In this document: one piece after another, positions 1 to 24,825 of the stretch | How the letters are laid out: each line of letters starts with the position of its first letter | Position numbering within the stretch: the stretch's first letter is position 1 | NCBI GenBank assembly: GCA_964478955.1 | Contig: CAYZNE010000002.1 | Coordinates: forward strand, 1 to 24,825 | Origin: an uncultured Methanosarcinales archaeon | GTDB taxonomy: Archaea > Nanobdellota > Nanobdellia > Woesearchaeales > CAYZNE01 | DNA length: 24,825 nt | Direction: 5' to 3' | Translations under genes and position numbers: made by a program | The notes under the pieces: model-generated | Databases searched by the model: none | The model's input: only the letters and a program-made list of their open reading frames with translations | What the model was told of the DNA's origin: nothing

Positions 1-1005
1 CTTTTAACTGGTGGTTCTCTTGCTTTAGGAGAGTCTTATATGGATAAATGGTGGGATTGCAAAGCAGTTGATGAACTTATTTATAGAATTCTAAAAGCTG
101 GATTAGATAAAAAAGTTAAAGGTTTAAAAAACCTATTTTGGCTTTTTTTAAAAGCTAAATTAACCAATAGACAAACAAAATCAAGAGCTTTTATTGTTGG
201 TGAAAAGCATTATGATATTGGTAATGATCTTTATAAGTGTATGCTTGATAAAAGAATGAATTATAGTTGTGGTTATTGGAAAAACTCAAAAACACTTGAC
301 AAAGCACAAGAAGCTAAATTAGATTTAATTTGTCAGAAACTAAAATTAAAACCTGGAATGACTGTTTTAGATATTGGTTGTGGTTGGGGTAGTTTTGCAA
401 AATTTGCAGCAGAAAAATATAAAGTTAAAGTTTTAGGTATTACTATTTCTAAAGAGCAGGTAAAGCTTGCAAGAAAATTTTGTAAAGGTTTTGATGTTGA
501 AATTAGGTTGCAGGATTATAGAAATCTTAAACACAAGTTTGATCGTGTTGTATCTATTGGGATGTTTGAACATGTAGGTTACAAGAATTATAATAAGTTT
601 TTTAAGATTGTCAATTCTTGTCTAAAAACAGATGGTTTATTTTTATTACATACTATTGGTACAAGTATTTCAACTATTTCCACTGAACCTTGGACAGATA
701 AATATATTTTTCCAAATGGAATGCTGCCTTCTGCAGTTCAGATTACGAAAACATATGAAGGCATATTTCAACTTGATGATTGGCATAGCTTTGGAGTTTA
801 TTATAATCCTACATTGATGGCTTGGTATAATAATTTTAATAACAATTGGAGCAAGCTTAAAAATAATTATGATAAAAGATTTTTTAGAATGTGGAGCTAT
901 TATTTATTAAGTTCTGCAGGTTCTTTCAGAGCACGACATAACCATGTTTGGCAGATAGTCTTATCTAAACCAGGCTCACAACTTAAATATCAAAGTGTTC
1001 GATAA
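1..1005 (+). CDS. cfa: Cyclopropane-fatty-acyl-phospholipid synthase (SAM-dependent methyltransferase), 5'-truncated by the window edge
   Basis: Frame is open from base 1 (LLTGGSLALGESYMDKWWDC, matching the Cfa GLGESYMDGWW motif), so the true start is upstream of the window, not at 40. Motifs HYDIGNDLY, YSCGYW, LDIGCGWG, QDYR, SIGMFEHVG, YIFPNG. Confidence 0.92.
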   Translation, partial: LLTGGSLALGESYMDKWWDCKAVDELIYRILKAGLDKKVKGLKNLFWLFLKAKLTNRQTKSRAFIVGEKHYDIGNDLYKCMLDKRMNYSCGYWKNSKTLDKAQEAKLDLICQKLKLKPGMTVLDIGCGWGSFAKFAAEKYKVKVLGITISKEQVKLARKFCKGFDVEIRLQDYRNLKHKFDRVVSIGMFEHVGYKNYNKFFKIVNSCLKTDGLFLLHTIGTSISTISTEPWTDKYIFPNGMLPSAVQITKTYEGIFQLDDWHSFGVYYNPTLMAWYNNFNNNWSKLKNNYDKRFFRMWSYYLLSSAGSFRARHNHVWQIVLSKPGSQLKYQSVR

Positions 1006-1044
1006 TATTTAAAAGTTGCTTTGATTTGGGCGCTTTTTAATTAC

Positions 1045-1557
1045 TTATTTCTTAAAATATTTTCTTTCAATTAACTTTAAAATTTCTTGTTTTTTTAGTT
1101 TAGTAGTATTTATTATAAGTTCATCTCCATACAAGGTTTTATCAAGAGAGTTCTTTAGCTTTTGAAACAATGAAGTAGGTACAGGGGTCCCTCTCTTGCT
1201 AGTTCTTTTGCAGGACTCTGTTTTACCAATTAATAATAATATTTTTATTATTTTATATTGGTGTTTTTCAGCTAATTTAACAAACTTATTTATATCTATA
1301 TTATTTATTCTTTTGTCAATTGAACTGAAAACTCCTTCTAAAATTATATTGTATGATTTATTAAGATAATTTTTGAAGCATGAAAATAAATTTTGATTTG
1401 CTAATTTAAATTCTTTTCCTGATACTTCAAAAGGATGATAATCAAAAATAAATGAATCATGTCCAAGCACGACAAATTTATATTTTTTACCAATAGCTTT
1501 GGCTAAGGTTGATTTTCCTGAGCCACTATATCCTCTTATTAGTATTAATTTTGGCAT
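1045..1557 (-). CDS. Small P-loop kinase (AAA_33 / NMP-kinase-like)
   Basis: N-terminal Walker A GYSGSGKST after a hydrophobic strand, D after strand 2 (LGHDSF), IILEGVF, lid arginines (CKRTSKR); 170 aa. Substrate unknown. Confidence 0.75.
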   Translation of the reverse strand: MPKLILIRGYSGSGKSTLAKAIGKKYKFVVLGHDSFIFDYHPFEVSGKEFKLANQNLFSCFKNYLNKSYNIILEGVFSSIDKRINNIDINKFVKLAEKHQYKIIKILLLIGKTESCKRTSKRGTPVPTSLFQKLKNSLDKTLYGDELIINTTKLKKQEILKLIERKYFKK

Positions 1558-1611
1558 ATAAAGCTTACCTTTTTGTTATTTATATATTTTACTAAATATT
1601 ATTAAGAATAA

Positions 1612-1628
1612 CACTCCAAAATGAATTC
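1612..1628 (-). repeat. Degenerate direct copy of the tRNA-Glu(CUC) 3' end
   Basis: Minus strand GAATTCATTTTGGAGTG versus tRNA end GAATCCCGTTTGGAGCA (12/17 identical), directly after hairpin copy 1. Confidence 0.55.
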
Positions 1629-1654
1629 GTACTCAACAGTAAACTGTTGGCACC
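1629..1654 (-). repeat. Bulged-A hairpin element, copy 1
   Basis: Minus strand GGTGC CAACAG TTTA CTGTTG A GTAC. Confidence 0.8.
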
Positions 1655-1689
1655 AAAGGAACTTTGTTTGAATCCCAAAGGATTGTTAA

Positions 1690-1764
1690 TGCTCCAAACG
1701 GGATTCGAACCCGTGTCCTCGGCGCGAGAGGCCGAGATGATTGGCCGGACTACACTATTGGAGC
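1690..1764 (-). tRNA. tRNA-Glu(CUC)
   Basis: Acceptor GCTCCAA/TTGGAGC, anticodon arm TCGGC-CTCTCGC-GCCGA, T-arm ACGGG-TTCGAAT-CCCGT, discriminator A; CCA not encoded. Confidence 0.96.
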
Positions 1765-1772
1765 AAATAGAA

Positions 1773-4256
1773 TTAATCATTATTAACAACTTTTGCAATA
1801 CTTGTTACTTTATCGCCAGCCTTAAGTTTCATAATTCTTAGACCCTGGGTGTTTCTTCCTATAACTGAGATTTGTGAAGCTTGTGTTCTTATTACTTGCC
1901 CTTGTTTGCTCATAATGATTATTTCATTCTGATCATAAACTTGTCTTATTTCTACAACTTTTCCATTTCTTGGACTGCAGATAATATTTCTAACTCCTTT
2001 TCCACCTCTTCTTATGAGTCTATATTCAGGAATACTTGTTCTTTTACCATAACCGTTTTCAGTAATTGTTAGGATTGTAGCATCATCTTTTGCAACAACT
2101 GCACCTATAACTTTATCTTTAACTAATGTTATTGCTCTTACTCCTCTGGCACTTCTTCCTATTGGTCGAGCATCTTTTTCATTAAATCTTACTGCTTGAC
2201 CATTCTTTGTTGCAATCATTATATTTTCTGAGCCTGATGTTTTCAGAACTTTAACTAATTCATCTTCTTGATCTAAACTGATTGCAATAATTCCTCCATT
2301 TCTTGGTCGGCTATAGAGTTTTAATTCTGTTTTTTTAATTATTCCTTTTTCTGTGACCATTGCAAGGTATTCTGATTTACTAAAATCTTTTATTGGGATA
2401 ACTGCACTAATAGAGTCTTCTTGTTTTAGGTTAAGTAAATTTATTATTGCTTTACCTTTGCTTTGTCGTGAAGCTTCAGGTATTTTATATACTTTTAGCC
2501 AATGAACTTTTCCTTTATTTGTGAAACAGAGTAAGTAAGATTTTGTATTTGCAATAAATATATCTTCAATAAAATCTTCTTCTTTTGTTTGCATACCAAT
2601 AACTCCCTTTCCTCCTCTATTTTGGATTTTGTAGTTTTTTATTGGCATTCTTTTTATGTAACCTGAATTTGTTATCATTATTACTTGATCTTCTTCTTCA
2701 ATCATATCTTCAATGTCAACTTCTTCTTCCTGATCTGAAATCTCTGTTCTTCTTTCATCACTGAACTTTTCTATTAATTCTTTTGATTCTTTCTTTATTA
2801 TTTTCTTAATTTCGTTTTCATCAGATAAAATTATTTTTAGTTTTTCTATTAGTGACAGTGCATCTTTTAGATCTGTTTTTATTTTGTTTTGTTCTAAACC
2901 AGTTAGTTTTTGTAATTTTAAATCTAGAATTGCCTGTGCTTGTTTTTCACTTAAATCAAAATTTCTAATTAATCCTTCTCGTGCATCCTTTGCGGTTTTT
3001 GATGATTTAATTAATTTTACAACTGCATCAAGATTGTCTAGTGCAATAACTAGACCTTCTAATAAATGCGCTTTTTCTTCTGCTTTCCTTAGATCAAAAG
3101 TAGTTCTTTTTATTATTACTTCTTTTCTATGATCTATAAACACAGCTAGTGCATCTAGTAATGTTAGAGTTACAGGTTTTTTATCTAGTATTGCAAGAAG
3201 ATTAATACCAAAACTAACTTGTAATCTTGAATGTTTTAGAAGCTGTGCTTCAACAACTTCGTATGATGCATCTCTTTTTAATTCAATAACTACTCTGATA
3301 CCTGTTCTATCAGTTTCATCTCTTATGTCTGAGATGCCTTCAATGACTTTATCTTTAACCCCATTTGCAATTTGGGTTATCATTAATGCTTTGTTAACCA
3401 TGTAAGGTAGTTCTGTGATTATGATTGCGTTCTTATTTCTTACTGTTTCTTGATGGCATTTTCCTTTAATTCTAATAATCCCTCTGCCTTTTGCATAGGC
3501 TGATTGTATACCTGTTCTGCCAATTATTATTCCTCCAGTTGGAAAATCTGGCCCAGGAATGTATTCCATGACTTCAGCAACTGTAAGATCTGGATTATCG
3601 ATTTTTGCAATTATTGCAGAGCAAACTTCTTTTACATTATGGGGTGGAATATTTGTTGCCATTCCAACTGCAATTCCTGAGGAACCATTAACTAATAAGT
3701 TGGGTAGTTTTGCTGGAAGAACTTCAGGTTCTGTTAATGAACCATCAAAGTTCTCTACAAAAGAAACAGTTTCTTTGTTAATATCTTGAAGCAACTCTTC
3801 TGTAATTTTCATCATCTTTGCTTCAGTATATCTCATTGCTGCAGGGCTATCCCCATCTATACTTCCAAAGTTTCCTTGACCATTAACTAAAGGATATCTA
3901 AGAGAAAACTCTTGTGCCATTCTAACTAATGCATCATATACTGATTGATCTCCATGTGGATGATATTTACCAAGAACGTCTCCAACAATTCTTGCAGACT
4001 TTCTAAATTGCTTGTTGTACTGTAATCCAAGGTCATTCATTGCAAAAAGAATTCTTCTATGAACTGGTTTTAACCCATCTTTTGCATTGGGAAGTGCTCT
4101 GCCAATTATAACAGACATAGCATAATCTAAGTATGAAGTTTTCATTTCCTCATCAATTATTTGAGGAATTATTTTGTCATTAGTTTCTGCTAGATTTTCA
4201 TCATTTCTAACATTATTTTCTTCAATATTCTTAGGCATTTTATCGTCGTGCACCAT
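1773..4256 (-). CDS. gyrA: DNA gyrase subunit A
   Basis: [33 protein letters not shown], catalytic AAMRYTE, GyrA-box QNRGGKG, C-terminal pinwheel repeats (RNGG, RSARG, RRGGKG, RNTQG). Confidence 0.97.
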
Positions 4257-4337
4257 ACTAAAATAAGAAATAGTTTAGCTTTATAAGTGTTGTGTTTTTT
4301 ATGCTATTTTTACCCTTAAAAAGCCATTAAATTTACT

Positions 4338-7262
4338 CTATTCAATGGTAATATTAACAGGAGTTGGTCCTGCAGATAATACATTTCCATCCCAATTAAT
4401 TTTCCACACTATTATTCTTTGATTTGATGTTTGTGATCTAAGATCTGAGAACTTTTCAAAGTGGGTGGTATATTTACCATCAAAATAAAATAGTCTTGTG
4501 AAAATTGAAGTGCTTAATTCTTTAGAACTAACTACTGCACTATTGCCAATATTAAATATTGAAATATCAACACCACTTGCTGAAGAGTCATAAGTTTTTA
4601 ATTCGTTATTGATTTCAGTTGTAAATGATCTTATACTTACCTTATCTTCACCTACTTTTGTTGTTCCTTTATATATTCCTAATACCCCTTCGCCTTCTTC
4701 TGTAAGTTTATTAAATATATATTTTTCTATAACTAAATCTGCACCATTTTGTGAACCAATTTTTACATTAATATTACAATTAACTGTGTTATTGATGTTT
4801 AAACATGATCCTGTGCCAATATATCCTGGCCAACCACTTATCCAAGTGTTAGCTTCTTTTTCAGTTTGAAGCATATTTATTTCATCAAATAGAACTTCTA
4901 TTTCAGAATCTTCATAATTATGTATTTTTGCAAGATTTGTGAATGAAGAAAAGTCTTTACTTTTTCCATTATAATAAAGATCTGCTTTTTTGAAATCCCA
5001 TAATCCAAAGTGTGCCCAAACTCCTGATTTAGAAACCATATCCCCACTAGTTATATAGTATGCCTCTGGAGGATTGCAGTGTGTTTTTTGTAATATACTA
5101 TTTACTGAACTAGTTTGAAAACCTTTACTCAAGAGAATTTGTTTAGCATCTTCTTTGTTCTCTTGCACGATCTCGTCAAGAATAGCTACGCTTAGTGCAG
5201 GATTATTTAATTCATTATTTAATAATTCAAATGCGTCATTTGATCCACAATGAAGCATTCTAAGTATTCCAACTGTTAAATCTTCATTGCTTGTTACAAG
5301 TGATTTTCCAACCCAATGGGCCATTGGCGTATTCTGAGTTACACCATCAAATGTTACTGCTCTATCTGCAACAGCTTTAAACCAGTGGCCGAAATCCCAC
5401 CAAGAAGTGATTATCGCCTTCTGATCTGATTCTGCTCTTATTTTTGTTAAAGACTCATGCCATGCATCATTCATTTGTGGGATTTCATTTAGTGAAACTA
5501 TGTGTGCAGCACCAAAATAATTTACAAAAATTATTACAACTAAAATAAGAACAATAATTTTTGTTGCAATCTTTGGTATGTCAAATAGAACATGCAACCT
5601 TTTACTTAATTTAATAAATAGTATTCCTATTGTTAACCCAATCATTAATGAGAATGGATTAATCCCCAATAAAACAAATCTTATTCCTCTTACAGAGGCA
5701 AAAATAGTTCCAGCAAAAAGAGCACCTAATAGTGCAGGAAGTAATATACTTGCTCTCTCTTTTCTCTCTTGAAATAAATTAACAAGTATTCCTATTGCAA
5801 CTGTTAGTAAAATTAAGACTATGTAAAAGTTAGGACTTATTTTTGCAATAATAGATTTGCTTGTTAAGATTAAGTATAATATCGCTGATCCAATTAAATA
5901 AGTCCATGTTCTTTTATTGTATACTTTTATTAGTGATAATGGAATTGCGAGTAATGCAAGAAATATCATTGTTTGTCCTAGACTGCTTGAAGCTAGGGCC
6001 TTTGTTATTCCTGTTAGACTCTGTGTGTTTAACTCTGCAACTGTTGTATAAACATTAGGCCACAATGTCGAATGAACTGCATTCTGTAATCCTGCAGATC
6101 GCGTTACAGATGTTAGTGTAGAAATTACTACTTTGTAACTCATAAATATAATTGTTACTAATAAATAAACTGCAAATATTATTAGATTTGATCTAATAAT
6201 TCTTGAATGAAACAATTTGATATGTTTTTTCTTTGATTCTTTAGAATCTATTAGTATTTTTATTATTTGGTAAATTATCATTCCAATTAATACTGCAATT
6301 AAGATATCGAATGAGAAGTACCATCCTCCTCCCCAAGTTTTATAGAATATCCATGTTGCAACTCCTGCTAGCGCTGCAAATAAACCTTTTTTCTGATAGC
6401 TTCTTGCAGAAAACGCTTCTATAATAAACCAAAAGATGAACAAGGGCATTGTTATACCATATGCATCTGTATCTACAAATCCTGCAGGAGTTCTACCTAA
6501 TAAGTATGGGTGTATTCCTACAAGCATTGCTGCAACAAATCCACCTACAATTCCTGCATATTTTTTAATAATAAAAAATGCAGGTATAAGCCCTAATAAT
6601 ATGATTAGTGCAGGAATAAGATATATTGAGTTTAATAAGGGTGTTCCTGGTTTGAAAAAGTTAGAGATTTTATATGTCCAGAAAAGAATTAATGTGTGTC
6701 CATCAAGTGTCATTTCTCTTCCTTTTGGCGCAACTTCATGTGTGTTCCAGCATACGTCTTCTTTTATCTCATCGCAAACTGTTCCATCTTCAATTAAGTT
6801 TGTTGCTTTTAGAGAATAATAATAAGGATCAATTGCAAGCAGGTAAGTTTGATTATTTTCATCTTGAAAATCTTCCCTGTATTGTGCTGCCAAACTTTTT
6901 TGAGATGATTCTATATTATTTTTTTCTGTTTGATAAACTTCTGCAAATCGTTTATTTATGAGATCTTCTTTATTTACTTCTGGAAGGTTAGGATATTCTG
7001 AGTCTACTTGCGTTTTTATTTGTGATTTATAATAACTAATAACTGAGCTTTCTGCCCAGTCTTCTGTTTTAGGTAGTGTTTCAGTGTATGTTCTAAAGTA
7101 AATTGAACAAATCATTGTAACTAAAATTAAGAGTATTATAAGGGTAGTTTTGTTGAATATTTTTTTGTTAGAAAAAAAGTCTTTGGCCTTAATACCAAAT
7201 TCTTTTATATTAAGATTTGTTTCTATAGTATCTTCAGTATCATGTTTTTTGTCTTCATCCAT
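4338..7262 (-). CDS. aglB: Oligosaccharyltransferase AglB (STT3 family)
   Basis: DPYY, DTD, TVAEL, many TM helices, signature SWWDFGHW, downstream DMVSK (DK motif). Confidence 0.95.
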   Translation of the reverse strand: MDEDKKHDTEDTIETNLNIKEFGIKAKDFFSNKKIFNKTTLIILLILVTMICSIYFRTYTETLPKTEDWAESSVISYYKSQIKTQVDSEYPNLPEVNKEDLINKRFAEVYQTEKNNIESSQKSLAAQYREDFQDENNQTYLLAIDPYYYSLKATNLIEDGTVCDEIKEDVCWNTHEVAPKGREMTLDGHTLILFWTYKISNFFKPGTPLLNSIYLIPALIILLGLIPAFFIIKKYAGIVGGFVAAMLVGIHPYLLGRTPAGFVDTDAYGITMPLFIFWFIIEAFSARSYQKKGLFAALAGVATWIFYKTWGGGWYFSFDILIAVLIGMIIYQIIKILIDSKESKKKHIKLFHSRIIRSNLIIFAVYLLVTIIFMSYKVVISTLTSVTRSAGLQNAVHSTLWPNVYTTVAELNTQSLTGITKALASSSLGQTMIFLALLAIPLSLIKVYNKRTWTYLIGSAILYLILTSKSIIAKISPNFYIVLILLTVAIGILVNLFQERKERASILLPALLGALFAGTIFASVRGIRFVLLGINPFSLMIGLTIGILFIKLSKRLHVLFDIPKIATKIIVLILVVIIFVNYFGAAHIVSLNEIPQMNDAWHESLTKIRAESDQKAIITSWWDFGHWFKAVADRAVTFDGVTQNTPMAHWVGKSLVTSNEDLTVGILRMLHCGSNDAFELLNNELNNPALSVAILDEIVQENKEDAKQILLSKGFQTSSVNSILQKTHCNPPEAYYITSGDMVSKSGVWAHFGLWDFKKADLYYNGKSKDFSSFTNLAKIHNYEDSEIEVLFDEINMLQTEKEANTWISGWPGYIGTGSCLNINNTVNCNINVKIGSQNGADLVIEKYIFNKLTEEGEGVLGIYKGTTKVGEDKVSIRSFTTEINNELKTYDSSASGVDISIFNIGNSAVVSSKELSTSIFTRLFYFDGKYTTHFEKFSDLRSQTSNQRIIVWKINWDGNVLSAGPTPVNITIE

Positions 7263-7550
7263 TAAAATACCCCTTAGACCTGTTTATTAGTATTATTAGT
7301 ATTTGAAAATACTCTATTTTTTTATAAATGTTTCATTTATGTAGGTTGTATTTTAGTTGTTTTATAATAGGTATTTAAATGGATTTTCTTCAAATTCTGA
7401 TTTGTAGTCACTCTAAAATAGAAATATTTAAATATGATACTGAATACTTAGGTTTAAATAGTTAAATTTAGTAAATTTTCTGGAAAAAAGGGGCGGGATA
7501 GTAGTAAATAAATCATACTTATGATATATTTAACACTTGAGGGGATTCAA

Positions 7551-8768
7551 ATGAAAAAGATAAATAAAATAGGAATTTTAGCATTTTTGATAATTGCAAC
7601 TTTACTTCTTTCTGCTTGCAGTTTGACTTACGTACCTGATAATAAATCTGCATTTGATATGGATTCAGGATTGCTTGGTGATAGAAGTGAAATAATGTTT
7701 GATGATGATTCTGTGTTGGTTGATGATGATCGAGAATTAATAAATTATGCAGATGAAGAAATAAATGAATCAGATGTTGCTATGACTGTTTCTGCAGTTG
7801 AGGGAGATCTTATTGATCTTCAACCAAAAGCAGTTGATCCTGATGATGATTTAATTGAATATACTTTTACTAATCCATTTAATGAAGTTGGTTTATGGCA
7901 AACACAAGATGGAGATATTGGAAGGTATCTTATTACTATAAGTGCAACAGATGGTGATCTAGTAATAAAAGAATATGTTCTAGTAATTGTGTATCCTAGA
8001 AACAAAGCCCCTGTTGTTGAATGTCAAGAAGAAATGGTTGTTTTTGAAACTGATACAGTAAGTTTAAATTGTAATTTCTATGATTTAGAAAATGATATCT
8101 TTTCATTATCTTACTCTGGTTGGATGACTTCTGATGAATATACTACAACTTATGATGATGCAGGTGAATACACTGTTATTGTATCTGCAGAAGATAGTGA
8201 GAATAATACTATTCAAAAAGAAGTAAAAATTATTGTGAAAAATAAAAACAGACTTCCTATCTTAAGTGGTGTTGAAGATATCTATGCAATGGAAACAGAG
8301 ATTATTGTTCTAAGTGTAGGTGCTGTGGATGCAGATAGTGATAATTTTATTATGAGTTTTGGAGCACCATTTGATGAAGATGGTGTTTGGGTTACTGCAG
8401 ATGGAGATAATGGTGATTATGTATCTTATGTTCAAGTAACTGATGGAACAGATACTGTAACAGAAAGTTTTAATATTTATGTTGAACACATAAATACAAT
8501 ACCCCATCTTGCACCAATTGAAGACATTGAAGTAACTGAAGGAGATGTTGTTCTAATAGAAACTACTATTAGTGATGCTGAAGATGATGAACTAACTGTA
8601 ACATTTTCTGGTTGGATGACTTCTGAAGTATATGCAACTACTTATGATGATGCTGGAGAACACTATGTTAAAGTCACTGTTAGTGATGGTCAACTGGAGA
8701 TTTCACAAAATGTGAAAGTAACTGTTAGTAATTTAAATAGACCTCCTGTGTTTATTGTTCCAGGATAA
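7551..8768 (+). CDS. Secreted acidic lipoprotein with tandem Ig/cadherin-like domains
   Basis: Likely start ATG 7551 after GAGGGG. Basic N-terminus, hydrophobic core, lipobox-like LLLSAC. Repeated DxDxD turns and NxxP domain starts; internal duplication SGWMTSDEYTTTYDDAGEY / SGWMTSEVYATTYDDAGEH. Confidence 0.8.
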   Translation: MKKINKIGILAFLIIATLLLSACSLTYVPDNKSAFDMDSGLLGDRSEIMFDDDSVLVDDDRELINYADEEINESDVAMTVSAVEGDLIDLQPKAVDPDDDLIEYTFTNPFNEVGLWQTQDGDIGRYLITISATDGDLVIKEYVLVIVYPRNKAPVVECQEEMVVFETDTVSLNCNFYDLENDIFSLSYSGWMTSDEYTTTYDDAGEYTVIVSAEDSENNTIQKEVKIIVKNKNRLPILSGVEDIYAMETEIIVLSVGAVDADSDNFIMSFGAPFDEDGVWVTADGDNGDYVSYVQVTDGTDTVTESFNIYVEHINTIPHLAPIEDIEVTEGDVVLIETTISDAEDDELTVTFSGWMTSEVYATTYDDAGEHYVKVTVSDGQLEISQNVKVTVSNLNRPPVFIVPG

Positions 8769-8779
8769 TTCCGGTTAAC

Positions 8780-8808
8780 GGTGCCAATAACTAATAGTTA
8801 TTGAGTAT
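8780..8808 (+). repeat. Bulged-A hairpin element, copy 2 (followed by T tract; may also act as terminator)
   Basis: GGTGC CAATAACTA A TAGTTATTG A GTAT, starting 12 nt after the 8768 stop. Confidence 0.8.
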
Positions 8809-8826
8809 TTTTTTATTTGATTAAAC

Positions 8827-8854
8827 ATGCCAATAACTAAATGTTATTGAGCAT
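8827..8854 (+). repeat. Bulged-A hairpin element, copy 3
   Basis: ATGC CAATAAC TAAAT GTTATTG A GCAT, followed by a T tract. Confidence 0.8.
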
Positions 8855-8879
8855 TTTTTTAAAACATAAAGGTGAAAAC

Positions 8880-9275
8880 ATGAACAGAAAAACAAGTTTG
8901 TTAATAATATTATTATTAATAATAATACTTTTAGGAATACTTAATTTGATGTGGCTTACAGATATAAAAGATTTTGATTCTGAGTTTAATAGAGAATCTT
9001 CTGTTCCTAAGTTATCAAATCAAGTTGTAAGAACAGTTTATATGACTCAACATCAAGATAGACTTTACCCTGAAACAATTACTGCAAATAAAGGTGAGTT
9101 TTTAATACTTAGTTTTGCAGATAAGAATGCAACAACTTTAGAAATACCAGGTTATGATTTTACTCAGACAGTTAAACTTTATAATTTTGAACTATTTTTA
9201 GCTAATAAAGGAACATTTGAGATATATTGTCATAATTGTCCTGATAAATCTCCTGCAGTCTTGATTGTTGAATAA
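8880..9275 (+). CDS. Membrane-anchored cupredoxin-like domain protein
   Basis: Start ATG 8880 after GGTGA (the track start at 8841 lies inside hairpin copy 3). One N-terminal TM helix; PETITANKGE and GTFEIYCHNC resemble Cupredoxin_1 strands and the C-terminal Cys/His loop. Confidence 0.65.
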   Translation: MNRKTSLLIILLLIIILLGILNLMWLTDIKDFDSEFNRESSVPKLSNQVVRTVYMTQHQDRLYPETITANKGEFLILSFADKNATTLEIPGYDFTQTVKLYNFELFLANKGTFEIYCHNCPDKSPAVLIVE

Positions 9276-9286
9276 CCTGGTTAAAC

Positions 9287-9319
9287 GGTGCCAATAAAGT
9301 TTTTATCTTTATTGAGCAT
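9287..9319 (+). repeat. Bulged-A hairpin element, copy 4
   Basis: GGTGC CAATAAAG TTTTTAT CTTTATTG A GCAT, starting 12 nt after the 9275 stop. Confidence 0.8.
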
Positions 9320-9333
9320 TATTTTTTTATTTT

Positions 9334-9389
9334 TTGCAAGAAAGTTTACGAATACTTTAACTTTTAAGTTAAAGATGCGTTTCTTGCAA
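9334..9389. repeat. Nested inverted repeat / long imperfect hairpin
   Basis: TTGCAAGAAA...TTTCTTGCAA (10 bp) enclosing CTTTAACT-TTTA-AGTTAAAG (8 bp). Confidence 0.65.
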
Positions 9390-9435
9390 GTTCAAAAGTT
9401 TGGTTTTCAAATTTTTGTTATTTTCTTCTTTTCTT

Positions 9436-9452
9436 AAAGAAATCTTTATAAA
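9436..9452 (+). promoter_or_regulatory. BRE/TATA promoter of tRNA-Ile(UAU)
   Basis: AAAGAAATC followed by TTTATAAA ending 28 nt upstream of the tRNA. Confidence 0.6.
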
Positions 9453-9479
9453 TAGTTTATTTCTTCTTAACTTATAGAA

Positions 9480-9589
9480 GAGTCCGTAGCTTAGTCCGGT
9501 GGAGCGCTGGTCTTATATGGCCAAATCTCGTTTTAGAGGTTTTGTTCTAAGCTAGCCAGTGGTCGGGGGTTCAAATCCCCTCGGACTCA
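9480..9589 (+). tRNA. tRNA-Ile(UAU) with 36-nt intron (9518-9553) at canonical 37/38
   Basis: Acceptor GAGTCCG/CGGACTC; anticodon stem CTGGT/GCCAG; spliced loop CT-TAT-AA. BHB motif: central helix CTTA/TAAG with two 3-nt bulges (TAT, CTA). Body almost identical to tRNA-Ile(GAU) at 11949. Confidence 0.92.
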
Positions 9590-9717
9590 TTTTTTTTAAT
9601 GAGTTTGTTTTTGGGGTTTGAACTTGTTCCTTTGGTGCAGGAAATCTTTATTTTCCGCACAAATCCCCTCGGACTCATTTTTTTTAATGAGTTTGTTTTT
9701 GGGGTTTGAACTTGTTC
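9572..9717 (+). repeat. Perfect 58-bp direct repeat x2 (9572-9629, 9660-9717) starting in the tRNA T-loop
   Basis: CAAATCCCCTCGGACTCA-T8-AATGAGTTTGTTTTTGGGGTTTGAACTTGTTC occurs twice, period 88. Confidence 0.93.
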
Positions 9718-9734
9718 TGTAGAGTTTTGCTCGA

Positions 9735-9793
9735 GGCACCAAAAATTTTTGATTTTTGAGGGCTTATGGCACCAACAGCAAGCTGTTGAGTAC
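9735..9793 (+). repeat. Bulged-A hairpin element, copies 5 and 6 in tandem
   Basis: GGCAC CAAAAAT TTTTG ATTTTTG A GGGC (9735-9763) and GGCAC CAACAG CAAG CTGTTG A GTAC (9768-9793). Confidence 0.75.
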
Positions 9794-9795
9794 AT

Positions 9796-9811
9796 AATCC
9801 CCTCGGACTCA
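9796..9811 (+). repeat. Third copy of the tRNA-Ile 3' end (att-like)
   Basis: AATCCCCTCGGACTCA, identical to 9574-9589. Confidence 0.9.
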
Positions 9812-9890
9812 CTTCCTTTTCTCAGGCATTTGAAAATAAGATATTTAATCAGAAAATATTATATAGTAAGACTTCTCAGTTAAGTAGTAT

Positions 9891-10688
9891 ATGAAGAATA
9901 AAGAGATATTCAATTGGCTAGTAAGAGAACATGTTGGTAGAGATTGGATGAATGTAAGACCCTATGTTAGAGAAGGAGTTTTAGGCTCAATGAAAGTTGT
10001 CCCTGGAAATACAGAAAATCCTTATTATGGGGGAATTTTAATTTTTGCAAAAGGAAAAAGGTTTGCAGCCAATCTTAAAAAGATGAATATTGTACTTGTA
10101 GGGAAAATGAATGTTTCTTATAATATTTCTACATTTGATAGATTTAGCAGATACTGCAAGAAGTTTCGTGTTGAAGACGGTGCAACCGTTATAGATAAAA
10201 ACAATGCTTTTGCATACTATATTTCTGTGTTTAATAATAATCCTCAGATATTCTGGACATTTAAAGAAAGGTGGGATTTTGCATTTAAAGGAATATACAA
10301 AATTTACAAGATTGGAAAGATGCTTCCATCTGATTTCAAAGACCATAAAGGACTAAATAAAGTTGGCGAATCAATGGATTTGATAGGAAATAAAACTTAT
10401 GTTGCCATTGTTCTCCCTCAAGCTTATCCAAGGGTTCATACATTTCAAATAAAAAGAACTGCATACACTCCTCTTGGAATGGGTAAAGTAACTCATTTCG
10501 ATAGTGAAGGATTGTTAGAAGAATTTTATCTTGTGTACATGCCTAGTTACAAAGGAGAATTTCTAGACGCAAAACACAAAGTTGTTGGCATCTACAGGTA
10601 TTATGATAGAAGTAGAGGAGTAAAAAAGATATTCCGAAGAGAATTGATTATTGGGTGCAGTGATTTGAAACAGATTGGGATGAATTAA
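9891..10688 (+). CDS. Hypothetical protein, possible divergent DAC (DisA_N-like) fold
   Basis: GGILIF strand, EDGATVID (DGA motif), LIGNKTYVAI where DAC enzymes have LGxRHxAA. Overlaps tatD by 4 bp, convergent. Confidence 0.5.
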   Translation: MKNKEIFNWLVREHVGRDWMNVRPYVREGVLGSMKVVPGNTENPYYGGILIFAKGKRFAANLKKMNIVLVGKMNVSYNISTFDRFSRYCKKFRVEDGATVIDKNNAFAYYISVFNNNPQIFWTFKERWDFAFKGIYKIYKIGKMLPSDFKDHKGLNKVGESMDLIGNKTYVAIVLPQAYPRVHTFQIKRTAYTPLGMGKVTHFDSEGLLEEFYLVYMPSYKGEFLDAKHKVVGIYRYYDRSRGVKKIFRRELIIGCSDLKQIGMN

Positions 10689-11461
10689 AGAAACAATCTT
10701 TGGTAATTGAGATAAATGTTATTTGCAACTTCTTCTTCATCTAATTGCTTTAGCTCTGCAATCTTTTTAATGACAACAATTACATTGCTAGAATCATTTA
10801 TCTGACCTTTTGATGGTGCAAGAAATGGTGCATCTGTTTCTGTAAATAATTTGTTTAAGGGTGTGCTTTTTATTATGCTATGAAAATGCAATGCCCTTTC
10901 AACATTAGTTGGAATAGAGAAATACCATCCATTGTTAATTATCCTTTGAATAAATTTTTTCTTTCCTGAAAAGCAGTGCATAATAACTTTCTTAGCTTTC
11001 ATTTCTTCTAATGCAATTATTGTGTCTTCTTCTGCCTTCCTTGAATGCACAATAATTGGAATATCTTTATCAATACTTATCTGTATTAATTTTTTAAAAT
11101 ATTTTATCATTCTTTGCTTTGTTTCATCTGAGAAAAATACTTTATGCTCATGGCCTTTTCCTTGAAAATAATCAAGACCAACTTCACCTATTGCAATACA
11201 CTTATTATTTCTAATAAACTCAAGTTCTTTTTCTAATTGCTCATCAGTATACTCTGCAATATGTGTAGGATAAAATCCTAATGCAGGTTTAACAATATTA
11301 TACTTTTTAGCTAATTCTAAAACATTCCTATTGCTTTCAGGCTCTGTTCCTTGGGTTATGATTACTTTAACACCAGCATTCCTGCATTTAGAAATAACTT
11401 CATCAATTCTCTCAATTAAGCCCTTATAGCTTAAATGGGCATGCACATCAATTAATTCCAT
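10685..11461 (-). CDS. tatD: TatD-family nuclease
   Basis: IDVHAH, GFYP, IGEVGLD, IVHSR, MHCF, TETDAP. Confidence 0.95.
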   Translation of the reverse strand: MELIDVHAHLSYKGLIERIDEVISKCRNAGVKVIITQGTEPESNRNVLELAKKYNIVKPALGFYPTHIAEYTDEQLEKELEFIRNNKCIAIGEVGLDYFQGKGHEHKVFFSDETKQRMIKYFKKLIQISIDKDIPIIVHSRKAEEDTIIALEEMKAKKVIMHCFSGKKKFIQRIINNGWYFSIPTNVERALHFHSIIKSTPLNKLFTETDAPFLAPSKGQINDSSNVIVVIKKIAELKQLDEEEVANNIYLNYQRLFL

Positions 11462-11548
11462 AATAGTGCATTAAATAGAATGTGTTTATTAAGTTTGTGT
11501 AGAATATAAGAATCAAAATAAGAATAAATTAAAATAATAGAATTAGGA

Positions 11549-11650
11549 TTATTTCTTTAATCTTTTACGTTTTTCTTTCTTCATTCTTTTACGTTGCCAC
11601 TTCCAACGCATTTGACCTTTCTTTTTCCAACGTCTTGAACTTCTCTTCAA
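11549..11650 (-). CDS. rpl41e: Ribosomal protein eL41 / eS32 (archaeal), 33 aa, not in the ORF track
   Basis: TTG start after GGTGA; translation MKRSSRRWKKKGQMRWKWQRKRMKKEKRKRLKK matches the archaeal L41e pattern as I recall it. Confidence 0.88.
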   Translation of the reverse strand: MKRSSRRWKKKGQMRWKWQRKRMKKEKRKRLKK

Positions 11651-11718
11651 TTTATCACCAAATTATCATATATTTTTCTTCTTGCTCTCCTAACGGAAAC
11701 CTCATATAATTTTAAATA

Positions 11719-11733
11719 TGCTCCAAATGGGAT
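11719..11733 (-). repeat. Direct copy of the tRNA-Glu 3' end
   Basis: Minus strand ATCCCATTTGGAGCA versus ATCCCGTTCGGAGCA (Glu-UUC) and ATCCCGTTTGGAGCA (Glu-CUC). Confidence 0.8.
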
Positions 11734-11752
11734 CCGTAGCAATTTCTTGCGA

Positions 11753-11782
11753 GGTGTCCAATAACCGTAGGTTATTGAGTAT
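11753..11782 (+). repeat. Bulged-A hairpin element, copy 7 (antisense to the adjacent tRNA)
   Basis: GGTGTC CAATAACC GTA GGTTATTG A GTAT. Confidence 0.75.
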
Positions 11783-11783
11783 C

Positions 11784-11802
11784 TTCGAATCTCGTTGGAA
11801 TA
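11784..11802 (+). repeat. Inverted degenerate copy of the tRNA-Glu(UUC) 3' end
   Basis: Plus strand TTCGAATCTCGTT-GGAATA versus tRNA TTCGAATCCCGTTCGGAGCA. Confidence 0.7.
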
Positions 11803-11806
11803 TAAA

Positions 11807-11881
11807 TGCTCCGAACGGGATTCGAACCCGTGTCCTCGGATCGAAAATCCGAGATGATTGACCGGACTACACCATCGGAGC
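11807..11881 (-). tRNA. tRNA-Glu(UUC)
   Basis: Acceptor GCTCCGA/TCGGAGC, anticodon arm TCGGA-TTTTCGA-TCCGA, T-loop TTCGAAT; CCA not encoded. Confidence 0.96.
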
Positions 11882-11948
11882 AAACTCTCGTAACTAATTG
11901 GATTAAACTTCTATTTAAAAGCTTTTTGAAATTAGTAGAATTATAGAA

Positions 11949-12022
11949 TGAGTCCGAGGGGATTTGAACCCCCGACCACTCGATTATCAGTCGAGCACTC
12001 CACCGGACTAAGCTACGGACTC
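11949..12022 (-). tRNA. tRNA-Ile(GAU)
   Basis: Acceptor GAGTCCG/CGGACTC, anticodon arm CTCGA-CTGATAA-TCGAG, T-loop TTCAAAT. Confidence 0.96.
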
Positions 12023-12023
12023 A

Positions 12024-12099
12024 TGGCGCCTCTGGTCAGAATCGAACTGACGACCTGTCGGTTAACAGCCGACCGCTCCAGCCGCTAAGCTACAGAGGC
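12024..12099 (-). tRNA. tRNA-Asn(GUU), CCA encoded
   Basis: Acceptor GCCTCTG/CAGAGGC, anticodon arm GTCGG-CTGTTAA-CCGAC, ends G-CCA. Confidence 0.96.
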
Positions 12100-12124
12100 A
12101 TTTAAGATTGTGAAAAAACATTTA

Positions 12125-12132
12125 TTTATAAA
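12125..12132 (-). promoter_or_regulatory. TATA box of the tRNA-Asn/tRNA-Ile unit
   Basis: TTTATAAA about 26 nt upstream of the tRNA-Asn 5' end. Confidence 0.55.
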
Positions 12133-12147
12133 TATATTGCATAGTTA

Positions 12148-14211
12148 TTATTCAAAAACACTACTTATAATTTCTTCAGCATTAAACTTCTTTAAATCTT
12201 TATATTCTTGCCCTGTTGTTATGAATAATATTGGTTTTTCAGTAACATGACTTATTGAGATTGCTGCACCACCTTTCTCATCAATGTCTGCTTTTGTTAG
12301 AATGATTCCATCAATACCAACTGATTTATTGAATTCTTTTGCCTGTTCAACACAATCATTACCAGTAATACTTTCCCCAATAAAGATTTTCATATTTGGA
12401 TTTACTACTCTAATAACTTTTTCAAGCTCTTGCATTAAATTAGAGTTGCTATGTAATCTTCCGGCAGTATCTATCAAAACCACATCTACTGATTTTGATT
12501 TTGCATGTTCTATTGTATCATATGCGACTGCAGCAGGGTCTGCACCATAGTCATGCTTGATTAACTTAGTATTAAGATTGTTTGTGTGTTCTTCTATTTG
12601 TTGGATTGCTGCAGCTCTAAATGTGTCTGATGCTGCAACCACGCATGTTAAGTTATTGTCTTGGAAATATTTTATTAATTTTCCAATTGTTGTTGTTTTC
12701 CCTGAGCCATTAACCCCAAGCATTAATATTTTGTAAGGCTTTTCTGAAGTTTTTATTTTTTCAATTAAGTCTATTGGTTCATAACCAAACAGAGACTCTA
12801 TTGTTTGTCTTAAATTGTTCAGGATTATTTCATCTATAGATCTTCTTGTTACCTTTGTGTTCTCTAGTTCTTCTTTAAGATTGAATTTTATTTTTTCAAT
12901 AACTTCTACTGCAACATTATTTTCTAGAAGTGCAACTTCAAGGTCCCAGAATAATTCATCAAATTTCTCATCTGTAATATTTAATTTTATTATCTTTTCT
13001 GACAGTTTTTTGAAGATTCCCTTTTTCTTTTGTGTTGGATCAACAAGTTTTTCTTTTTTATCTTCCTTTGCTTCTTTAACATGAACTTCTTCTTGTATGT
13101 GGGGTTTTTCAAGAGCAGGAAAGTCTTCTTTTTTTAGTAAATCTTTTTTCTTTTCAATGTGTTTTTCTACTTTCTGAGTTATTTTGTATTCCCAACCTGG
13201 TTGCCATGCTTTTCTTAATCTCCAATCTTCTGCTAGTGCTTGTGTCCAAGTTTTATTATTTAGAAGAACTTCTATTGCTAGTTGAGAATATCTGTGTGCG
13301 GCAATAGCTATGTGTTTTCCTTTGTATTTTTTATATAAGTCATTAAGAAATTTTCTTATTCTTGCAGTTACCTCGTTGTAACTTTCGCCTTTTGGATAAT
13401 TTTCATATATAGGATTATGATCTTTTTTGAATTCATTAAGTTTTGACTTATGTTGACCATTTAGTTTTCCATAATCACATTCTCTTAATCTTTTATCAAC
13501 AATTGTTTCTTTATCTGGCCAAGTTATATTTGCAGAATCAATTGCTCTTTTTAGATCTGAAGTGAATATTTTATCAAAATCATATTTTGTTTGATTAATT
13601 AATTCTTCAGATTGAGTTATTCCTAGTGCAGATAGTTCTGTTGAGTTTTGCCCCGTACATACACCTGCTTCATTATCTTTTGTTGTTCCGTGAACAAAAT
13701 AAGTTATATGCACTTCGTTTTCTGGAACTTGTTTTTTAATTTTAGTTGTTTCTTTAATTTCTTCAATTATGGGTTTTGGAGCTTCTTCAATAACTTCTTC
13801 CTTTGACTTTTCCTTTGGCTCTTCAATAACTGGTTCTTCTTTAATCTCTTCAACCTTTTCCTCTACTTCTGGTTCGGGAACAGGAACTTCTTCAACAATT
13901 TTTTTTATTATTTCCTTTGGCTCTTCAATCACGGGTTTTTCTTCAACCTTCTCTTCTTTAACTGCATCTTCAGCGTTAATCTTTGCTTGCTCTTCTGCAA
14001 TCTCTTCCTCAATAGATTTAATTTCTTCTGGTTGTTCCTCTTTTTTCTTTTTAGAAAATACTTTTTTGAAAAACCCCTTTTTCTCTTTTTCCAATTCTTG
14101 TTTTTCTTCTTCACTAATTTGATCTTCAGAAATAGTTTTAGCGTCTTCTACTATTTCCTCAGCTATTTTTTCTGAGGTTTCTTTTATTTTCTTTTTTAGG
14201 AAGCCAAACAT
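12148..14211 (-). CDS. ftsY: SRP receptor FtsY with acidic N-terminal region containing an inserted histidine-phosphatase domain
   Basis: C-terminal NG GTPase: GVNGSGKTT, DTFRAAA, DTAGR, TKAD, GGA. Residues ~167-344 carry FVHGTT, TSDLKRA, RLRECDYG, PKGES, IAAH. Confidence 0.93.
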   Translation of the reverse strand: MFGFLKKKIKETSEKIAEEIVEDAKTISEDQISEEEKQELEKEKKGFFKKVFSKKKKEEQPEEIKSIEEEIAEEQAKINAEDAVKEEKVEEKPVIEEPKEIIKKIVEEVPVPEPEVEEKVEEIKEEPVIEEPKEKSKEEVIEEAPKPIIEEIKETTKIKKQVPENEVHITYFVHGTTKDNEAGVCTGQNSTELSALGITQSEELINQTKYDFDKIFTSDLKRAIDSANITWPDKETIVDKRLRECDYGKLNGQHKSKLNEFKKDHNPIYENYPKGESYNEVTARIRKFLNDLYKKYKGKHIAIAAHRYSQLAIEVLLNNKTWTQALAEDWRLRKAWQPGWEYKITQKVEKHIEKKKDLLKKEDFPALEKPHIQEEVHVKEAKEDKKEKLVDPTQKKKGIFKKLSEKIIKLNITDEKFDELFWDLEVALLENNVAVEVIEKIKFNLKEELENTKVTRRSIDEIILNNLRQTIESLFGYEPIDLIEKIKTSEKPYKILMLGVNGSGKTTTIGKLIKYFQDNNLTCVVAASDTFRAAAIQQIEEHTNNLNTKLIKHDYGADPAAVAYDTIEHAKSKSVDVVLIDTAGRLHSNSNLMQELEKVIRVVNPNMKIFIGESITGNDCVEQAKEFNKSVGIDGIILTKADIDEKGGAAISISHVTEKPILFITTGQEYKDLKKFNAEEIISSVFE

Positions 14212-14212
14212 T

Positions 14213-14578
14213 TTAATCTTTTAATTTTTTTAAATCATTTAATTCAGTTGTTACTATGTCTCGATTTTCTTTTGTTCTTTCAATCTGTTGTAGAATTAAA
14301 TCTTTTGCTTTATCTACTGACATCTCAGTTACTATTCCATCAGTACCTATGTTTACTAGGAATTTTGAGCTGTCTGTAATCTTTGCTTTAAAGAACATTC
14401 CGTTGACGATTGGAACAAGCATTTCTTTTCCTTTTTTCTCTTTGCCAAATTCATTTATTGTTTCTTTAATAATTTCTAAATTTTGTGATTGTAATTCCAT
14501 ATCTTGTAGATATTTCTCAAGCATTTCTATGTTCTGTTGCATTCTAAACATTTCTTCATAATCTATTTGGGATTTCAT
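14213..14578 (-). CDS. pfdA: Prefoldin alpha subunit
   Basis: Coiled coils flanking the beta hairpins MLVPIVNGMFFKAKI..KFLVNIG; located between aIF6 and ftsY. Confidence 0.88.
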   Translation of the reverse strand: MKSQIDYEEMFRMQQNIEMLEKYLQDMELQSQNLEIIKETINEFGKEKKGKEMLVPIVNGMFFKAKITDSSKFLVNIGTDGIVTEMSVDKAKDLILQQIERTKENRDIVTTELNDLKKLKD

Positions 14579-15264
14579 TTTAAATATCCTAGGACTTCAT
14601 CTGCATTAGTTATTTCTGGTCCTCCTGACTCTTCTCCTATCAAGAAACCATTTTTATTAGATACAATTCCAGATTTTACATATGGTGATCCCATATTAAC
14701 TGTTCCTGTGTCTACTTTAACACCAAATGTTTCTTCAACTGTTTTTATATCTTCATTTGATGCATCTCTATGAATCAATGCTTTTTTTTGATTATTATTA
14801 ATAACTGTTGTTGCACCGACAATTTCTATGTCTGCGATCATTCCTATTTTAACATTGATTCCTAATATGTTTTTGAGTTCTTTTATTTCATCATTTGTGT
14901 AATCAGGATTAACTATTGCATTATCTCCTGAGATAAGCATGTTATTTCCAAAGCAAGTAAGTTCTGTGTTAAATACTGTAAATTCTACATTGTATTTTTT
15001 TCCTATACTTTCAAGTTCTTTAAGTTCTTTTTCAAATATGATTTCAGGAATAATTATTTTATCTTCTGTTCCATTAAGAAATACCCCTATTAGTGGTGTT
15101 CCTGCAATACTAACTTTGTGACATGGCACTTTTAGAACTTCTTCTACATCTGCTAACTCTTTTTTATTAATTGATTTAGGAACTAGTGCAAACTTATCAT
15201 TTGCATATATCATAAGTCCTATGTTTGATTCTCCGCTTATTCTGAACTTTTTTACATGTACCAT
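14575..15264 (-). CDS. eif6: Translation initiation factor aIF6
   Basis: SNIG, IAGTPLIG, GNNML, ALIH, GTVNMGSPYVKSG, NKNG repeats; 229 aa. Confidence 0.94.
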   Translation of the reverse strand: MVHVKKFRISGESNIGLMIYANDKFALVPKSINKKELADVEEVLKVPCHKVSIAGTPLIGVFLNGTEDKIIIPEIIFEKELKELESIGKKYNVEFTVFNTELTCFGNNMLISGDNAIVNPDYTNDEIKELKNILGINVKIGMIADIEIVGATTVINNNQKKALIHRDASNEDIKTVEETFGVKVDTGTVNMGSPYVKSGIVSNKNGFLIGEESGGPEITNADEVLGYLK

Positions 15265-15320
15265 TAATTTACCCCTTGTTCTCTTAGAAAATCTGGTTGT
15301 TTATAAAGATTATTGAGGAT

Positions 15321-17210
15321 TTACTTCAATCTTAGAGCATCTAGATTTCTAGGAAGATTAACTTCTACATTGTAGCTTCTTCTCATAGAAGATGCAAGGT
15401 CTGCAGATTGTTTTGGCTCTCCGTGATTAATAATTATTCTTTTTGGTTTTGGATTGCATCTATAAACAAAATTCATTAATTCTCGTCTATCAGAGTGTCC
15501 TGTAACTGTAAACTTTTCTATTTGTAGTTTTATTTCTGTGGTTAAGAAGTTTCCTTTTTCTTTATAAGAAAACGATCTTTCTCCCTGTTGTATTCTTCTT
15601 CCAAGCGAACCTGGTCCTTGATAACAAGTAAATATTAAACTATGTTTTGGATCATCACCTATTTTTTTCAGATATTCAACACTTGGTCCGCCCACAAGCA
15701 TACCGCTTGTTGCGAGAATAATACAAGGTTCTGTTGATTCAATCAATTGTTCTCTTTCTTTTCTTGAACCAATGTGTTTTATATTTGGATACAAGAAAGG
15801 ATTATCATTTTTATGAAATATTCTGTTTCTCATTGTATTGTTTAAGAATTCAGGGTATGCAGTATATATTGCGGTCATGTCCCAAACCATTCCATCAATG
15901 TAAATAGGTATTTCTTTAATTCTCTTATTTTTAATCATATCTTGAATAATAATAAGAACTTCTTGTGCTCTTCCAGATCCAAGAACGGGCATTAAAACTT
16001 TTCCTTTTCTCTTTACTGTCTCTTCAATCATTGATTTTAATTTTTCATCCTGCTCTTTAAATGGTGGCAAAACAGAATCTTTACCTCCATAAGTTGATTC
16101 TATCATTAATGTTTCTAATCTTGGAAATGTGCACGCTGCTTGACTTAGTGCATGAGTTTTTCCAAACTTAAGATCTCCTGTATAGAGTATATTGTGAAGT
16201 CCATTTCCAATGTGCAAGTGAATCATAGAGCTTCCAAGCATGTGTCCTGCATTATACAAAGTGATTCTTACATCAGGAGTTATGTCTGTAACTTCTTCAT
16301 AATTTAGTGTAATTGTATGTTTAACCATTTCTTTAACTTCTTCACTTGTATAGATTGGGTCTTGTCCATCATTGACCTGAATTTTTACAAGATCTAATTG
16401 TGATAAACACATTATGTCTCTTGTTGGTGCAGTGCAATAAACTGGGCCTCTATAACCAAACTTGAAAAGATATGGTAAGAATCCTACGTGGTCAAGATGG
16501 GCGTGACTTATTATTACTGCATCCAATTCATCTATTTTAAATTCTGGTGCTTCTAAGTAAGGATATGGTGCTTTATTATCTGCAACATTTATTCCACAGT
16601 CAAGAAGTACTCTTGATTCAGGGGTTTGTAATAGAATTGCAGATTTTCCTACCTCTCTTGCTGCACCTAGATAAGTTATTCTTATCCACTCTTCTTTTTT
16701 CTGTCTTAACCAGCCATTGTAGATTCTTTCTCCTGTTTTGTGAAGAAAGTTTCTTCTAAAATCTGAGTTTTCATAAAGAACAGATCTTATGTTTTCTACT
16801 ATTTGACTTTTGATTGCAGCAGTTCTTTGGATTGTTGGAACCCACAGTGTTTTCTTTTTTATTTCAAGAAGCTTTTCTCCTGATTTTCCAATTGCTGCTC
16901 CTGGTTTTTCAGCTTCTATTATCACACAAGATCTTTGTGGATCAAAATGGATTTCTCCAATTCCTGCTTCTTTACCAATGAGTTTTTTAATTTGTTTTTC
17001 TGCTTTTTCCATGTCCATGCAAATGCTTGGATCTGGTCTAAGCTCTATTCTTTTTTTTAATTTGTTTACTATTGCTTTAACATCAGAAGTTCCTTCAAAA
17101 ACGTATTTCTCATCTTTTGTATATAGAACTATGTTTGCACCTTCAAAAGCTGCAGCTGAGATTTTACTTTTTGGTAAACTTGTTGTAATTTCTTTTAAAA
17201 TATCTAACAT
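15321..17210 (-). CDS. fttA: aCPSF1 / FttA beta-CASP ribonuclease with N-terminal KH domains
   Basis: N-terminal KH region (FEGANIVLY, RIELRPDP, GAAIGKSG), GAAREVGKS, SHAHLDH, NAGHMLGS, ESTYGG, GRAQE, GHSD, NHGE. Confidence 0.95.
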   Translation of the reverse strand: MLDILKEITTSLPKSKISAAAFEGANIVLYTKDEKYVFEGTSDVKAIVNKLKKRIELRPDPSICMDMEKAEKQIKKLIGKEAGIGEIHFDPQRSCVIIEAEKPGAAIGKSGEKLLEIKKKTLWVPTIQRTAAIKSQIVENIRSVLYENSDFRRNFLHKTGERIYNGWLRQKKEEWIRITYLGAAREVGKSAILLQTPESRVLLDCGINVADNKAPYPYLEAPEFKIDELDAVIISHAHLDHVGFLPYLFKFGYRGPVYCTAPTRDIMCLSQLDLVKIQVNDGQDPIYTSEEVKEMVKHTITLNYEEVTDITPDVRITLYNAGHMLGSSMIHLHIGNGLHNILYTGDLKFGKTHALSQAACTFPRLETLMIESTYGGKDSVLPPFKEQDEKLKSMIEETVKRKGKVLMPVLGSGRAQEVLIIIQDMIKNKRIKEIPIYIDGMVWDMTAIYTAYPEFLNNTMRNRIFHKNDNPFLYPNIKHIGSRKEREQLIESTEPCIILATSGMLVGGPSVEYLKKIGDDPKHSLIFTCYQGPGSLGRRIQQGERSFSYKEKGNFLTTEIKLQIEKFTVTGHSDRRELMNFVYRCNPKPKRIIINHGEPKQSADLASSMRRSYNVEVNLPRNLDALRLK

Positions 17211-17339
17211 TTTTTGTTTTCACCTTGAATTAATGTTTAAATTAAACACTTTTTTTAAGATAGTATGAGTCTAAGATTTTCTTTTGTTTGAAATAAATAC
17301 CCAATAATTAAATTTATTGGTACCGATAAAAAATCGGAA

Positions 17340-17978
17340 TTAATAAATTCCTGTGTTGATCTTTCCAGATTCAACAAATTTAAATCCATCTTTATTTAGG
17401 ATTGCAATATCATAACCATTGCCAGACATTGTGTCTCTTTTCAAAGAAGAGTTTATTGCTTTTTTTACTAATACAATTCCTTCTTTTTGAGTCATTCCTT
17501 CTTTAAATTCATTTTCTAGAACTCCAATTGCGTAAACACTTCCTGATCCTGAAGACACAAAAGTTTTTACTTTTGTAACTGACCCATCAGGATATAAATC
17601 ATATAATAAAAGTTTACTGTCTTGTCCTGCAAGTAAGAAATGTGCAATTCCCTGTATCATAGAAGGAGTTCTTATAGAATTATATAACATTCCTGCAAGC
17701 ATGTTTGCTGCTTCTTTAACAGTTGTATTTCTGTTTGTTTGATTTTCTTTTAGAGCTAATTGTGCCCTAATAACTTTAATTAATAGTTGAGCTTCGCTAA
17801 CAGTTCCTGCCATTGTTAGTGCAAATCTGTCATTGATTTTTATAACTTTTTTAATATCTCCACTTGTAACCATATAGCCTGCTGTAACTCTTTTATCTGC
17901 AGCAAGAATTATGCAATCTTTACACACAACTCCCATAGTTGTTGTTCCAGTACTTAATGTATTTTCATCCTTATTCAT
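17340..17978 (-). CDS. psmB: 20S proteasome beta subunit
   Basis: 11-aa propeptide then G/TTT catalytic Thr, AADKRVT, AGTVSEAQ, SGSGS, KRDTMSG. Confidence 0.96.
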   Translation of the reverse strand: MNKDENTLSTGTTTMGVVCKDCIILAADKRVTAGYMVTSGDIKKVIKINDRFALTMAGTVSEAQLLIKVIRAQLALKENQTNRNTTVKEAANMLAGMLYNSIRTPSMIQGIAHFLLAGQDSKLLLYDLYPDGSVTKVKTFVSSGSGSVYAIGVLENEFKEGMTQKEGIVLVKKAINSSLKRDTMSGNGYDIAILNKDGFKFVESGKINTGIY

Positions 17979-18069
17979 CGAAAAACACCTTTTTCATAAT
18001 TTTATAGAAATCCCCATATTTAAGAATTATAACAAGTATAAACCTTATTTTATTTATAAATCTTTTGCC

Positions 18070-18282
18070 TTAATCATTGTCTTTTTTTAAATATTTAAAG
18101 AATCTTTCTATACCTCCATATTTGTCTGCTTGTCTTACAAATCCATCAGTAAATACTCCCATGCTTCCACTTATCCATAAAGCATTAGGGTTGCTGCTTG
18201 TTATTGAAGAATATATTCCTACTATTGTGCTGATTCCTCCTGCAATCATTTCTCCTAACCCTATTATTTCATATTTTTGCAT
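18070..18282 (-). CDS. Small hypothetical membrane protein (70 aa)
   Basis: Fills the gap, two short Gly/Ser-rich hydrophobic segments, basic tail; no family recognised. Confidence 0.55.
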   Translation of the reverse strand: MQKYEIIGLGEMIAGGISTIVGIYSSITSSNPNALWISGSMGVFTDGFVRQADKYGGIERFFKYLKKDND

Positions 18283-18323
18283 AATAGATGTAAATAGAAC
18301 AGGATATATAAATTTTAGGTAGA

Positions 18324-18581
18324 TTACTCTCTAAATGCTTTTTCTTGGGCTTTAAATGAAGCTATTGGGGAATATATAATGTCTGCTAGTTTTGTGTAGA
18401 TAGAATCTTTTTCTTGCCAGATTACTCGATACAGATCATACATAGAAATTGTTGCACCTATTCCTGATGTAATTTTGCCTGTGATTGTTAATGTAGTATT
18501 AACTCCGAAAGCACAATAAATTCCTGCCGCAAGATCAACTCCTAATGCACAATTGTTTACTATTTTTCTAAGTTTACTCAT
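18324..18581 (-). CDS. Small hypothetical protein (85 aa)
   Basis: Fills the gap, two Gly/Ala/Thr-rich hydrophobic segments; divergent from asnS. Confidence 0.55.
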   Translation of the reverse strand: MSKLRKIVNNCALGVDLAAGIYCAFGVNTTLTITGKITSGIGATISMYDLYRVIWQEKDSIYTKLADIIYSPIASFKAQEKAFRE

Positions 18582-18680
18582 TTCAATGCATTTTTGAGCA
18601 GGGTATTATTTAATAGTTTCTATTTAAAACACAAAACTTTTATAATTAAAGCCAACCAACACCTATTAGGAGGATTAAAA

Positions 18681-19979
18681 ATGGAATATACAAGTATTAA
18701 AGATACTTTAGCTAAAAAATCAGGAAAAGTCAAAATCAGAGGATGGTGCTACAGAGAAAGAGGTTCAAATGCTGTTCGTTTCATAGTTATGAGAGACTCA
18801 TCAGAAATAATTCAGTGTGTTTTTGATAAAGCAAAACTATCGCCAGAATTATGGGAAGAATCTCAGAAAATAAAAATGGAGGCGTCATTTGAGGTTAGTG
18901 GGGAACTAGCTAAGAATGAAAAAGCACCAACTGGTTACGAAGTTCAAGTAGAAGAATTAAAAATAATTGGTTTATCAGATACTTATCCTATTGCAAAAGA
19001 TTTTAGTCCAGAGTTCTTACTAGACCAGAGACATCTCTGGCTTAGAAGTAGGAAGATGACTGCAATGCTTAAGATTAGAAGCACCATCTTTGGTGCAATA
19101 GATGAATATTTTAAAGGTGAAGGTTTTTATGAGTATCATTCACCAATATTTCAATCTGTTCAGTGTGAGGGAGGTTCTGATCTTTTTACTGTTGATTACT
19201 TTGGAAAAAAAGATGTTTTTTTAGCACAAACCTGGCAGTTGTATGCAGAGCCTGCAATTTTTGCACTAGAAAAAATTTATACAATTGGTCCTACTTTTAG
19301 AGCAGAGAAATCTAAAACTTCAAGACATTTGACTGAGTTTTGGATGGCTGAAATGGAGATGGCTTGGTGTACATTTAAAGACATTCAAGATTATGGTGAA
19401 AAACTAATAAAACATATTGTAAAAAAAGTTTTAGACAAACACCAGGATGATCTTAAAGTTTTAAAGAGAGATATTTCAAAATTGCAACCTATTTTAGAAA
19501 AATCATTTGTTAGAATGACTTATGATGAAGCACTAAAGATACTAAAAGAAAAATGTGATTTTGAGATTGAATGGGGTAAAGATTTGAGAACAATTGAAGA
19601 GGATAAACTTTCTGCTTTATATGATGTTCCTATAATCTGCACACATTATCCAAAAAAAGTCAAAGCTTTCTATATGATGGAAGATAAAGATAAGCCTGAA
19701 GTTGTTTTAGGTTTTGATTTTATTGCACCTGAAGGATATGGAGAAATTATTGGTGGGAGTCAGAGAGAACATGATATTGAAAAAATAAAACAAAGACTTA
19801 AAGATGAGGGAGAAGATCCTGCTGAATATGAATTTTATTTAGACACAAGAAAGTATGGTTCTGTTCCTCATGGAGGTTTTGGATTAGGTGTAGAAAGAGT
19901 TGTTGCATGGATTTGTGGTTTTGACAGCATAAAGGATGCAATTCCATTCCCAAGAACAATGCTAAGGTGGAAACCTTAG
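18681..19979 (+). CDS. asnS: Asparagine--tRNA ligase
   Basis: Likely start ATG 18681 after AGGAGG. OB-fold N-terminus (IRGW, FIVMRD), motif 2 FRAEKS..RHLTEFW, EIIGGSQRE (AsnRS-type), motif 3 PHGGFGLGVER. Confidence 0.9.
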   Translation: MEYTSIKDTLAKKSGKVKIRGWCYRERGSNAVRFIVMRDSSEIIQCVFDKAKLSPELWEESQKIKMEASFEVSGELAKNEKAPTGYEVQVEELKIIGLSDTYPIAKDFSPEFLLDQRHLWLRSRKMTAMLKIRSTIFGAIDEYFKGEGFYEYHSPIFQSVQCEGGSDLFTVDYFGKKDVFLAQTWQLYAEPAIFALEKIYTIGPTFRAEKSKTSRHLTEFWMAEMEMAWCTFKDIQDYGEKLIKHIVKKVLDKHQDDLKVLKRDISKLQPILEKSFVRMTYDEALKILKEKCDFEIEWGKDLRTIEEDKLSALYDVPIICTHYPKKVKAFYMMEDKDKPEVVLGFDFIAPEGYGEIIGGSQREHDIEKIKQRLKDEGEDPAEYEFYLDTRKYGSVPHGGFGLGVERVVAWICGFDSIKDAIPFPRTMLRWKP

Positions 19980-19984
19980 TTTTT

Positions 19985-21040
19985 TTATTTTGATTTCTCT
20001 AAAAAGTCATCCATTTCTTCTTCTATTCTTGCAACAAAATGAGAATAATCTTTTGCAAGAACATTTGCACCGCAAGCGTGCTCGTGGCCACCACCATAGG
20101 CTTGTTCAAATTCTTTTATTATTTTGTCTAATAGGGCTCGCACATTGTAGTGTCTTGCTCTTAGAGAACAGTGAAGAAATCCAGATTTCTCTCTGCATAT
20201 AAGAATAAATTTATCAGGATGTTTATAAAGTATTTCATTACTTAACATAGCACTAAAGGCTATTCTTTCACTCTGATACTTGAATGCAATAAGTTTTTCA
20301 TTATTACTTTTTATTGATTTAATTGTTTGTTCATATTGGTCATTGAACTTTTTAGAATGTTTTAAAATAAATTTGCCTTGAGGAGTTTTTTCATCTAAGA
20401 TTTCACATGGGTCTTGTATTCTTGTTAAGATCTTTACATTTGTTTTAACTTGTTTTGATGTTCCTTTAAGACAAAAATCTAGAACTCTTGCAAGTTTTCC
20501 TATTTTACTATCAAAAAGTGCCTGTGCAGGATCTGTAATTTTTTTATCAAAAAGATTTTTGTATTGTTCACAAAATTCTTCTTTAAAATCTGGAACATAC
20601 CAGTCTGCAACTGCACCTACCATGCCGAGCCATAAAAGTTTTTGGTCATTAAGTATTTTGTATATCCAATAACTTGTTGGGCTATTATCTTCTGGATCAT
20701 TAATTAGTGGATTAAAATAATCTACTTTTTTACTTTCATCTGTGATTGGGTGGTGATCAATCCATAGTATTGGAACTTTTACTTTACTTATGAATCCATC
20801 TGCAACCTGAGGTTTATCAAGAATAATTATTCTGTCTGGCGCATATTCTTCAACAACCTTAAGGTATTGTTCATTAAGTTCTGGTGAGGTCTTAATTGGG
20901 ACTCCTCTGCCATCTCCAATATGTCTATAAATCATTAGAAATGAAGCTAATCCATCAGGGTCATCATCAAACAATATAAGCGGTCTGTGTGTATTATCTA
21001 GTATTTTCCTTATTTTTTCTATTTCTTGTTCTGTTATCAT
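19985..21040 (-). CDS. DHH/DHHA1 phosphoesterase (NrnA/RecJ-like)
   Basis: DDDPDG, ILD, WIDHH, GAVAD, C-terminal GGGHEHACG. Confidence 0.88.
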   Translation of the reverse strand: MITEQEIEKIRKILDNTHRPLILFDDDPDGLASFLMIYRHIGDGRGVPIKTSPELNEQYLKVVEEYAPDRIIILDKPQVADGFISKVKVPILWIDHHPITDESKKVDYFNPLINDPEDNSPTSYWIYKILNDQKLLWLGMVGAVADWYVPDFKEEFCEQYKNLFDKKITDPAQALFDSKIGKLARVLDFCLKGTSKQVKTNVKILTRIQDPCEILDEKTPQGKFILKHSKKFNDQYEQTIKSIKSNNEKLIAFKYQSERIAFSAMLSNEILYKHPDKFILICREKSGFLHCSLRARHYNVRALLDKIIKEFEQAYGGGHEHACGANVLAKDYSHFVARIEEEMDDFLEKSK

Positions 21041-21070
21041 TTTTGTTAATTTTGGCTTTAATAAGCTTTC

Positions 21071-21167
21071 TGCGTCTGTGCCATGTGTGCCCGGTTTGTC
21101 ACATACAAAAATGGCAAGGCCAGGACGAGAGCAGATTTAATTTAAATCTGTGAAGTAGCAGATATGC
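21071..21167 (+). ncRNA. Candidate structured RNA, possibly a minimal SRP-like RNA
   Basis: GC-richer non-coding island with TGCCAT/ATGGCA helix, CAGG...AGCA flanked by pairs, palindrome CAGATTTAA-T-TTAAATCTG and outer GCGT/ATGC pairing. Confidence 0.3.
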
Positions 21168-21223
21168 TTTTATTAGCCATGAAAAGCAGAATATTTAAAA
21201 AGATAGTCATTTTCTTTATAATT

Positions 21224-21495
21224 GTAGGTAAGTAGCTAACTTTCGCTCTTAGAGTGAGGAAAGTCTGCCCACCATAAAAGGTCAGCACATATGTGTGTCT
21301 TGAAAAGGACGGCAACCACTCAGAAACGGTACCTCTTGAGTGCAGAATGATGGATTAAATCCTGACATTGCTTAAGGATGGTTGAAACGGTGAGCCCTGA
21401 CTGGTGCAAGTTGTATAACGCTTAGTAGAATGTTAGCAAAGTTCATCCAAGCTTTGGCTTTGGGACTTACAGAAGGTAGCTTATCGCTTGCCTAC
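21224..21495 (+). ncRNA. rnpB: RNase P RNA (archaeal, short)
   Basis: P1 GTAGGTAAG/CTTGCCTAC, GAGGAAAGTC, AGAAAC, TGAAAC, GGTGCAAG, TAGAATG, ACAGAAGGTAGCTTA; P4 CTGCC/GGTAG; TATA-like TTTAAAAA about 22 nt upstream. Confidence 0.93.
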
Positions 21496-21526
21496 ACTTT
21501 TATTCCTATGCACTTAAGGTGAGAAC

Positions 21527-21925
21527 ATGAAAAAAACTAATATAATCTTAATATCTCTGTTGTTGATTTCTATGATAGTTGTTTCTGGTTGTGGAAAAAA
21601 CTATGTTTGTGCAGATGGTTCTGTAAAAGATACAAAAGAATTATGTTCATACAATAAAGTTGCATCTATCCGTGATAGAGATGCAGAGAGAAATGCAGAA
21701 AACTATGTTAAAGGTTATCTTCTAAACACAGATTATAGATACACTTATGTTAATTCTGTTCTAAATAAAGGAGATTTTGAAGTTAAGTTTATTATTTCTG
21801 CAAAAGATAATTCTGAAACTTACGAAACTTTAATTCTTGTAGATGGAATCACAGGTAACCCTGAATGTGTAGAAGGCTGTGATTTTATGCAACCTCCTGT
21901 TGAAGTGAATCAAACAGAAGTTTAG
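21527..21925 (+). CDS. Small predicted lipoprotein
   Basis: MKK, hydrophobic core, lipobox-like VVSGC after GGTGAG; CADGS..C and C-terminal CVEGC motifs. Confidence 0.75.
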   Translation: MKKTNIILISLLLISMIVVSGCGKNYVCADGSVKDTKELCSYNKVASIRDRDAERNAENYVKGYLLNTDYRYTYVNSVLNKGDFEVKFIISAKDNSETYETLILVDGITGNPECVEGCDFMQPPVEVNQTEV

Positions 21926-22461
21926 GTTTTTATTTTTGCTTTATATGGTACATTACATTGATAGTTATGTTTTACTCCTTTAGGTATTTCTTTATAGAAA
22001 ATTTTTCCTATTTCAAATAATAATGATATAAACTGCATTGCATAGAATTTTTTATCTTTTTTTGCATTTCCTGTAAAAAGGTTATGAAGTATTTTGCTTG
22101 TTTTATATCTATTATATGCTTTACAAAGTGGTGGTATTGCTAATTCACAGGCTGTTTCTATATTTGATTCAAGACTATTATCAAATATTTTGCCAAGTAT
22201 TATTTCATCTATATCTTCAATTGTAGTTTCTTCTGTTTTTTCACTAAATTTTTGATTATTGTTTAGATAAGTTAAATTATCAAAATCCCCATTTATCATT
22301 TTTCTTATATGAGTTGCTGAAGCATTAGTTTTCAACCAATATTTTAAAATTACTTCTGTTGAGTCTTTTATTATATTGAAACGTCTTTGAATAAGTTTAT
22401 AATCTAGTTCTGCTGTTTTCTTTTTGGTATTTATTTCTAATGGTCCTAATTTTACTACCAT
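21922..22461 (-). CDS. Hypothetical protein
   Basis: Long ORF; likely start ATG 22461 after GGTGG; no family recognised. Confidence 0.6.
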   Translation of the reverse strand: MVVKLGPLEINTKKKTAELDYKLIQRRFNIIKDSTEVILKYWLKTNASATHIRKMINGDFDNLTYLNNNQKFSEKTEETTIEDIDEIILGKIFDNSLESNIETACELAIPPLCKAYNRYKTSKILHNLFTGNAKKDKKFYAMQFISLLFEIGKIFYKEIPKGVKHNYQCNVPYKAKIKT

Positions 22462-22556
22462 CTTACCACCTTTGTTTTGTGAGTTAATGATGAAAATCAA
22501 GCTAAGTATTTAAACCTTTGCCAATGATGATAAATAACTATTTAAATAACCTCTAA

Positions 22557-24542
22557 TTGAGTAATTATATGATTCTAGGGCATATAATTGGCAAAATAAC
22601 AACAACTCATTTTACTTTTGAAATAGAGAAAGAAAGTAAAAAGTTTGAGTTTGTACAAGTGTATCACAAGTTGTATGATTATGTTTTATGCCAAGTAATT
22701 GAAATTGAAAGAAATTCAAGAGATATTGCTAAATGTGTTGTTCTTGGAAGATTAGATGACAAGGGAAACATAAAAGGAATAAGAGTTCCTTTTGATAATA
22801 ATTCTGAAGTTTTCAGAGCAGAAGATAAATTAATAAAAAGCATCATTCAACTAGACTCTGAAAAAGATGCTTCTGCATATATTGGTATTCTTGATGGTAG
22901 AAACATTAATGTTTTTCTTAATCTTCAAAAGTTATTAACAAAGCATGTTGCGATTCTTGCAAAGTCTGGTGCAGGAAAAAGTTATTCTGTTGGGGTTCTT
23001 ATAGAGGAAATAATAAATAAGAAAATTCCTTTGTTAATTATTGATCCTCATGGGGAGTATTCTTCGTTAAACCTTGCAAATGATAATCCCCAAGAACTAG
23101 AATTATTAAAAAAGCTTGGATTAAAACCTCAGGGATTTAAAGTAAAAGAATATGGTAATGCCCAAATTAATCCAAATTGTATTCCTCTAAGGTTGAGTAA
23201 TAAATTGGCTAGCAGTGAGGTAATGCACCTCTTACCGAAGCTCACTTCTAATCAGCAAGCCATTCTTTATGGTGCAATAAAGAACATTGAAGAGCTTAAT
23301 TTTACTAATCTATTACTTGAGTTGGATGCAGAAGAAAACAATGCAAAGTGGGGAATAATAAATATTATTGAGCATCTTAAAAATTTAAATGTTTTCTCTG
23401 AAAATCACACTCCTTACCAAGAATTAGTTAAACCTGGTTCTTGTTCAATCATAAATTTAAAAGGTATTTCTCCTGATGCACAAGAGATTATTGTGTATAA
23501 ATTATTAAAAGATCTTTTTGAGTTAAGAAAAAAAAATGCAGTTGCACCGTTCTTCCTGATAATAGAAGAAGCACACAACTTTTGTCCTGAAAGAAGTTTT
23601 GGTGAAATGAAATCAAGTAAAATTTTAAGAACTATTGCAAGTGAAGGAAGAAAGTTTGGTTTAGGTTTATGCATTGTAAGCCAAAGACCTGCGCGTGTAG
23701 ATAAATCTGTTCTAAGTCAGTGTACAACTCAGATAATTTTGAAAGTTACTAATCCAAATGATCTTAAAGCAATATCTAATAGTGTTGAGGGTATTAATTC
23801 TGAATCAATAAACGAGATTCAAAATCTTGCAATCGGAACATCTATGGTAACCGGAATAGTAGATATTCCTTTATTTGTTAATATCAGACCAAGAAAATCA
23901 AAGCACGGTGGAACTGCAGTAGATATACTTAACATTGACGATAAATTCTTTGAGAAAGTTCAAGAGTTTAGTGAAAAAGAGTTGCTTCCTGTAATTGCAC
24001 CAAAAATGACAATTAAAGATGTTATTCTAATGTCTGATTCAGATGTTGAGAATGTTAAAGTAATACTTGTTCCTGCATTCCAAGTTGTTTGTCGTTCAAA
24101 AGATGATGAAGAATTCAATATTCTTGTCGAGAGAAGTAAGGGTGATGTTATTATTGACCTTGAAGAATTCAAGACAAAAAAGATTCCTGAGTTATACTTA
24201 TTAGATAAAGACGCTGTAACTGCACTCAAACAAGCTCATAGATTTAAGGAATTTAAAGCAAGAGAAATAAAAGATATAGAAGATAGGAATTATACTTTAC
24301 ATTTACTTGTTGATTATGGTTATCTTGTTCATGAGAAAAATATCTACAAACTTTCAGATAAATATATTTTTTCAAGACTCGACAACTTCAAAGAGTTCTC
24401 TGCAATTGATTATAAAAACATTGAGTATCATGAAAAGAAAGATGCAGTTATTGATGACGAAACAATAAAGAATAAGCTGCATAAGTACACAACAGTTATT
24501 GAGTGTCGTGAATGTTTTGTTGTTAAGTATGAGCCAGAGTGA
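22557..24542 (+). CDS. HerA-like (DUF87/FtsK-HerA) ATPase with HAS barrel and C-terminal extension
   Basis: N-terminal HAS-like barrel, KHVAILAKSGAGKS (Walker A), IIDPHGEY, IIEEAH (Walker B), EGRKFG, SQRP. Start is TTG 22557 or ATG 22569. Confidence 0.88.
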   Translation: MSNYMILGHIIGKITTTHFTFEIEKESKKFEFVQVYHKLYDYVLCQVIEIERNSRDIAKCVVLGRLDDKGNIKGIRVPFDNNSEVFRAEDKLIKSIIQLDSEKDASAYIGILDGRNINVFLNLQKLLTKHVAILAKSGAGKSYSVGVLIEEIINKKIPLLIIDPHGEYSSLNLANDNPQELELLKKLGLKPQGFKVKEYGNAQINPNCIPLRLSNKLASSEVMHLLPKLTSNQQAILYGAIKNIEELNFTNLLLELDAEENNAKWGIINIIEHLKNLNVFSENHTPYQELVKPGSCSIINLKGISPDAQEIIVYKLLKDLFELRKKNAVAPFFLIIEEAHNFCPERSFGEMKSSKILRTIASEGRKFGLGLCIVSQRPARVDKSVLSQCTTQIILKVTNPNDLKAISNSVEGINSESINEIQNLAIGTSMVTGIVDIPLFVNIRPRKSKHGGTAVDILNIDDKFFEKVQEFSEKELLPVIAPKMTIKDVILMSDSDVENVKVILVPAFQVVCRSKDDEEFNILVERSKGDVIIDLEEFKTKKIPELYLLDKDAVTALKQAHRFKEFKAREIKDIEDRNYTLHLLVDYGYLVHEKNIYKLSDKYIFSRLDNFKEFSAIDYKNIEYHEKKDAVIDDETIKNKLHKYTTVIECRECFVVKYEPE

Positions 24543-24543
24543 G

Positions 24544-24825
24544 TTAAGTTTTATCTTTATAAGCCTTTGTTATAATTTTTTCAAGTAATTCATAAGATTC
24601 TGGTTTCCTTTTTAATAAAAAAAAGTCAACTGCTTCTTCATTTTTATATTTACTGGAAGGTTCCATAATAAGTAAATAGCCTATTTGAAATATTCTGCTA
24701 AAGTTTCGAATAATAGGTATTTTTGTTAGAATAAAATCTTTTAATTTAGACTCATTTTTATCTCTAAATCCTAAAAATGCTTCTCTTCCGAATCCTATTC
24801 CTCCCCAAACAAGATAATCTCTCCA
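24544..24825 (-). CDS. C-terminal fragment of a hypothetical protein running off the window
   Basis: Open frame from 24825 (WRDYLVWGGIGFGREAFLG...KAYKDKT) to TAA at 24544; convergent with the HerA-like gene. Confidence 0.7.
   Translation of the reverse strand, partial: WRDYLVWGGIGFGREAFLGFRDKNESKLKDFILTKIPIIRNFSRIFQIGYLLIMEPSSKYKNEEAVDFFLLKRKPESYELLEKIITKAYKDKT

Follow-up and report, generated by a model that had tools for sequence, protein, structure and literature searches.

The window considered here, by which we mean the whole 24,825-nt stretch of DNA that was analysed, contains three tRNA genes that are each followed by a composite stretch of sequence, which we refer to as trailers A, B and C, and two further tRNA genes that are not:

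1690–1764, minus strand: intact tRNA-Glu(CUC), the anchor of trailer A
1612–1689, minus strand: trailer A, whole
9480–9589, plus strand: tRNA-Ile(UAU) with a 36-nt intron, the anchor of trailer B
9590–9811, plus strand: trailer B, whole
11807–11881, minus strand: intact tRNA-Glu(UUC), the anchor of trailer C
11719–11806, minus strand: trailer C, whole
11949–12022, minus strand: tRNA-Ile(GAU), without a trailer in the window
12024–12099, minus strand: tRNA-Asn

The initial annotation had given 1612–1689, 9590–9811 and 11719–11806 as the tRNA genes themselves; these are the trailers, and the tRNAs adjoin them. All of the anchor tRNAs are complete and high-scoring without the trailer, which begins 3' of position 73, and a T-loop intron or a BHB, split or permuted tRNA was rejected on this ground. 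It had been claimed that tRNA-Asn and tRNA-Ile(GAU) lack the trailer. The former does, because the next tRNA gene follows directly downstream and leaves no room for one; for the latter the claim holds in the window, but the relatives L095, L096, L110 and L093 have a trailer at this gene.

A trailer unit has three parts: a proximal arm, which repeats the local tRNA in inverted form from G53 onward to the 3' end, often together with about 15–20 nt of the 3' flank; one or two copies of a hairpin element that we call M, to which some units add a small GTAG..CGAGG hairpin; and a distal arm, which is a direct copy of the local tRNA from approximately R57 to the 3' end. The window has the following components:

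1666–1686, minus strand: trailer A proximal arm, inverted copy of the tRNA 3' part
1625–1662, minus strand: trailer A M hairpin, sense orientation (37.4 bits, E=3e-7 with the M covariance model R1)
1612–1628, minus strand: trailer A distal arm, degenerate direct copy of tRNA positions 57–73 (GAATTCATTTTGGAGTG, 12/17)
9590–9677, plus strand: unit B1 of the tRNA-Ile(UAU) trailer B, 88 bp
9678–9811, plus strand: unit B2 of trailer B, 134 bp
11783–11803, minus strand: trailer C proximal arm, inverted copy of the tRNA 3' end (ATATTCCAACGAGATTCGAAG, 14/21, P=0.009)
11748–11786, plus strand: trailer C copy of M, GGTGTCCAATAACC..GGTTATTGAGTATC (41.1 bits, model R1)
11734–11752, minus strand: trailer C small hairpin, TCGCAAGAAATTGCTACGG
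11719–11733, minus strand: trailer C distal arm, direct copy ATCCCATTTGGAGCA

The proximal arm of trailer A has a core, GGGATTCAAAC, at 1666–1676 and an outer part that is decayed and T-rich, and its copy of M reads GTTCC-TTT-GGTGCC-AACAG/CTGTT-G-A-GTAC. The AT-rich stretch past the distal arm of this trailer resembles, by eye, the flank at the unoccupied site in L012. Unit B1 runs in the order T8, inverted copy (9600–9623), GTTCCTTTGGTGC (9626–9638), hairpin (9634–9660) and direct copy (9661–9677). The first half of unit B2 consists of T8, an inverted copy (9688–9711) and the GTAG..CGAGG hairpin (9718–9736), and its second half of a degenerate M (9737–9763), a further M (9763–9798) and a direct copy (9796–9811). 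In trailer C, M lies on the strand opposite to its tRNA, the small hairpin TCGCAAGAAATTGCTACGG is the GTAG..CGAGG module of unit B2 in reverse, and the distal copy retains a TTTGG state that is still present in the live tRNA of L011 and L093.

To evaluate the direct copies, the last 17 nt of each tRNA (R57 to 73) were scored against shuffles. The copy in trailer A at 1612–1628 gave P=0.011, while those in trailer B (17/17 at 9661–9677 and 16/16 at 9796–9811) and trailer C (14/17 at 11719–11735) all gave P<0.0005; the tRNA-Ile(GAU) control in the window has no 3'-end direct copy by the same test. The proposed arrangement of inverted copy, hairpins and direct copy is reproducible at all three trailers, and every direct copy begins, as had been noted, within the T-loop, at positions 56/57 to 59/60. 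Only the inverted copy of trailer C stands out in an ungapped comparison (14/21 at the P value listed above), those of A and B being convincing only with gaps or as folds: the single-strand folds from G53 to the distal copy have z = -4.6 to -5.2 (-2.3 for A). The inverted copies are unambiguous in the relatives, with a palindrome z of 6–10. They reach into the tRNA 3' flank, giving a direct-inverted-direct DNA fold-back, and in alignments of the inverted arms the drift is almost entirely towards T.

The element M has a constant layout: TTCC, a linker, GGTGCC, a variable stem-loop with a bulged A, and GAGCAY. An alignment of 16 copies has 98.3% pairing, 22 compensatory cells and covariation above that of 500/500 shuffles; the bulged A is conserved and the outer pair is G.U in 9/16 copies. 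There are 5 matches to the hairpin pattern GGYRCCAA...TTGAGTAY against 0.36 expected, and TTCCTTTGGTGC is found exactly at both 1650–1661 and 9627–9638. A covariance model, one of the checks originally suggested, was built for M (R1) and, run over 264 kb, gave 29 matches at E<1e-3; about 17 are solo copies located just past stop codons. The hairpin is therefore common to the tRNA loci, as had been claimed, but it is not specific to them, the solo copies in the window being:

8775–8812 and 8821–8858, plus strand: two tandem solo M, each followed by T7, directly past the stop of the ORF at 7521–8768
9282–9323, plus strand: solo M and T-run, past the stop codon of the ORF at 8880–9275
17293–17329, minus strand: solo M, past the stop codon of the proteasome subunit gene at 17340–17978

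The pair at 8775–8858 involves no tRNA, and the orthologous sites are empty in L091, L095 and L098; orthologous gene ends have a solo M in some cases and lack it in others, and the ftsY ORF of L129 has two M copies within it, in frame. At one filled/empty pair, TAATTCC is followed by AACATT.. in L095 (empty) and by TTTGGTGCC..GAGCAT, which ends the insert, in L091 (filled). The motif TTC(C) is found 5' of M at both the T-loop copies and the solo sites, with this one supporting pair and few clean empty sites. M is a mobile palindromic element that is distributed genome-wide, has no tRNA specificity and is, as for REP, a dispersed extragenic imperfect palindrome with conserved sequence. Solo copies positioned at the 3' end of a gene probably function as terminators or as 3'-end hairpins; most are sense-oriented and followed by T-runs, which also fits a host terminator hairpin that has been spread by other means. 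A likeness of GTTCCTTTGGTGCAG to the tRNA-Glu 5' end (11/15) is within chance, and is contradicted by the presence of the same motif at solo M.

The architecture recurs at other tRNAs and in relatives. In the relatives and in co-occurring contigs, units are found behind eight tRNA genes (Glu-CUC, Glu-UUC, Ile-UAU, Ile-GAU, Phe, Lys and two Ser), and at all eight the core GGATTYGAAC-nnn-GTTCC-TnT-GGTGC-hairpin-GYAY lies beside the local 3' copy. In a metagenome pattern scan, every AT-rich match was at most 130 nt downstream of a tRNA gene. In the window and three contigs from the same metagenomes, a unit is present at 7/8 of the tRNA genes that have no other tRNA gene within ~70 nt downstream, and the ordinary hairpin-rich intergenic regions of this DNA are without units. 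The trailers are confined to one group of AT-rich DPANN (Nanoarchaeota/Woesearchaeota-like) archaea, a clade at the genus level, in which most tRNA genes carry variable arrays of these short cassettes of ~85–135 bp per unit.

Unit number, type and presence vary among close relatives and strains. Unit B1, all 88 bp of it, is missing in the strain variant L005; tRNA-Ile(UAU) has 2 units in L096, 3 in L095, 4 in L110 and 3.5 in L098; and the same tRNA has different unit types in different relatives. A search for empty alleles was successful, with orthologous tRNA sites empty in L012, L095, L098 and L128. Alignment A2 shows the two unit types to be the same cassette, turned one way or the other. 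tRNA-Ile(GAU) and tRNA-Ile(UAU) share their 3' halves as a perfect inverted repeat, and the segment bounded by these two genes is inverted in some relatives. A larger insert is present in L116, where a ~750 bp NUDIX-gene cassette lies between mini-units and another degenerate copy of the tRNA-Ser 3' end and flank; this distant copy of the tRNA 3' end, at 2628–2665, is real. The distant 3'-end matches at 13900 in L093 and 7441 in L095 are due to chance, being in an RBS and coding DNA, and the kinase and CMAS genes adjoining trailer A were rejected as cargo, there being no further tRNA copy beyond them. The trailer regions are byte-identical across 4–10 independent assemblies from several metagenomes; an assembly artefact is ruled out because the same sequence is found in independent assemblies and discrete unit-number variants exist.

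These observations bear on whether the module could operate as RNA, the antisense copy pairing with either the tRNA or the downstream copy as a switch, or the module serving as a tRNA-top-half minihelix or as a hairpin with a 16–17 nt guide RNA. X' and X could form an acceptor/T-stem-like helix, the M fold is strand-specific with G.U pairs and covariation, a hairpin followed by ~17 nt and a T-run looks like a scaffold plus guide, and a high fraction of the tRNA genes have a unit. Against this, the core is found in both orientations relative to the tRNA, the units are dispensable and variable in number, many orthologous tRNAs have no trailer, and the T-run past the copy is only the duplicated tRNA flank and is missing in several units. 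Moreover, T8 or T-runs and terminator-like hairpins separate the tRNA from the module, and co-transcription of the downstream module is unlikely given the T8 behind tRNA-Ile and the decay of the proximal (inverted) arm into T-runs. The module matches no Rfam family: only tRNAs and RNase P reach threshold, and there is nothing credible at E<=10 in trailer B. The processing switch or decoy that had been envisaged is thus unlikely, and we would be decidedly surprised if any of these RNA-level readings proved correct. What the evidence points to instead is insertion at the DNA level, by a process not previously described that targets the tRNA T-loop.

A DNA-level explanation might do without any dedicated enzyme, through replication template switching and slippage at the quasi-palindromic T-arm and nearby terminator hairpins, with MMBIR-type events copying M via GTTC/TTCC microhomology to make a direct-inverted-direct triplication. 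A double template switch classically yields such an order with hairpin turnarounds, the direct repeats have no fixed length (11, 15–17, about 28 and 58 bp), the junctions have 3–4 nt of microhomology (GTTC/GYAC), and slippage yields tandem arrays and precise unit losses. Nevertheless, the same junction details are repeated at eight different tRNA genes, units have been gained independently at one tRNA in different relatives, 7/8 eligible tRNA genes carry a unit while ordinary hairpin-rich intergenic DNA does not, and M is conserved in sequence and not in structure alone and enters coding DNA. We consider this alternative rather unlikely, while giving it appreciable weight. The variation in repeat length already weakens a quite different proposal, that of a casposon-type or DDE-type MITE that would insert at the tRNA 3' end with a fixed target-site duplication and add tandem copies at the tRNA-proximal repeat. 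The 15–17 bp repeats do equal the tRNA 3' end, and the tRNA-adjacent tandem arrays do look like casposon arrays (PMC4779613, PMC5137440), but a fixed duplication was rejected on the basis of the repeat lengths, the element has no terminal inverted repeats of its own, each tRNA has its own local inverted arm, and neither a Cas1 nor a PolB gene was seen among the scanned ORFs; such an origin is extremely improbable.

What enzyme, then, might be responsible? No tyrosine integrase gene was found in ~300 kb of lineage DNA (Phage_integrase on the scanned ORFs together with precomputed Pfam lists), no integrase or transposase gene adjoins any trailer, and no TnpB was seen, which, with a T-run that is only duplicated tRNA flank, makes an omega-RNA analogy unlikely. 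In two scans of viral contigs with the module patterns, all matches were chance ones, in unrelated DNA that was either high in GC or coding, and a viral or plasmid donor was rejected accordingly, as was ORF265 (9891–10688) as a hidden recombinase, since it has no Pfam, NCBIfam or PDB similarity. Of the two kinds of co-occurring enzyme that the initial annotation had suggested looking for, the lineage does have the second, an IS200-type Y1/HUH transposase (PF01797, E=6.4e-23, with HUH and YxxxQ motifs), whose gene shares a 60-kb contig with the Lys and Phe trailers. It is multi-copy: besides the gene in L123, which has hairpins unlike M on its flanks, an IS of ~0.75 kb occurs at 3 or more further sites, with a target of roughly TYC whose boundary is uncertain by ~2 nt. 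Its left- and right-end hairpins (GCACAC..GTGTGC and CCSCAWCC..GGTTGSGG) are, however, unlike M, and no autonomous element with M-like ends was found.

The trailers might still be the scars or miniature derivatives of tyrosine-integrase elements, either attL/attR pairs nearly free of cargo or CIME-like forms mobilised in trans. The direct copies begin in the T-loop and reach the tRNA end or further, as those of T-loop-class integrases reportedly do; degeneration tends to affect the distal copies, the proximal tRNA being intact; and both the NUDIX cassette of L116, which extends up to a degenerate tRNA-Ser 3' end and flank, and the inverted inter-tRNA-Ile segment would fit, integrase-driven inversions having been described in Thermococcales (PMC5495485). 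In addition to the missing integrase and the absence of the modules from viral contigs, this alternative faces the difficulties that a double-stranded circle of 85–135 bp is too small to bend for recombination, that an element-borne 3' end would need re-tailoring for eight tRNAs, that an inverted arm with host flank is left unexplained, and that the known archaeal cases have ~44-bp repeats and 9–23 kb of cargo (bioRxiv 10.1101/2022.07.05.498093). We judge it quite unlikely.

The reading that we favour, with slightly less than even confidence, is that M is inserted as DNA after TTC(C), the TTC of the T-loop included, and that fold-back, duplication of the tRNA 3' end, unequal recombination and flipping follow. 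M would enter on the 3' side of TTC(C) in the form of a single-stranded DNA hairpin, and the TTC that is invariant in T-loops offers one such site; the enzyme would be one that recognises hairpins, perhaps the IS200-type Y1/HUH of the lineage or, alternatively, a Xer/integron-like recombinase. An essential tRNA gene would tolerate M only where its 3' part is re-created upstream of M, whether by template switching or by fold-back synthesis; either one, turning round at the flank hairpin and again at GAAC-nnn-G, would leave the direct-inverted-direct order. This rescue is a construct that we have fitted to the geometry. Unequal recombination between the direct copies would then expand and shrink the arrays, whose copy-number differences are directly observed, and the core, which occurs in both orientations, may flip between the inverted arms. 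The proximal arm would decay to T-runs that probably terminate tRNA transcription. The empty sites could be secondary losses via direct-repeat recombination, so that the polarity of insertion is an assumption of this reading. In spirit, then, the non-autonomous tRNA-targeting micro-element first envisaged survives, its units being gained, lost, duplicated and flipped with the same core behind eight tRNA genes; its details do not, given a hairpin that is genome-wide, an inverted copy that is a fold-back including flank, and direct repeats of 11 to 58 bp. More speculatively, this DPANN clade may have a system of hairpin (single-strand) DNA recombination docking at T-loops, which builds integron-like arrays of micro-cassettes, growing at the tRNA-proximal end and with occasional genes (NUDIX in L116), and regenerates the 3' end by fold-back, though we think such a system rather unlikely. 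We know of no transposon or integrase family for which insertion with regrowth of the tRNA 3' end by fold-back has been described.

tRNA genes are classic landing pads, but for kilobase-sized integrating elements with their own integrase; here a tiny palindrome is tied to the T-loop of many tRNA genes, its footprint being a backward and a forward copy of the gene's own 3' end. To our knowledge, the mobile DNA of DPANN archaea is almost unknown. If the process is enzyme-driven, it would be a new way to target and repair an essential gene during insertion and would extend REP/RAYT-like or IS200-like biology to these archaea. On a practical level, the partial tRNA copies can cause errors in tRNA annotation and breaks in assemblies (there is an N-gap in L011, and there are many short contigs), and the trailers mark inversion and strain-variation hot spots useful for population studies of these uncultured organisms.

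With respect to known systems, M resembles REP/BIME and the Rickettsia palindromic elements (RPE) in being short and imperfectly palindromic, with a bulged base and conserved flanks, in its tandem arrangement and location at gene 3' ends in both orientations, and in its presence or absence among close relatives; like RPE it is also found in frame inside a protein gene, in one gene. As with REP/RAYT there is a Y1 transposase in the lineage, but the host here is archaeal, not bacterial, and this Y1 belongs to a multi-copy IS200 with its own differing end hairpins and is not a single-copy RAYT flanked by M; nor do we know of REPs that have an inverted copy of a tRNA 3' end on one side and a direct copy on the other. 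As in the IS200/IS605 family and PATEs, M apparently inserts 3' of a short motif (TTC/TTCC) with no fixed duplication, its hairpin is seemingly recognised on one strand, with G.U pairs tolerated, and its right end directly abuts the remainder of the target. It differs in having one hairpin in place of matched left and right ends, and, although the lineage has Y1 (TnpA), the ends of M are not homologous to those of an autonomous IS, as the ends of PATEs are; we know of no target-site fold-back in this family.

The trailers share with T-loop-class tyrosine-integrase integration a duplication that starts in the T-loop, a direct repeat over the tRNA 3' part, a tRNA that is kept functional, the decay of displaced copies and, in L116, one larger gene-carrying insert. 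They differ in having 60–120 bp of cargo, not kilobases, in the lack of an integrase or of a free or viral attP form in the DNA searched, and in the inverted target copy and the single core that serves eight tRNA identities. Casposon hallmarks are a Cas1 casposase, TIRs and a 14–15 bp TSD. The casposon arrays at archaeal tRNAs are similarly situated at the tRNA 3' end with tRNA-end copies as separators, whereas the trailers have no fixed TSD, TIRs or Cas1/PolB and their units are ~100-fold smaller; unlike a DDE-type MITE, they have arms that are copies of the local tRNA, no common TIR, and repeats of widely varying length. The folded-hairpin integration of CTXphi attP by XerCD and of integron attC likewise gives a direct-inverted-direct target-like order, and integron attC arrays also grow at one anchored end and have hairpins with extrahelical bases and variable centres. 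By eye, GAAC..GTTC is like the AAC/GTT of the attC boxes, but the junctions here come after GTTC(C), not G; most of the cassettes here, unlike those of integrons, are gene-free, and the arms match each local tRNA and so are not simply carried by the element. The trailers are, in sum, a variant of kinds already known, namely REP/MITE-like elements and tRNA-targeted integration.

The three trailers of the window (A, B and C) each begin directly at the 3′ end of a tRNA gene:

1690-1764, minus strand: tRNA-Glu-CUC, followed by trailer A (1612-1689)
9480-9589, plus strand: tRNA-Ile-UAU with a 36-nt intron, followed by trailer B (9590-9811)
11807-11881, minus strand: tRNA-Glu-UUC, followed by trailer C (11719-11806)
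11949-12022, minus strand: tRNA-Ile-GAU
12024-12099, minus strand: tRNA-Asn

A tRNA-Ile with the anticodon UAU is rare among archaea, where a modified CAU is usual; its gene was missed by the default ARAGORN run and found by Rfam and the intron mode. Read directly, the trailer sequences agree with the initial annotation, which had described an inverted copy of the local tRNA end, one or more hairpins and a direct copy of the same end. In shuffle tests, direct copies of tRNA positions 57-73 were recovered in trailer A (12/17, P=0.011), twice in trailer B (17/17 and 16/16, P<0.0005) and in trailer C (14/17, P<0.0005); the control, tRNA-Ile-GAU, had none. The hairpin motifs shared among the trailers likewise exceed shuffle expectation. 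The inverted copies stand less uniformly: only that of C is significant alone (14/21, P=0.009), those of A and B are not, and support comes from single-strand folds spanning G53 to the distal copy, in which a long helix between tRNA end and inverted copy is accompanied by the hairpin (z = -4.6 to -5.2; only -2.3 for trailer A). Overall, the initial description holds.

The window sequence (30% G+C) was independently assembled from several ENA and JGI metagenomes, with all three trailer regions byte-identical. Its genes include that of an archaeal RNase P RNA (21224-21495; Rfam RF00373, 143 bits) and the housekeeping genes gyrA, STT3/AglB, TatD, ftsY, prefoldin, eIF6, FttA/aCPSF1, a proteasome subunit, AspRS and HerA, but no integrase or transposase. 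Since source records label the TatD homologues Woesearchaeota or Nanobdellota and the lineage's IS200 homologues Nanoarchaeota, the host is a DPANN archaeon. Several of its genes differ from those of relatives (L numbers below denote strain variants, relatives and co-occurring metagenome contigs). GyrA has 827 aa (1773-4256) versus 1258 aa in the closest relative (L091/L092; L091 1-3592), where an intein with a LAGLIDADG endonuclease is present; beyond the clade, nearly all of the closest GyrA matches (49-55% identity) come from bacteria, a hint that the gyrase was acquired. FtsY (12148-14211, 687 aa) includes a His_Phos_1 histidine-phosphatase domain at residues 174-307; in relatives it has 464-524 aa and lacks this domain. 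An AAA_33/zeta-toxin-like kinase gene (1045-1557) and a CMAS-type methyltransferase gene (40-1005) separate trailer A from the BatA/VWA genes; both are missing in L093 (19772-19928) and L011, and there is no extra tRNA copy at their bounds.

The trailer architecture recurs at eight tRNA genes in total. Syntenic loci of relatives, retrieved via GyrA and TatD homologues (TatD identity 71-89%), have trailers of the same build behind Glu-CUC (L011, L093), Glu-UUC (L011, L091, L093, L095), Ile-UAU (L011, L095, L096, L098, L110) and Ile-GAU (L093, L095). When a metagenome collection was scanned with the conserved core pattern CTGCACCANAGGAACN{2,5}GTTCRA, all AT-rich matches were units no more than 130 nt downstream of a tRNA gene, adding tRNA-Phe (L109/L123), tRNA-Lys (L114/L124) and tRNA-Ser (L116/L118), with a second trailer-bearing tRNA-Ser gene in L124; three of these contigs share their source metagenomes with the window's strain. 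Both copies correspond to the local tRNA at every one of these loci, the inverted arm opening with the complement of its discriminator and acceptor strand (TGAGT.. for Ile, TGG..C.T for Phe, CTCCAA for Glu).

The trailers vary between strains as well as between relatives. Unit B1, the first of the two units of trailer B, is missing from strain variant L005 by exactly its 88 bp, and behind tRNA-Ile-UAU, L096, L095 and L110, which share one TatD, have two, three and four units, respectively; L098 has three complete units and a truncated fourth. Empty orthologous sites occur at Glu-CUC (L012, L095), at both Glu genes (L098), at Glu-UUC (L128), at Ile-UAU (L093) and at both Ile genes (L091); at Glu-UUC, the flank of the empty site runs on directly from the distal copy (alignment A1). 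Even the type of unit differs between relatives at the same tRNA, Glu-CUC having a sense-oriented hairpin element in the window and a reversed core in L011 and L093. A run of N (2462-~2570) interrupts the tandem array behind tRNA-Glu-UUC in L011; such arrays evidently break short-read assemblies.

The segment between the two tRNA-Ile genes, which holds ORF265, TatD and tRNA-Glu-UUC (window 9480-12022; L091 9446-12180; L095 9095-12618; L096), has one orientation in the window, L011 and L093 and the opposite one in L091, L095 and L096. As the two genes are inverted repeats with 3′ halves identical over 34 nt, the breakpoints are placed inside them. ORF265 (9891-10688), a conserved 265-aa protein beside the tRNA-Ile trailer, is present in all syntenic relatives and has no similarity in Pfam, NCBIfam or PDB.

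Common to the units is a palindromic hairpin element, M (TTCC, linker, GGTGCC, a stem-loop with a bulged A, GAGCAY), which in the window also occurs as solo copies with no tRNA involved:

8775-8812: solo M
8821-8858: solo M, in which the ORF listed as 8841-9275 begins (its true start is likely ATG 8880, just after AAAGGTGA)
9282-9323: solo M
17293-17329: solo M

The structure of M is constrained: in an alignment of 16 copies, 98.3% of cells are paired, 22 cells have changed on both sides of a pair, the bulged A is conserved, and covariation exceeds all 500 shuffles, pairing falling to 24-44% with slid partners. The outermost pair is G.U in 9/16 copies, and therefore one particular strand folds. 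Searching 264 kb of lineage DNA with a covariance model of M yielded 29 copies (E<1e-3). Of these, about 12 are linked to tRNA genes and about 17 are solo, nearly all of the latter in sense orientation, 5-60 nt past a stop codon and with a T-run next. M is mobile: among orthologous ends of the proteasome and PKD genes, those in the window, L091 and L093 have it and those in L095 and L098 lack it, and L129 ftsY contains two antisense, in-frame copies (3993-4031 and 4176-4214, 183 nt apart), both in the low-complexity N-terminal region. Solo copies have in common TTCC(GG), 3-11 nt and GGTGCC, and one filled/empty pair, TAATTCC|AACATT (L095) versus TAATTCC|TTTGGTGCC...GAGCAT| (L091), sets M directly after TTCC; the GTTCC of tRNA-linked units is thus probably the same left junction, and there M occupies the loop of a palindrome, X'GGGATTT-[GAAC nnn G|M|]-RAATCCC-X, X being the copied tRNA 3′ end and X' its inverted copy.

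This cassette exists in two orientations. The bottom strand of units of the trailer C type, X'GGGAT-CC-GTAG..CGAGG-TGTCC..GAGCAT-C-TTYGAATCCC-X, aligns (alignment A2) with the top strand of units such as B2, the second unit of trailer B, and that of L095 Glu-UUC, ..GAAC-gaa-GTTCC-GTAG..CGAGG-TGTC..GAGCAC-GAATCCC-X. In both, the tRNA-proximal arm is the inverted copy, T-rich and decayed, and the far arm the well-kept direct copy; between these arms, the core thus either flips or can insert in both orientations. The fold-back takes in the flank as well: its helix starts in the T-loop, continues along the acceptor strand and a hairpin in the flank, and ends in the inverted copy (L011 and L093 Glu-CUC, L095 Ile, L109 Phe, L116 Ser; z = 5-10). 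At the DNA level, the stretch from G53 to about +20 is thus triplicated in direct-inverted-direct order. Direct repeats are as short as 11 bp (L129) and as long as 58 bp (B1/B2), with lengths of 15-17 bp and about 28 bp (L124) in between, which rules out a fixed-length target duplication. The initial annotation had also considered an RNA-level switch or tRNA-mimic decoy; this is unlikely, since T8 or other T-runs precede the module, the core is found in either orientation, the units are dispensable and Rfam is silent.

No recombinase gene was found beside any trailer examined. A contig with Lys and Phe trailers (Ga0207996_1000158) encodes a 154-aa Y1/HUH transposase (L123 2761-3225; PF01797, E=6.4e-23; HVH and YILNQ motifs), which belongs to an IS200, about 0.75 kb long and multi-copy, seen at four sites (L123 2600-3420; L130, L131, L132). 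Such copies encode 142-154 aa and have their own end hairpins, GCACACTTTTAGTGTGC and CCSCAWCCTTTAGGTTGSGG; their left flanks end in TTTTC, TATCC and TTTTC, the boundary being uncertain by about 2 nt, and the hundreds of homologues lie mostly on contigs <2 kb. This element shows that single-strand hairpin transposition operates in the lineage; its presence does not by itself give a link between the transposase and M. In one region of L116 (1885-2665), a decayed reversed-core unit on one side and, on the other, a further tRNA-Ser copy (2628-2665), the fourth there and degenerate, covering the 3′ end and flank, enclose a gene for a NUDIX hydrolase (2127-2585, minus strand). The arrangement looks like a larger, gene-carrying insert at the same site.

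The reading that we prefer, albeit tentatively and at somewhat under an even chance, combines four processes. M would insert as a folded single strand 3′ of TTC(C), the TTC of the T-loop included; in an essential tRNA, such an insertion would last only where template switching or fold-back had rebuilt the 3′ part on its upstream side. Unequal recombination could subsequently alter the arrays, and recombination between the arms could flip the core. The T-rich proximal arm may serve as the tRNA terminator. Template switching without any dedicated enzyme is a rather improbable alternative, and it is less probable still that the units are miniature derivatives of T-loop integrase elements.

The limited selection of literature that we searched contained no account of ~90-bp units with this geometry, which is absence of evidence only. 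Known archaeal partial tRNA copies flank elements of 9-23 kb, with repeats of about 44 bp (bioRxiv 10.1101/2022.07.05.498093). Also known in archaea are inversions driven by integrases (PMC5495485) and, at tRNA genes, arrays of casposons (PMC4779613, PMC5137440). Finally, Rickettsia palindromic elements sit in ORFs, and the M copies in L129 ftsY are placed likewise.

Follow-up and report, generated by a model that had tools for sequence, protein, structure and literature searches.

The window, i.e., the whole 24,825-nucleotide stretch of archaeal DNA analyzed here, carries tRNA-Glu(CUC), tRNA-Ile(UAU), and tRNA-Glu(UUC) genes, a PKD-domain gene, a proteasome subunit gene, and at least nine copies of a short hairpin-forming element, and the genes flanking these copies are housekeeping genes (Table 1). 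A descriptor consisting of C-CAA, a stem of at least six pairs, TTG, an unpaired A, and G matched exactly the seven hairpins reported in the initial annotation, compared to a mean of 0.175 and a maximum of 2 matches in 200 Markov shuffles of the window and a background rate of ~0.5 matches/100 kb in 1.3 Mb of unrelated genomes. The other two copies are a minus-strand copy with a bulged G and a variant element termed E0. Many genes in the window lack the element.

Table 1. Element copies, host tRNA genes, and tRNA-derived repeats in the window (hp1, small 5' hairpin of the element)
Feature	Position	Strand	Basis or context
Descriptor matches	1628-1654(-), 8780-8809, 8826-8855, 9287-9320, 9735-9764, 9768-9794, 11754-11783		
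Degenerate direct copy of tRNA-Glu 3' end from T-loop position 57 (GAATTCATTTTGGAGTG)	1612..1628	-	compared with tRNA
Element copy, TTCC-TTT-GG-TGC-CAACAG-TTTA-CTGTTG-A-GTAC	1629..1661	-	tRNA-Glu(CUC) trailer, tRNA sense
3-nt turn and inverted copy of host T-loop/T-stem (GGGATTCAAAC)	1662..1676	-	sequence
Host gene tRNA-Glu(CUC)	1689..1765	-	
Element copy, one base past TAA of 415-aa PKD-domain gene, then T7	8769..8808	+	covariance model, 55.8 bits
Tandem second element copy (hairpin 8826-8854, degenerate hp1), then T7	8812..8857	+	descriptor, covariance model
Element copy directly past stop of 131/144-aa gene, then T runs	9274..9319	+	descriptor, covariance model
Host gene tRNA-Ile(UAU) with intron	9480..9589	+	
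58-nt repeat, first copy	9572..9629	+	
Variant element E0, TTCC-TTT-GG-TGC-AGGAAA..TTTTCC-GCA	9627..9660	+	
58-nt repeat, second copy, 100% identical	9660..9717	+	
Element copy, tRNA-linked long-hp1 type, TTCTGTAG-AGTTTTGCT-CGAGG-CAC-CAAAAAT..ATTTTTG-A-GGGC	9715..9763	+	descriptor, covariance model
Element hairpin without hp1, GGCAC-CAACAG-CAAG-CTGTTG-A-GTAC	9768..9793	+	descriptor
Distal direct copy of tRNA-Ile 3' end (ATAATCCCCTCGGACTCA)	9794..9811	+	
Direct repeat of tRNA-Glu(UUC) 3' end (ATCCCATTTGGAGCAT, minus strand)	11718..11733	-	
Element copy, long-hp1 type, antisense to adjacent tRNA-Glu(UUC), ATCCGTAG-CAATTTCTTG-CGAGG-TGT-C-CAATAACC..GGTTATTG-A-GTAT	11733..11782	+	descriptor, covariance model
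Degenerate tRNA-Glu T-loop-to-3'-end copy, inverted versus tRNA gene (CTTCGAATCTCGTTGGAATA)	11783..11802	+	
Host gene tRNA-Glu(UUC)	11806..11882	-	
Additional element copy, bulged G, TTCC-GAT-TTTTT-ATC-GG-TAC-CAATAA..TTATTG-G-GTAT	17297..17339 (model match 17294-17342)	-	31.6 bits, E = 2e-5

At tRNA-Glu(CUC), the inverted copy forms a snap-back junction, GAAC-nnn-GTTC, with the GTTC at 1659-1662. The 58-nt repeat at tRNA-Ile(UAU) consists of the tRNA 3' end from C56, T8, a degenerate inverted copy of the 3' end (TGAGTTTG..GGGGTTTGAAC), a turn, and GTTC. Lying between the two repeats, E0 lacks CAA/TTG and the bulge, with an A·C mismatch in the bulge's place, and together with the second repeat it makes up an 88-nt unit that is missing from strain L007. 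The copy beside tRNA-Glu(UUC) has a tandemly amplified orthologue in L011 in which T-A has replaced C-G as a compensatory change, and orthologues of the copy behind the 131/144-aa gene show compensatory differences in L011 and L093. The second of the tandem copies behind the PKD-domain gene overlaps the mis-called start of the next ORF (8841 instead of 8880), and the additional minus-strand copy lies immediately behind the proteasome subunit gene, whose TAA stop occupies 17340-17342. With Rfam 15, only tRNAs and the archaeal RNase P RNA reached the gathering score in the window, with none for the element, and a permissive Rfam search of 8740-9830 returned chance-level matches only.

The element is a unit of ~42–50 nt that reads TTCC, a short covarying hairpin (hp1), and then GG-TGC-C-AAWAA..stem..TTWTT-G-A-GCAT. 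The conserved unit reaches ~15 nt further 5' than first described, with TTCC and hp1 making up the extension. The hp1 hairpin has 3–4 covarying pairs, is longer in the tRNA-linked subfamily, and abuts the main hairpin (hp2). The base of hp2, TGC-C-AA/TT-G-(A)-GCA, is invariant, with the reservation that the apparent conservation of the positions in GGTG..CCAATAA..TTATTGAGYRT is inflated because the pattern by which most loci were fetched fixed them, and its top covaries freely. A structure-specific protein that recognizes the hairpin would be expected to leave this pattern of a fixed stem base under a free top. Covarying stems had been proposed initially, and the larger set bears this out: among 59 family members, 98.8% of the cells are paired, the covariation score is 0.212 versus 0.061 in shuffled data (0/500 shuffles reach it), stem pairs 7 and 8 are paired in 91% and 87% versus 42–58% after shuffling, and pairing collapses when the stem partners are slid out of register. 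Covariation is present in hp1 as well and is weaker than in hp2. These results support the description of a dispersed REP-like family in which structure, and not sequence alone, is kept. The bulged A, however, is not invariant as had been claimed; A is the commonest, but bulged G, bulged T, and the absence of a bulge also occur, and orthologues in related species have a bulged T in some cases and form bulge-less perfect palindromes in others. The two ends of the element, TTCC... and ...GAGCAT, are not inverted repeats.

The family extends well beyond the window, with 123 covariance-model matches (E ≤ 1e-3) in a metagenome scan of 100 related loci (592 kb) and zero matches to the element pattern in viral contigs. 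Its copies occupy three settings, i.e., T tracts past stop codons, in-frame positions in protein genes, and the surroundings of tRNA genes. Neither these insertion contexts nor the tRNA 3'-end duplications were part of the initial annotation. Mapping of orientation relative to genes placed 58 copies in sense downstream of a codirectional stop (median ~9 nt from the stop) versus 14 beside a divergent start, and 13 copies inside ORFs, all antisense to the host gene. The earlier statement that all copies are intergenic thus holds within the window but not across the family. In-frame copies sit in K/E-rich linkers outside the Pfam domains of rpL22, rpS3Ae, aIF2-gamma, FtsY, and an MBF1-like protein, where they encode MLNNQKIIGTNKLE (the ORFs read (E)MLNNQ(K/R)IIGTNKLE), and the 14 codons are missing from the orthologous FtsY genes in L011, L143, and the window. 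A protein database search with a 54-aa concatenate of the encoded peptide gave nothing at E ≤ 10, and literature searches found no description of this element. Intergenic copies mostly take the form of a hairpin and a T run in sense behind a gene, and half of them also have a T run upstream; the in-ORF and tRNA-linked copies do not fit this form. Runs of T5+ lie upstream of 34/69 and downstream of 49/69 intergenic copies, compared to 1 and 0 for A5+ runs, and the flanks of these copies are 55–64% T on the hairpin strand. In all contexts, the T-rich strand is the hairpin-sense strand. A bacterial-type terminator scan is uninformative for the element because the stems carry too few G-C pairs for its rule.

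At 18 of the 44 tRNA loci, a direct repeat of the last 16 nt lies 55–100 nt downstream of the tRNA gene, with the element in between. The layout runs from an intact tRNA gene through an inverted copy and a hairpin at the T-loop position to a direct copy, in units of 70–90 nt without cargo, and we found no described precedent for it. In eight sense-oriented cassettes, the element lies exactly between GTTC (positions 53–56) and the host-specific N57-A58-A59-T60..., and the same eight are preceded by the ..GAAC inverted copy and a turn of 2–3 nt. Both orientations occur among the tRNA-linked copies, and some tRNA arrays are mixed; at tRNA-Glu(CUC), the window and L011 have elements of different types that point in opposite directions, and L012 has no element. 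Several known structures were considered for these cassettes and rejected. A tRNA-like minihelix RNA, in which the inverted copy would pair with the distal 3' end, is contradicted by the arm mismatches (G·U 11 vs. A·C 11), which therefore indicate no RNA-level selection on tRNA arm pairing. The single-base bulge without tandem G·A pairs does not make a K-turn, the 3-4-3 bulge-helix-bulge of a BHB intron is absent, and the fragments are not the halves of a split tRNA because they begin in the T-loop. A long target duplication of the Cas1/casposase kind formally fits the tRNA arrays, but terminator and in-ORF insertions show no duplication.

Presence or absence of the element at otherwise collinear sites (L140 vs. 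L137/L103, L138 vs. L097, and L097 vs. L157/L138), polymorphism of the 88-nt unit among strains, identical or one-mismatch copies with unrelated flanks (e.g., rpL22 vs. FtsY and FtsY vs. rpS3Ae), the in-frame copies in conserved genes, and the differing occupancy of tRNA-Glu(CUC) support the view that the element behaves as DNA copied to new places. The insertion limits are precise (TTCC...GAGCAT) at independent sites, and no clear target-site duplication is present at the three filled/empty pairs or at the FtsY site. In the DNA alignment of the L180 and L164 FtsY genes, the boundaries of the first insert are blurred by low-complexity indels. The empty sites, TAA/AGTTTT and GTTT/ATTTTT, contain no TTC, and TTCC therefore belongs to the element. 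The same sites reject TTC as an IS608-style target, which the GTTC T-loop and the GAA..GAA FtsY junctions had suggested, and TTC at the junctions is microhomology at most. In the variable stem, G·T pairs number 17 versus one A·C, and folding of the sense strand is slightly better in 55 of 83 copies. The T-rich flanks of the hairpin strand and the large excess of G·T over A·C argue for a single-strand, strand-specific process, and such an asymmetry fits a process like that of HUH enzymes.

We consider it probable that these hairpins represent a selfish, non-autonomous DNA element of double-hairpin form, which proliferates inside the genomes of a low-GC archaeal clade. The element would move as, or into, single-stranded DNA in a strand-specific manner, most likely through the action in trans of a structure-specific DNA enzyme whose gene lies elsewhere in the genome and which would recognize TTCC/hp1 together with the conserved base of the stem and the extrahelical purine there. 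An HUH/Y1-type enzyme is our best guess for the mobilizer, and a tentative one. Copies would persist where they are harmless, i.e., past the T run of a terminator, in flexible linkers of proteins, and at rescued tRNA genes, and those past stop codons may secondarily act as 3'-end hairpins. At tRNA genes, survival would require a fold-back (snap-back) duplication by which an intact tRNA is retained upstream of the element-bearing 3' fragment, a rescue that we infer from the anatomy of the cassettes alone. The compensatory changes that keep orthologous hairpins in three species could point to selection for a function at the level of the host instead of purely selfish spread. Among 694 ORFs from the 592 kb, an HUH motif screen and all-against-all clustering yielded only housekeeping families and one IS200-type TnpA (L158), which is not flanked by the element and whose own end hairpins are GC-rich and unrelated to it. 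No transposase, RAYT, integrase, or other candidate gene was tied to any copy in the 592 kb of related contigs and genome fragments, and no tnpA, RAYT, or intI gene flanked by copies, as looked for on the initial annotation's proposal of a recognition site, was found. The proposal itself survives in part: the invariant stem base and the strand asymmetry fit it, but no enzyme gene adjoins the copies and integron core sites are absent.

It is unlikely that the element is primarily a host-functional RNA module, i.e., a 3'-UTR hairpin in or near the archaeal oligo-T terminator that either sets or stabilizes the 3' ends of transcripts or is bound by an RNA-binding protein, with dispersal being secondary, much as in terminator-like repeats such as pneumococcal SPRITE. 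The sense copies right after stop codons, the T runs downstream of them, the G·U-compatible asymmetry of the transcribed strand with its slightly better sense folds, and the maintenance of orthologous hairpins by compensatory change would all suit such a role. However, half of the intergenic copies also have a T5+ run upstream, at which transcription should often stop short of the element, and archaeal termination needs a T run only and no hairpin. The 13 antisense copies in housekeeping ORFs can have no such role, and they are likewise left unexplained by the RNA-binding site that had been suggested initially. Additionally, tRNA-linked copies in both orientations, the many window genes without a copy, and the orthologues that drop the bulge and the conserved base yet stay hairpins all count against it.

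Quite unlikely, too, is a spread without any enzyme, in which replication stalls at the stable hairpin and the nascent strand changes templates by way of oligo-T or TTC microhomologies. The T-tract/element/T-tract module would then be copied into other T tracts, and the tRNA cassettes would be by-products of fold-back or template-switch events. The T-rich sequence on both sides of the element and on the same strand, the missing target duplication, the TTC microhomology at the T-loop junctions, the GAA...GAA around the FtsY insert, and the failure to find a transposase are consistent with it. So are the snap-back GAAC-nn(n)-GTTC junctions and the triplication of tRNA 3' ends in direct-inverted-direct order, both of them classic marks of template switching or fold-back. 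Foldback inversions arise via ssDNA hairpins (PMC7467729), and hairpin repeats without a known enzyme occur in small AT-rich organelle genomes (PMC2800124, PMC4478555). Against this, the stem base, bulge, and TTCC are nearly invariant while the upper stem and loop diverge, which implies a sequence-specific recognition that a purely physical mechanism does not need, and the insertion limits are precise at independent sites. We hold it similarly improbable that a DNA insertion system of DPANN-type archaea, hitherto undescribed and specific for hairpin and strand, uses the element as its substrate and homes to position 56/57 of the tRNA TΨC-loop. Every insertion would then go together with duplication of the 3' end of the tRNA by fold-back, giving arrays of partly palindromic repeats (tRNA 3' end and inverted copy) with hairpin units between them and the tRNA as the 'leader', in formal resemblance to the leader-proximal growth of CRISPR and integron arrays, and copies at terminators and inside ORFs would represent insertions that are off-target or specific to a subfamily. 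Site-specific recombinase sites or scars, whether integron attC-like or att remnants of tRNA-integrated plasmids or viruses, are a highly improbable reading that is largely refuted by context: the folded hairpin with an extrahelical base, the att-like arrays beside tRNA genes with direct 3'-end repeats, and the extra tRNA-proximal unit in some strains recall such sites, but no integrase or intI gene lies in the window and none was noticed in the related loci, the short units are cargo-free, most copies lie after stop codons or inside ORFs, the ends TTCC and GAGCAT do not match the integron core RYYYAAC/GTTRRRY, and an inverted tRNA-end copy would be unexpected from integrase att sites.

If the hairpins are indeed a selfish element, very small gene-dense archaeal genomes still host an active selfish DNA family. 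Its insertions rewrite 3' UTRs and reshape the surroundings of up to 40% of the sampled tRNA genes, and they extend ribosomal proteins, translation factors, and FtsY by a peptide of 14 residues. For annotation, it accounts for mis-called ORF starts, pseudo-tRNA 3' fragments, and assembly breaks or masked repeats. Mechanistically, it would be either a minimal substrate of an archaeal single-strand DNA enzyme or a case of enzyme-free template-switch spread, and either would be instructive. The tRNA layout additionally yields a concrete model for the rescue of lethal insertions into essential RNA genes.

Among known systems, the Rickettsia palindromic elements (RPE) and the palindromic coding repeats of Methanocaldococcus jannaschii (Ogata 2000; Suyama 2005; reviewed in PMC2229807 and PMC10969869) offer one comparison. 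Like our element, RPE are dispersed palindromes without a known transposase that occur between genes and in frame in conserved protein genes, add a short peptide in tolerant regions, and touch RNA genes too. By anatomy, the only basis on which the two were compared, RPE measure 100–150 nt with terminal inverted repeats, in contrast to 42–50 nt and none. Unlike RPE, our element is a double hairpin with an extrahelical base, is tied strictly to the T-rich strand, and has an RNA-gene link in the form of a specific layout at tRNA T-loop position 56/57 with duplicated 3' ends. REP/REPIN elements, which are mobilized by RAYT (HUH Y1) transposases (PMC3116915), share with it short imperfect hairpins, a conserved 5' tetranucleotide, bulged bases, many copies mostly behind genes, and the greater weight of structure over sequence. 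In contrast to REP, our element is archaeal and AT-rich, has TTCC and a second small hairpin instead of GTAG as its 5' motif, enters ORFs, and has no RAYT gene in the sequence analyzed; unlike the inverted doublets of REPIN/BIME, its copies are single or in direct tandem (8769/8812, 9715/9768, L175, and L115), and mixed in some tRNA arrays. The ends and miniatures of IS200/IS605 ('peel and paste') likewise have hairpins with extrahelical bases, strand-specific insertion, no terminal inverted repeats, and no target duplication. However, our element is far smaller than a left-end plus right-end pair and has no fixed target tetranucleotide, and it is not a miniature of the L158 TnpA element, as the ends are not homologous. 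It also differs from a DDE-type MITE by its lack of terminal inverted repeats and of duplication at filled/empty sites. SPRITE, a terminator-like dispersed repeat of Streptococcus pneumoniae (PMC10969869), likewise combines a hairpin and a T run at gene 3' ends, but it mimics a bacterial Rho-independent terminator, whereas our element also occurs antisense inside genes.

Mitochondrial hairpins, including double-hairpin elements, the repetitive hairpin-forming elements of sponges, and yeast GC clusters (PMC2800124, PMC4478555), resemble our element in being tiny, in invading small AT-rich genomes and their coding sequences, in their association with rearrangements, and in lacking an identified enzyme. 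In contrast to it, they are organellar and usually form GC-rich islands in AT-rich DNA. To our knowledge, no mitochondrial hairpin repeat has been reported with the architecture of T-loop insertion and 3'-end duplication at tRNA genes. This tRNA-linked architecture is the most novel part of the family. The best reading places the element with REP, the Rickettsia palindromic elements, and the mitochondrial hairpins, as selfish, non-autonomous DNA of the same kind.

The seven hairpins that the initial annotation described as a REP-like family are copies of a longer element, a 42-50-nt double hairpin (E). A strict descriptor recovers precisely those seven in the window, where shuffles expect 0.175, and gives ~0.5 matches per 100 kb in unrelated genomes (1.3 Mb). 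The count of seven is incomplete even inside the window, which also holds a further copy and a bulgeless variant (Table). Beyond it, where the annotation had proposed to search, related copies were found in 100 loci (592 kb) pulled from metagenomes by a pattern for the commonest E subtype, and 59 relatives were used to build a covariance model, the E-values of which are rough. This material consists of genome fragments ascertained via one E subtype. No Rfam family matches E, viral contigs contained no copy, and literature searches returned no published description.

Across the 100 related loci, the conserved unit begins ~15 nt 5′ of the reported hairpin and runs from TTCC through a small hairpin (hp1) directly into the main, bulged hairpin (hp2). 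Hp1 is closed by CC/GG, and its following pairs covary (G-C, A-T). Hp2 reads TGC-C-AA(T/A)AA...TT(A/T)TT-G-A-GCA-T, with seven invariant basal pairs (a conservation that is over-estimated because the search pattern fixed part of these positions) and with pairs 7-8 covarying freely (C-G, A-T, T-A, G-C). Copies found in the same loci solely by a looser descriptor or the model concur with this anatomy. The covarying stems noted initially are borne out, as 98.8% of cells are paired, the covariation score is 0.212 versus 0.061 after shuffling, and pairing is lost in every slid register. The variable part of the stem has 17 G·T against a single A·C, and thus the structure is selected on one strand. 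The bulged A occurs in most copies but is not invariant as first proposed, being T, G, or missing in others. Among orthologues from the related species L011 and L093, that of the copy at 8780 has a bulged T, that of 8826 is a perfect palindrome, and that of 9287 retains the bulge across substitutions of C-G by T-A and of C-G by T·G. An invariant stem base, the bulge, and TTCC/hp1, all below a top that diverges, suggest that a protein recognises E.

E is probably a mobile, selfish hairpin element; it would be non-autonomous and copied strand-specifically, probably in single-stranded form. Three clean filled/empty pairs differ by the presence of E (TTCC...GAGCAT) within a T tract or right after TAA, and no target duplication is evident at these three sites. 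Unrelated loci share identical or one-mismatch copies (rpL22 vs FtsY, FtsY vs rpS3Ae). At tRNA-Glu(CUC), E is sense in the window, antisense and of another subtype in L011, and absent from the more distant L012; tRNA-Ile(UAU) in L093 has no E, and the array at the window's tRNA-Ile has an 88-nt unit that is missing in strain L007. Roughly half of the probability given to the mobile-element reading is assigned to a dedicated enzyme, HUH-like or otherwise, and a considerable part to template switching from one T tract to another with no enzyme involved. Among 694 ORFs, screened for HUH motifs and clustered, no E-recognising protein was found. The screen's single IS200-type TnpA, in L158, is flanked by GC-rich hairpins structurally unrelated to E, and an E copy lies ~700 nt away, so the copies flanking a tnpA-like gene that the annotation had suggested looking for did not appear.

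The hairpin strand is rich in T on either side of intergenic copies, with T5+ runs on the left of 34/69 copies and on the right of 49/69, versus A5+ runs at 1 and 0 of the same copies. By a simple ORF caller, 58 intergenic copies with a recognisable neighbour follow a codirectional stop codon (median ~9 nt), and 14 adjoin a divergent start. A primary terminator or 3′-end function, the main rival, accounts for this position and orientation behind genes; it is nevertheless unlikely, as it leaves unexplained the T runs upstream of E, the tRNA cassettes, and the antisense copies inside long ORFs, of which there are 13. A secondary, domesticated role fits all of the observations. The caller also tallied three sense in-ORF cases whose ORFs are possibly spurious.

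Five host proteins (ribosomal proteins L22 and S3Ae, aIF2-gamma, an MBF1-like HTH protein, and FtsY with one or two copies) contain seven in-frame copies that are read through, all encoding (E)MLNNQ(K/R)IIGTNKLE. In-ORF copies always lie in Lys/Glu-rich linkers or extensions outside Pfam domains. The 14 codons are missing at the corresponding place from FtsY in the window, L011, and L143, where the sequence is CCT AAA | AAA GAA versus CCA GAA [42 nt] AAA GAA. All in-ORF copies read have the hp1 variant CCAACTTGTTGG, which marks them as a subfamily.

This E-enriched sample contains 44 distinct tRNA loci, and 18 of them (Glu, Ile, Leu, Val, Phe, Ser, Asp, and Lys) repeat the last 16 nt of the tRNA 55-100 nt downstream, with E between. 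In tRNA sense, such a cassette comprises the intact tRNA, a short trailer, an inverted 3′ copy best preserved in its core (GGGATTYGAAC, positions 63 to 53 or 54 reverse-complemented), E in either orientation, and a direct copy matching the tRNA 3′ end and trailer well. Eight independent cassettes with sense E have exact junctions: ...GAAC, a 2-3 nt turn, GTTC (53-56), E, and N57-A58-A59-T60-C61.... The post-E sequence matches the host (AAATCCCC for TTCAAAT loops, GAATCCC for TTCGAAT, GAGTCCGGG for Val tRNA), and in the window the 1629(-) copy and those of the Ile array obey the same rule. These junctions place E at T-loop position 56/57 of a tRNA 3′ fragment beginning at G53, which has an E-less mirror image upstream. 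For antisense E, the hairpin strand reads the reverse complement of positions 76-59, E, and positions 54 onward. Units are amplified in tandem in L011, L172, L159, and the window's Ile array (58-nt repeat, 100% identical). We infer that E may insert into the T-loop, aided by TTC microhomology to its own 5′ end, and that the only surviving products would be those with an intact tRNA rebuilt upstream by template switching and fold-back induced by the hairpin. In yeast, fold-back inversions are known to arise through single-strand hairpins (PMC7467729). Neither an E-free triplication nor an E-disrupted tRNA was seen. A structured-RNA (minihelix) reading of the cassette arms was rejected, their mismatches being G·U no more often than A·C (11 each).

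The window is archaeal (31% G+C) and encodes archaeal RNase P RNA, five tRNAs (one intron-containing), GyrA, STT3/AglB oligosaccharyl transferase, and FtsY; gene calls on contigs sharing its genes added prefoldin, eIF6, a beta-CASP/KH nuclease, and a proteasome subunit. Composition and gene content suggest a DPANN-like organism. JGI contig Ga0208904_1000666 (26.7 kb) is its counterpart, several other samples contain near-identical contigs, and the nearest relative among species representatives is the 245 kb MAG contig CAYONI010000001.1 (GyrA identity 91%).

Table. Features and compared loci in the window and its relatives.
Locus	Position (strand)	Feature	Remarks
Window	7875-8679 (+)	415-aa PKD-domain secreted protein gene	Internal direct repeats (492-nt period, 72-77% identical) representing duplicated domain modules
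Window	8841-9275 (+)	144-aa ORF	Called start, here and in public gene calls, within hairpin copy 8826-8854; probable real start ATG at 8880 (GGTGA upstream), giving a 131-aa protein with hydrophobic N-terminal segment; database homologues 108 aa, covering 82%
Window	9480-9589 (+)	tRNA-Ile(UAU) with intron	Missed by ARAGORN default mode, detected by Rfam; both exons near-identical to tRNA-Ile(GAU), 2.4 kb off (complementary arms: 38 nt 89%, 34 nt 100%)
Window	9582-9607, 9670-9695 (+)	tRNA-Ile acceptor 3′ strand, T8, degenerate inverted copy (GAGTTTG)	10-pair hairpin, T run in loop; detected by terminator scan
Window	9627-9660	E variant	Outer frame unchanged, inner stem different, no bulge
Window	11549-11650 (-)	Unlisted 33-codon ORF, (L)KRSSRRWKKKGQMRWKWQRKRMKKEKRKRLKK, TTG start	Resembles ribosomal protein L41e; TATA-like box immediately after distal tRNA-Glu 3′-end repeat; same gene downstream of tRNA-Glu(UUC) in L164 and L115
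Window	11948-12023 (-)	tRNA-Ile(GAU)	
Window	12148-14211 (-)	FtsY	Acidic N-terminal region interrupted by a histidine-phosphatase (His_Phos_1) domain at residues 174-307; domain absent from FtsY of L011, L164, L180 (490-525 aa)
Window	17294-17342 (-)	Extra E copy	By covariance model; adjoins proteasome gene stop codon; bulged G
L011	2461-2560	~100 N (masked)	Within tandem array of ~90-nt cassettes after tRNA-Glu(UUC); at least 3 units
L012	6115-6763	tRNA-Glu(CUC) trailer without cassette	GyrA 76% identical; downstream gene order unlike the window's
L158	2842-3270 (-)	IS200-type TnpA	Pfam Y1_Tnp, 4e-22
L140 vs L137/L103		Filled/empty pair	Flanks 96-100% identical
L138 vs L097		Filled/empty pair	
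L097 vs L157/L138		Filled/empty pair	

Several known kinds of element resemble E in part. Like REP/REPIN and IS200/IS605 ends, it has bulged hairpins, strand specificity, and no duplication, but it lacks the GTAG and inverted doublets of REP/REPIN, with no RAYT seen, and the fixed target tetranucleotide of IS200/IS605. Terminal inverted repeats, target duplication, and integron core sites are absent from E. Rickettsia palindromic elements and M. jannaschii coding palindromes are likewise inserted in frame in conserved genes (PMC2229807, PMC10969869), and mitochondrial double-hairpin, RHE, and GC-cluster repeats are comparable in size and also have no known enzyme (PMC2800124, PMC4478555). E thus lacks some of the features that define each family compared here, and we found no precedent for its tRNA T-loop and 3′-end triplication layout.

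Follow-up and report, generated by a model that had tools for sequence, protein, structure and literature searches.

An apparently functional isoleucine tRNA gene with anticodon UAU and a predicted bulge-helix-bulge intron in a probable DPANN archaeon

The locus and its surroundings

The window, by which we mean the whole 24.8-kb stretch of DNA that was analysed, is a segment of archaeal chromosome with 31% GC. Its open reading frames encode GyrA, an AglB/STT3 homologue, FtsY, prefoldin, eIF6, FttA, a proteasome subunit and AspRS, and a full-length archaeal RNase P RNA lies at 21224-21495(+) (Rfam RF00373, 143 bits). Contigs identical or nearly identical to the window come from 'salt lake metagenome' runs and from JGI/ENA assemblies. 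The host is most likely a DPANN archaeon of the Woese-/Pacearchaeota type, a placement made by similarity and not by phylogeny. On the forward strand, positions 9480-9589 hold what is apparently a real and functional isoleucine tRNA gene with the anticodon UAU (Table 1). The two flanking open reading frames (8841-9275 and 9891-10688) had no match in Pfam, NCBIfam or PDB families, and a permissive Rfam scan of 9280-9900 gave no other credible family beside tRNA.

The Rfam tRNA model (RF00005, positions 1-71) covers the gene end to end with 55.6 bits, against a gathering score of 29 (E = 1e-9), and places a 37-nt insert in the anticodon loop. The gene goes undetected by ARAGORN at default settings, and a tRNA-Ile(tat) with a 36-nt intron is called when the intron option (-i) is switched on. 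The anticodon occupies 9514-9516, and A73 is at 9589. Outside the anticodon arm, a single mismatch, at D-stem position 25 (C versus U), separates this tRNA from the intron-less tRNA-Ile(GAU) encoded nearby; within the arm, the two differ at base 34 and at stem pairs 29:41 and 31:39. The gene therefore combines the traits by which a tRNA-Ile is recognized: an NAU anticodon after predicted splicing, A73, and a body in common with the tRNA-Ile(GAU) of the same genome.

Table 1. Features of the tRNA-Ile(UAU) locus and its intron-less paralogue
Feature	Position	Strand	Description	Basis
TATA-like box	9445-9454	+	TTTATAAATA; putative archaeal promoter, 26-35 nt upstream of the mature 5' end	sequence
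5' exon	9480-9517	+	tRNA positions 1-37: acceptor strand, D arm, anticodon-stem 5' strand (9507-9511), C32-U33, U34-A35-U36, A37	Rfam alignment, ARAGORN -i, sequence
Alternative hairpin	9508-9523	+	positions 28-32, UGGUC (9508-9512), with intron nt 2-6, GGCCA (9519-9523); loop UUAUAU	fold and covariation
Intron	9518-9553	+	36 nt, canonical 37/38 site; internal 7-bp hairpin at 9523-9542	MFE and partition-function folds
3' exon	9554-9589	+	tRNA positions 38-73: A38, anticodon-stem 3' strand (9555-9559), variable loop, T arm, acceptor strand, A73; no CCA encoded	
T8 run	9590-9597	+	putative archaeal terminator, directly after position 73	sequence
tRNA-Ile(GAU)	11949-12022	-	intron-less paralogue with the same body	within Asn-Ile-Glu tRNA cluster

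Several observations bear on whether the gene is in use. The decamer that forms its TATA-like box is also found ahead of the Asn-Ile(GAU)-Glu tRNA cluster, at a distance of 24-33 nt. Of the nine population contigs, all those that span the gene whole have it in identical form. In the DNA of four metagenome runs, the depth over the intron equals that over the flanks, and no intron-less allele was found; one DNA-read 'joint' across the intron was considered as a candidate for such an allele and rejected, being the tRNA-Ile(GAU) paralogue laid on the locus. Finally, AUA is used 43.7 times per 1000 codons in the window's 19 long open reading frames, which is twice the frequency of AUG and 44% of all Ile codons, and this argues that the gene is needed. 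No RNA run was found to contain the locus, and we infer from the sequence that the tRNA is expressed, spliced and charged.

Near-identity to the body of a tRNA-Ile(GAU) gene only 2.4 kb away, together with an 88-nt insertion that duplicates the tRNA 3' end just downstream, could also be expected of a pseudogene, that is, of a decaying or recently arisen tRNA-Ile(GAU) duplicate without a role. However, all stems are intact, the gene has a promoter-like box and a terminator of its own, and orthologues with compensatory changes are present in over 100 species, in many cases with the synteny conserved. Given these facts and its invariance in the population, we hold a pseudogene to be very improbable.

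The downstream insertion itself consists of a 58-nt direct repeat (9572-9629 and 9660-9717), made of the tRNA's final 18 nt and the 40 nt that follow, with a unique 30-nt insert (9630-9659) between the copies. The 88-nt unit is missing from contigs L001 and L007 and is thus polymorphic in the population; L002, which starts inside the tRNA, also has a single copy. It could be a scar of integration or excision, or a duplication. Its likeness to an integration scar is what would suggest that the tRNA is part of an integrated virus or plasmid and not of the core genome. Against this stand the housekeeping neighbours listed above, RNase P RNA included, and the synteny with FtsY that is conserved in relatives. 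The tRNA 3' end was not found on viral contigs, so that an integration origin of the repeat is unsupported, and we give a mobile origin of the gene hardly any credence.

Splice register and relatives of the gene

The minimum free energy (MFE) fold of the precursor has -43.7 kcal/mol (z = -4.2), and none of 200 shuffles was as good. In it, the anticodon stem (9507-9511 with 9555-9559) is followed by a central 4-bp helix, CUUA/UAAG, in which C32-A35 (9512-9515) pair with the 3' part of the intron (9548-9551). The central helix is bordered by two 3-nt bulges on opposite strands, UA|U at 9516-9518 and CU|A at 9552-9554, beyond which lies the intron helix. The predicted fold thus has the full bulge-helix-bulge (BHB) arrangement, with flanking helices h and h'. 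Archaeal introns are cleaved after the second nucleotide of each bulge. When this rule is applied, 9518-9553 is removed and the mature loop becomes C32-U33-U34-A35-U36-A37-A38. The register chosen by ARAGORN lies one base to the right, and leaves the anticodon UAU with U38 instead of A38.

Helix h', beyond the 5' bulge, is short (2-3 bp) and has two possible registers. That of the MFE fold leaves C9547 unpaired in a 3x1 internal loop, and the strict hBHBh' register (G9519-C9547, G9520-U9546) has a low predicted probability. Across 150 homologues, the anticodon stem is paired in 100%, the central helix in 96.7% and the first pair of h' in 95%; the anticodon stem shows compensatory changes, and the BHB geometry is conserved. 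The first-pass annotation had proposed a UAU anticodon, A73, a body like that of tRNA-Ile(GAU) and a canonical BHB intron spliced in this register. The Rfam match, the ARAGORN -i call and the alignment with the paralogue bear out the first three, and the predicted fold agrees with the last; a shift to the ARAGORN register would not alter the anticodon.

How widespread is such a gene? We scanned one genome per species for the pattern CTTATA, 8-38 nt, TRAG, 16 nt, GGTTCRAATCC, and obtained at least 120 matches. ARAGORN's intron mode was erratic on these homologues (68 of 120 found), and introns were therefore removed by the BHB rule and the tRNAs called again. Among the 120 matches listed, 96 then gave a clean tRNA-Ile(tat) and about 17 more were judged by eye to be this gene, either carrying a second intron or truncated at the end of a contig, which makes about 113 intron-bearing tRNA-Ile(UAU) genes; the other 7 are chance matches. 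The position-73 offset is occupied by A in 117 of 121 pattern matches (the 120 listed loci and the window). Almost all record titles among the matches listed are those of DPANN archaea (Woese-, Pace-, Nano-, Micr-, Aenigmat-, Alti-, Undin-, Parv- and Iainarchaeota), and the complete genomes AR10 and AR20 are there as well. The closest mature sequences among them belong to Woesearchaeota-labelled MAGs (L046, L013). The earlier description of the tRNA as rare is therefore not supported: the intron-bearing tRNA-Ile(UAU) is the rule in DPANN archaea, and rarity holds only for cultured archaea.

The neighbourhood is also shared. In ten of the listed loci, an FtsY with 51-61% identity to that of the window is encoded at a distance of a few kb from the UAU tRNA; most of the ten have a run of Val, Gly and Ile(UAU) tRNAs, often followed by Glu(UUC). 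This conserved neighbourhood of FtsY/prefoldin and the tRNA cluster points to vertical inheritance of the gene. In relatives near FtsY (L010, L021, L037, L099 and others), the intron-bearing tRNA-Ile(UAU) occupies the slot adjoining tRNA-Glu(UUC), as part of a Val-Gly-Ile(UAU)-Glu cluster. The corresponding slot of the window, 11806-12099(-), holds the intron-less tRNA-Ile(GAU) with its near-identical body, and Ile(UAU) is found 2.4 kb away on the opposite strand; this suggests that the two Ile genes were rearranged or have undergone gene conversion with each other.

Two further details of this region deserve mention. In the product of the FtsY gene (12148-14211(-), 687 aa), the SRP54 N and GTPase domains are preceded by a histidine-phosphatase domain (His_Phos_1, residues 174-307), and tblastn matches to the FtsY of relatives span only some 300 C-terminal residues. 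At 12020-12030(-), tRNA-Asn(GUU) ends in an encoded CCA and tRNA-Ile(GAU) begins one base later; no CCA is encoded in the window's Ile and Glu tRNAs.

A number of the homologues carry, besides the 37/38 intron, a second intron in the D arm, the 5' strand of the anticodon stem or the T loop (L011, L012, L023, L055, L069, L080, L083, L085, L087, L093, L097, L107, L109, L116, L126, L129, L132, L158, L175, L194, L210, L225, L227, L243, L244, L246 and L249). One of them, L023 (CP070655.1), is a 1.14-Mb chromosome labelled 'Candidatus Omnitrophota bacterium' with a twice-interrupted tRNA-Ile(UAU) of archaeal type, and DPANN-like versions of the gene occur in many binchicken MAGs labelled 'uncultured Methanosarcinales archaeon'. 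The taxon labels of L023 and of these MAGs look unreliable.

The intron and its predicted pairing with the 5' exon

The question arises as to whether the intron is needed. For a sample blind to the intron, metagenome contigs were scanned for the 5' half only (an archaeal-type D arm, then NNNNNCTTATA), which gave 115 complete matches. A cleanly parsed 37/38 intron of 17-87 nt was present in 76 of them, and about 12 more had an additional second intron; in total, about 88 of the 115 (~77%) are intron-bearing and about 25 are intron-less. Some of the intron-less genes have an encoded CCA and could be of bacterial origin. Another four (L130, on Ga0075120_10015965, L134, L135 and L204) share about 90% identity or more with spliced DPANN genes, and their contigs have 28-34% GC; the sample that yielded L130 also yielded L001, the contig that carries the window locus. 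The intron is thus not kept wherever the tRNA occurs, as about 25 of the 115 genes, close DPANN relatives included, lack it.

Beyond the splice motif and nucleotides 2-5, the intron sequence is not conserved, and its length varies from 14 to 87 nt. A full box C (RUGAUGA) was found in none of 164 distinct homologous introns, and a loose UGAUG...CUGA pair in 3 of the 164. The window intron contains neither UGAUG nor CUGA and matches no Rfam family besides tRNA. A guide RNA was defined by a box C/D or H/ACA motif and at least 8 nt of complementarity to a target; no such motif is present here, and complementarity is limited to 4-5 bp. The intron of haloarchaeal pre-tRNA-Trp, a box C/D guide (cited in PMC11408192), resembles ours in its 37/38 site and in an exon pairing that competes with the BHB, but it has box C/D motifs and guides of about 10 nt. 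Neither endA, tiaS, tRNA-Ile(CAU) nor a gene for a pseudouridine synthase or other modification enzyme was found within the 24.8-kb window. With introns missing from about 25 of 115 genes, no guide motif, a variable sequence and no modification-enzyme gene nearby, we regard the intron as common but dispensable, and as no classical guide.

A further feature stands beside the splice motif. Nucleotides 2-5 of the intron are complementary to tRNA positions 32-29 across DPANN phyla (loci L010-L249), and in the window five pairs can form, giving a hairpin (Table 1) that is incompatible with both the anticodon stem and the BHB fold. We counted the four pairs in 150 distinct homologues, aligned without gaps: they can form in 97, 93, 91 and 69% of the sequences, or 87.3% overall. 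Shuffled controls give 78.5 +/- 0.8%, with none of 500 as high as the real alignment, and sliding the partner gives 13-48%. Cells in which both partners have changed number 42, against 15.2 +/- 3.2 expected, and the co-varying variants (GCU/AGY, CGU/ACG, UGU/ACA, AGU/ACU) are seen also between closely related sequences. In the same loci, 24 other tRNAs with a 37/38 intron (Glu, Gly, Ala, Arg and others) show no such complementarity.

Three other origins of the complementarity were considered and rejected. It could be a by-product of h', but the intron's own helix is less conserved than the alternative one, being paired in 95, 73, 44 and 52% of the 150 homologues at its four positions. It could follow from the two-fold symmetry of the BHB, but its register is off by one from the symmetry-equivalent positions. 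Finally, nucleotides 2-5 could be a copy of positions 39-41 made at the DNA level, but G-U is frequent at 29:intron-5 and never occurs at 29:41, which points to pairing in RNA rather than to copying of DNA.

Alone, the alternative hairpin has -6.6 kcal/mol, versus -17.5 for the BHB arm, and as the weaker structure it would exist mainly in the nascent transcript. We conjecture that it could act as a co-transcriptional placeholder, or as a handle or shield for an enzyme that acts on the UAU loop before splicing. In a bolder form of this conjecture, the Ile(UAU) intron would carry, besides the splice motif, a second conserved element, a hairpin that displays U33-A37 in a 6-nt loop and serves as a precursor-specific switch or handle, such that a pre-splicing enzyme possibly acts on UAU or is kept off it. 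We consider this bolder form unlikely.

More broadly, the intron might be required before splicing for a modification of U34 or U36 to be installed or blocked. In yeast, the intron of tRNA-Ile(UAU) lets Pus1 make pseudouridine at 34 and 36 and blocks the Elp-made ncm5U34 (PMC11408192), and a haloarchaeal tRNA-Ile that has U34 but no intron receives cnm5U, and binds and misreads AUG (PMC3895270). Both precedents, the ~77% of archaeal-type tRNA(UAU) genes that have an intron in the intron-blind sample, and the covariation of nucleotides 2-5 with positions 29-32, found in Ile(UAU) introns only, are in favour of such a role. However, the intron-less homologues, four of them close to spliced DPANN genes, the lack of guide-like motifs and of another Rfam family, the otherwise free variation of sequence and length and the absence of a modification-enzyme gene nearby all argue against it, and we consider a required intron unlikely. 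The initial proposal that the intron may template the modification of position 34 is weak: in its favour is the exon-intron helix found in Ile(UAU) introns, and against it are the same variability and losses and the 164 introns devoid of a full box C.

Reading AUA with a UAU anticodon

Precedents exist for a UAU tRNA in place of the usual route to AUA, as the first-pass annotation had noted. ARMAN-2, -4 and -5 have tRNA-Ile(UAU) and lack both tRNA-Ile(CAU) and TiaS (Fujishima et al. 2011, PMC3239211), and Nanoarchaeum equitans and Korarchaeum cryptofilum have tRNA-Ile3(UAU) in place of tRNA-Ile2(CAU) (PMC8450103). [quoted passage not shown] The Korarchaeum gene bears an intron and otherwise matches the tRNA-Ile(GAU) of its own genome (PMC6000648).

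The likeness to ARMAN is close: both cases concern a DPANN archaeon, a UAU anticodon and a 37/38 intron in an hBHBh' fold. The ARMAN-2 intron has 25 nt, however, versus 36 nt here, and cleavage in vitro belongs to ARMAN-2, whereas splicing is predicted here. The present host is Woese-/Pacearchaeota-like, with 31% GC, from a salt lake, and the absence of TiaS and tRNA-Ile(CAU) is a feature of ARMAN. Korarchaeum shows the same pattern of an intron-bearing gene whose spliced sequence matches its own tRNA-Ile(GAU), but is not a member of DPANN. Eukaryotic tRNA-Ile(UAU) has the same anticodon and a 37/38 intron that pairs with it, and this intron is widely but not universally kept; there, however, splice sites are set by a ruler mechanism without a strict BHB, and intron-dependent modification is shown, whereas it is conjecture for DPANN.

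An alternative is that the gene is functional but redundant, the genome also keeping tRNA-Ile2(CAU) and TiaS, so that AUA would be decoded independently of it. The content of the 24.8 kb is compatible with both genes lying elsewhere in the genome. Such redundancy would nevertheless be at odds with the ARMAN, Nanoarchaeum and Korarchaeum genomes, which do without tRNA-Ile(CAU) (and, in ARMAN, without TiaS; PMC3239211, PMC8450103), with the small and streamlined genomes of DPANN archaea, and with the very frequent use of AUA in the window. We find it distinctly unlikely. By analogy with these genomes, the tRNA-Ile(UAU) most likely replaces the route through tRNA-Ile(CAU) and TiaS-made agmatidine.

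We therefore return to the reading of 9480-9589 as an expressed gene for an AUA-reading tRNA-Ile3(UAU) of a DPANN-type archaeon, probably of the Woesearchaeota or Pacearchaeota kind, to which we assign a probability of roughly 0.85. Transcription would start from the gene's own TATA-box promoter and terminate at the T8 run. In the precursor, C32-A35 would pair with the intron's UAAG, so that each splice site falls within a 3-nt bulge and four base pairs separate the two bulges. The archaeal splicing endonuclease would cut after A37 and before A38, an RtcB-type ligase would join the halves, and CCA would be added. The mature tRNA, with its A73 and tRNA-Ile(GAU) body, would be charged by IleRS and would read AUA, the codon for 44% of isoleucines, in a 31%-GC genome.

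Misreading of AUG by the haloarchaeal U34 tRNA implies that accurate decoding needs an adaptation that is not visible in the window. In Mycoplasma mobile, AUA is read by a tRNA-Ile(UAU) with unmodified U34 (PMC3575796; discussed in PMC3895270), and by this analogy an unmodified U34 can suffice in a co-adapted system. There, as in other bacteria without TilS, a UAU anticodon reads AUA without a modified C, as would be the case here; however, the system is bacterial, has no intron, and differs in its IleRS and ribosome context. U34 of the archaeal tRNA could accordingly be unmodified in a co-adapted tRNA/ribosome context, as in M. mobile, or could be a modified U such as pseudouridine.

As it stands, the gene is one more example of a described solution to the AUA/AUG problem. 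[quoted passage not shown] Loss of the intron in about one fifth of the genes provides natural intron-plus/intron-minus pairs (L130, L134, L135 and L204 on the minus side), which address how U34 is kept from AUG without agmatidine, and whether, as in eukaryotes, the intron contributes to this. The exon-intron helix found in Ile(UAU) introns offers a concrete element for mutation. If its proposed role were true, accurate discrimination of AUA from AUG would be tied to the long-noted tendency of UAU isoleucine tRNAs to have introns, in archaea and eukaryotes alike.

Follow-up and report, generated by a model that had tools for sequence, protein, structure and literature searches.

Tandem hairpin modules joined to the T-loop behind tRNA-Ile(UAU) in a small salt-lake archaeon resemble the tRNA-linked repeats of E. 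coli

How does a tRNA gene come to be followed by further copies of its own 3' end, with hairpins set between them? The question is raised by the tRNA-Ile(UAU) locus of a small salt-lake archaeon whose group is AT-rich and DPANN-like. The locus lies in the window, that is, the whole stretch of 24,825 nucleotides that was analyzed. The parts of the array are as follows:

9480-9589, plus strand: tRNA-Ile(UAU), complete (Rfam tRNA, 55.6 bits)
about 9518-9554, plus strand: intron of 36 nt in the anticodon loop of this tRNA (ARAGORN -i: tat, i(40,36))
9572-9629, plus strand: copy 1 of a perfect 58-mer, beginning at T-loop C56
9572-9659, plus strand: 88-bp unit, present or absent between assemblies, its register being ambiguous within the 58-bp repeat
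9630-9659, plus strand: spacer 1, linker CTTTGG and bulged hairpin variant 1 (from folding)
9660-9717, plus strand: copy 2 of the 58-mer, 100% identical to copy 1
9718-9795, plus strand: interval 2, linker TGTAGAGTTTTGCTCGAGG and two hairpins of the GGTGCC..GAGYAY family (from folding)
9794-9812, plus strand: copy 3 of the tRNA 3' end, 16 nt identical (9796-9811), then C TTCC...

The two identical 58-mers of the original prediction, offset by 88 bp as a direct repeat, and its third 16-mer were thus confirmed, as was their junction inside the T-loop (C56/A57; a slash marks the junction throughout). The 16-mer AATCCCCTCGGACTCA matched at 9574, 9662, and 9796 on the plus strand and at 11949-11964 on the minus strand (0.01 matches expected by chance), the fourth match lying within tRNA-Ile(GAU). 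Copy 1 consists of C56 to A73 of the tRNA (9572-9589), T8 and AATGAGT (9590-9612), GGGGTTTGAAC (9613-9623), TT, and GTTC (9626-9629). The T8 run stands directly 3' of the tRNA and, with AATGAGT, represents an inverted copy of the acceptor 3' end, while GGGGTTTGAAC is an inverted T-arm copy. Beyond tRNA 3' end and trailer, the block thus contains, in its last 17 nt (GGGGTTTGAAC TT GTTC), the inverted T-arm copy and a restarted direct GTTC. A terminator scan and folding revealed the palindrome CGGACTCATT-TTTTTT-AATGAGTTTG in copy 1. Both ends of the repeated block abut GTTC (GTTC/AAATC in the T-loop, and GTTC at 9626-9629).

The intervals between the repeats measure 30 and 78 bp and contain hairpins as predicted. 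The hairpin of spacer 1 is GTGC-A-GGAAA/TTTCC-GCAC, its final C being common to copy 2, and the spacer shows 83% identity with the cassette that follows tRNA-Ile(UAU) in another species (L021/L017). Interval 2 carries hairpins at 9735-9763 and 9768-9793. Its type of linker was also found behind tRNA-Glu in L017/L021 and at a second metagenome locus, there followed by a T-loop fragment of another tRNA (AAATCACGTCCC; loose contig ends). In the register 9573-9660, the 88-bp unit is one complete module, and the array amounts to two full modules and a terminal copy. Copy 3 is presumably the original tRNA 3' end, displaced with its native downstream sequence.

A repeat of 58 bp exceeds small assembler k-mers, and assemblies disagree on whether the array has one unit or two, as might be expected if the repeat had been falsely duplicated or collapsed. 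However, the junction of copy 1, spacer, and copy 2 was carried by seven metagenome runs and six independent assemblies from two pipelines. In five runs, Logan k=31 unitigs showed the 58-nt node at about 1.4-2.1 times the flank depth and a 90-nt unitig (9600-9689) covering the end of copy 1, the spacer, and the start of copy 2; two more runs yielded a 118-nt Logan contig (9572-9689). Contigs at k=31 look alike for the one-unit and the two-unit form. As a gauge of a mixed population, the loop unitig reached 0.55-0.98 of the flank depth, as did the equally short copy-1 junction unitig in three of the five runs. Beyond the window, the two-copy form is present in five independent JGI/ENA assemblies (L001, L002, L005, L007, and L008), and another assembly (L004) begins inside spacer 1. 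With the junction unitig in seven runs and the repeat node at nearly double depth, false duplication as the source of the two-unit form is essentially refuted; the same architecture in many unrelated contigs likewise speaks against an artefact, to which we assign a negligible probability.

In line with the strain-level variation named as a check by the original prediction, the assemblies L003, L006, and L009 of near-identical strains are shorter by exactly one 88-bp unit. L003 also differs from the window by 2 SNPs over 5 kb and therefore represents a separate strain. Unit number at this locus thus probably varies between strains, the one-unit form being known from assemblies rather than from spanning reads. 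A difference in unit number was also found in a second lineage (2 x 111 bp in L021 versus one unit in L017 and L023), and perfect tandem units occur in L028 (3 x 83 bp) and L015 (2 x 140 bp).

The module is not confined to tRNA-Ile(UAU). Of the tRNA transcription units that were examined across this archaeal group (Ile, Glu, Thr, Ser, Met, and Phe), most have one to four protein-less modules behind their last tRNA. Each comprises, in order, a leader, an inverted T-arm copy (GGATTYGAAC), 2-3 nt, GTTC, a linker, a family hairpin, and the 3' end of its own tRNA, starting at T-loop C56/A57 of the tRNA that it follows. Among AT-rich relatives, the cassette combined with the local 3' end was found behind Ile-UAU, Ile-GAU, Glu-UUC, Glu-CUC, Thr-UGU, Ser-GGA, Met-CAU, and Phe-GAA; genomes with the cassette core have 22-31% GC. 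In JGI metagenomes, all 11 hairpin-bearing matches of a 22-nt cassette pattern adjoined a tRNA or a tRNA 3' copy, directly downstream of it. Every junction falls at T-loop positions 56-58 (for example ..CAC/AAATCC and ..ACGG/AATCC). The copied 3' ends are 16-18 nt long with 0-1 mismatch in proximal copies, and the duplications measure 17, 22, 28, 29, 30, 37, or 58 bp. Roughly 30 modules were seen, all of 66-140 bp; no module has a recognisable gene, and no extra copy is farther than about 350 nt from its tRNA.

Cassettes behind different tRNAs were each other's best match in two of four genomes (0.86-0.87). Within L035, the inverted T-arm copy matches the local type of T-loop (GATTCGAAC at Glu, GATTTGAAC at Ile). 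This copy spans only 9-12 nt in most modules, including a young L035 Glu module with perfect 37-bp repeats. The leaders between tRNA and cassette are unrelated from module to module; those of the window and of L020 can be recognised as the entire tRNA 3' region copied in inverted orientation, with the T-run at the centre. Runs of T5-T8 stand directly 3' of the tRNA and of each copy. Our literature searches found no description of such modules in DPANN archaea, which is no proof of absence.

Three further features of the window belong to this picture:

11948-12023, minus strand: tRNA-Ile(GAU), inverted relative to tRNA-Ile(UAU), without a module, followed by tRNA-Glu(UUC)
11719-11805, minus strand: module behind tRNA-Glu(UUC), with GATTCGAAG, an inverted family hairpin, a second hairpin (CGCAAGAAATTGC), and a decayed Glu 3' copy (GATCCCATTTGGAGCA)
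1612-1688, minus strand: module behind tRNA-Glu(CUC) (I21), with GGGATTCAAAC AAA GTTCC TTTGG, a hairpin, and an eroded 3' copy (GAATTCATTTTGGAGTG)

As predicted, no array stands behind tRNA-Ile(GAU) in this genome, and this gene shares its 3' end with tRNA-Ile(UAU), the last 34 nt being the same in both (inverted repeat I2).

The hairpins form a family of imperfect palindromes that sits at gene ends in either orientation and sometimes in tandem. The window contains eight of them (1629-1655 and at 8782, 8828, 9289, 9635, 9737, 9770, and 11758). All 19 sampled members folded to 8-14 bp, usually with a bulged A, and the basal helix shows compensatory changes (TGCC/GAGCA, CACC/GAGTG, and TCCC/GAGGA). 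The fold of the L025 module had a z score of -4.3. Furthermore, GGATTYG can pair with CRAATCC of the 3' copy, with matching of the Glu versus the Ile type or G-U pairs in several modules.

Relatives also provide sites without a module. In L032, the orthologous tRNA-Ile(UAU) is empty, and copy 3 of the window with its flank aligns with the L032 tRNA end and the sequence downstream. Similarly, tRNA-Glu of L041 lacks the module that L035 carries between perfect 37-bp repeats. An empty site may also be read as precise deletion between direct repeats, with the opposite polarity. The module at tRNA-Ile(UAU) of L020 is decayed, and distal copies are usually more diverged than proximal ones. The segment between the two inverted tRNA-Ile genes flips between lineages (2.4 kb). 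Upstream in L032, a 16-mer in inverted orientation (2 mismatches) coincides in part with the start codon and ribosome-binding site of the following gene; we took it for a chance match.

Among the ORFs of at least 100 amino acids scanned in the window, only housekeeping genes were encoded, with no recombinase or transposase, and no cas domains were found in the window. The sole ORF across the array (9571-9795, minus strand, 74 amino acids) had no Pfam match and is regarded as spurious. None of 65 tRNAs in 212 kb had a distant partial copy or an integrase remnant, and Rfam returned nothing except the tRNA, at the gathering or the E-value threshold. No RNA run was found to contain the locus. In IMG/VR, no contig carried the cassette or leader pattern, or the core plus leader. 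The 16-nt core had three matches there, two in GC-rich coding sequence and one (L010) inside a Mom/PolB phage ORF, all judged to be chance.

Our preferred explanation, at a probability of about 0.5, is that the array consists of small non-coding insertion or duplication modules that are anchored in the T-loop, stacked, and resized by recombination between repeats. In its favour are the one cassette followed by the local 3' end behind eight tRNAs, the uniform position of the T-loop junctions, the empty sites, the polymorphic unit number in two lineages, the likeness of cassettes within genomes together with the match of the inverted T-arm copy to the local T-loop type, the usual decay of distal copies, the small size of the gene-less modules, the T8 run next to the tRNA, and the conserved folds of the hairpins. 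Each module would supply a replacement tRNA 3' end (T-loop A57 to A73 and a little trailer) and a short leader, followed by the inverted T-arm copy (GGATTYGAAC), 2-3 nt, GTTC, and a hairpin of the gene-end family. With C56 of the working tRNA on one side and the former 3' end on the other, it would push the latter downstream together with its native flank, leaving that older end free to decay. Copied among the tRNA genes within genomes, the modules would behave as a non-autonomous element acted on in trans, at the level of DNA rather than RNA; candidate enzymes include a site-specific recombinase with T-loop specificity and a nuclease acting on single strands (HUH-type). With a second copy of a 3' end in place, homologous recombination or slippage between the copies could change unit number, and so could unequal inversion involving the inverted pair of tRNA-Ile genes. 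The latest step, one 88-bp unit gained or lost and still polymorphic, would then be marked by the perfect 58-bp repeat.

Several points count against this explanation, among them the lack of a recombinase or transposase among the window ORFs scanned, the possible reading of empty sites as deletions, and the one-unit form being known from assemblies. A double-stranded circle of 88 bp is implausible on physical grounds as an intermediate, unrelated leaders are odd for a single mobile unit, and a cassette serving many tRNAs must acquire a matching 3' end each time. Neither a classical integrase nor a fixed-ruler model explains the matching 3' ends, and the duplications vary from 17 to 58 bp. The original prediction had the array growing at the tRNA by sequential, recent insertions. 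The perfect identity of the 58-mers agrees with recent copies, and growth next to the tRNA fits the relatives, given the alignment of the distal copy with the empty site of L032 and the usually stronger decay of distal copies. A fresh insertion is not required for the 58-mer, since homologous recombination between the repeats explains gain or loss equally well. The predicted alternation of conserved repeats with variable hairpin spacers held with respect to the hairpins; the spacers are not free-form, belonging instead to a conserved cassette behind at least eight tRNA species.

Local errors of replication or recombination might have generated the array with no mobile element. The T-arm palindrome and the terminator hairpins would provoke template switching or fold-back synthesis and leave an inverted and then a direct partial 3' copy, to be amplified by slippage or unequal crossing-over, and gene conversion would homogenise the cassettes of each genome. 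A direct-inverted-direct order is the product of template-switch 'inverted triplications', the leaders in the window and L020 have the expected form of an inverted copy of the whole tRNA 3' region, and direct repeats of 17-58 bp predict both perfect tandem arrays and changes in unit number. E. coli tRNA-linked repeats (TLRs) share the architecture, a point in favour of a mechanism independent of any lineage-specific enzyme. Recombination of the two inverted tRNA-Ile genes has turned over the intervening segment between lineages; after an unequal flip, UAU would end up with two stacked modules and GAU with none, which is just the state of the window. We nevertheless consider this origin rather unlikely, since eight different tRNAs are followed by the conserved 22-nt core in genomes of 22-31% GC, and cassettes 86-87% alike behind different tRNAs call for inter-locus transfer or strong selection. 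Moreover, inverted copies of mostly 9-12 nt, even in the young L035 Glu module, indicate that modules did not start as long palindromes, and a long fold-back palindrome was rejected as their general origin.

A functional RNA or a processing module, of the kind suggested for some E. coli TLRs, would account for other features. Here the trailer would be transcribed with the tRNA, its inverted T-arm copy would pair with the 3' copy as a minihelix-like structure or clamp, and the copied tail would let tRNA 3'-end enzymes release a small RNA, or would define or terminate the transcript. The compensatory changes that preserve the hairpin, the possible GGATTYG-CRAATCC pairing in several modules, the z score of the L025 module, and the presence of modules behind most terminal tRNAs sampled in the clade are consistent with such a role, as is the processing of RttR and RrA/B/F from TLRs in E. 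coli (PMC8144298). In contrast, the empty L032 site and the decayed L020 module indicate that the module is dispensable; copy number varies, distal copies decay, leaders are not conserved, and Rfam has no match. Runs of T5-T8 directly 3' of the tRNA and each copy are a further obstacle. A T8 run is an archaeal terminator signal, and where it follows the tRNA at once, co-transcription of the modules is unlikely. On balance, a functional RNA appears distinctly doubtful. The modules could finally be scars (attL/attR) of kb-sized integrative plasmids or viruses whose interiors were lost from a streamlined genome, so that both element ends are left between tRNA 3'-end repeats, and which were stacked by successive integrations, in a tycheposon- or ssrA-like manner. 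An intact tRNA with displaced partial copies in direct orientation is what such integrations leave, identity sometimes runs beyond the tRNA end, the T-loop is a known integrase sublocation (Williams 2002, cited in PMC9897764), and in tycheposons the newest element is stacked nearest the tRNA (10.1101/2020.12.28.424599). This origin is very unlikely, however: random deletion would have spread sizes beyond the 66-140 bp of roughly 30 modules, none of the 65 tRNAs in 212 kb revealed a distant partial copy or integrase remnant, and no cassette-bearing contig is present in IMG/VR.

The preferred explanation, small modules anchored in the T-loop, can be carried further, to a reading that is itself unlikely: the 88-bp unit would be a complete protein-less mobile element with its own target mimic, and the same process would have made the E. 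coli TLRs. In a single-stranded unit, GGGGTTTGAAC would pair with GTTC...AAATCCCC across the hairpin and recreate the T-arm of the tRNA gene in duplex form, from which the hairpin would branch off at C56/A57. The folded unit would be comparable to attP of the CTX phage or attC of integrons. A T-arm-binding recombinase of host or plasmid, or a HUH nuclease nicking at GTTC/A, would insert it, and the tRNA would be restored. If this is true, the modules would belong to a cross-domain class of tRNA-programmed mini-elements.

Among known systems, the attL/attR duplications of tRNA-targeting integrative elements, reportedly described by Reiter in 1989, share with the array an intact tRNA with displaced direct partial 3' copies, the T-loop junction, a presumed original end in the outermost position, and an empty site in a relative. 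The archaeal modules differ by having no integrase, cargo, or size spread, being 66-140 bp of hairpins each, and by one cassette serving many different tRNAs. Tandem accretion at tRNA or ssrA genes is known from tycheposons (10.1101/2020.12.28.424599) and ssrA islands (PMC3146451). REP/BIME sequences with RAYT and ORF-less IS200/IS605 elements (PATEs) are likewise short imperfect palindromes with a conserved bulge, repeated at gene ends and preserved in structure by compensatory changes; unlike the archaeal modules, they leave no target duplication and have no link to tRNA 3' ends. We know of no IS91-family element from archaea. Rolling-circle elements of this family insert 3' of GTTC/CTTG (here the slash separates alternatives), have subterminal imperfect palindromes, move via single-strand circles, and can carry off adjacent DNA (PMC13181058). 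The archaeal junctions also follow GTTC, yet GTTC is part of every T-loop, and the likeness is an analogy only; no HUH transposase was found among the window ORFs.

Direct repeats alternating with other sequence beside a fixed 'leader', and the duplication of a tRNA 3' end, recall CRISPR arrays and casposon target duplications. In contrast to CRISPR, the archaeal loci have only 2-4 repeats, and their 'spacers' are one hairpin family. A CRISPR array was rejected on the basis of three copies, spacers made of family hairpins and repeated leader, and the lack of cas domains in the window; a casposon or Cas1-type fixed-ruler duplication was rejected on the basis of lengths of 17-58 bp and the lack of terminal inverted repeats. 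A split tRNA or T-loop intron was dismissed as well: there is no BHB, the tRNA is complete with copy 1, and inspection shows that the putative intron start (AAATCC..) and the end of the hairpin (..CCGCAC) are unable to pair as a central helix of 4 bp.

Modules of this kind have practical consequences, as they yield partial tRNA matches and break assemblies; an N-gap lies inside one L020 array. They are also inverted and direct repeats that rearrange small genomes, and here they are associated with the 2.4-kb flip between the tRNA-Ile genes.

The modules look like an archaeal counterpart of the E. coli TLRs, which have reportedly been known since 1978 from the work of Egan and Landy, with a later account said to be that of Rudd (1999). 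TLRs occur directly behind tRNA or rRNA genes as 1-5 units per locus, for example as the RttR-containing units of 178 bp at tyrT/tyrV. Transcripts processed from TLRs include RttR and RrA/B/F, no function has been established for the TLRs in tRNA operons, and their origin is unexplained (PMC8144298). In E. coli K-12, the tyrT/tyrV units contain an inverted T-stem/acceptor 3' strand (GGGGAAGGAT), a direct 5' part of the T-arm (AAGGTTCGA), a hairpin-bearing insert, and an exact 19-mer of the tRNA 3' end that starts inside the T-loop (A58) and closes each unit. This internal order is the same in 15 archaeal modules. Both kinds of units stand directly behind a tRNA (1-5 units in E. coli, 1-4 in the archaeal relatives) and close with a duplicate of that tRNA's 3' end (18-19 nt versus 16-18 nt). 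Unlike the TLRs of about 178 bp, the archaeal units measure 66-140 bp and carry no CCA, which archaeal tRNA genes do not encode; they represent one conserved cassette across many tRNAs and genomes, and their number differs between assemblies of near-identical strains. Transcripts are known for the TLRs, whereas the archaeal modules are known here from DNA alone. When the units and the archaeal cassettes were read side by side, no sequence resemblance was seen beyond the tRNA-derived parts; the likeness is architectural, and we therefore call the archaeal modules TLR-like rather than members of the TLRs. With one cassette for many tRNAs, perfect repeats, empty sites, and differing unit numbers, this archaeal lineage appears to present the TLR architecture in a simpler, younger, and apparently active state, and it makes testable by sequence what duplicates a tRNA tail from the T-loop on with a hairpin in between.

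The array behind tRNA-Ile(UAU) is real. It is a polymorphic case of a tRNA-tail duplication module that carries no genes, is anchored in the T-loop, and occurs throughout the lineage; its one-unit form is probable. The original prediction of a perfect 58-bp repeat and a third 3' copy was confirmed in coordinates and identity, and hairpin inserts were indeed found in both intervals. Default ARAGORN overlooks this intron-bearing tRNA. The relevant features of the window are as follows.

1612-1688: module behind tRNA-Glu(CUC)
9480-9589, plus strand: tRNA-Ile(UAU), with a 36-nt anticodon-loop intron, followed by the array
9572-9629, plus strand: 58-mer, copy 1
interval 1, 30 nt: CTTTGG and a bulged hairpin
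9660-9717, plus strand: 58-mer, copy 2, a perfect match
interval 2, 78 nt: TGTAGAGTTTTGCTCGAGG and two hairpins of the window's GGTGCC..GAGYAY family
9796-9811: third occurrence of the 16-mer AATCCCCTCGGACTCA
11719-11805: module behind tRNA-Glu(UUC)
21224-21495: archaeal RNase P RNA

The 16-mer (chance expectation 0.01 matches) also occurs once on the minus strand, within tRNA-Ile(GAU), which shares the 3' sequence and is bare of any array, as had been predicted. The 58-mer holds more than the tail and trailer of the tRNA: 3' of the discriminator A73 follow T8, AATGAGT (ACTCATT copied in inverted orientation), GGGGTTTGAAC (the T-arm, G53-C64, likewise copied inverted), TT, and GTTC. The tRNA intron (9518-9554) starts GGCCAAATCTC..GAGGTTTTG and bears a weak, loose likeness to the family hairpin (GGTGCCAA-stem-loop-stem-TTGAG).

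The window, AT-rich and archaeal at 30.9% GC, comes from salt-lake metagenomes and carries housekeeping genes (gyrA, STT3/AglB, TatD, FtsY, prefoldin, eIF-6, FttA, proteasome, aaRS, and HerA); none of them showed a recombinase or transposase domain. Among species-representative genomes, the tRNA-Ile 3' end was matched exactly in MAGs titled Woesearchaeota, Nanoarchaeota, and, in the closest cases, 'uncultured Methanosarcinales'. Because these MAGs are differently titled, the organism is described as DPANN-like and its label is left open.

Support for the array was sought by searching Logan k=31 contigs for its pieces. Five runs contained a 58-nt unitig with about double the flank depth, a 40-nt unitig linking it with the tRNA, and a 90-nt unitig (9600-9689) connecting copy 1 to copy 2 across the spacer; in two further runs a 118-nt contig spanned 9572-9689. 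Among contigs of nine other samples, selected by an identical 265-aa neighbour, five (L001, L002, L005, L007, and L008) had two units and one (L004) started within spacer 1. The two-unit form is certain, given the junction-spanning unitigs and the two-unit contigs of independent samples, and the assembly artefact considered in the original prediction does not account for it. The remaining three contigs (L003, L006, and L009) lacked exactly 88 bp and were otherwise identical, or two SNPs apart (L003). Strain-level variation in unit number is therefore partly borne out: the one-unit form was recovered in three assemblies from two pipelines, one of them a distinguishable strain, which makes it probable, but it is assembly-based and falls short of proof, since a 58-bp repeat is too long for k=31 contigs to bridge and the depth ratios do not stand out from noise. 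A second lineage had two 111-bp units in L021 versus one in L017 and L023. In L020 (4930-5100), a run of N, either an assembly gap or masked, lies inside a tandem module pair behind tRNA-Glu(UUC); arrays of this kind break assemblies. Upstream of the tRNA promoter, at 9352-9397 within a nested inverted repeat, other contigs reached up to 134-248x versus 5-25x in the flanks and carried 2-6 differences; in these metagenomes the stretch is therefore an element present in several copies or several organisms.

In the window, a trailer of this type follows each terminal tRNA: Glu-CUC, Glu-UUC, and Ile-UAU. Loci of relatives were fetched by tRNA 3' end, by the cassette pattern GATTTGAACNNNGTTCCTTTGG (the cassette being the part from inverted T-arm copy to hairpin), and by homologues of the neighbouring gene. 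In these loci, on contigs of 22-31% GC, modules follow eight tRNA species: Ile-UAU, Ile-GAU, Glu-UUC, Glu-CUC, Thr-UGU (L025), Ser-GGA (L026), Met-CAU (L028, three 83-bp units), and Phe-GAA (L031, two modules). In the consensus, the tRNA end is followed by a leader of 13-49 nt, G(0-4)ATTYGAAC, 2-3 nt, GTTCC, a linker (TTTGG, ACAGAG, or GTAGAGCTTTGCTCGAGG), a bulged hairpin ending in GAGCAC/T, and the local tRNA repeated from T-loop C56/A57 up to its discriminator, a copy that often extends 3-20 nt past the tRNA end (40 nt in the window). The T-loop junction is identical in a second cassette type (..TATTTGAACAYAGTCAGAAAT..CGC..GCTACGG|AATCC..) and in a different 140-bp unit of the 42%-GC Woesearchaeote L015.

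All 11 hairpin-bearing matches to the cassette pattern lie behind a tRNA or tRNA copy, and the five matches without a hairpin are unrelated sequence. The fetched DNA amounts to 212 kb with 65 tRNAs, and no extra 3' copy in it was more than about 350 nt from its own tRNA. All 19 sampled hairpins fold, with differing stems of 8-14 bp; the basal helix shows compensatory changes, and a single bulged A is usual. Ile and Glu cassettes within one genome (L019, L035) are 86-87% identical, more than orthologous positions across genomes. The one exception is the 83% identity between the spacer-1 cassette of the window and the Ile-UAU cassette of L021. In L035 the inverted T-arm copy reads GATTCGAAC at Glu and GATTTGAAC at Ile, in keeping with the T-loop type of each locus.

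Several further occurrences were seen. Loose-end metagenome contigs at window 9705-9747 reveal a second locus with TTGAACTTGTTCTGTAGAGTTTTGCTCGAGGCACCAAAAATTT (two differences), continuing ..AATTTTTGAGGGC|AAATCACGTCCC, the same cassette type against a T-loop fragment of a different tRNA. The tRNA-Ile(GAU)/tRNA-Glu gap of L032 (5240-5370, minus strand) is about 65 nt longer than that of the window and holds an inverted family hairpin and a CGCAAGAAATTGC hairpin with no tRNA 3' copy, so hairpin units can occur alone. The FtsY coding region contains, on the opposite strand, a well-formed family hairpin, TGCCAATAATCTCTGGATTATTGAGCAT, with AACTTGTTGG before it (L035:640-670, L036:1630-1657), and a near-identical copy lies in the corresponding stretch of L041 (165-192, minus strand).

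The comparison with relatives proposed in the original prediction yielded both an empty and a decayed site. In L032, which shares the window's synteny and whose 265-aa neighbour protein is 86% identical, tRNA-Ile(UAU) is followed directly by C TTTT.. and the neighbouring gene. This tRNA end and flank align with copy 3 of the window together with its flanking sequence (..CTCA C TTCC..), whereas T8 follows copies 1 and 2. The likewise syntenic L020 has a single decayed module, the last remnant of which, TTGGGCTCA, retains the L032-type acceptor sequence. At tRNA-Glu, the L035 module lies between perfect 37-bp repeats and L041 has only an older decayed copy. The two tRNA-Ile genes form inverted repeats 2.4 kb apart with identical 3' 34 nt, and the 2.4-3.2-kb segment between them (window 9480-12023) is flipped between lineages: UAU precedes the 265-aa gene and GAU tRNA-Glu in the window, L020, and L032; UAU precedes tRNA-Glu in L017, L019, and L035-L041, with GAU before the 265-aa gene in L035-L041.

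The distal copy with its native flank is most likely the original tRNA end, from which the GTAGAG-linker, two-hairpin module came to separate the tRNA. The latest difference would be the 88-bp unit of tail, leader, inverted T-arm, GTTC, and CTTTGG-hairpin. It may have arrived by a second insertion at C56|A57, the unit bringing a replacement tail, or by recombination between existing copies, in which an unequal flip would pair the distal UAU copy with the GAU T-arm, stacking both modules behind UAU and leaving GAU bare, as in the window. The precursor state that such a flip requires is seen in L017/L021, where the Ile genes share the leader and differ in their hairpins. Both routes give the window structure exactly; the first corresponds to the sequential T-loop insertion originally proposed. 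With 58-bp repeats just 30 bp apart, slippage should often remove one unit.

For the origin of the first tail copy at each tRNA, every model considered meets a difficulty: a classical integrase with the tiny size, the lack of a gene, and the many tRNAs served; a staggered cut with duplication lengths varying from 17 to 58 bp; and a template switch with the conserved cassette. Action of the module at the RNA level is unlikely. T5-T8 runs, which should halt transcription by archaeal intrinsic termination, stand directly 3' of the tRNA and of each copy, the orthologous site in two relatives has an absent or decayed module, and no Rfam family matched the module. Splicing at the junctions was rejected: no bulge-helix-bulge can form, and the tRNA needs no splice there. 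We regard the modules, with a probability of about 0.5, as non-autonomous insertion/duplication modules.

Among known systems, att duplications of integrative elements and their stacking have in common with the modules the direct repeats, a junction in the T-loop, and older copies pushed outward (PMC9897764; tycheposons, 10.1101/2020.12.28.424599); the archaeal modules differ by their small size and lack of integrase and cargo. REP/PATE elements share imperfect palindromes at gene ends, and IS91-family elements, by analogy only, a GTTC target and subterminal palindromes (PMC13181058). The closest published analogue is the tRNA-linked repeat (TLR) family of E. coli. Its 22 members are spread over ten loci with 1-5 units at each, every unit ends in 18-19 bp that match the 3' end of the upstream tRNA or rRNA exactly, and those linked to tRNAs have no known function (PMC8144298). 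In the K-12 tyrT/tyrV region (L042, 1286900-1287540), units end in AATCCTTCCCCCACCACCA, starting at T-loop A58; upstream lie GGGGAAGGAT, an inverted copy of ATCCTTCCCC, then CTTCGACCAAGGTTCGA, a direct copy of the variable arm and 5' part of the T-stem, and an 80-nt hairpin-bearing insert. The unit thus combines an inverted tRNA-Tyr 3' strand with a direct T-arm 5' copy whose T-loop is interrupted by the insert, an architecture of which we found no explicit description in PMC8144298. No published description of such modules in DPANN archaea was found in the literature searched. The part order equals that of the archaeal modules, which are best filed, by analogy, as TLR-like: a kind already known from E. 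coli yet unexplained, of which the DPANN archaeal version appears to be new.

Follow-up and report, generated by a model that had tools for sequence, protein, structure and literature searches.

The trailer of an archaeal tRNA-Glu(UUC) gene as a probable member of a gene-less repeat family at tRNA 3' ends

Repeats, palindromes and attachment sites near tRNA genes

Repeats linked to tRNA genes have been known from Escherichia coli since 1978. These tRNA-linked repeats (TLRs) comprise the 178-bp rtT/tyrT repeats as well as RrA, RrB and RrF; they carry no gene, follow tRNA or rRNA genes immediately, frequently form stacks (a locus has one to five units), and end in a copy of the tail of the upstream gene, which is represented by its last 18-19 nt (PMC8144298). 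Their origin is unexplained, and RrA, RrB and RrF are reported to be processed to small RNAs (PMC8144298). The REP and REPIN sequences are short imperfect palindromes, extragenic and mostly placed just past stop codons, with tens of copies per genome; the imperfections of their stems are biased to one strand, and they occur both as single copies and as inverted pairs. Integrative elements also leave their mark on tRNA genes. The tyrosine integrases that target these genes cross over in the T-loop or in the anticodon loop, and the attL and attR sites of the integrated elements have as their classical signature a direct repeat that runs from the T-loop to just past the end of the tRNA.

The locus described here comes from an uncultured Methanosarcinales archaeon (GCA_964478955.1 CAYZNE010000002.1:1-24825), and "the window" refers to this whole stretch of 24,825 nucleotides. 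The assembly that holds it as contig C2 is archaeal (0.96 Mb in 132 contigs, 92% complete, about 31% G+C) and contains an archaeal RNase P RNA. We refer to this genome as G000 and to the three congeners with which it was compared as G001, G002 and G003. In the window, a tRNA-Glu(UUC) gene closes an Asn-Ile-Glu tRNA cluster, and the 88 bases behind it are a copy of a hairpin repeat whose core is reversed. This trailer belongs to a genus-restricted family of gene-less modules of about 75-120 nt that stand at around half of the tRNA 3' ends. A 2026 survey of archaeal transposons describes no similar module (PMC13343696), and the nearest published counterpart that we found is the TLRs of E. coli (PMC8144298).

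As in the TLRs, gene-less units, often stacked, lie directly downstream of tRNA genes and end in a copy of their 3' end, which at Glu(UUC) is the distal arm. Trailers were tabulated for all 31 tRNA genes found by Aragorn in G000, and among the 29 that were scored, the gene-specific 13-mer (positions 61-73) recurs downstream in 14 and upstream in none, a recurrence being defined as at least 10 of 13 bases within 330 nt. The copies behind the two Glu genes are more degraded than the others of the family. Unlike the TLRs, the modules are archaeal and belong to one genus, their copy starts in the T-loop and often passes the tRNA end, they add an inverted copy of the T-arm, and their core, which exists in both orientations, is shared with the ends of protein genes. 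A search for homology through the Rfam family RtT gave no match at E <= 10.

The modules resemble REPs and REPINs in all the traits listed above, and G000 contains 39 canonical copies of their gene-end hairpin, 19 of which lie at most 90 nt past a stop codon on the same strand. However, the Y1 (RAYT) transposase (PF01797) that goes with REPs was not found in G000 (92% complete), G001 and G002, while G003 has two matches; moreover, the modules duplicate and invert their target, which REPs do not, and their core is placed within a copied tRNA T-loop. With the tRNA-targeting integrative elements they have in common a direct repeat, from the T-loop to or just past the tRNA 3' end, that brackets an insert, an intact tRNA gene, and a displaced original 3' end on the distal side of the insert. 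They differ from these elements by an insert of only about 70-100 nt without integrase gene or cargo, by the additional inverted arm, by the use of one core at more than 15 tRNA genes and by a repeat that varies from 19 to 33 nt.

Organization and folding of the Glu(UUC) trailer

The trailer is composed of an inverted, degraded arm, a two-hairpin core (11734-11783) and a direct arm (Table 1). The reading of the tRNA strand past the discriminator gives TTTAT, ATTCCAACGAGATTCGAA (11801-11784), GAT, a 9-bp hairpin with a UAC loop, then ACACCTCG-CAAGAAATTG-CTACGG and finally ATCCCATTTGGAGCA, the direct copy of the tRNA 3' end, which finishes at 11719. The proximal arm corresponds to tRNA positions 54-72, copied in reverse complement and in degraded form, covering the T-loop, the 3' strand of the T-stem and the 3' strand of the acceptor stem, and it gives an inverted match of 15 nt with 2 mismatches to positions 54-68. 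The distal arm is a copy of positions 57-73, through the discriminator A, that is joined to the core within the T-loop; it is identical to the tRNA at 14 of these 17 bases (hand count) and gives a direct match of 16 nt with 2 mismatches from position 59.

Table 1. Features of the tRNA-Glu(UUC) locus, in window positions
Feature	Position	Strand	Basis
tRNA-Glu(UUC), intact	11807-11881	minus	Rfam RF00005, 61.5 bits; Aragorn, anticodon ttc
TTTAT spacer	11802-11806	minus	Loop between tRNA 3' end and inverted arm; from sequence
Proximal inverted arm, ATTCCAACGAGATTCGAA on the tRNA strand	11784-11801	minus	Inverted match to tRNA
Core hairpin 2, TGTC-CAATAACC-GTA-GGTTATTG-A-GTATC, bulged A	11755-11783	+	Gene-end element design
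Core hairpin 1, CCGTAG-CAATTTCTTG-CGAGG	11734-11754	+	Pattern search match
Distal direct arm, GGATCCCATTTGGAGCA	11719-11735	minus	Direct match to tRNA 3' end
33-aa lysine/arginine-rich ORF, MKRSSRRWKKKGQMRWKWQRKRMKKEKRKRLKK	11549-11650	minus	ORF list; next gene downstream of the Glu(UUC) trailer

The design of the second core hairpin matches that of the canonical TGCC-AATAA..TTATT-G(A)GCA copies. Its two G.T wobbles fall on the + strand, and it differs from the ortholog in G002 by one compensatory double change, from C-G to T-A. The first core hairpin reads GCAA-GAAA-TTGC on the tRNA strand, and its length differs between G000 and G002 with the pairing retained. The short ORF that comes next downstream, which we take to resemble ribosomal protein L41e, has a TTG start preceded by a GGTGAT Shine-Dalgarno-like motif. 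It is found 3' of tRNA-Glu(UUC) in all four congeners, so that the locus can be identified as orthologous among them.

An earlier note on this DNA had proposed that the 83 nt from 11801 to 11719, on the tRNA strand, can fold as a tRNA mimic that would be freed by RNase P and RNase Z. The fold as such was recovered by RNAfold, with the helices UUCCAA/UUGGAG and GAUUCG/CGGAUC placed around a junction that encloses the 9-bp hairpin and GCAA-GAAA-UUGC. The stretch reaches -21.1 kcal/mol on the minus strand, compared to -12.6 +/- 3.0 for shuffled sequences (z of -2.8; none of 200 shuffles was as good). Its minimum free energy structure is a three-way junction and contains no cloverleaf. Both Aragorn and the Rfam tRNA models call the true tRNAs only, with no call on the trailer, and a permissive Rfam scan of 11600-11810 returned no match to the tRNA clan. 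At E <= 10 no Rfam family matches the unit, the sole hit being a chance C/D-box match in the neighbouring stretch. Given the three-way junction and the missing match to tRNA models, we rejected a genuine tRNA or tRNA-like gene.

The comparison of strands and of sister units also speaks against the mimic. The + strand of the unit reaches -25.1 kcal/mol (z of -3.1) and is more stable than the tRNA strand because two pairs at the base of the stem are G.T on the + strand. In the same way, 6 of the seven reversed sister units have a tRNA strand that is less stable than its complement; among all seven, the pairing from arm to arm ranges from 0 bp (G002 Arg-CCU) up to 15 bp. The acceptor-like letters ATTCCAAC of G000 are degraded to AATTTATA at the homologous place in G002, its closest relative, where the ends of the unit still pair over 15 bp (RNAfold), although the positions involved are not homologous and the stretch is rich in A/U and G.U. 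A closing helix of acceptor type is thus not conserved: its letters have changed in G002, and some sister units do not have it. From the variable pairing of the arms and the degraded letters of G002, one expects an acceptor-like helix wherever an inverted arm is long and little decayed. The closing helix of the Glu(UUC) unit therefore has the appearance of a by-product of an unusually long inverted arm, rather than of a selected tRNA mimic. Unlike this helix, both core hairpins are kept between G000 and G002.

The likeness to the tRNA-like RNAs that are cut by RNase P and RNase Z, such as mascRNA, is a real one as far as the Glu(UUC) copy closes a helix that measures about 12 bp, finishes with an unpaired A and resembles the stacked acceptor and T stems of these RNAs. 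However, in contrast to the mascRNA type, the unit has no cloverleaf, no T-loop/D-loop signature and no match to a tRNA model, the letters of its arm are degraded in the closest ortholog, and some sister units are without the helix. This also bears on annotation: foldable stretches of tRNA size behind tRNA genes can be by-products of repeats, and they need not be mimics.

A module family with two orientations and a generic core

Throughout the family, the modules are built of three parts. The first is a proximal inverted copy of the T-arm of the host tRNA, which at times reaches into the acceptor strand and matches its own tRNA, as GTGATTTGAAC does behind Leu-UAG and GAGATTCGAAC behind Arg-UCG. 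The second is a core of about 50 nt with two hairpins. The third is a distal direct copy of the tRNA, which runs from the T-loop (from between C56 and R57, or from 59-61 in reversed forms) to the discriminator and often extends 1-13 trailer bases past it; overall, the direct repeats measure 19-33 nt. Stacked units are found behind Ile(UAU), Lys(UUU), Lys(CUU), Thr(UGU), Phe and Asp. As to the arrangement of stacked pairs, a forward unit is followed by a reversed one at all 5 loci of G000 where they were seen (Lys-CUU, Lys-UUU, Asp, Thr-UGU and Phe), and the reversed unit comes first in the two pairs seen in G002 (Glu-CUC and Arg-CCU); in the pairs of both genomes the cores face each other, as the halves of a REPIN do.

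The core is in itself a repeat that is also found behind many protein genes of G000, where the gene-end hairpins usually stand between two T-runs. The CCG..CGG first hairpin is likewise found behind protein genes, ahead of the second hairpin, and its frame CCGTAG..CGAGG carries different paired inserts (AGCTTTGCT, CAATTTCTTG, CAACACTTGTTTTG and AACTCAAAGAGTT) at 17 other sites of G000. On the forward strand of the element, the stem mismatches amount to 15 G.T versus 5 A.C, in a screen that includes some non-family hairpins. Given this bias, and given the lower stability of the tRNA strand in 6 of 7 reversed units, the polarity of the stems tracks the element and not the tRNA.

Inside the window, further gene-end hairpins are located behind protein genes at 8782-8853, 9289-9318 and 17298-17322, two of them in tandem past an ORF that ends at 8768. 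Elsewhere in G000, the bulged gene-end hairpin also lies within larger nested inverted repeats (C4:12760-12900, C41:1800-1960, C43:3880-4030 and C10:5260-5380). These have the look of structured RNAs, about 150-170 nt in size, and the copies on C41 and C43 are nearly identical; these loci match no Rfam family. More generally, other stable RNA genes were considered as hosts of modules, and rejected, five further hairpin-bearing loci having no Rfam match.

Regarding orientation, the earlier note had reported that the Glu(UUC) unit reads opposite to its tRNA, and this holds: on the + strand, AGTATC and then TTCGAATCTCGTTGGAAT (11784-11801) come after the hairpin CAATAACC-GTA-GGTTATTG (11759-11777), and the tRNA gene is on the minus strand. 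It sets the unit apart within the window, where the Glu(CUC) and Ile(UAU) units are on the tRNA strand, but not genome-wide, where about 9 of about 23 units are reversed according to counts of unit types and orientations made by eye from the trailers. The tRNAs that host forward units (types A and C) have T-stems of many different sequences. The reversed units fall in two groups. The first has the junction TCGAACTGG-CCAGTTC / reversed core / GAATgCTGGG and is found only at Ser(UGA), Ser(GGA) and Gln(CUG), which have a CCAG/CTGG T-arm in common. The second, which includes the Glu(UUC) unit, has the deletion-type junction CTACGGATCCC (CTACGGA/TCCC) and is found only at tRNAs in which the 3' strand of the T-stem starts with CCC; the exact junction occurs at Glu-UUC, Lys-UUU, Asp and Phe of G000 and at Glu-UUC, Glu-CUC and Arg-CCU of G002, and variants of it at Lys-CUU (CTATGGAACCCCC) and Thr-UGU (CTACGGAACC). 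The sub-lineages of the module follow the sequence of the T-arm.

Three forms of the module occupy the orthologous locus between Glu(UUC) and the L41e-like ORF in the four congeners: a forward A unit in G001, a forward C unit in G003, and a reversed unit in both G000 and G002. The inversion that had been proposed for this locus is therefore borne out insofar as orientation differs between species, but a local flip is an unlikely cause of it. A simple flip in situ of a forward unit of the G001 type would keep GAAC-NN-GTTC at the right junction, and the reversed units do not have this motif. Since it is missing, and since the junction is common to the reversed units of other tRNA loci, the reversed form is more likely to represent a sub-lineage that was copied into the Glu(UUC) locus before the split of G000 and G002. 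The same evidence weighs on the idea of a programmed invertible switch, in which a recombinase would flip the core between the inverted arms and alter termination past the tRNA cluster or read-through into the L41e-like ORF. Such a switch has in its favour the inverted arms that flank the core, the two orientations found at one orthologous locus across species and the several XerA-like recombinase paralogs of the genome. It is nevertheless hardly credible, because the reversed unit lacks the junction that a flip would leave and has one of its own that is common to reversed units elsewhere, because orientation has not changed between G000 and G002 after they diverged, because no recombinase gene adjoins the module, and because the G002-like organism, represented by its MAG and two metagenome contigs, shows one orientation only.

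An exchange between loci, which had also been suggested, is in contrast plausible. As stated in the earlier note, the 3' copy is closer to the other Glu isoacceptor: CCCATTTGGAGC differs at 1 of 12 bases from positions 61-72 of Glu(CUC), CCCGTTTGGAGC, and at 2 from those of Glu(UUC), CCCGTTCGGAGC. The tRNA-Glu(UUC) gene has C67 (with G6) in G000, G001 and G003 and T67 (with A6) in G002. In G000 as well as in G002, T67 is shared by the distal arm and Glu(CUC). Furthermore, the first hairpin is identical in the Glu(UUC) and Glu(CUC) modules of G002, which are about 91% identical to each other, compared to about 84% for the orthologous modules of G000 and G002 (hand count). The letters of an isoacceptor are found in a second case, on contig C55, where the module behind tRNA-Gln(CUG) (2879-2953, minus strand) carries a copied 3' end, CTGGGCGGGGCTA, that is exactly the 3' end of Gln(UUG) and not that of its own gene. 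Transfer of modules from one isoacceptor locus to another would explain these sequences most economically, ancestral polymorphism being a possible rival.

Presence and absence of the modules differ between close relatives. At Leu(UAG), Leu(CAA), Val(UAC) and Leu(AAG), modules are present in G000 and absent from G002, and at these four sites the trailer of G002 aligns with the DNA past the distal copy of G000 (scores of 38-56) and not with the proximal trailer (1.5-10). Conversely, Arg(CCU) has a module in G002 and is empty in G000. At the level of the alignments, this establishes that a module is inserted or deleted as a whole unit with the tRNA remaining intact, so that the distal copy is to be seen as the original 3' end and the DNA past it as the ancestral trailer. 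Leu(UAG) and Val(UAC) are empty in G003 too, and their direct repeats in G000 are perfect over 27-28 nt; we read these two modules as probable recent gains of the G000 lineage, with the direction of some of the presence/absence differences resting on three or four genomes; the assemblies are fragmented. In G002, perfect tandem units are found at Ser(UGA) and at least two copies at Glu(UUC), and both the assembly and the matching metagenome contigs break within the Glu(UUC) repeat array. A run of N at about 20950-21060 of contig C1 of G002 lies in this array, two Ga0307992 contigs end or begin within the repeat, and the run probably corresponds to a scaffold gap.

Beyond these genomes, the core 21-mer of G000 had no match in public metagenomes, and the junction pattern was found there in the G002 organism only. 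Among 201 genomes of the order, the first-hairpin motif exceeds the control in one genus only, and a 3' copy at the tRNA-Glu locus was found in none of the eight other families examined. By its distribution, the module would be repeat DNA that turns over between species, and not a conserved tRNA look-alike.

One can still ask if the trailer has a function as an RNA that would be co-transcribed with the tRNA cluster and in which the copied 3' end would act as a 3'-processing signal of tRNA type, releasing a stable RNA. Several observations are consistent with it: the unit is more stable than its shuffled versions, compensatory changes preserve both hairpins, as seen from G000 to G002 and in the wider family, the stems show more G.T than A.C, and the Glu(UUC) locus is occupied by some module in all four congeners. 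A precedent comes from E. coli, whose TLRs terminate with 18-19 nt taken from the 3' end of the preceding tRNA or rRNA and include three processed small RNAs (PMC8144298). We nonetheless regard such an RNA as unlikely. Three forms in two orientations occupy a single locus, so that no single RNA is conserved, and the more stable, wobble-bearing strand of the reversed units is antisense to the tRNA. In addition, sister units differ in their closing helix (0 to 15 bp), the closest relative has no module at many of the orthologous sites, and the sequence family is limited to one genus.

Candidate enzymes and the origin of the modules

We looked for enzymes that could be tied to the modules. Cas1 (PF01867) and TnpB are both absent from the four congeners. 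In the absence of Cas1, a casposon or a CRISPR-like integration with long target duplication was rejected, and so was a miniature derivative of IS200/IS605-TnpB elements, there being no TnpB and a Y1 transposase only in G003. Genes for tyrosine recombinases number from 3 to 14 per genome in the four genomes, with 5 in G000 and 14 in G002; their best scores are XerA-like, and none exceeds the curated cut-off. None of the five genes of G000, on contigs C89, C32, C12, C36 and C110, lies on a contig with a called tRNA gene, and none adjoins the Glu(UUC) module. An integron attC site served by an integron integrase was rejected as well, since the five recombinases are XerA-like and below the integron-integrase cut-off, and the matches are split in two. 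An RVT_1 reverse transcriptase gene is present in G000 (C130:640-1255, minus strand), interrupted by a TAA, and is open in G002 (C54:500-1096); no link of this gene to the modules was found. A retro-copy of a pre-tRNA 3' end was rejected on the grounds that the copies start at 56/57, passing 57/58 where a stop by modification is expected, that they are without CCA, and that their differences from the tRNA are not adenine-specific. In sum, no connection with the modules emerged for Cas1, TnpB, Y1, RVT_1 or the tyrosine recombinases.

Partial copies of the tRNA-Gly(UCC) 3' end occur away from the gene in G000, at C10:2269-2290, C12:4222-4233 and C3:20509-20520. One of them lies 53 nt behind tRNA-Ser(GCU), and one is on the contig of a XerA-like recombinase gene (C12:818-1318), about 3 kb apart from it. 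These copies look like the attachment sites of conventional integrative elements and, together with the numerous recombinases, they indicate that ordinary integration in tRNA genes probably also occurs in this lineage. This raises the question of whether the Glu(UUC) module could be the att scar of such an element, i.e., a virus or plasmid with its own tyrosine integrase that entered tRNA-Glu around the T-loop and of which nearly everything was later lost by deletion. The direct repeat that brackets the module from the T-loop to just past the tRNA end has the form that a scar would have, and both the att-like Gly(UCC) copies, with one at some 3 kb from a recombinase gene, and the 3 to 14 recombinase genes per genome are in line with such an origin. 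But the insert is only about 70 nt, and independent, near-total deletions would not yield one generic core at more than 15 tRNA genes with arms taken from each gene's own tRNA. An inverted arm is foreign to att scars, and the core is also found behind protein genes without any tRNA sequence. A scar is, on balance, quite improbable.

We favor instead, with a probability of roughly 60%, that the modules are repeat DNA generated by recombination at the T-loop, a reading that takes place at the level of DNA. According to it, modules would arise and spread through recombination or through template switching during replication, starting in the T-arm. The T-arm is a hairpin whose loop is nearly universal and, in many of the tRNAs concerned, palindromic (TTCGAA). 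Short identities of T-arms would direct the copying between loci that share a T-arm or are isoacceptors, here probably from Glu(CUC) to Glu(UUC), and the direct repeats would drive both tandem growth and precise loss. The zig-zag of tRNA 3' end, inverted arm and direct arm would be the product expected of two successive strand switches. The stacking of modules, their amplification in tandem and the occurrence of the core in both orientations are established from the arrays and trailers compared.

Several facts weigh against this DNA-level origin. The repeats are 19 to 33 nt long, whereas a transposase makes a target duplication of fixed size, and the origin of the inverted arm is accounted for by none of the mechanisms tested. 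As to the reading of modules as gains, the presence/absence pairs could also come from precise loss between direct repeats. Compensatory stem changes and strand-biased wobbles are also expected of a functional RNA, and the occupation of the Glu(UUC) locus by some module in all four species could mean selection. Another possibility, which we consider very improbable, is that the modules are mobile elements that encode no protein and address themselves, by way of a single-stranded DNA or RNA form of their own forward strand. The leading arm, complementary to the 3' region of the tRNA, would find the T-loop, install the core and copy the target, so that each copy would be re-tailored to its host tRNA; in reversed units such as that of Glu(UUC), RNA read from the forward strand would act as an antisense, its complementarity to the 3' end of tRNA-Glu spanning 17 nt.

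If the recombination reading is true, the tRNA genes of a small-genome archaeal lineage would be hot spots at which a tiny repeat installs itself without breaking the gene. With its filled and empty site pairs, its recent gains that still have perfect repeats, its two orientations and its hints of copying from one isoacceptor to another, the family would bring the long-unexplained tRNA-linked repeats within reach of comparison and biochemistry in a second domain of life.

Two minor observations in G000 concern tRNA sequence in other settings. On contig C1, the paralogous mini-ORFs at 10800-10875 and 12475-12550 (MGKKFNLISVLLNDVIPSGRGYL and a near copy) hold in their final codons 13 bases of the tRNA-Gln 3' end, which is probably a coincidence. 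On contig C33, at about 4774-4785 and thus 32 nt past the initiator tRNA-Met (4668-4742), there is a lone, perfect inverted copy of 12 nt of the T-loop and T-stem, AGTGGATTTGAA, that comes without hairpin core and without direct copy, and that may be the remnant of a module or an early stage of one.

Follow-up and report, generated by a model that had tools for sequence, protein, structure and literature searches.

The window (the whole stretch of 24,825 nucleotides of archaeal DNA that was analysed) contains a reverse-strand reading frame, at 12148-14211, of 687 amino acids plus a stop, with no break in frame (Table 1). Its product is a genuine FtsY, the SRP receptor of a small-genome archaeon. 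It scores 298.2 bits against the NCBIfam ftsY model TIGR00064 over aa 418-685 (the equivalog cutoff is 260.7), and Pfam finds both SRP54_N (PF02881, aa 399-461) and the SRP54 GTPase domain (PF00448, aa 493-686, E=8e-71). The GTPase motifs G1, G2, G3, and G4 are GVNGSGKTT (residue 499), DTFRAAA (529), DTAGR (581), and TKAD (639).

Ahead of the NG domain, Pfam also finds His_Phos_1 (PF00300) at aa 174-307, with E=1.1e-25 and 90.9 bits (cutoff 21.7). The original prediction had described an in-frame fusion with a histidine-phosphatase domain at 13180-13713, which is exactly aa 167-344, and the motifs that it quoted are all in the translation: FVHG at residue 172 (with His174), SDLKRA at 218 (Arg222), ECDYG within RLRECDYG at 241 (Glu244), GES at 275, and AAH (His306). 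The codon for His174 is at 13690-13692, and 13681-13713 of the reverse strand translates to VHITYFVHGTT.

Table 1. Features of the ftsY locus, in positions of the window
Feature	Position	Strand	Basis
Prefoldin-subunit gene (PF02996), directly upstream of ftsY	14213..14578	-	ORF list; PF02996 match
ftsY CDS, A region with phosphatase insert, then NG	12148..14211	-	ORF list; Pfam; TIGR00064
N-terminal basic-aromatic motif MFGFLKKKIK (aa 1-10)	14182..14211	-	sequence; predicted helical
Second basic-aromatic motif KKGFFKKVFSKKKK (aa 44-57)	14041..14082	-	sequence; kept in close relatives
Acidic disordered linker (aa 58-166)	13714..14040	-	composition; pLDDT; identity to P0122
Histidine-phosphatase (branch 1) domain, VHG subfamily (aa 167-344)	13180..13713	-	Pfam, invariant residues, AF2, Foldseek
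Second disordered linker (aa 345-391)	13039..13179	-	pLDDT; identity to P0122
Membrane-targeting-type motif at the A/N junction, PTQKKKGIFKKLSEK (aa 392-406)	12994..13038	-	sequence
NG domain (aa 399-687)	12151..13017	-	Pfam; TIGR00064; pLDDT mostly >85

Basic-aromatic motifs of the lipid-binding type lie on both sides of the phosphatase domain (MFGFLKKK at aa 1-8, KKGFFKK at aa 44-50, and KKKGIFKK at aa 395-402), and the domain does sit within the A region, as was predicted. [quoted passage not shown] An MF..LK start is found in 89 of 102 fused homologues, and PTQKKKGIFKKLSEK is kept in fused and unfused relatives alike. In the first linker, 40 of the 109 residues are Asp or Glu, and pLDDT is under 50 over aa 81-153; around the second linker, it is under 50 over aa 357-407. 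ORFs on the opposite strand, such as those at 13769-14122 and 12815-13084, are rich in Ser and Phe because they mirror a sense strand that is rich in Glu and Lys.

The stop codon of the prefoldin gene is one base from the ATG of ftsY, so the two genes are probably co-transcribed. A prefoldin gene is at position -1 in 8 of the 10 fused loci from metagenomes.

Few proteins are as conserved or as well studied as FtsY, whose A region is seen as a membrane tether that varies and has no catalytic role. The protein described here shares with known FtsY (TIGR00064; E. coli, Haloferax volcanii) the complete NG domain with all of the GTPase motifs, basic-aromatic sequence motifs of putative lipid-binding type (N-terminal and at the A/N junction), and the acidic disordered A region; it also shares the prefoldin-ftsY gene pair of archaea. 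What distinguishes it is a folded enzyme domain of 178 amino acids within the A region. Among the A regions described so far, some are acidic, some variable, and some missing altogether, and none is reported to contain a catalytic domain; in archaea, the A region varies and can be dispensed with (PMC2905702). In E. coli, NG+1 is sufficient, and a role of the N-terminal lipid-binding helices has been described for bacterial FtsY; the A/N-junction motif of our protein is analogous to the A-N junction helix of E. coli (PMC2928010).

The fusion is real and recurrent

An identical protein (P0385) is encoded on 8 public contigs (NCBI/JGI/ENA/Logan/GEM/MetaClust), and a second deposit, an ENA contig of sample ERZ27316110, covers both junctions with 2 nucleotide differences in 7.5 kb. 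Among the 120 best database matches, 99 have the fused architecture, and in every one the phosphatase lies on the N-terminal side of NG; these are from MAGs of Woesearchaeota, Nanoarchaeota, and Aenigmatarchaeota. In our metagenome set, 10 of 80 loci are fused. We therefore rejected an artefact, whether a chimeric assembly or a missed stop or frameshift that joined a phosphatase gene to ftsY. The unbroken frame, the identical protein on 8 contigs from several sources, the ENA contig with its two SNPs, the 99 homologous fused clusters, and the 10 metagenome loci all argue against it, and the FtsY N-terminal motif lies upstream of the phosphatase, unlike in the product of a simple gene-gene read-through. 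We give almost no credence to an artefact of either kind. These results show that the fusion is real and recurrent, and the fused architecture is common in the public genomes of these archaea.

We found no description of a phosphatase-FtsY fusion, or of the VHG phosphatase family (see below), in the literature that we searched, and the original prediction likewise knew of no description of the fusion. The original prediction had also named wide annotation of this architecture as a reason to drop the claim. Entries with both Pfam domains precomputed are indeed abundant in public databases, yet every source names them plain FtsY. A GTDB scan with the full protein, which used over-specific peptide patterns, returned 72 loci, none with the phosphatase; these were unfused relatives and bacterial FtsY only.

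We also considered whether P0001 (locus L001), which has an A region and the phosphatase domain, is a fusion that a stop codon had divided in two. However, the ORF that follows it encodes a glycosyltransferase, which makes P0001 a separate variant that lacks NG.

Syntenic relatives whose NG domains are 82-91% identical lack the phosphatase domain, and one syntenic genome has a clean in-frame indel. Because of these relatives, and of the published work on the A region, our best reading is that the phosphatase domain is dispensable for targeting. In other lineages, the same A region carries NUDIX or serine-hydrolase domains, which can be co-inserted in either order. The phosphatase insert has the same GC content as NG and the window, so it was not acquired recently as foreign DNA.

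How often the fusion arose is hard to read from our trees: in neighbor-joining (NJ) trees built on saturated data, which are weak ground for choosing between a single and multiple origins, the fused phosphatase domains are not monophyletic, and the presence or absence of the fusion on the NG tree takes about 29 parsimony changes across 256 sequences. Phosphatase and NG distances are weakly correlated (r=0.28, Mantel p~0.001). FtsY sequences that diverge by as much as about 55% still keep the fusion, and the phosphatase always follows the N-terminal lipid-binding-type motif and is never at an end. This retention and constant internal position hint at more than a neutral passenger.

Comparison with P0122 shows that the phosphatase-bearing fusion is under purifying selection: the phosphatase domain is 68% identical without gaps, versus 34% for the first linker (aa 58-166) and 45% for the second (aa 345-391).

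A phosphatase family with VHG in place of RHG

The original prediction stated that both catalytic histidines are kept and that the Arg of the RHG motif is replaced. Both points hold: His174 and His306 are present, and in alignments to solved proteins of the phosphoglycerate-mutase family, Val173 falls opposite the Arg of RHG/RHA. The replacement is not peculiar to this gene, however. The position is Val, Ala, or Ile in all 99 fused sequences, and Val or Ala in all 120 free-standing homologues that we examined. We considered Val173 as a sign of a decaying domain and rejected this; Val is a signature of the family.

We refer to this group as the CPR/DPANN "VHG" subfamily, which is a grouping defined in the present analysis and not a curated family. 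Its signature is ITYF[VA]HGTTxDNE near the start and DWRxxKxWxPGWxY at the C terminus, in a domain of about 180 amino acids, and our protein retains all 40 invariant columns of alignment A1. Free-standing homologues of about 181 amino acids are abundant in CPR bacteria and DPANN archaea; this is a large uncharacterised phosphatase family that is common to both. For example, P0029 ([quoted passage not shown]), P0018 (Saccharibacteria), and P0024 (Nomurabacteria) are 52-59% identical to our protein over the whole domain, and share ITYFVHGTTxDNE, SDLKRA, RLRECxYG, GES, AIVAH, and DWRxxKxWQPGWxY with it. Unlike our protein, the free-standing homologues are single domains, with neither the flanking KKGFF motifs nor NG. 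Their annotations are generic (PhoE, alpha-ribazole phosphatase, or phosphoglycerate mutase).

A domain model from AF2 has pLDDT of 96.1, and its top Foldseek matches (probability 1.00) are the phosphoserine phosphatase PspA (4ij5), PhoE (1h2e), CobC (6e4b, 6nru), the riboflavin-pathway phosphatase HFP (9mmh), and GpgP Rv2419c (4pz9), with TM of 0.72-0.78 and rmsd of 2-3 Å over about 170 columns; for PspA, PhoE, CobC, and dPGM, TM is up to 0.78. The predicted fold of the domain is thus shown to match that of small-molecule phosphomonoesterases. Our domain shares the catalytic His, the second Arg, the Glu, and the second His with these branch-1 phosphatases. It differs from them in sequence (20-27% identity), in having Val for the RHG Arg, and in being shorter, with a distinctive Trp/Arg-rich C-terminal motif. 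It falls far short of the NCBIfam equivalog cutoffs for CobC (66.6 versus 162.9 bits), PspA (45.2 versus 350), archaeal dPGM (51.2 versus 225), and GpmB (32.6 versus 261), and the free-standing VHG members are also below all of the NCBIfam equivalog cutoffs.

To our knowledge, every histidine phosphatase characterised so far has the RHG arginine in its phosphate pocket. As this arginine is missing here, the activity or the type of substrate of the VHG phosphatases could be unusual. It could also be that, without this arginine, the fold is not an enzyme at all, and acts as a sensor of phospho-ligands, an interaction module, or a spacer within the A region. The substitution in every member would fit this, as would the failure of every member to reach an equivalog cutoff and the change of the motif's Gly to Ser in P0122. 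Nevertheless, we consider a dead or repurposed domain to be distinctly unlikely. The nucleophile His174 is invariant in 219 of 219 family sequences (99 fused and 120 free-standing), and Asn180, Glu244 (the acid/base), His306, and Arg331 are invariant too; Arg222 is present in 98 of 99 fused and 120 of 120 free-standing sequences. This is typical of active enzymes. To judge from its conservation, Arg331 is possibly a stand-in for the missing arginine. And a family of stand-alone proteins of about 181 amino acids is unlikely to consist of pseudoenzymes.

Possible roles of a phosphatase on the FtsY arm

We think it fairly probable that the domain is an autonomous and probably active phosphatase, which is held at the membrane on a permissive arm of FtsY and is coupled to FtsY by location and expression. 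In this explanation, the protein would be an ordinary SRP receptor, with an NG part that works as a normal SRP-receptor GTPase, and the disordered, dispensable A region would have been the landing pad of a complete histidine phosphatase that folds on its own and belongs to an uncharacterised, CPR/DPANN-specific subfamily with V-H-G replacing R-H-G. The chemistry would be the same as in the free-standing homologues, with transfer of a phosphoryl group to His174 followed by hydrolysis, on a small phosphomonoester. Through the lipid-binding helices of the A region, the phosphatase would be kept on the cytoplasmic side of the membrane, and its expression would go together with that of FtsY. As the coupling would be by location and expression, the phosphatase would not be an integral step of the targeting cycle.

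That the phosphatase is autonomous is the best reading of the free-standing homologues, the NG-less protein, and other VHG phosphatases that are fused to GlyRS or uL22. In the full-length model (pTM 0.48), the linkers have pLDDT below 50, and the phosphatase and NG are predicted to be two independent modules on disordered linkers.

A precedent is the bifunctional RNase H/CobC-like acid phosphatase (NF005567; Rv2228c of Mycobacterium tuberculosis), in which a branch-1 histidine phosphatase is also fused to an unrelated housekeeping protein, and the two activities are thought to be independent. It has another partner, another domain order, and a canonical RHG, and our protein scores just 49 bits against that model (cutoff 326). 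In eukaryotic SR-alpha, another folded module precedes the same NG core where the A region would be, which shows that the N-terminal arm is evolutionarily exchangeable. That module is the non-catalytic SRX domain, which binds SR-beta, whereas ours has the fold of an enzyme.

The original prediction had proposed that the phosphatase is tethered to the Sec translocon and possibly acts on lipid, nucleotide, or protein phosphates during targeting. In such a scenario, it would be a part or a regulator of the SRP cycle, and would act on a phospho-substrate at the interface of the ribosome, the translocon, and the membrane. This substrate could be a phosphate on a lipid head group (for instance in a precursor of the anionic lipids by which FtsY is activated; PMC2928010), a guanine-nucleotide derivative that inhibits the SRP GTPases (as reported for (p)ppGpp in bacteria; PMC8881573), or a phosphoprotein. 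The lipid-binding-type motifs that bracket the domain would place it at the membrane surface, and 99 database clusters keep the fusion across divergent FtsY sequences. The partners uL22 (an exit-tunnel protein) and GlyRS, and some neighbours of free-standing genes (a YidC/EMC3-like insertase with prefoldin in one case, MetAP with GNAT in another), are factors for translation or nascent chains, so there could be a co-translational link.

We find this doubtful. Close syntenic relatives lack the domain, and its presence on the NG tree is patchy. Most family members are soluble, free-standing CPR proteins with unrelated neighbours, and a version without NG exists. No packing between the domains is predicted, and in fold the domain is closest to phosphatases of small molecules rather than to those of proteins, SixA-type or other. 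Each of the two neighbourhoods, with the insertase and with MetAP, is a single case, and translation genes dominate small genomes anyway. Action during targeting and coupling to the Sec translocon are the parts of the original prediction that our results do not support.

Under the autonomous-phosphatase explanation, the gene neighbourhoods give a clue to the substrate. Around the free-standing genes, the neighbours mostly differ from case to case (Trx/TrxR/AhpC, MetAP+GNAT, EMC3-like+prefoldin, and purine genes were each seen once or twice), and the only recurrent neighbours are NUDIX and alpha/beta- or Ser-hydrolase genes. Because the partnership with NUDIX domains and genes recurs, the substrate may be a phosphomonoester that arises from NUDIX hydrolysis of a nucleoside-diphosphate-X compound.

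A broader proposal, which is unlikely in our judgement, is that the FtsY arm of DPANN archaea has become a scaffold for a small pathway of hydrolases at the membrane surface (NUDIX, then VHG phosphatase, and sometimes a YdeN/RBBP9-like serine hydrolase), and that the VHG proteins are a new mechanistic branch with Arg331 in place of the RHG arginine. If so, phosphoesters derived from nucleotides, cofactors, or lipids would be processed at the membrane or translocon of host-dependent cells, perhaps for scavenging or remodelling host-derived precursors, or for controlling locally the nucleotides or anionic lipids by which the SRP GTPases are governed.

In any case, a clade of ultra-small archaea builds enzymes into the tether of FtsY: a histidine phosphatase, and sometimes a NUDIX or a serine-hydrolase domain. 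The VHG family breaks a supposedly invariant motif and is repeatedly fused to proteins of translation and targeting (FtsY, GlyRS, uL22). Identifying its substrate could bring to light a reaction, for housekeeping or for scavenging, that is specific to these host-dependent organisms, and would also test to what extent the chemistry of the superfamily depends on the RHG arginine. Even if the phosphatase were a mere passenger, this case would document how, in compact genomes, the disordered arms of essential proteins are used to take in further domains.

Domain layout of the fused FtsY

The ftsY gene in the window encodes a histidine phosphatase domain and an NG domain (SRP54_N plus GTPase, aa 399-687) in one frame (see the table), and its product scores above the cutoff of the NCBIfam equivalog for ftsY (TIGR00064; 298 bits vs. 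260.7). The phosphatase segment, 13180-13713, is exactly aa 167-344, and it includes FVHG (His174), SDLKRA (Arg222), RLRECDYG (Glu244), GES, and AAH (His306). The Pfam hits, TIGR00064, and the motif positions bear out in full the coordinates, in-frame domain, and motifs of the original prediction. That prediction also correctly placed the insertion in the A region, the N-terminal arm of FtsY, as basic-aromatic motifs lie on both sides of the phosphatase. By sequence, the KKGFF-type motifs resemble both lipid-binding helices of E. coli FtsY, which read KKRGFFSWL (N-terminal) and EGFFARLKR (A/N junction). (The role of those helices is described in PMC2928010.)

In a full-length structural model (45-sequence alignment), aa ~160-345 and ~410-687 form two confident modules, set apart by segments of pLDDT under 50 (aa 81-153, aa 357-407). 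The first linker, with 40 D+E in its 109 residues, is acidic. Because pTM was only 0.48, with no confident inter-domain packing, the phosphatase and NG modules are predicted to be arranged as beads on a string. Compared to its nearest fused relative (P0122), the window's phosphatase is 68% identical without gaps, while the linkers are just 34-45% identical (NG, 78-80%), so the phosphatase is under purifying selection in this lineage.

The fusion is extremely improbable as an assembly or annotation artifact. The window's exact protein is present on eight contigs (from NCBI, JGI, ENA, Logan, GEM, and MetaClust), and a separately deposited ENA contig (L074, sample ERZ27316110), which has 2 nt differences to the window over 7.5 kb and one residue change (P392L), is uninterrupted through both domain junctions. 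Of the 120 best cluster representatives in a full-length protein search, 99 had both phosphatase and NG, always with the phosphatase N-terminal, and 89 of 102 fused proteins had an FtsY-type start (MF..LK). These proteins, such as MBS3152472.1, PIN74004.1, MFA6462272.1, and MFH1228988.1, are from MAGs labelled Woesearchaeota, Nanoarchaeota, or Aenigmatarchaeota. Scanning metagenome contigs for the phosphatase family gave 80 loci, 10 of them fused to the FtsY NG; 8 of these 10 have a prefoldin gene directly upstream, as in the window. GC content is similar in the inserted segment (0.303), NG (0.307), and the window (0.309).

Features of the window and of the compared loci
Feature	Location	Strand	Details
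ftsY ORF, 687 aa	window 12148-14211	minus	ORF listing
His_Phos_1	FtsY aa 174-307		Pfam, E=1.1e-25, 90.9 bits (gathering score 21.7)
SRP54_N	FtsY aa 399-461		Pfam, same frame as His_Phos_1
SRP54-type GTPase domain	FtsY aa 493-686		Pfam, E=8e-71, same frame
Basic-aromatic motifs	FtsY aa 1-8, 44-50, 395-402		MFGFLKKK, KKGFFKK, KKKGIFKK; from sequence
CMAS (cyclopropane/mycolic-acid synthase methyltransferase family)	window 40-1005	+	E=1e-93
tRNA, 110 nt	window 9480-9589	+	Rfam match; missed by ARAGORN
58-nt perfect direct repeat	window 9572-9629, 9660-9717		third partial copy at 9796-9819
Archaeal RNase P RNA	window 21224-21495	+	RF00373, 143 bits
NG-less protein P0001	L001 2759-3631	+	MFGFLKEKLK start, linker, phosphatase, KKGFF motif, stop
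Phosphatase + archaeal-type GlyRS	L093 2342-4633	+	TIGR00389, 482 bits
Phosphatase + class II synthetase core	L098 1054-2735	+	domain scan
Putative phosphatase + class II synthetase	L095 1645-2692	+	N-terminal element; domain position as in L093/L098
Phosphatase + archaeal ribosomal protein uL22	L091 2028-3083	+	
Locus of free-standing gene, Nanoarchaeota	L079 4460-6243		adjoins EMC3/YidC-like insertase; prefoldin nearby
Locus of free-standing gene, Aenigmarchaeota	L080 1776-3700		between MetAP and GNAT
Free-standing gene, CPR	L081, L082 ~5001-5549		adjoins AhpC or thioredoxin + thioredoxin reductase
Tandem His_Phos_1 genes, one CPR genome	L075 5360-5944, 6001-6546		194 aa + 181-aa VHG type

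A V-H-G subfamily of histidine phosphatases

In alignments to solved proteins of the phosphoglycerate mutase family, Val173 lies opposite the Arg of RHG; the motif is RHG or RHA in the three proteins of solved structure that match best by sequence. A search with the domain alone found over 1,400 relatives. The best 120 of these hit only PF00300, are 52-59% identical, are mostly free-standing (~181 aa), and come, where named, from CPR (Saccharibacteria, Nomurabacteria, "Patescibacteria group") or DPANN (Nanoarchaeota, Aenigmarchaeota). Since all 120 have ITYFVHGTTxDNE, we rejected the idea that Val173 is a lesion of the window's gene; it is the signature of a subfamily, which we call VHG.

His174, Asn180, Glu244, and His306 are invariant in all sequences compared (99 fused, 120 free-standing), and Arg222 is shared by 98 of the fused and all 120 of the free-standing ones. 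Cys245 (in RLREC) is conserved in 116/120 free and 66/99 fused. The subfamily also has its own C-terminal motif, DWRxxKxWxPGWxY, which includes the invariant Arg331. Against this conservation, we consider it quite unlikely that the domain, despite its Val, is a pseudoenzyme or a sensor. An AlphaFold2 model of the phosphatase (61-sequence alignment; pLDDT 96.1, pTM 0.91) matched small-molecule branch-1 phosphatases and mutases when compared to the PDB with Foldseek (TM 0.72-0.78, 20-27% identity): PspA (4ij5), PhoE (1h2e), CobC (6e4b/6nru), a riboflavin-pathway HFP (9mmh), GpgP (4pz9), and dPGMs. We came across no VHG-type protein with a solved structure, and no VHG member that we scored reached the NCBIfam equivalog cutoffs for CobC, PspA, dPGM, or GpmB.

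Relation to protein targeting

The nearest FtsY relatives, 82-91% identical in NG and near-identical over the first 57 residues, lack the phosphatase. In L002, a syntenic locus with 80-88% nucleotide identity on both flanks, 287 bp of A-region sequence (6258-6544) stand in place of the 818 bp at window 13134-13951 that include the phosphatase; the difference is a clean in-frame indel. The A-region segment that replaces the phosphatase in unfused relatives has an additional KEKRILGIFKKKHKEE motif. In a neighbor-joining tree of 256 NG domains, the presence and absence of the phosphatase require ~29 changes, and phosphatase and NG distances are weakly correlated. The A regions of archaea have been called "strikingly diverse or absent," and that of Haloferax dispensable (PMC2905702); in E. 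coli, NG+1 suffices (PMC2928010). Finally, P0001 has no NG, and is followed by a glycosyltransferase gene instead. The unfused close relatives, the indel, the many changes on the tree, the dispensable A region, and P0001 together argue that the domain lies outside the targeting mechanism.

We think it fairly probable that the protein is an ordinary FtsY and that its permissive, disordered arm would host a VHG-type small-molecule phosphatase, autonomous and probably active. The A-region helices would anchor the phosphatase to the membrane, it would be co-expressed with FtsY, and targeting would proceed without needing it. That the phosphatase is truly coupled to co-translational targeting or to membrane lipids seems rather unlikely, given the evidence against a part in the mechanism; as for the specific suggestion that it acts during targeting, our results speak neither for nor against it.

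Other hydrolases and genomic setting

In other DPANN archaea, the FtsY A region contains, besides the phosphatase, a NUDIX domain (P0195, P0204, P0215) or a YdeN/RBBP9-type serine hydrolase (PF06821 / alpha-beta hydrolase; P0206, P0207, P0212, P0217, P0225). These second domains are found on one side of the phosphatase or the other, which points to separate insertion events; small hydrolases seem to have landed in the A region repeatedly. Neighbors of free-standing VHG genes are mostly diverse; only NUDIX (~5 loci) and serine or alpha/beta hydrolases (~7 loci) recur, and the contexts of L079, L080, and L081/L082 were each observed once or twice. NUDIX enzymes release phosphomonoesters, so a NUDIX-then-phosphatase sequence of reactions would be reasonable, but we can only infer it. 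The tandem pair in L075 is flanked on both sides, within 6 kb, by NUDIX and HAD hydrolase genes. An N-terminal element of ~50 aa (M-x-F-I-V-K-K-x-I-x-G-x-x-Y-Y-Y-L...) precedes the phosphatase in the synthetase fusions (L093, L095, L098) and in a short protein, P0005 (aa 1-50); this element matched no Pfam family in the L093 and L098 ORFs that we scanned.

The window itself contains no second phosphatase copy, and one base separates the prefoldin stop codon from the ftsY start. The RNase P RNA, together with genes for aIF6, the prefoldin subunit, FttA/aCPSF1, AglB/STT3, a proteasome beta subunit, GyrA, and HerA, indicates that the window is archaeal. The two closest GTDB genomes (L002, L003) are deposited as "uncultured Methanosarcinales archaeon"; FtsY, the ~31% GC, and the nearest named homologs point to Woesearchaeota-like DPANN archaea. 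The window also has an ORF that strongly matches the CMAS family; lipid-modifying enzymes of this type are mostly discussed in connection with bacterial ester lipids. As only Rfam detects it, the 110-nt tRNA presumably contains an intron; its anticodon region is CTTATA, and its two ends match tRNA-Ile(GAU) at 11948-12023 in inverted orientation (89% and 100%). Each copy of the direct repeat holds the 3' end of this tRNA and then a T-run, and the alignment of L074 to the window is interrupted between copies (9630-9659). The repeats could be scars of integration or the result of slippage.

Full-text literature searches found no description of the FtsY-phosphatase fusion or of the VHG family; a paper on Woesearchaeota genomics merely lists ftsY. 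As to whether the architecture is already widely annotated, many of the sequences are already public, Pfam hits included, but every fused protein is labelled only as "signal recognition particle-docking protein FtsY." What is new is therefore the recognition and interpretation of the architecture. There is a small chance that the SRP receptor of host-dependent archaea carries a membrane-tethered hydrolase pathway and that VHG is a new catalytic variant within the histidine phosphatase superfamily.
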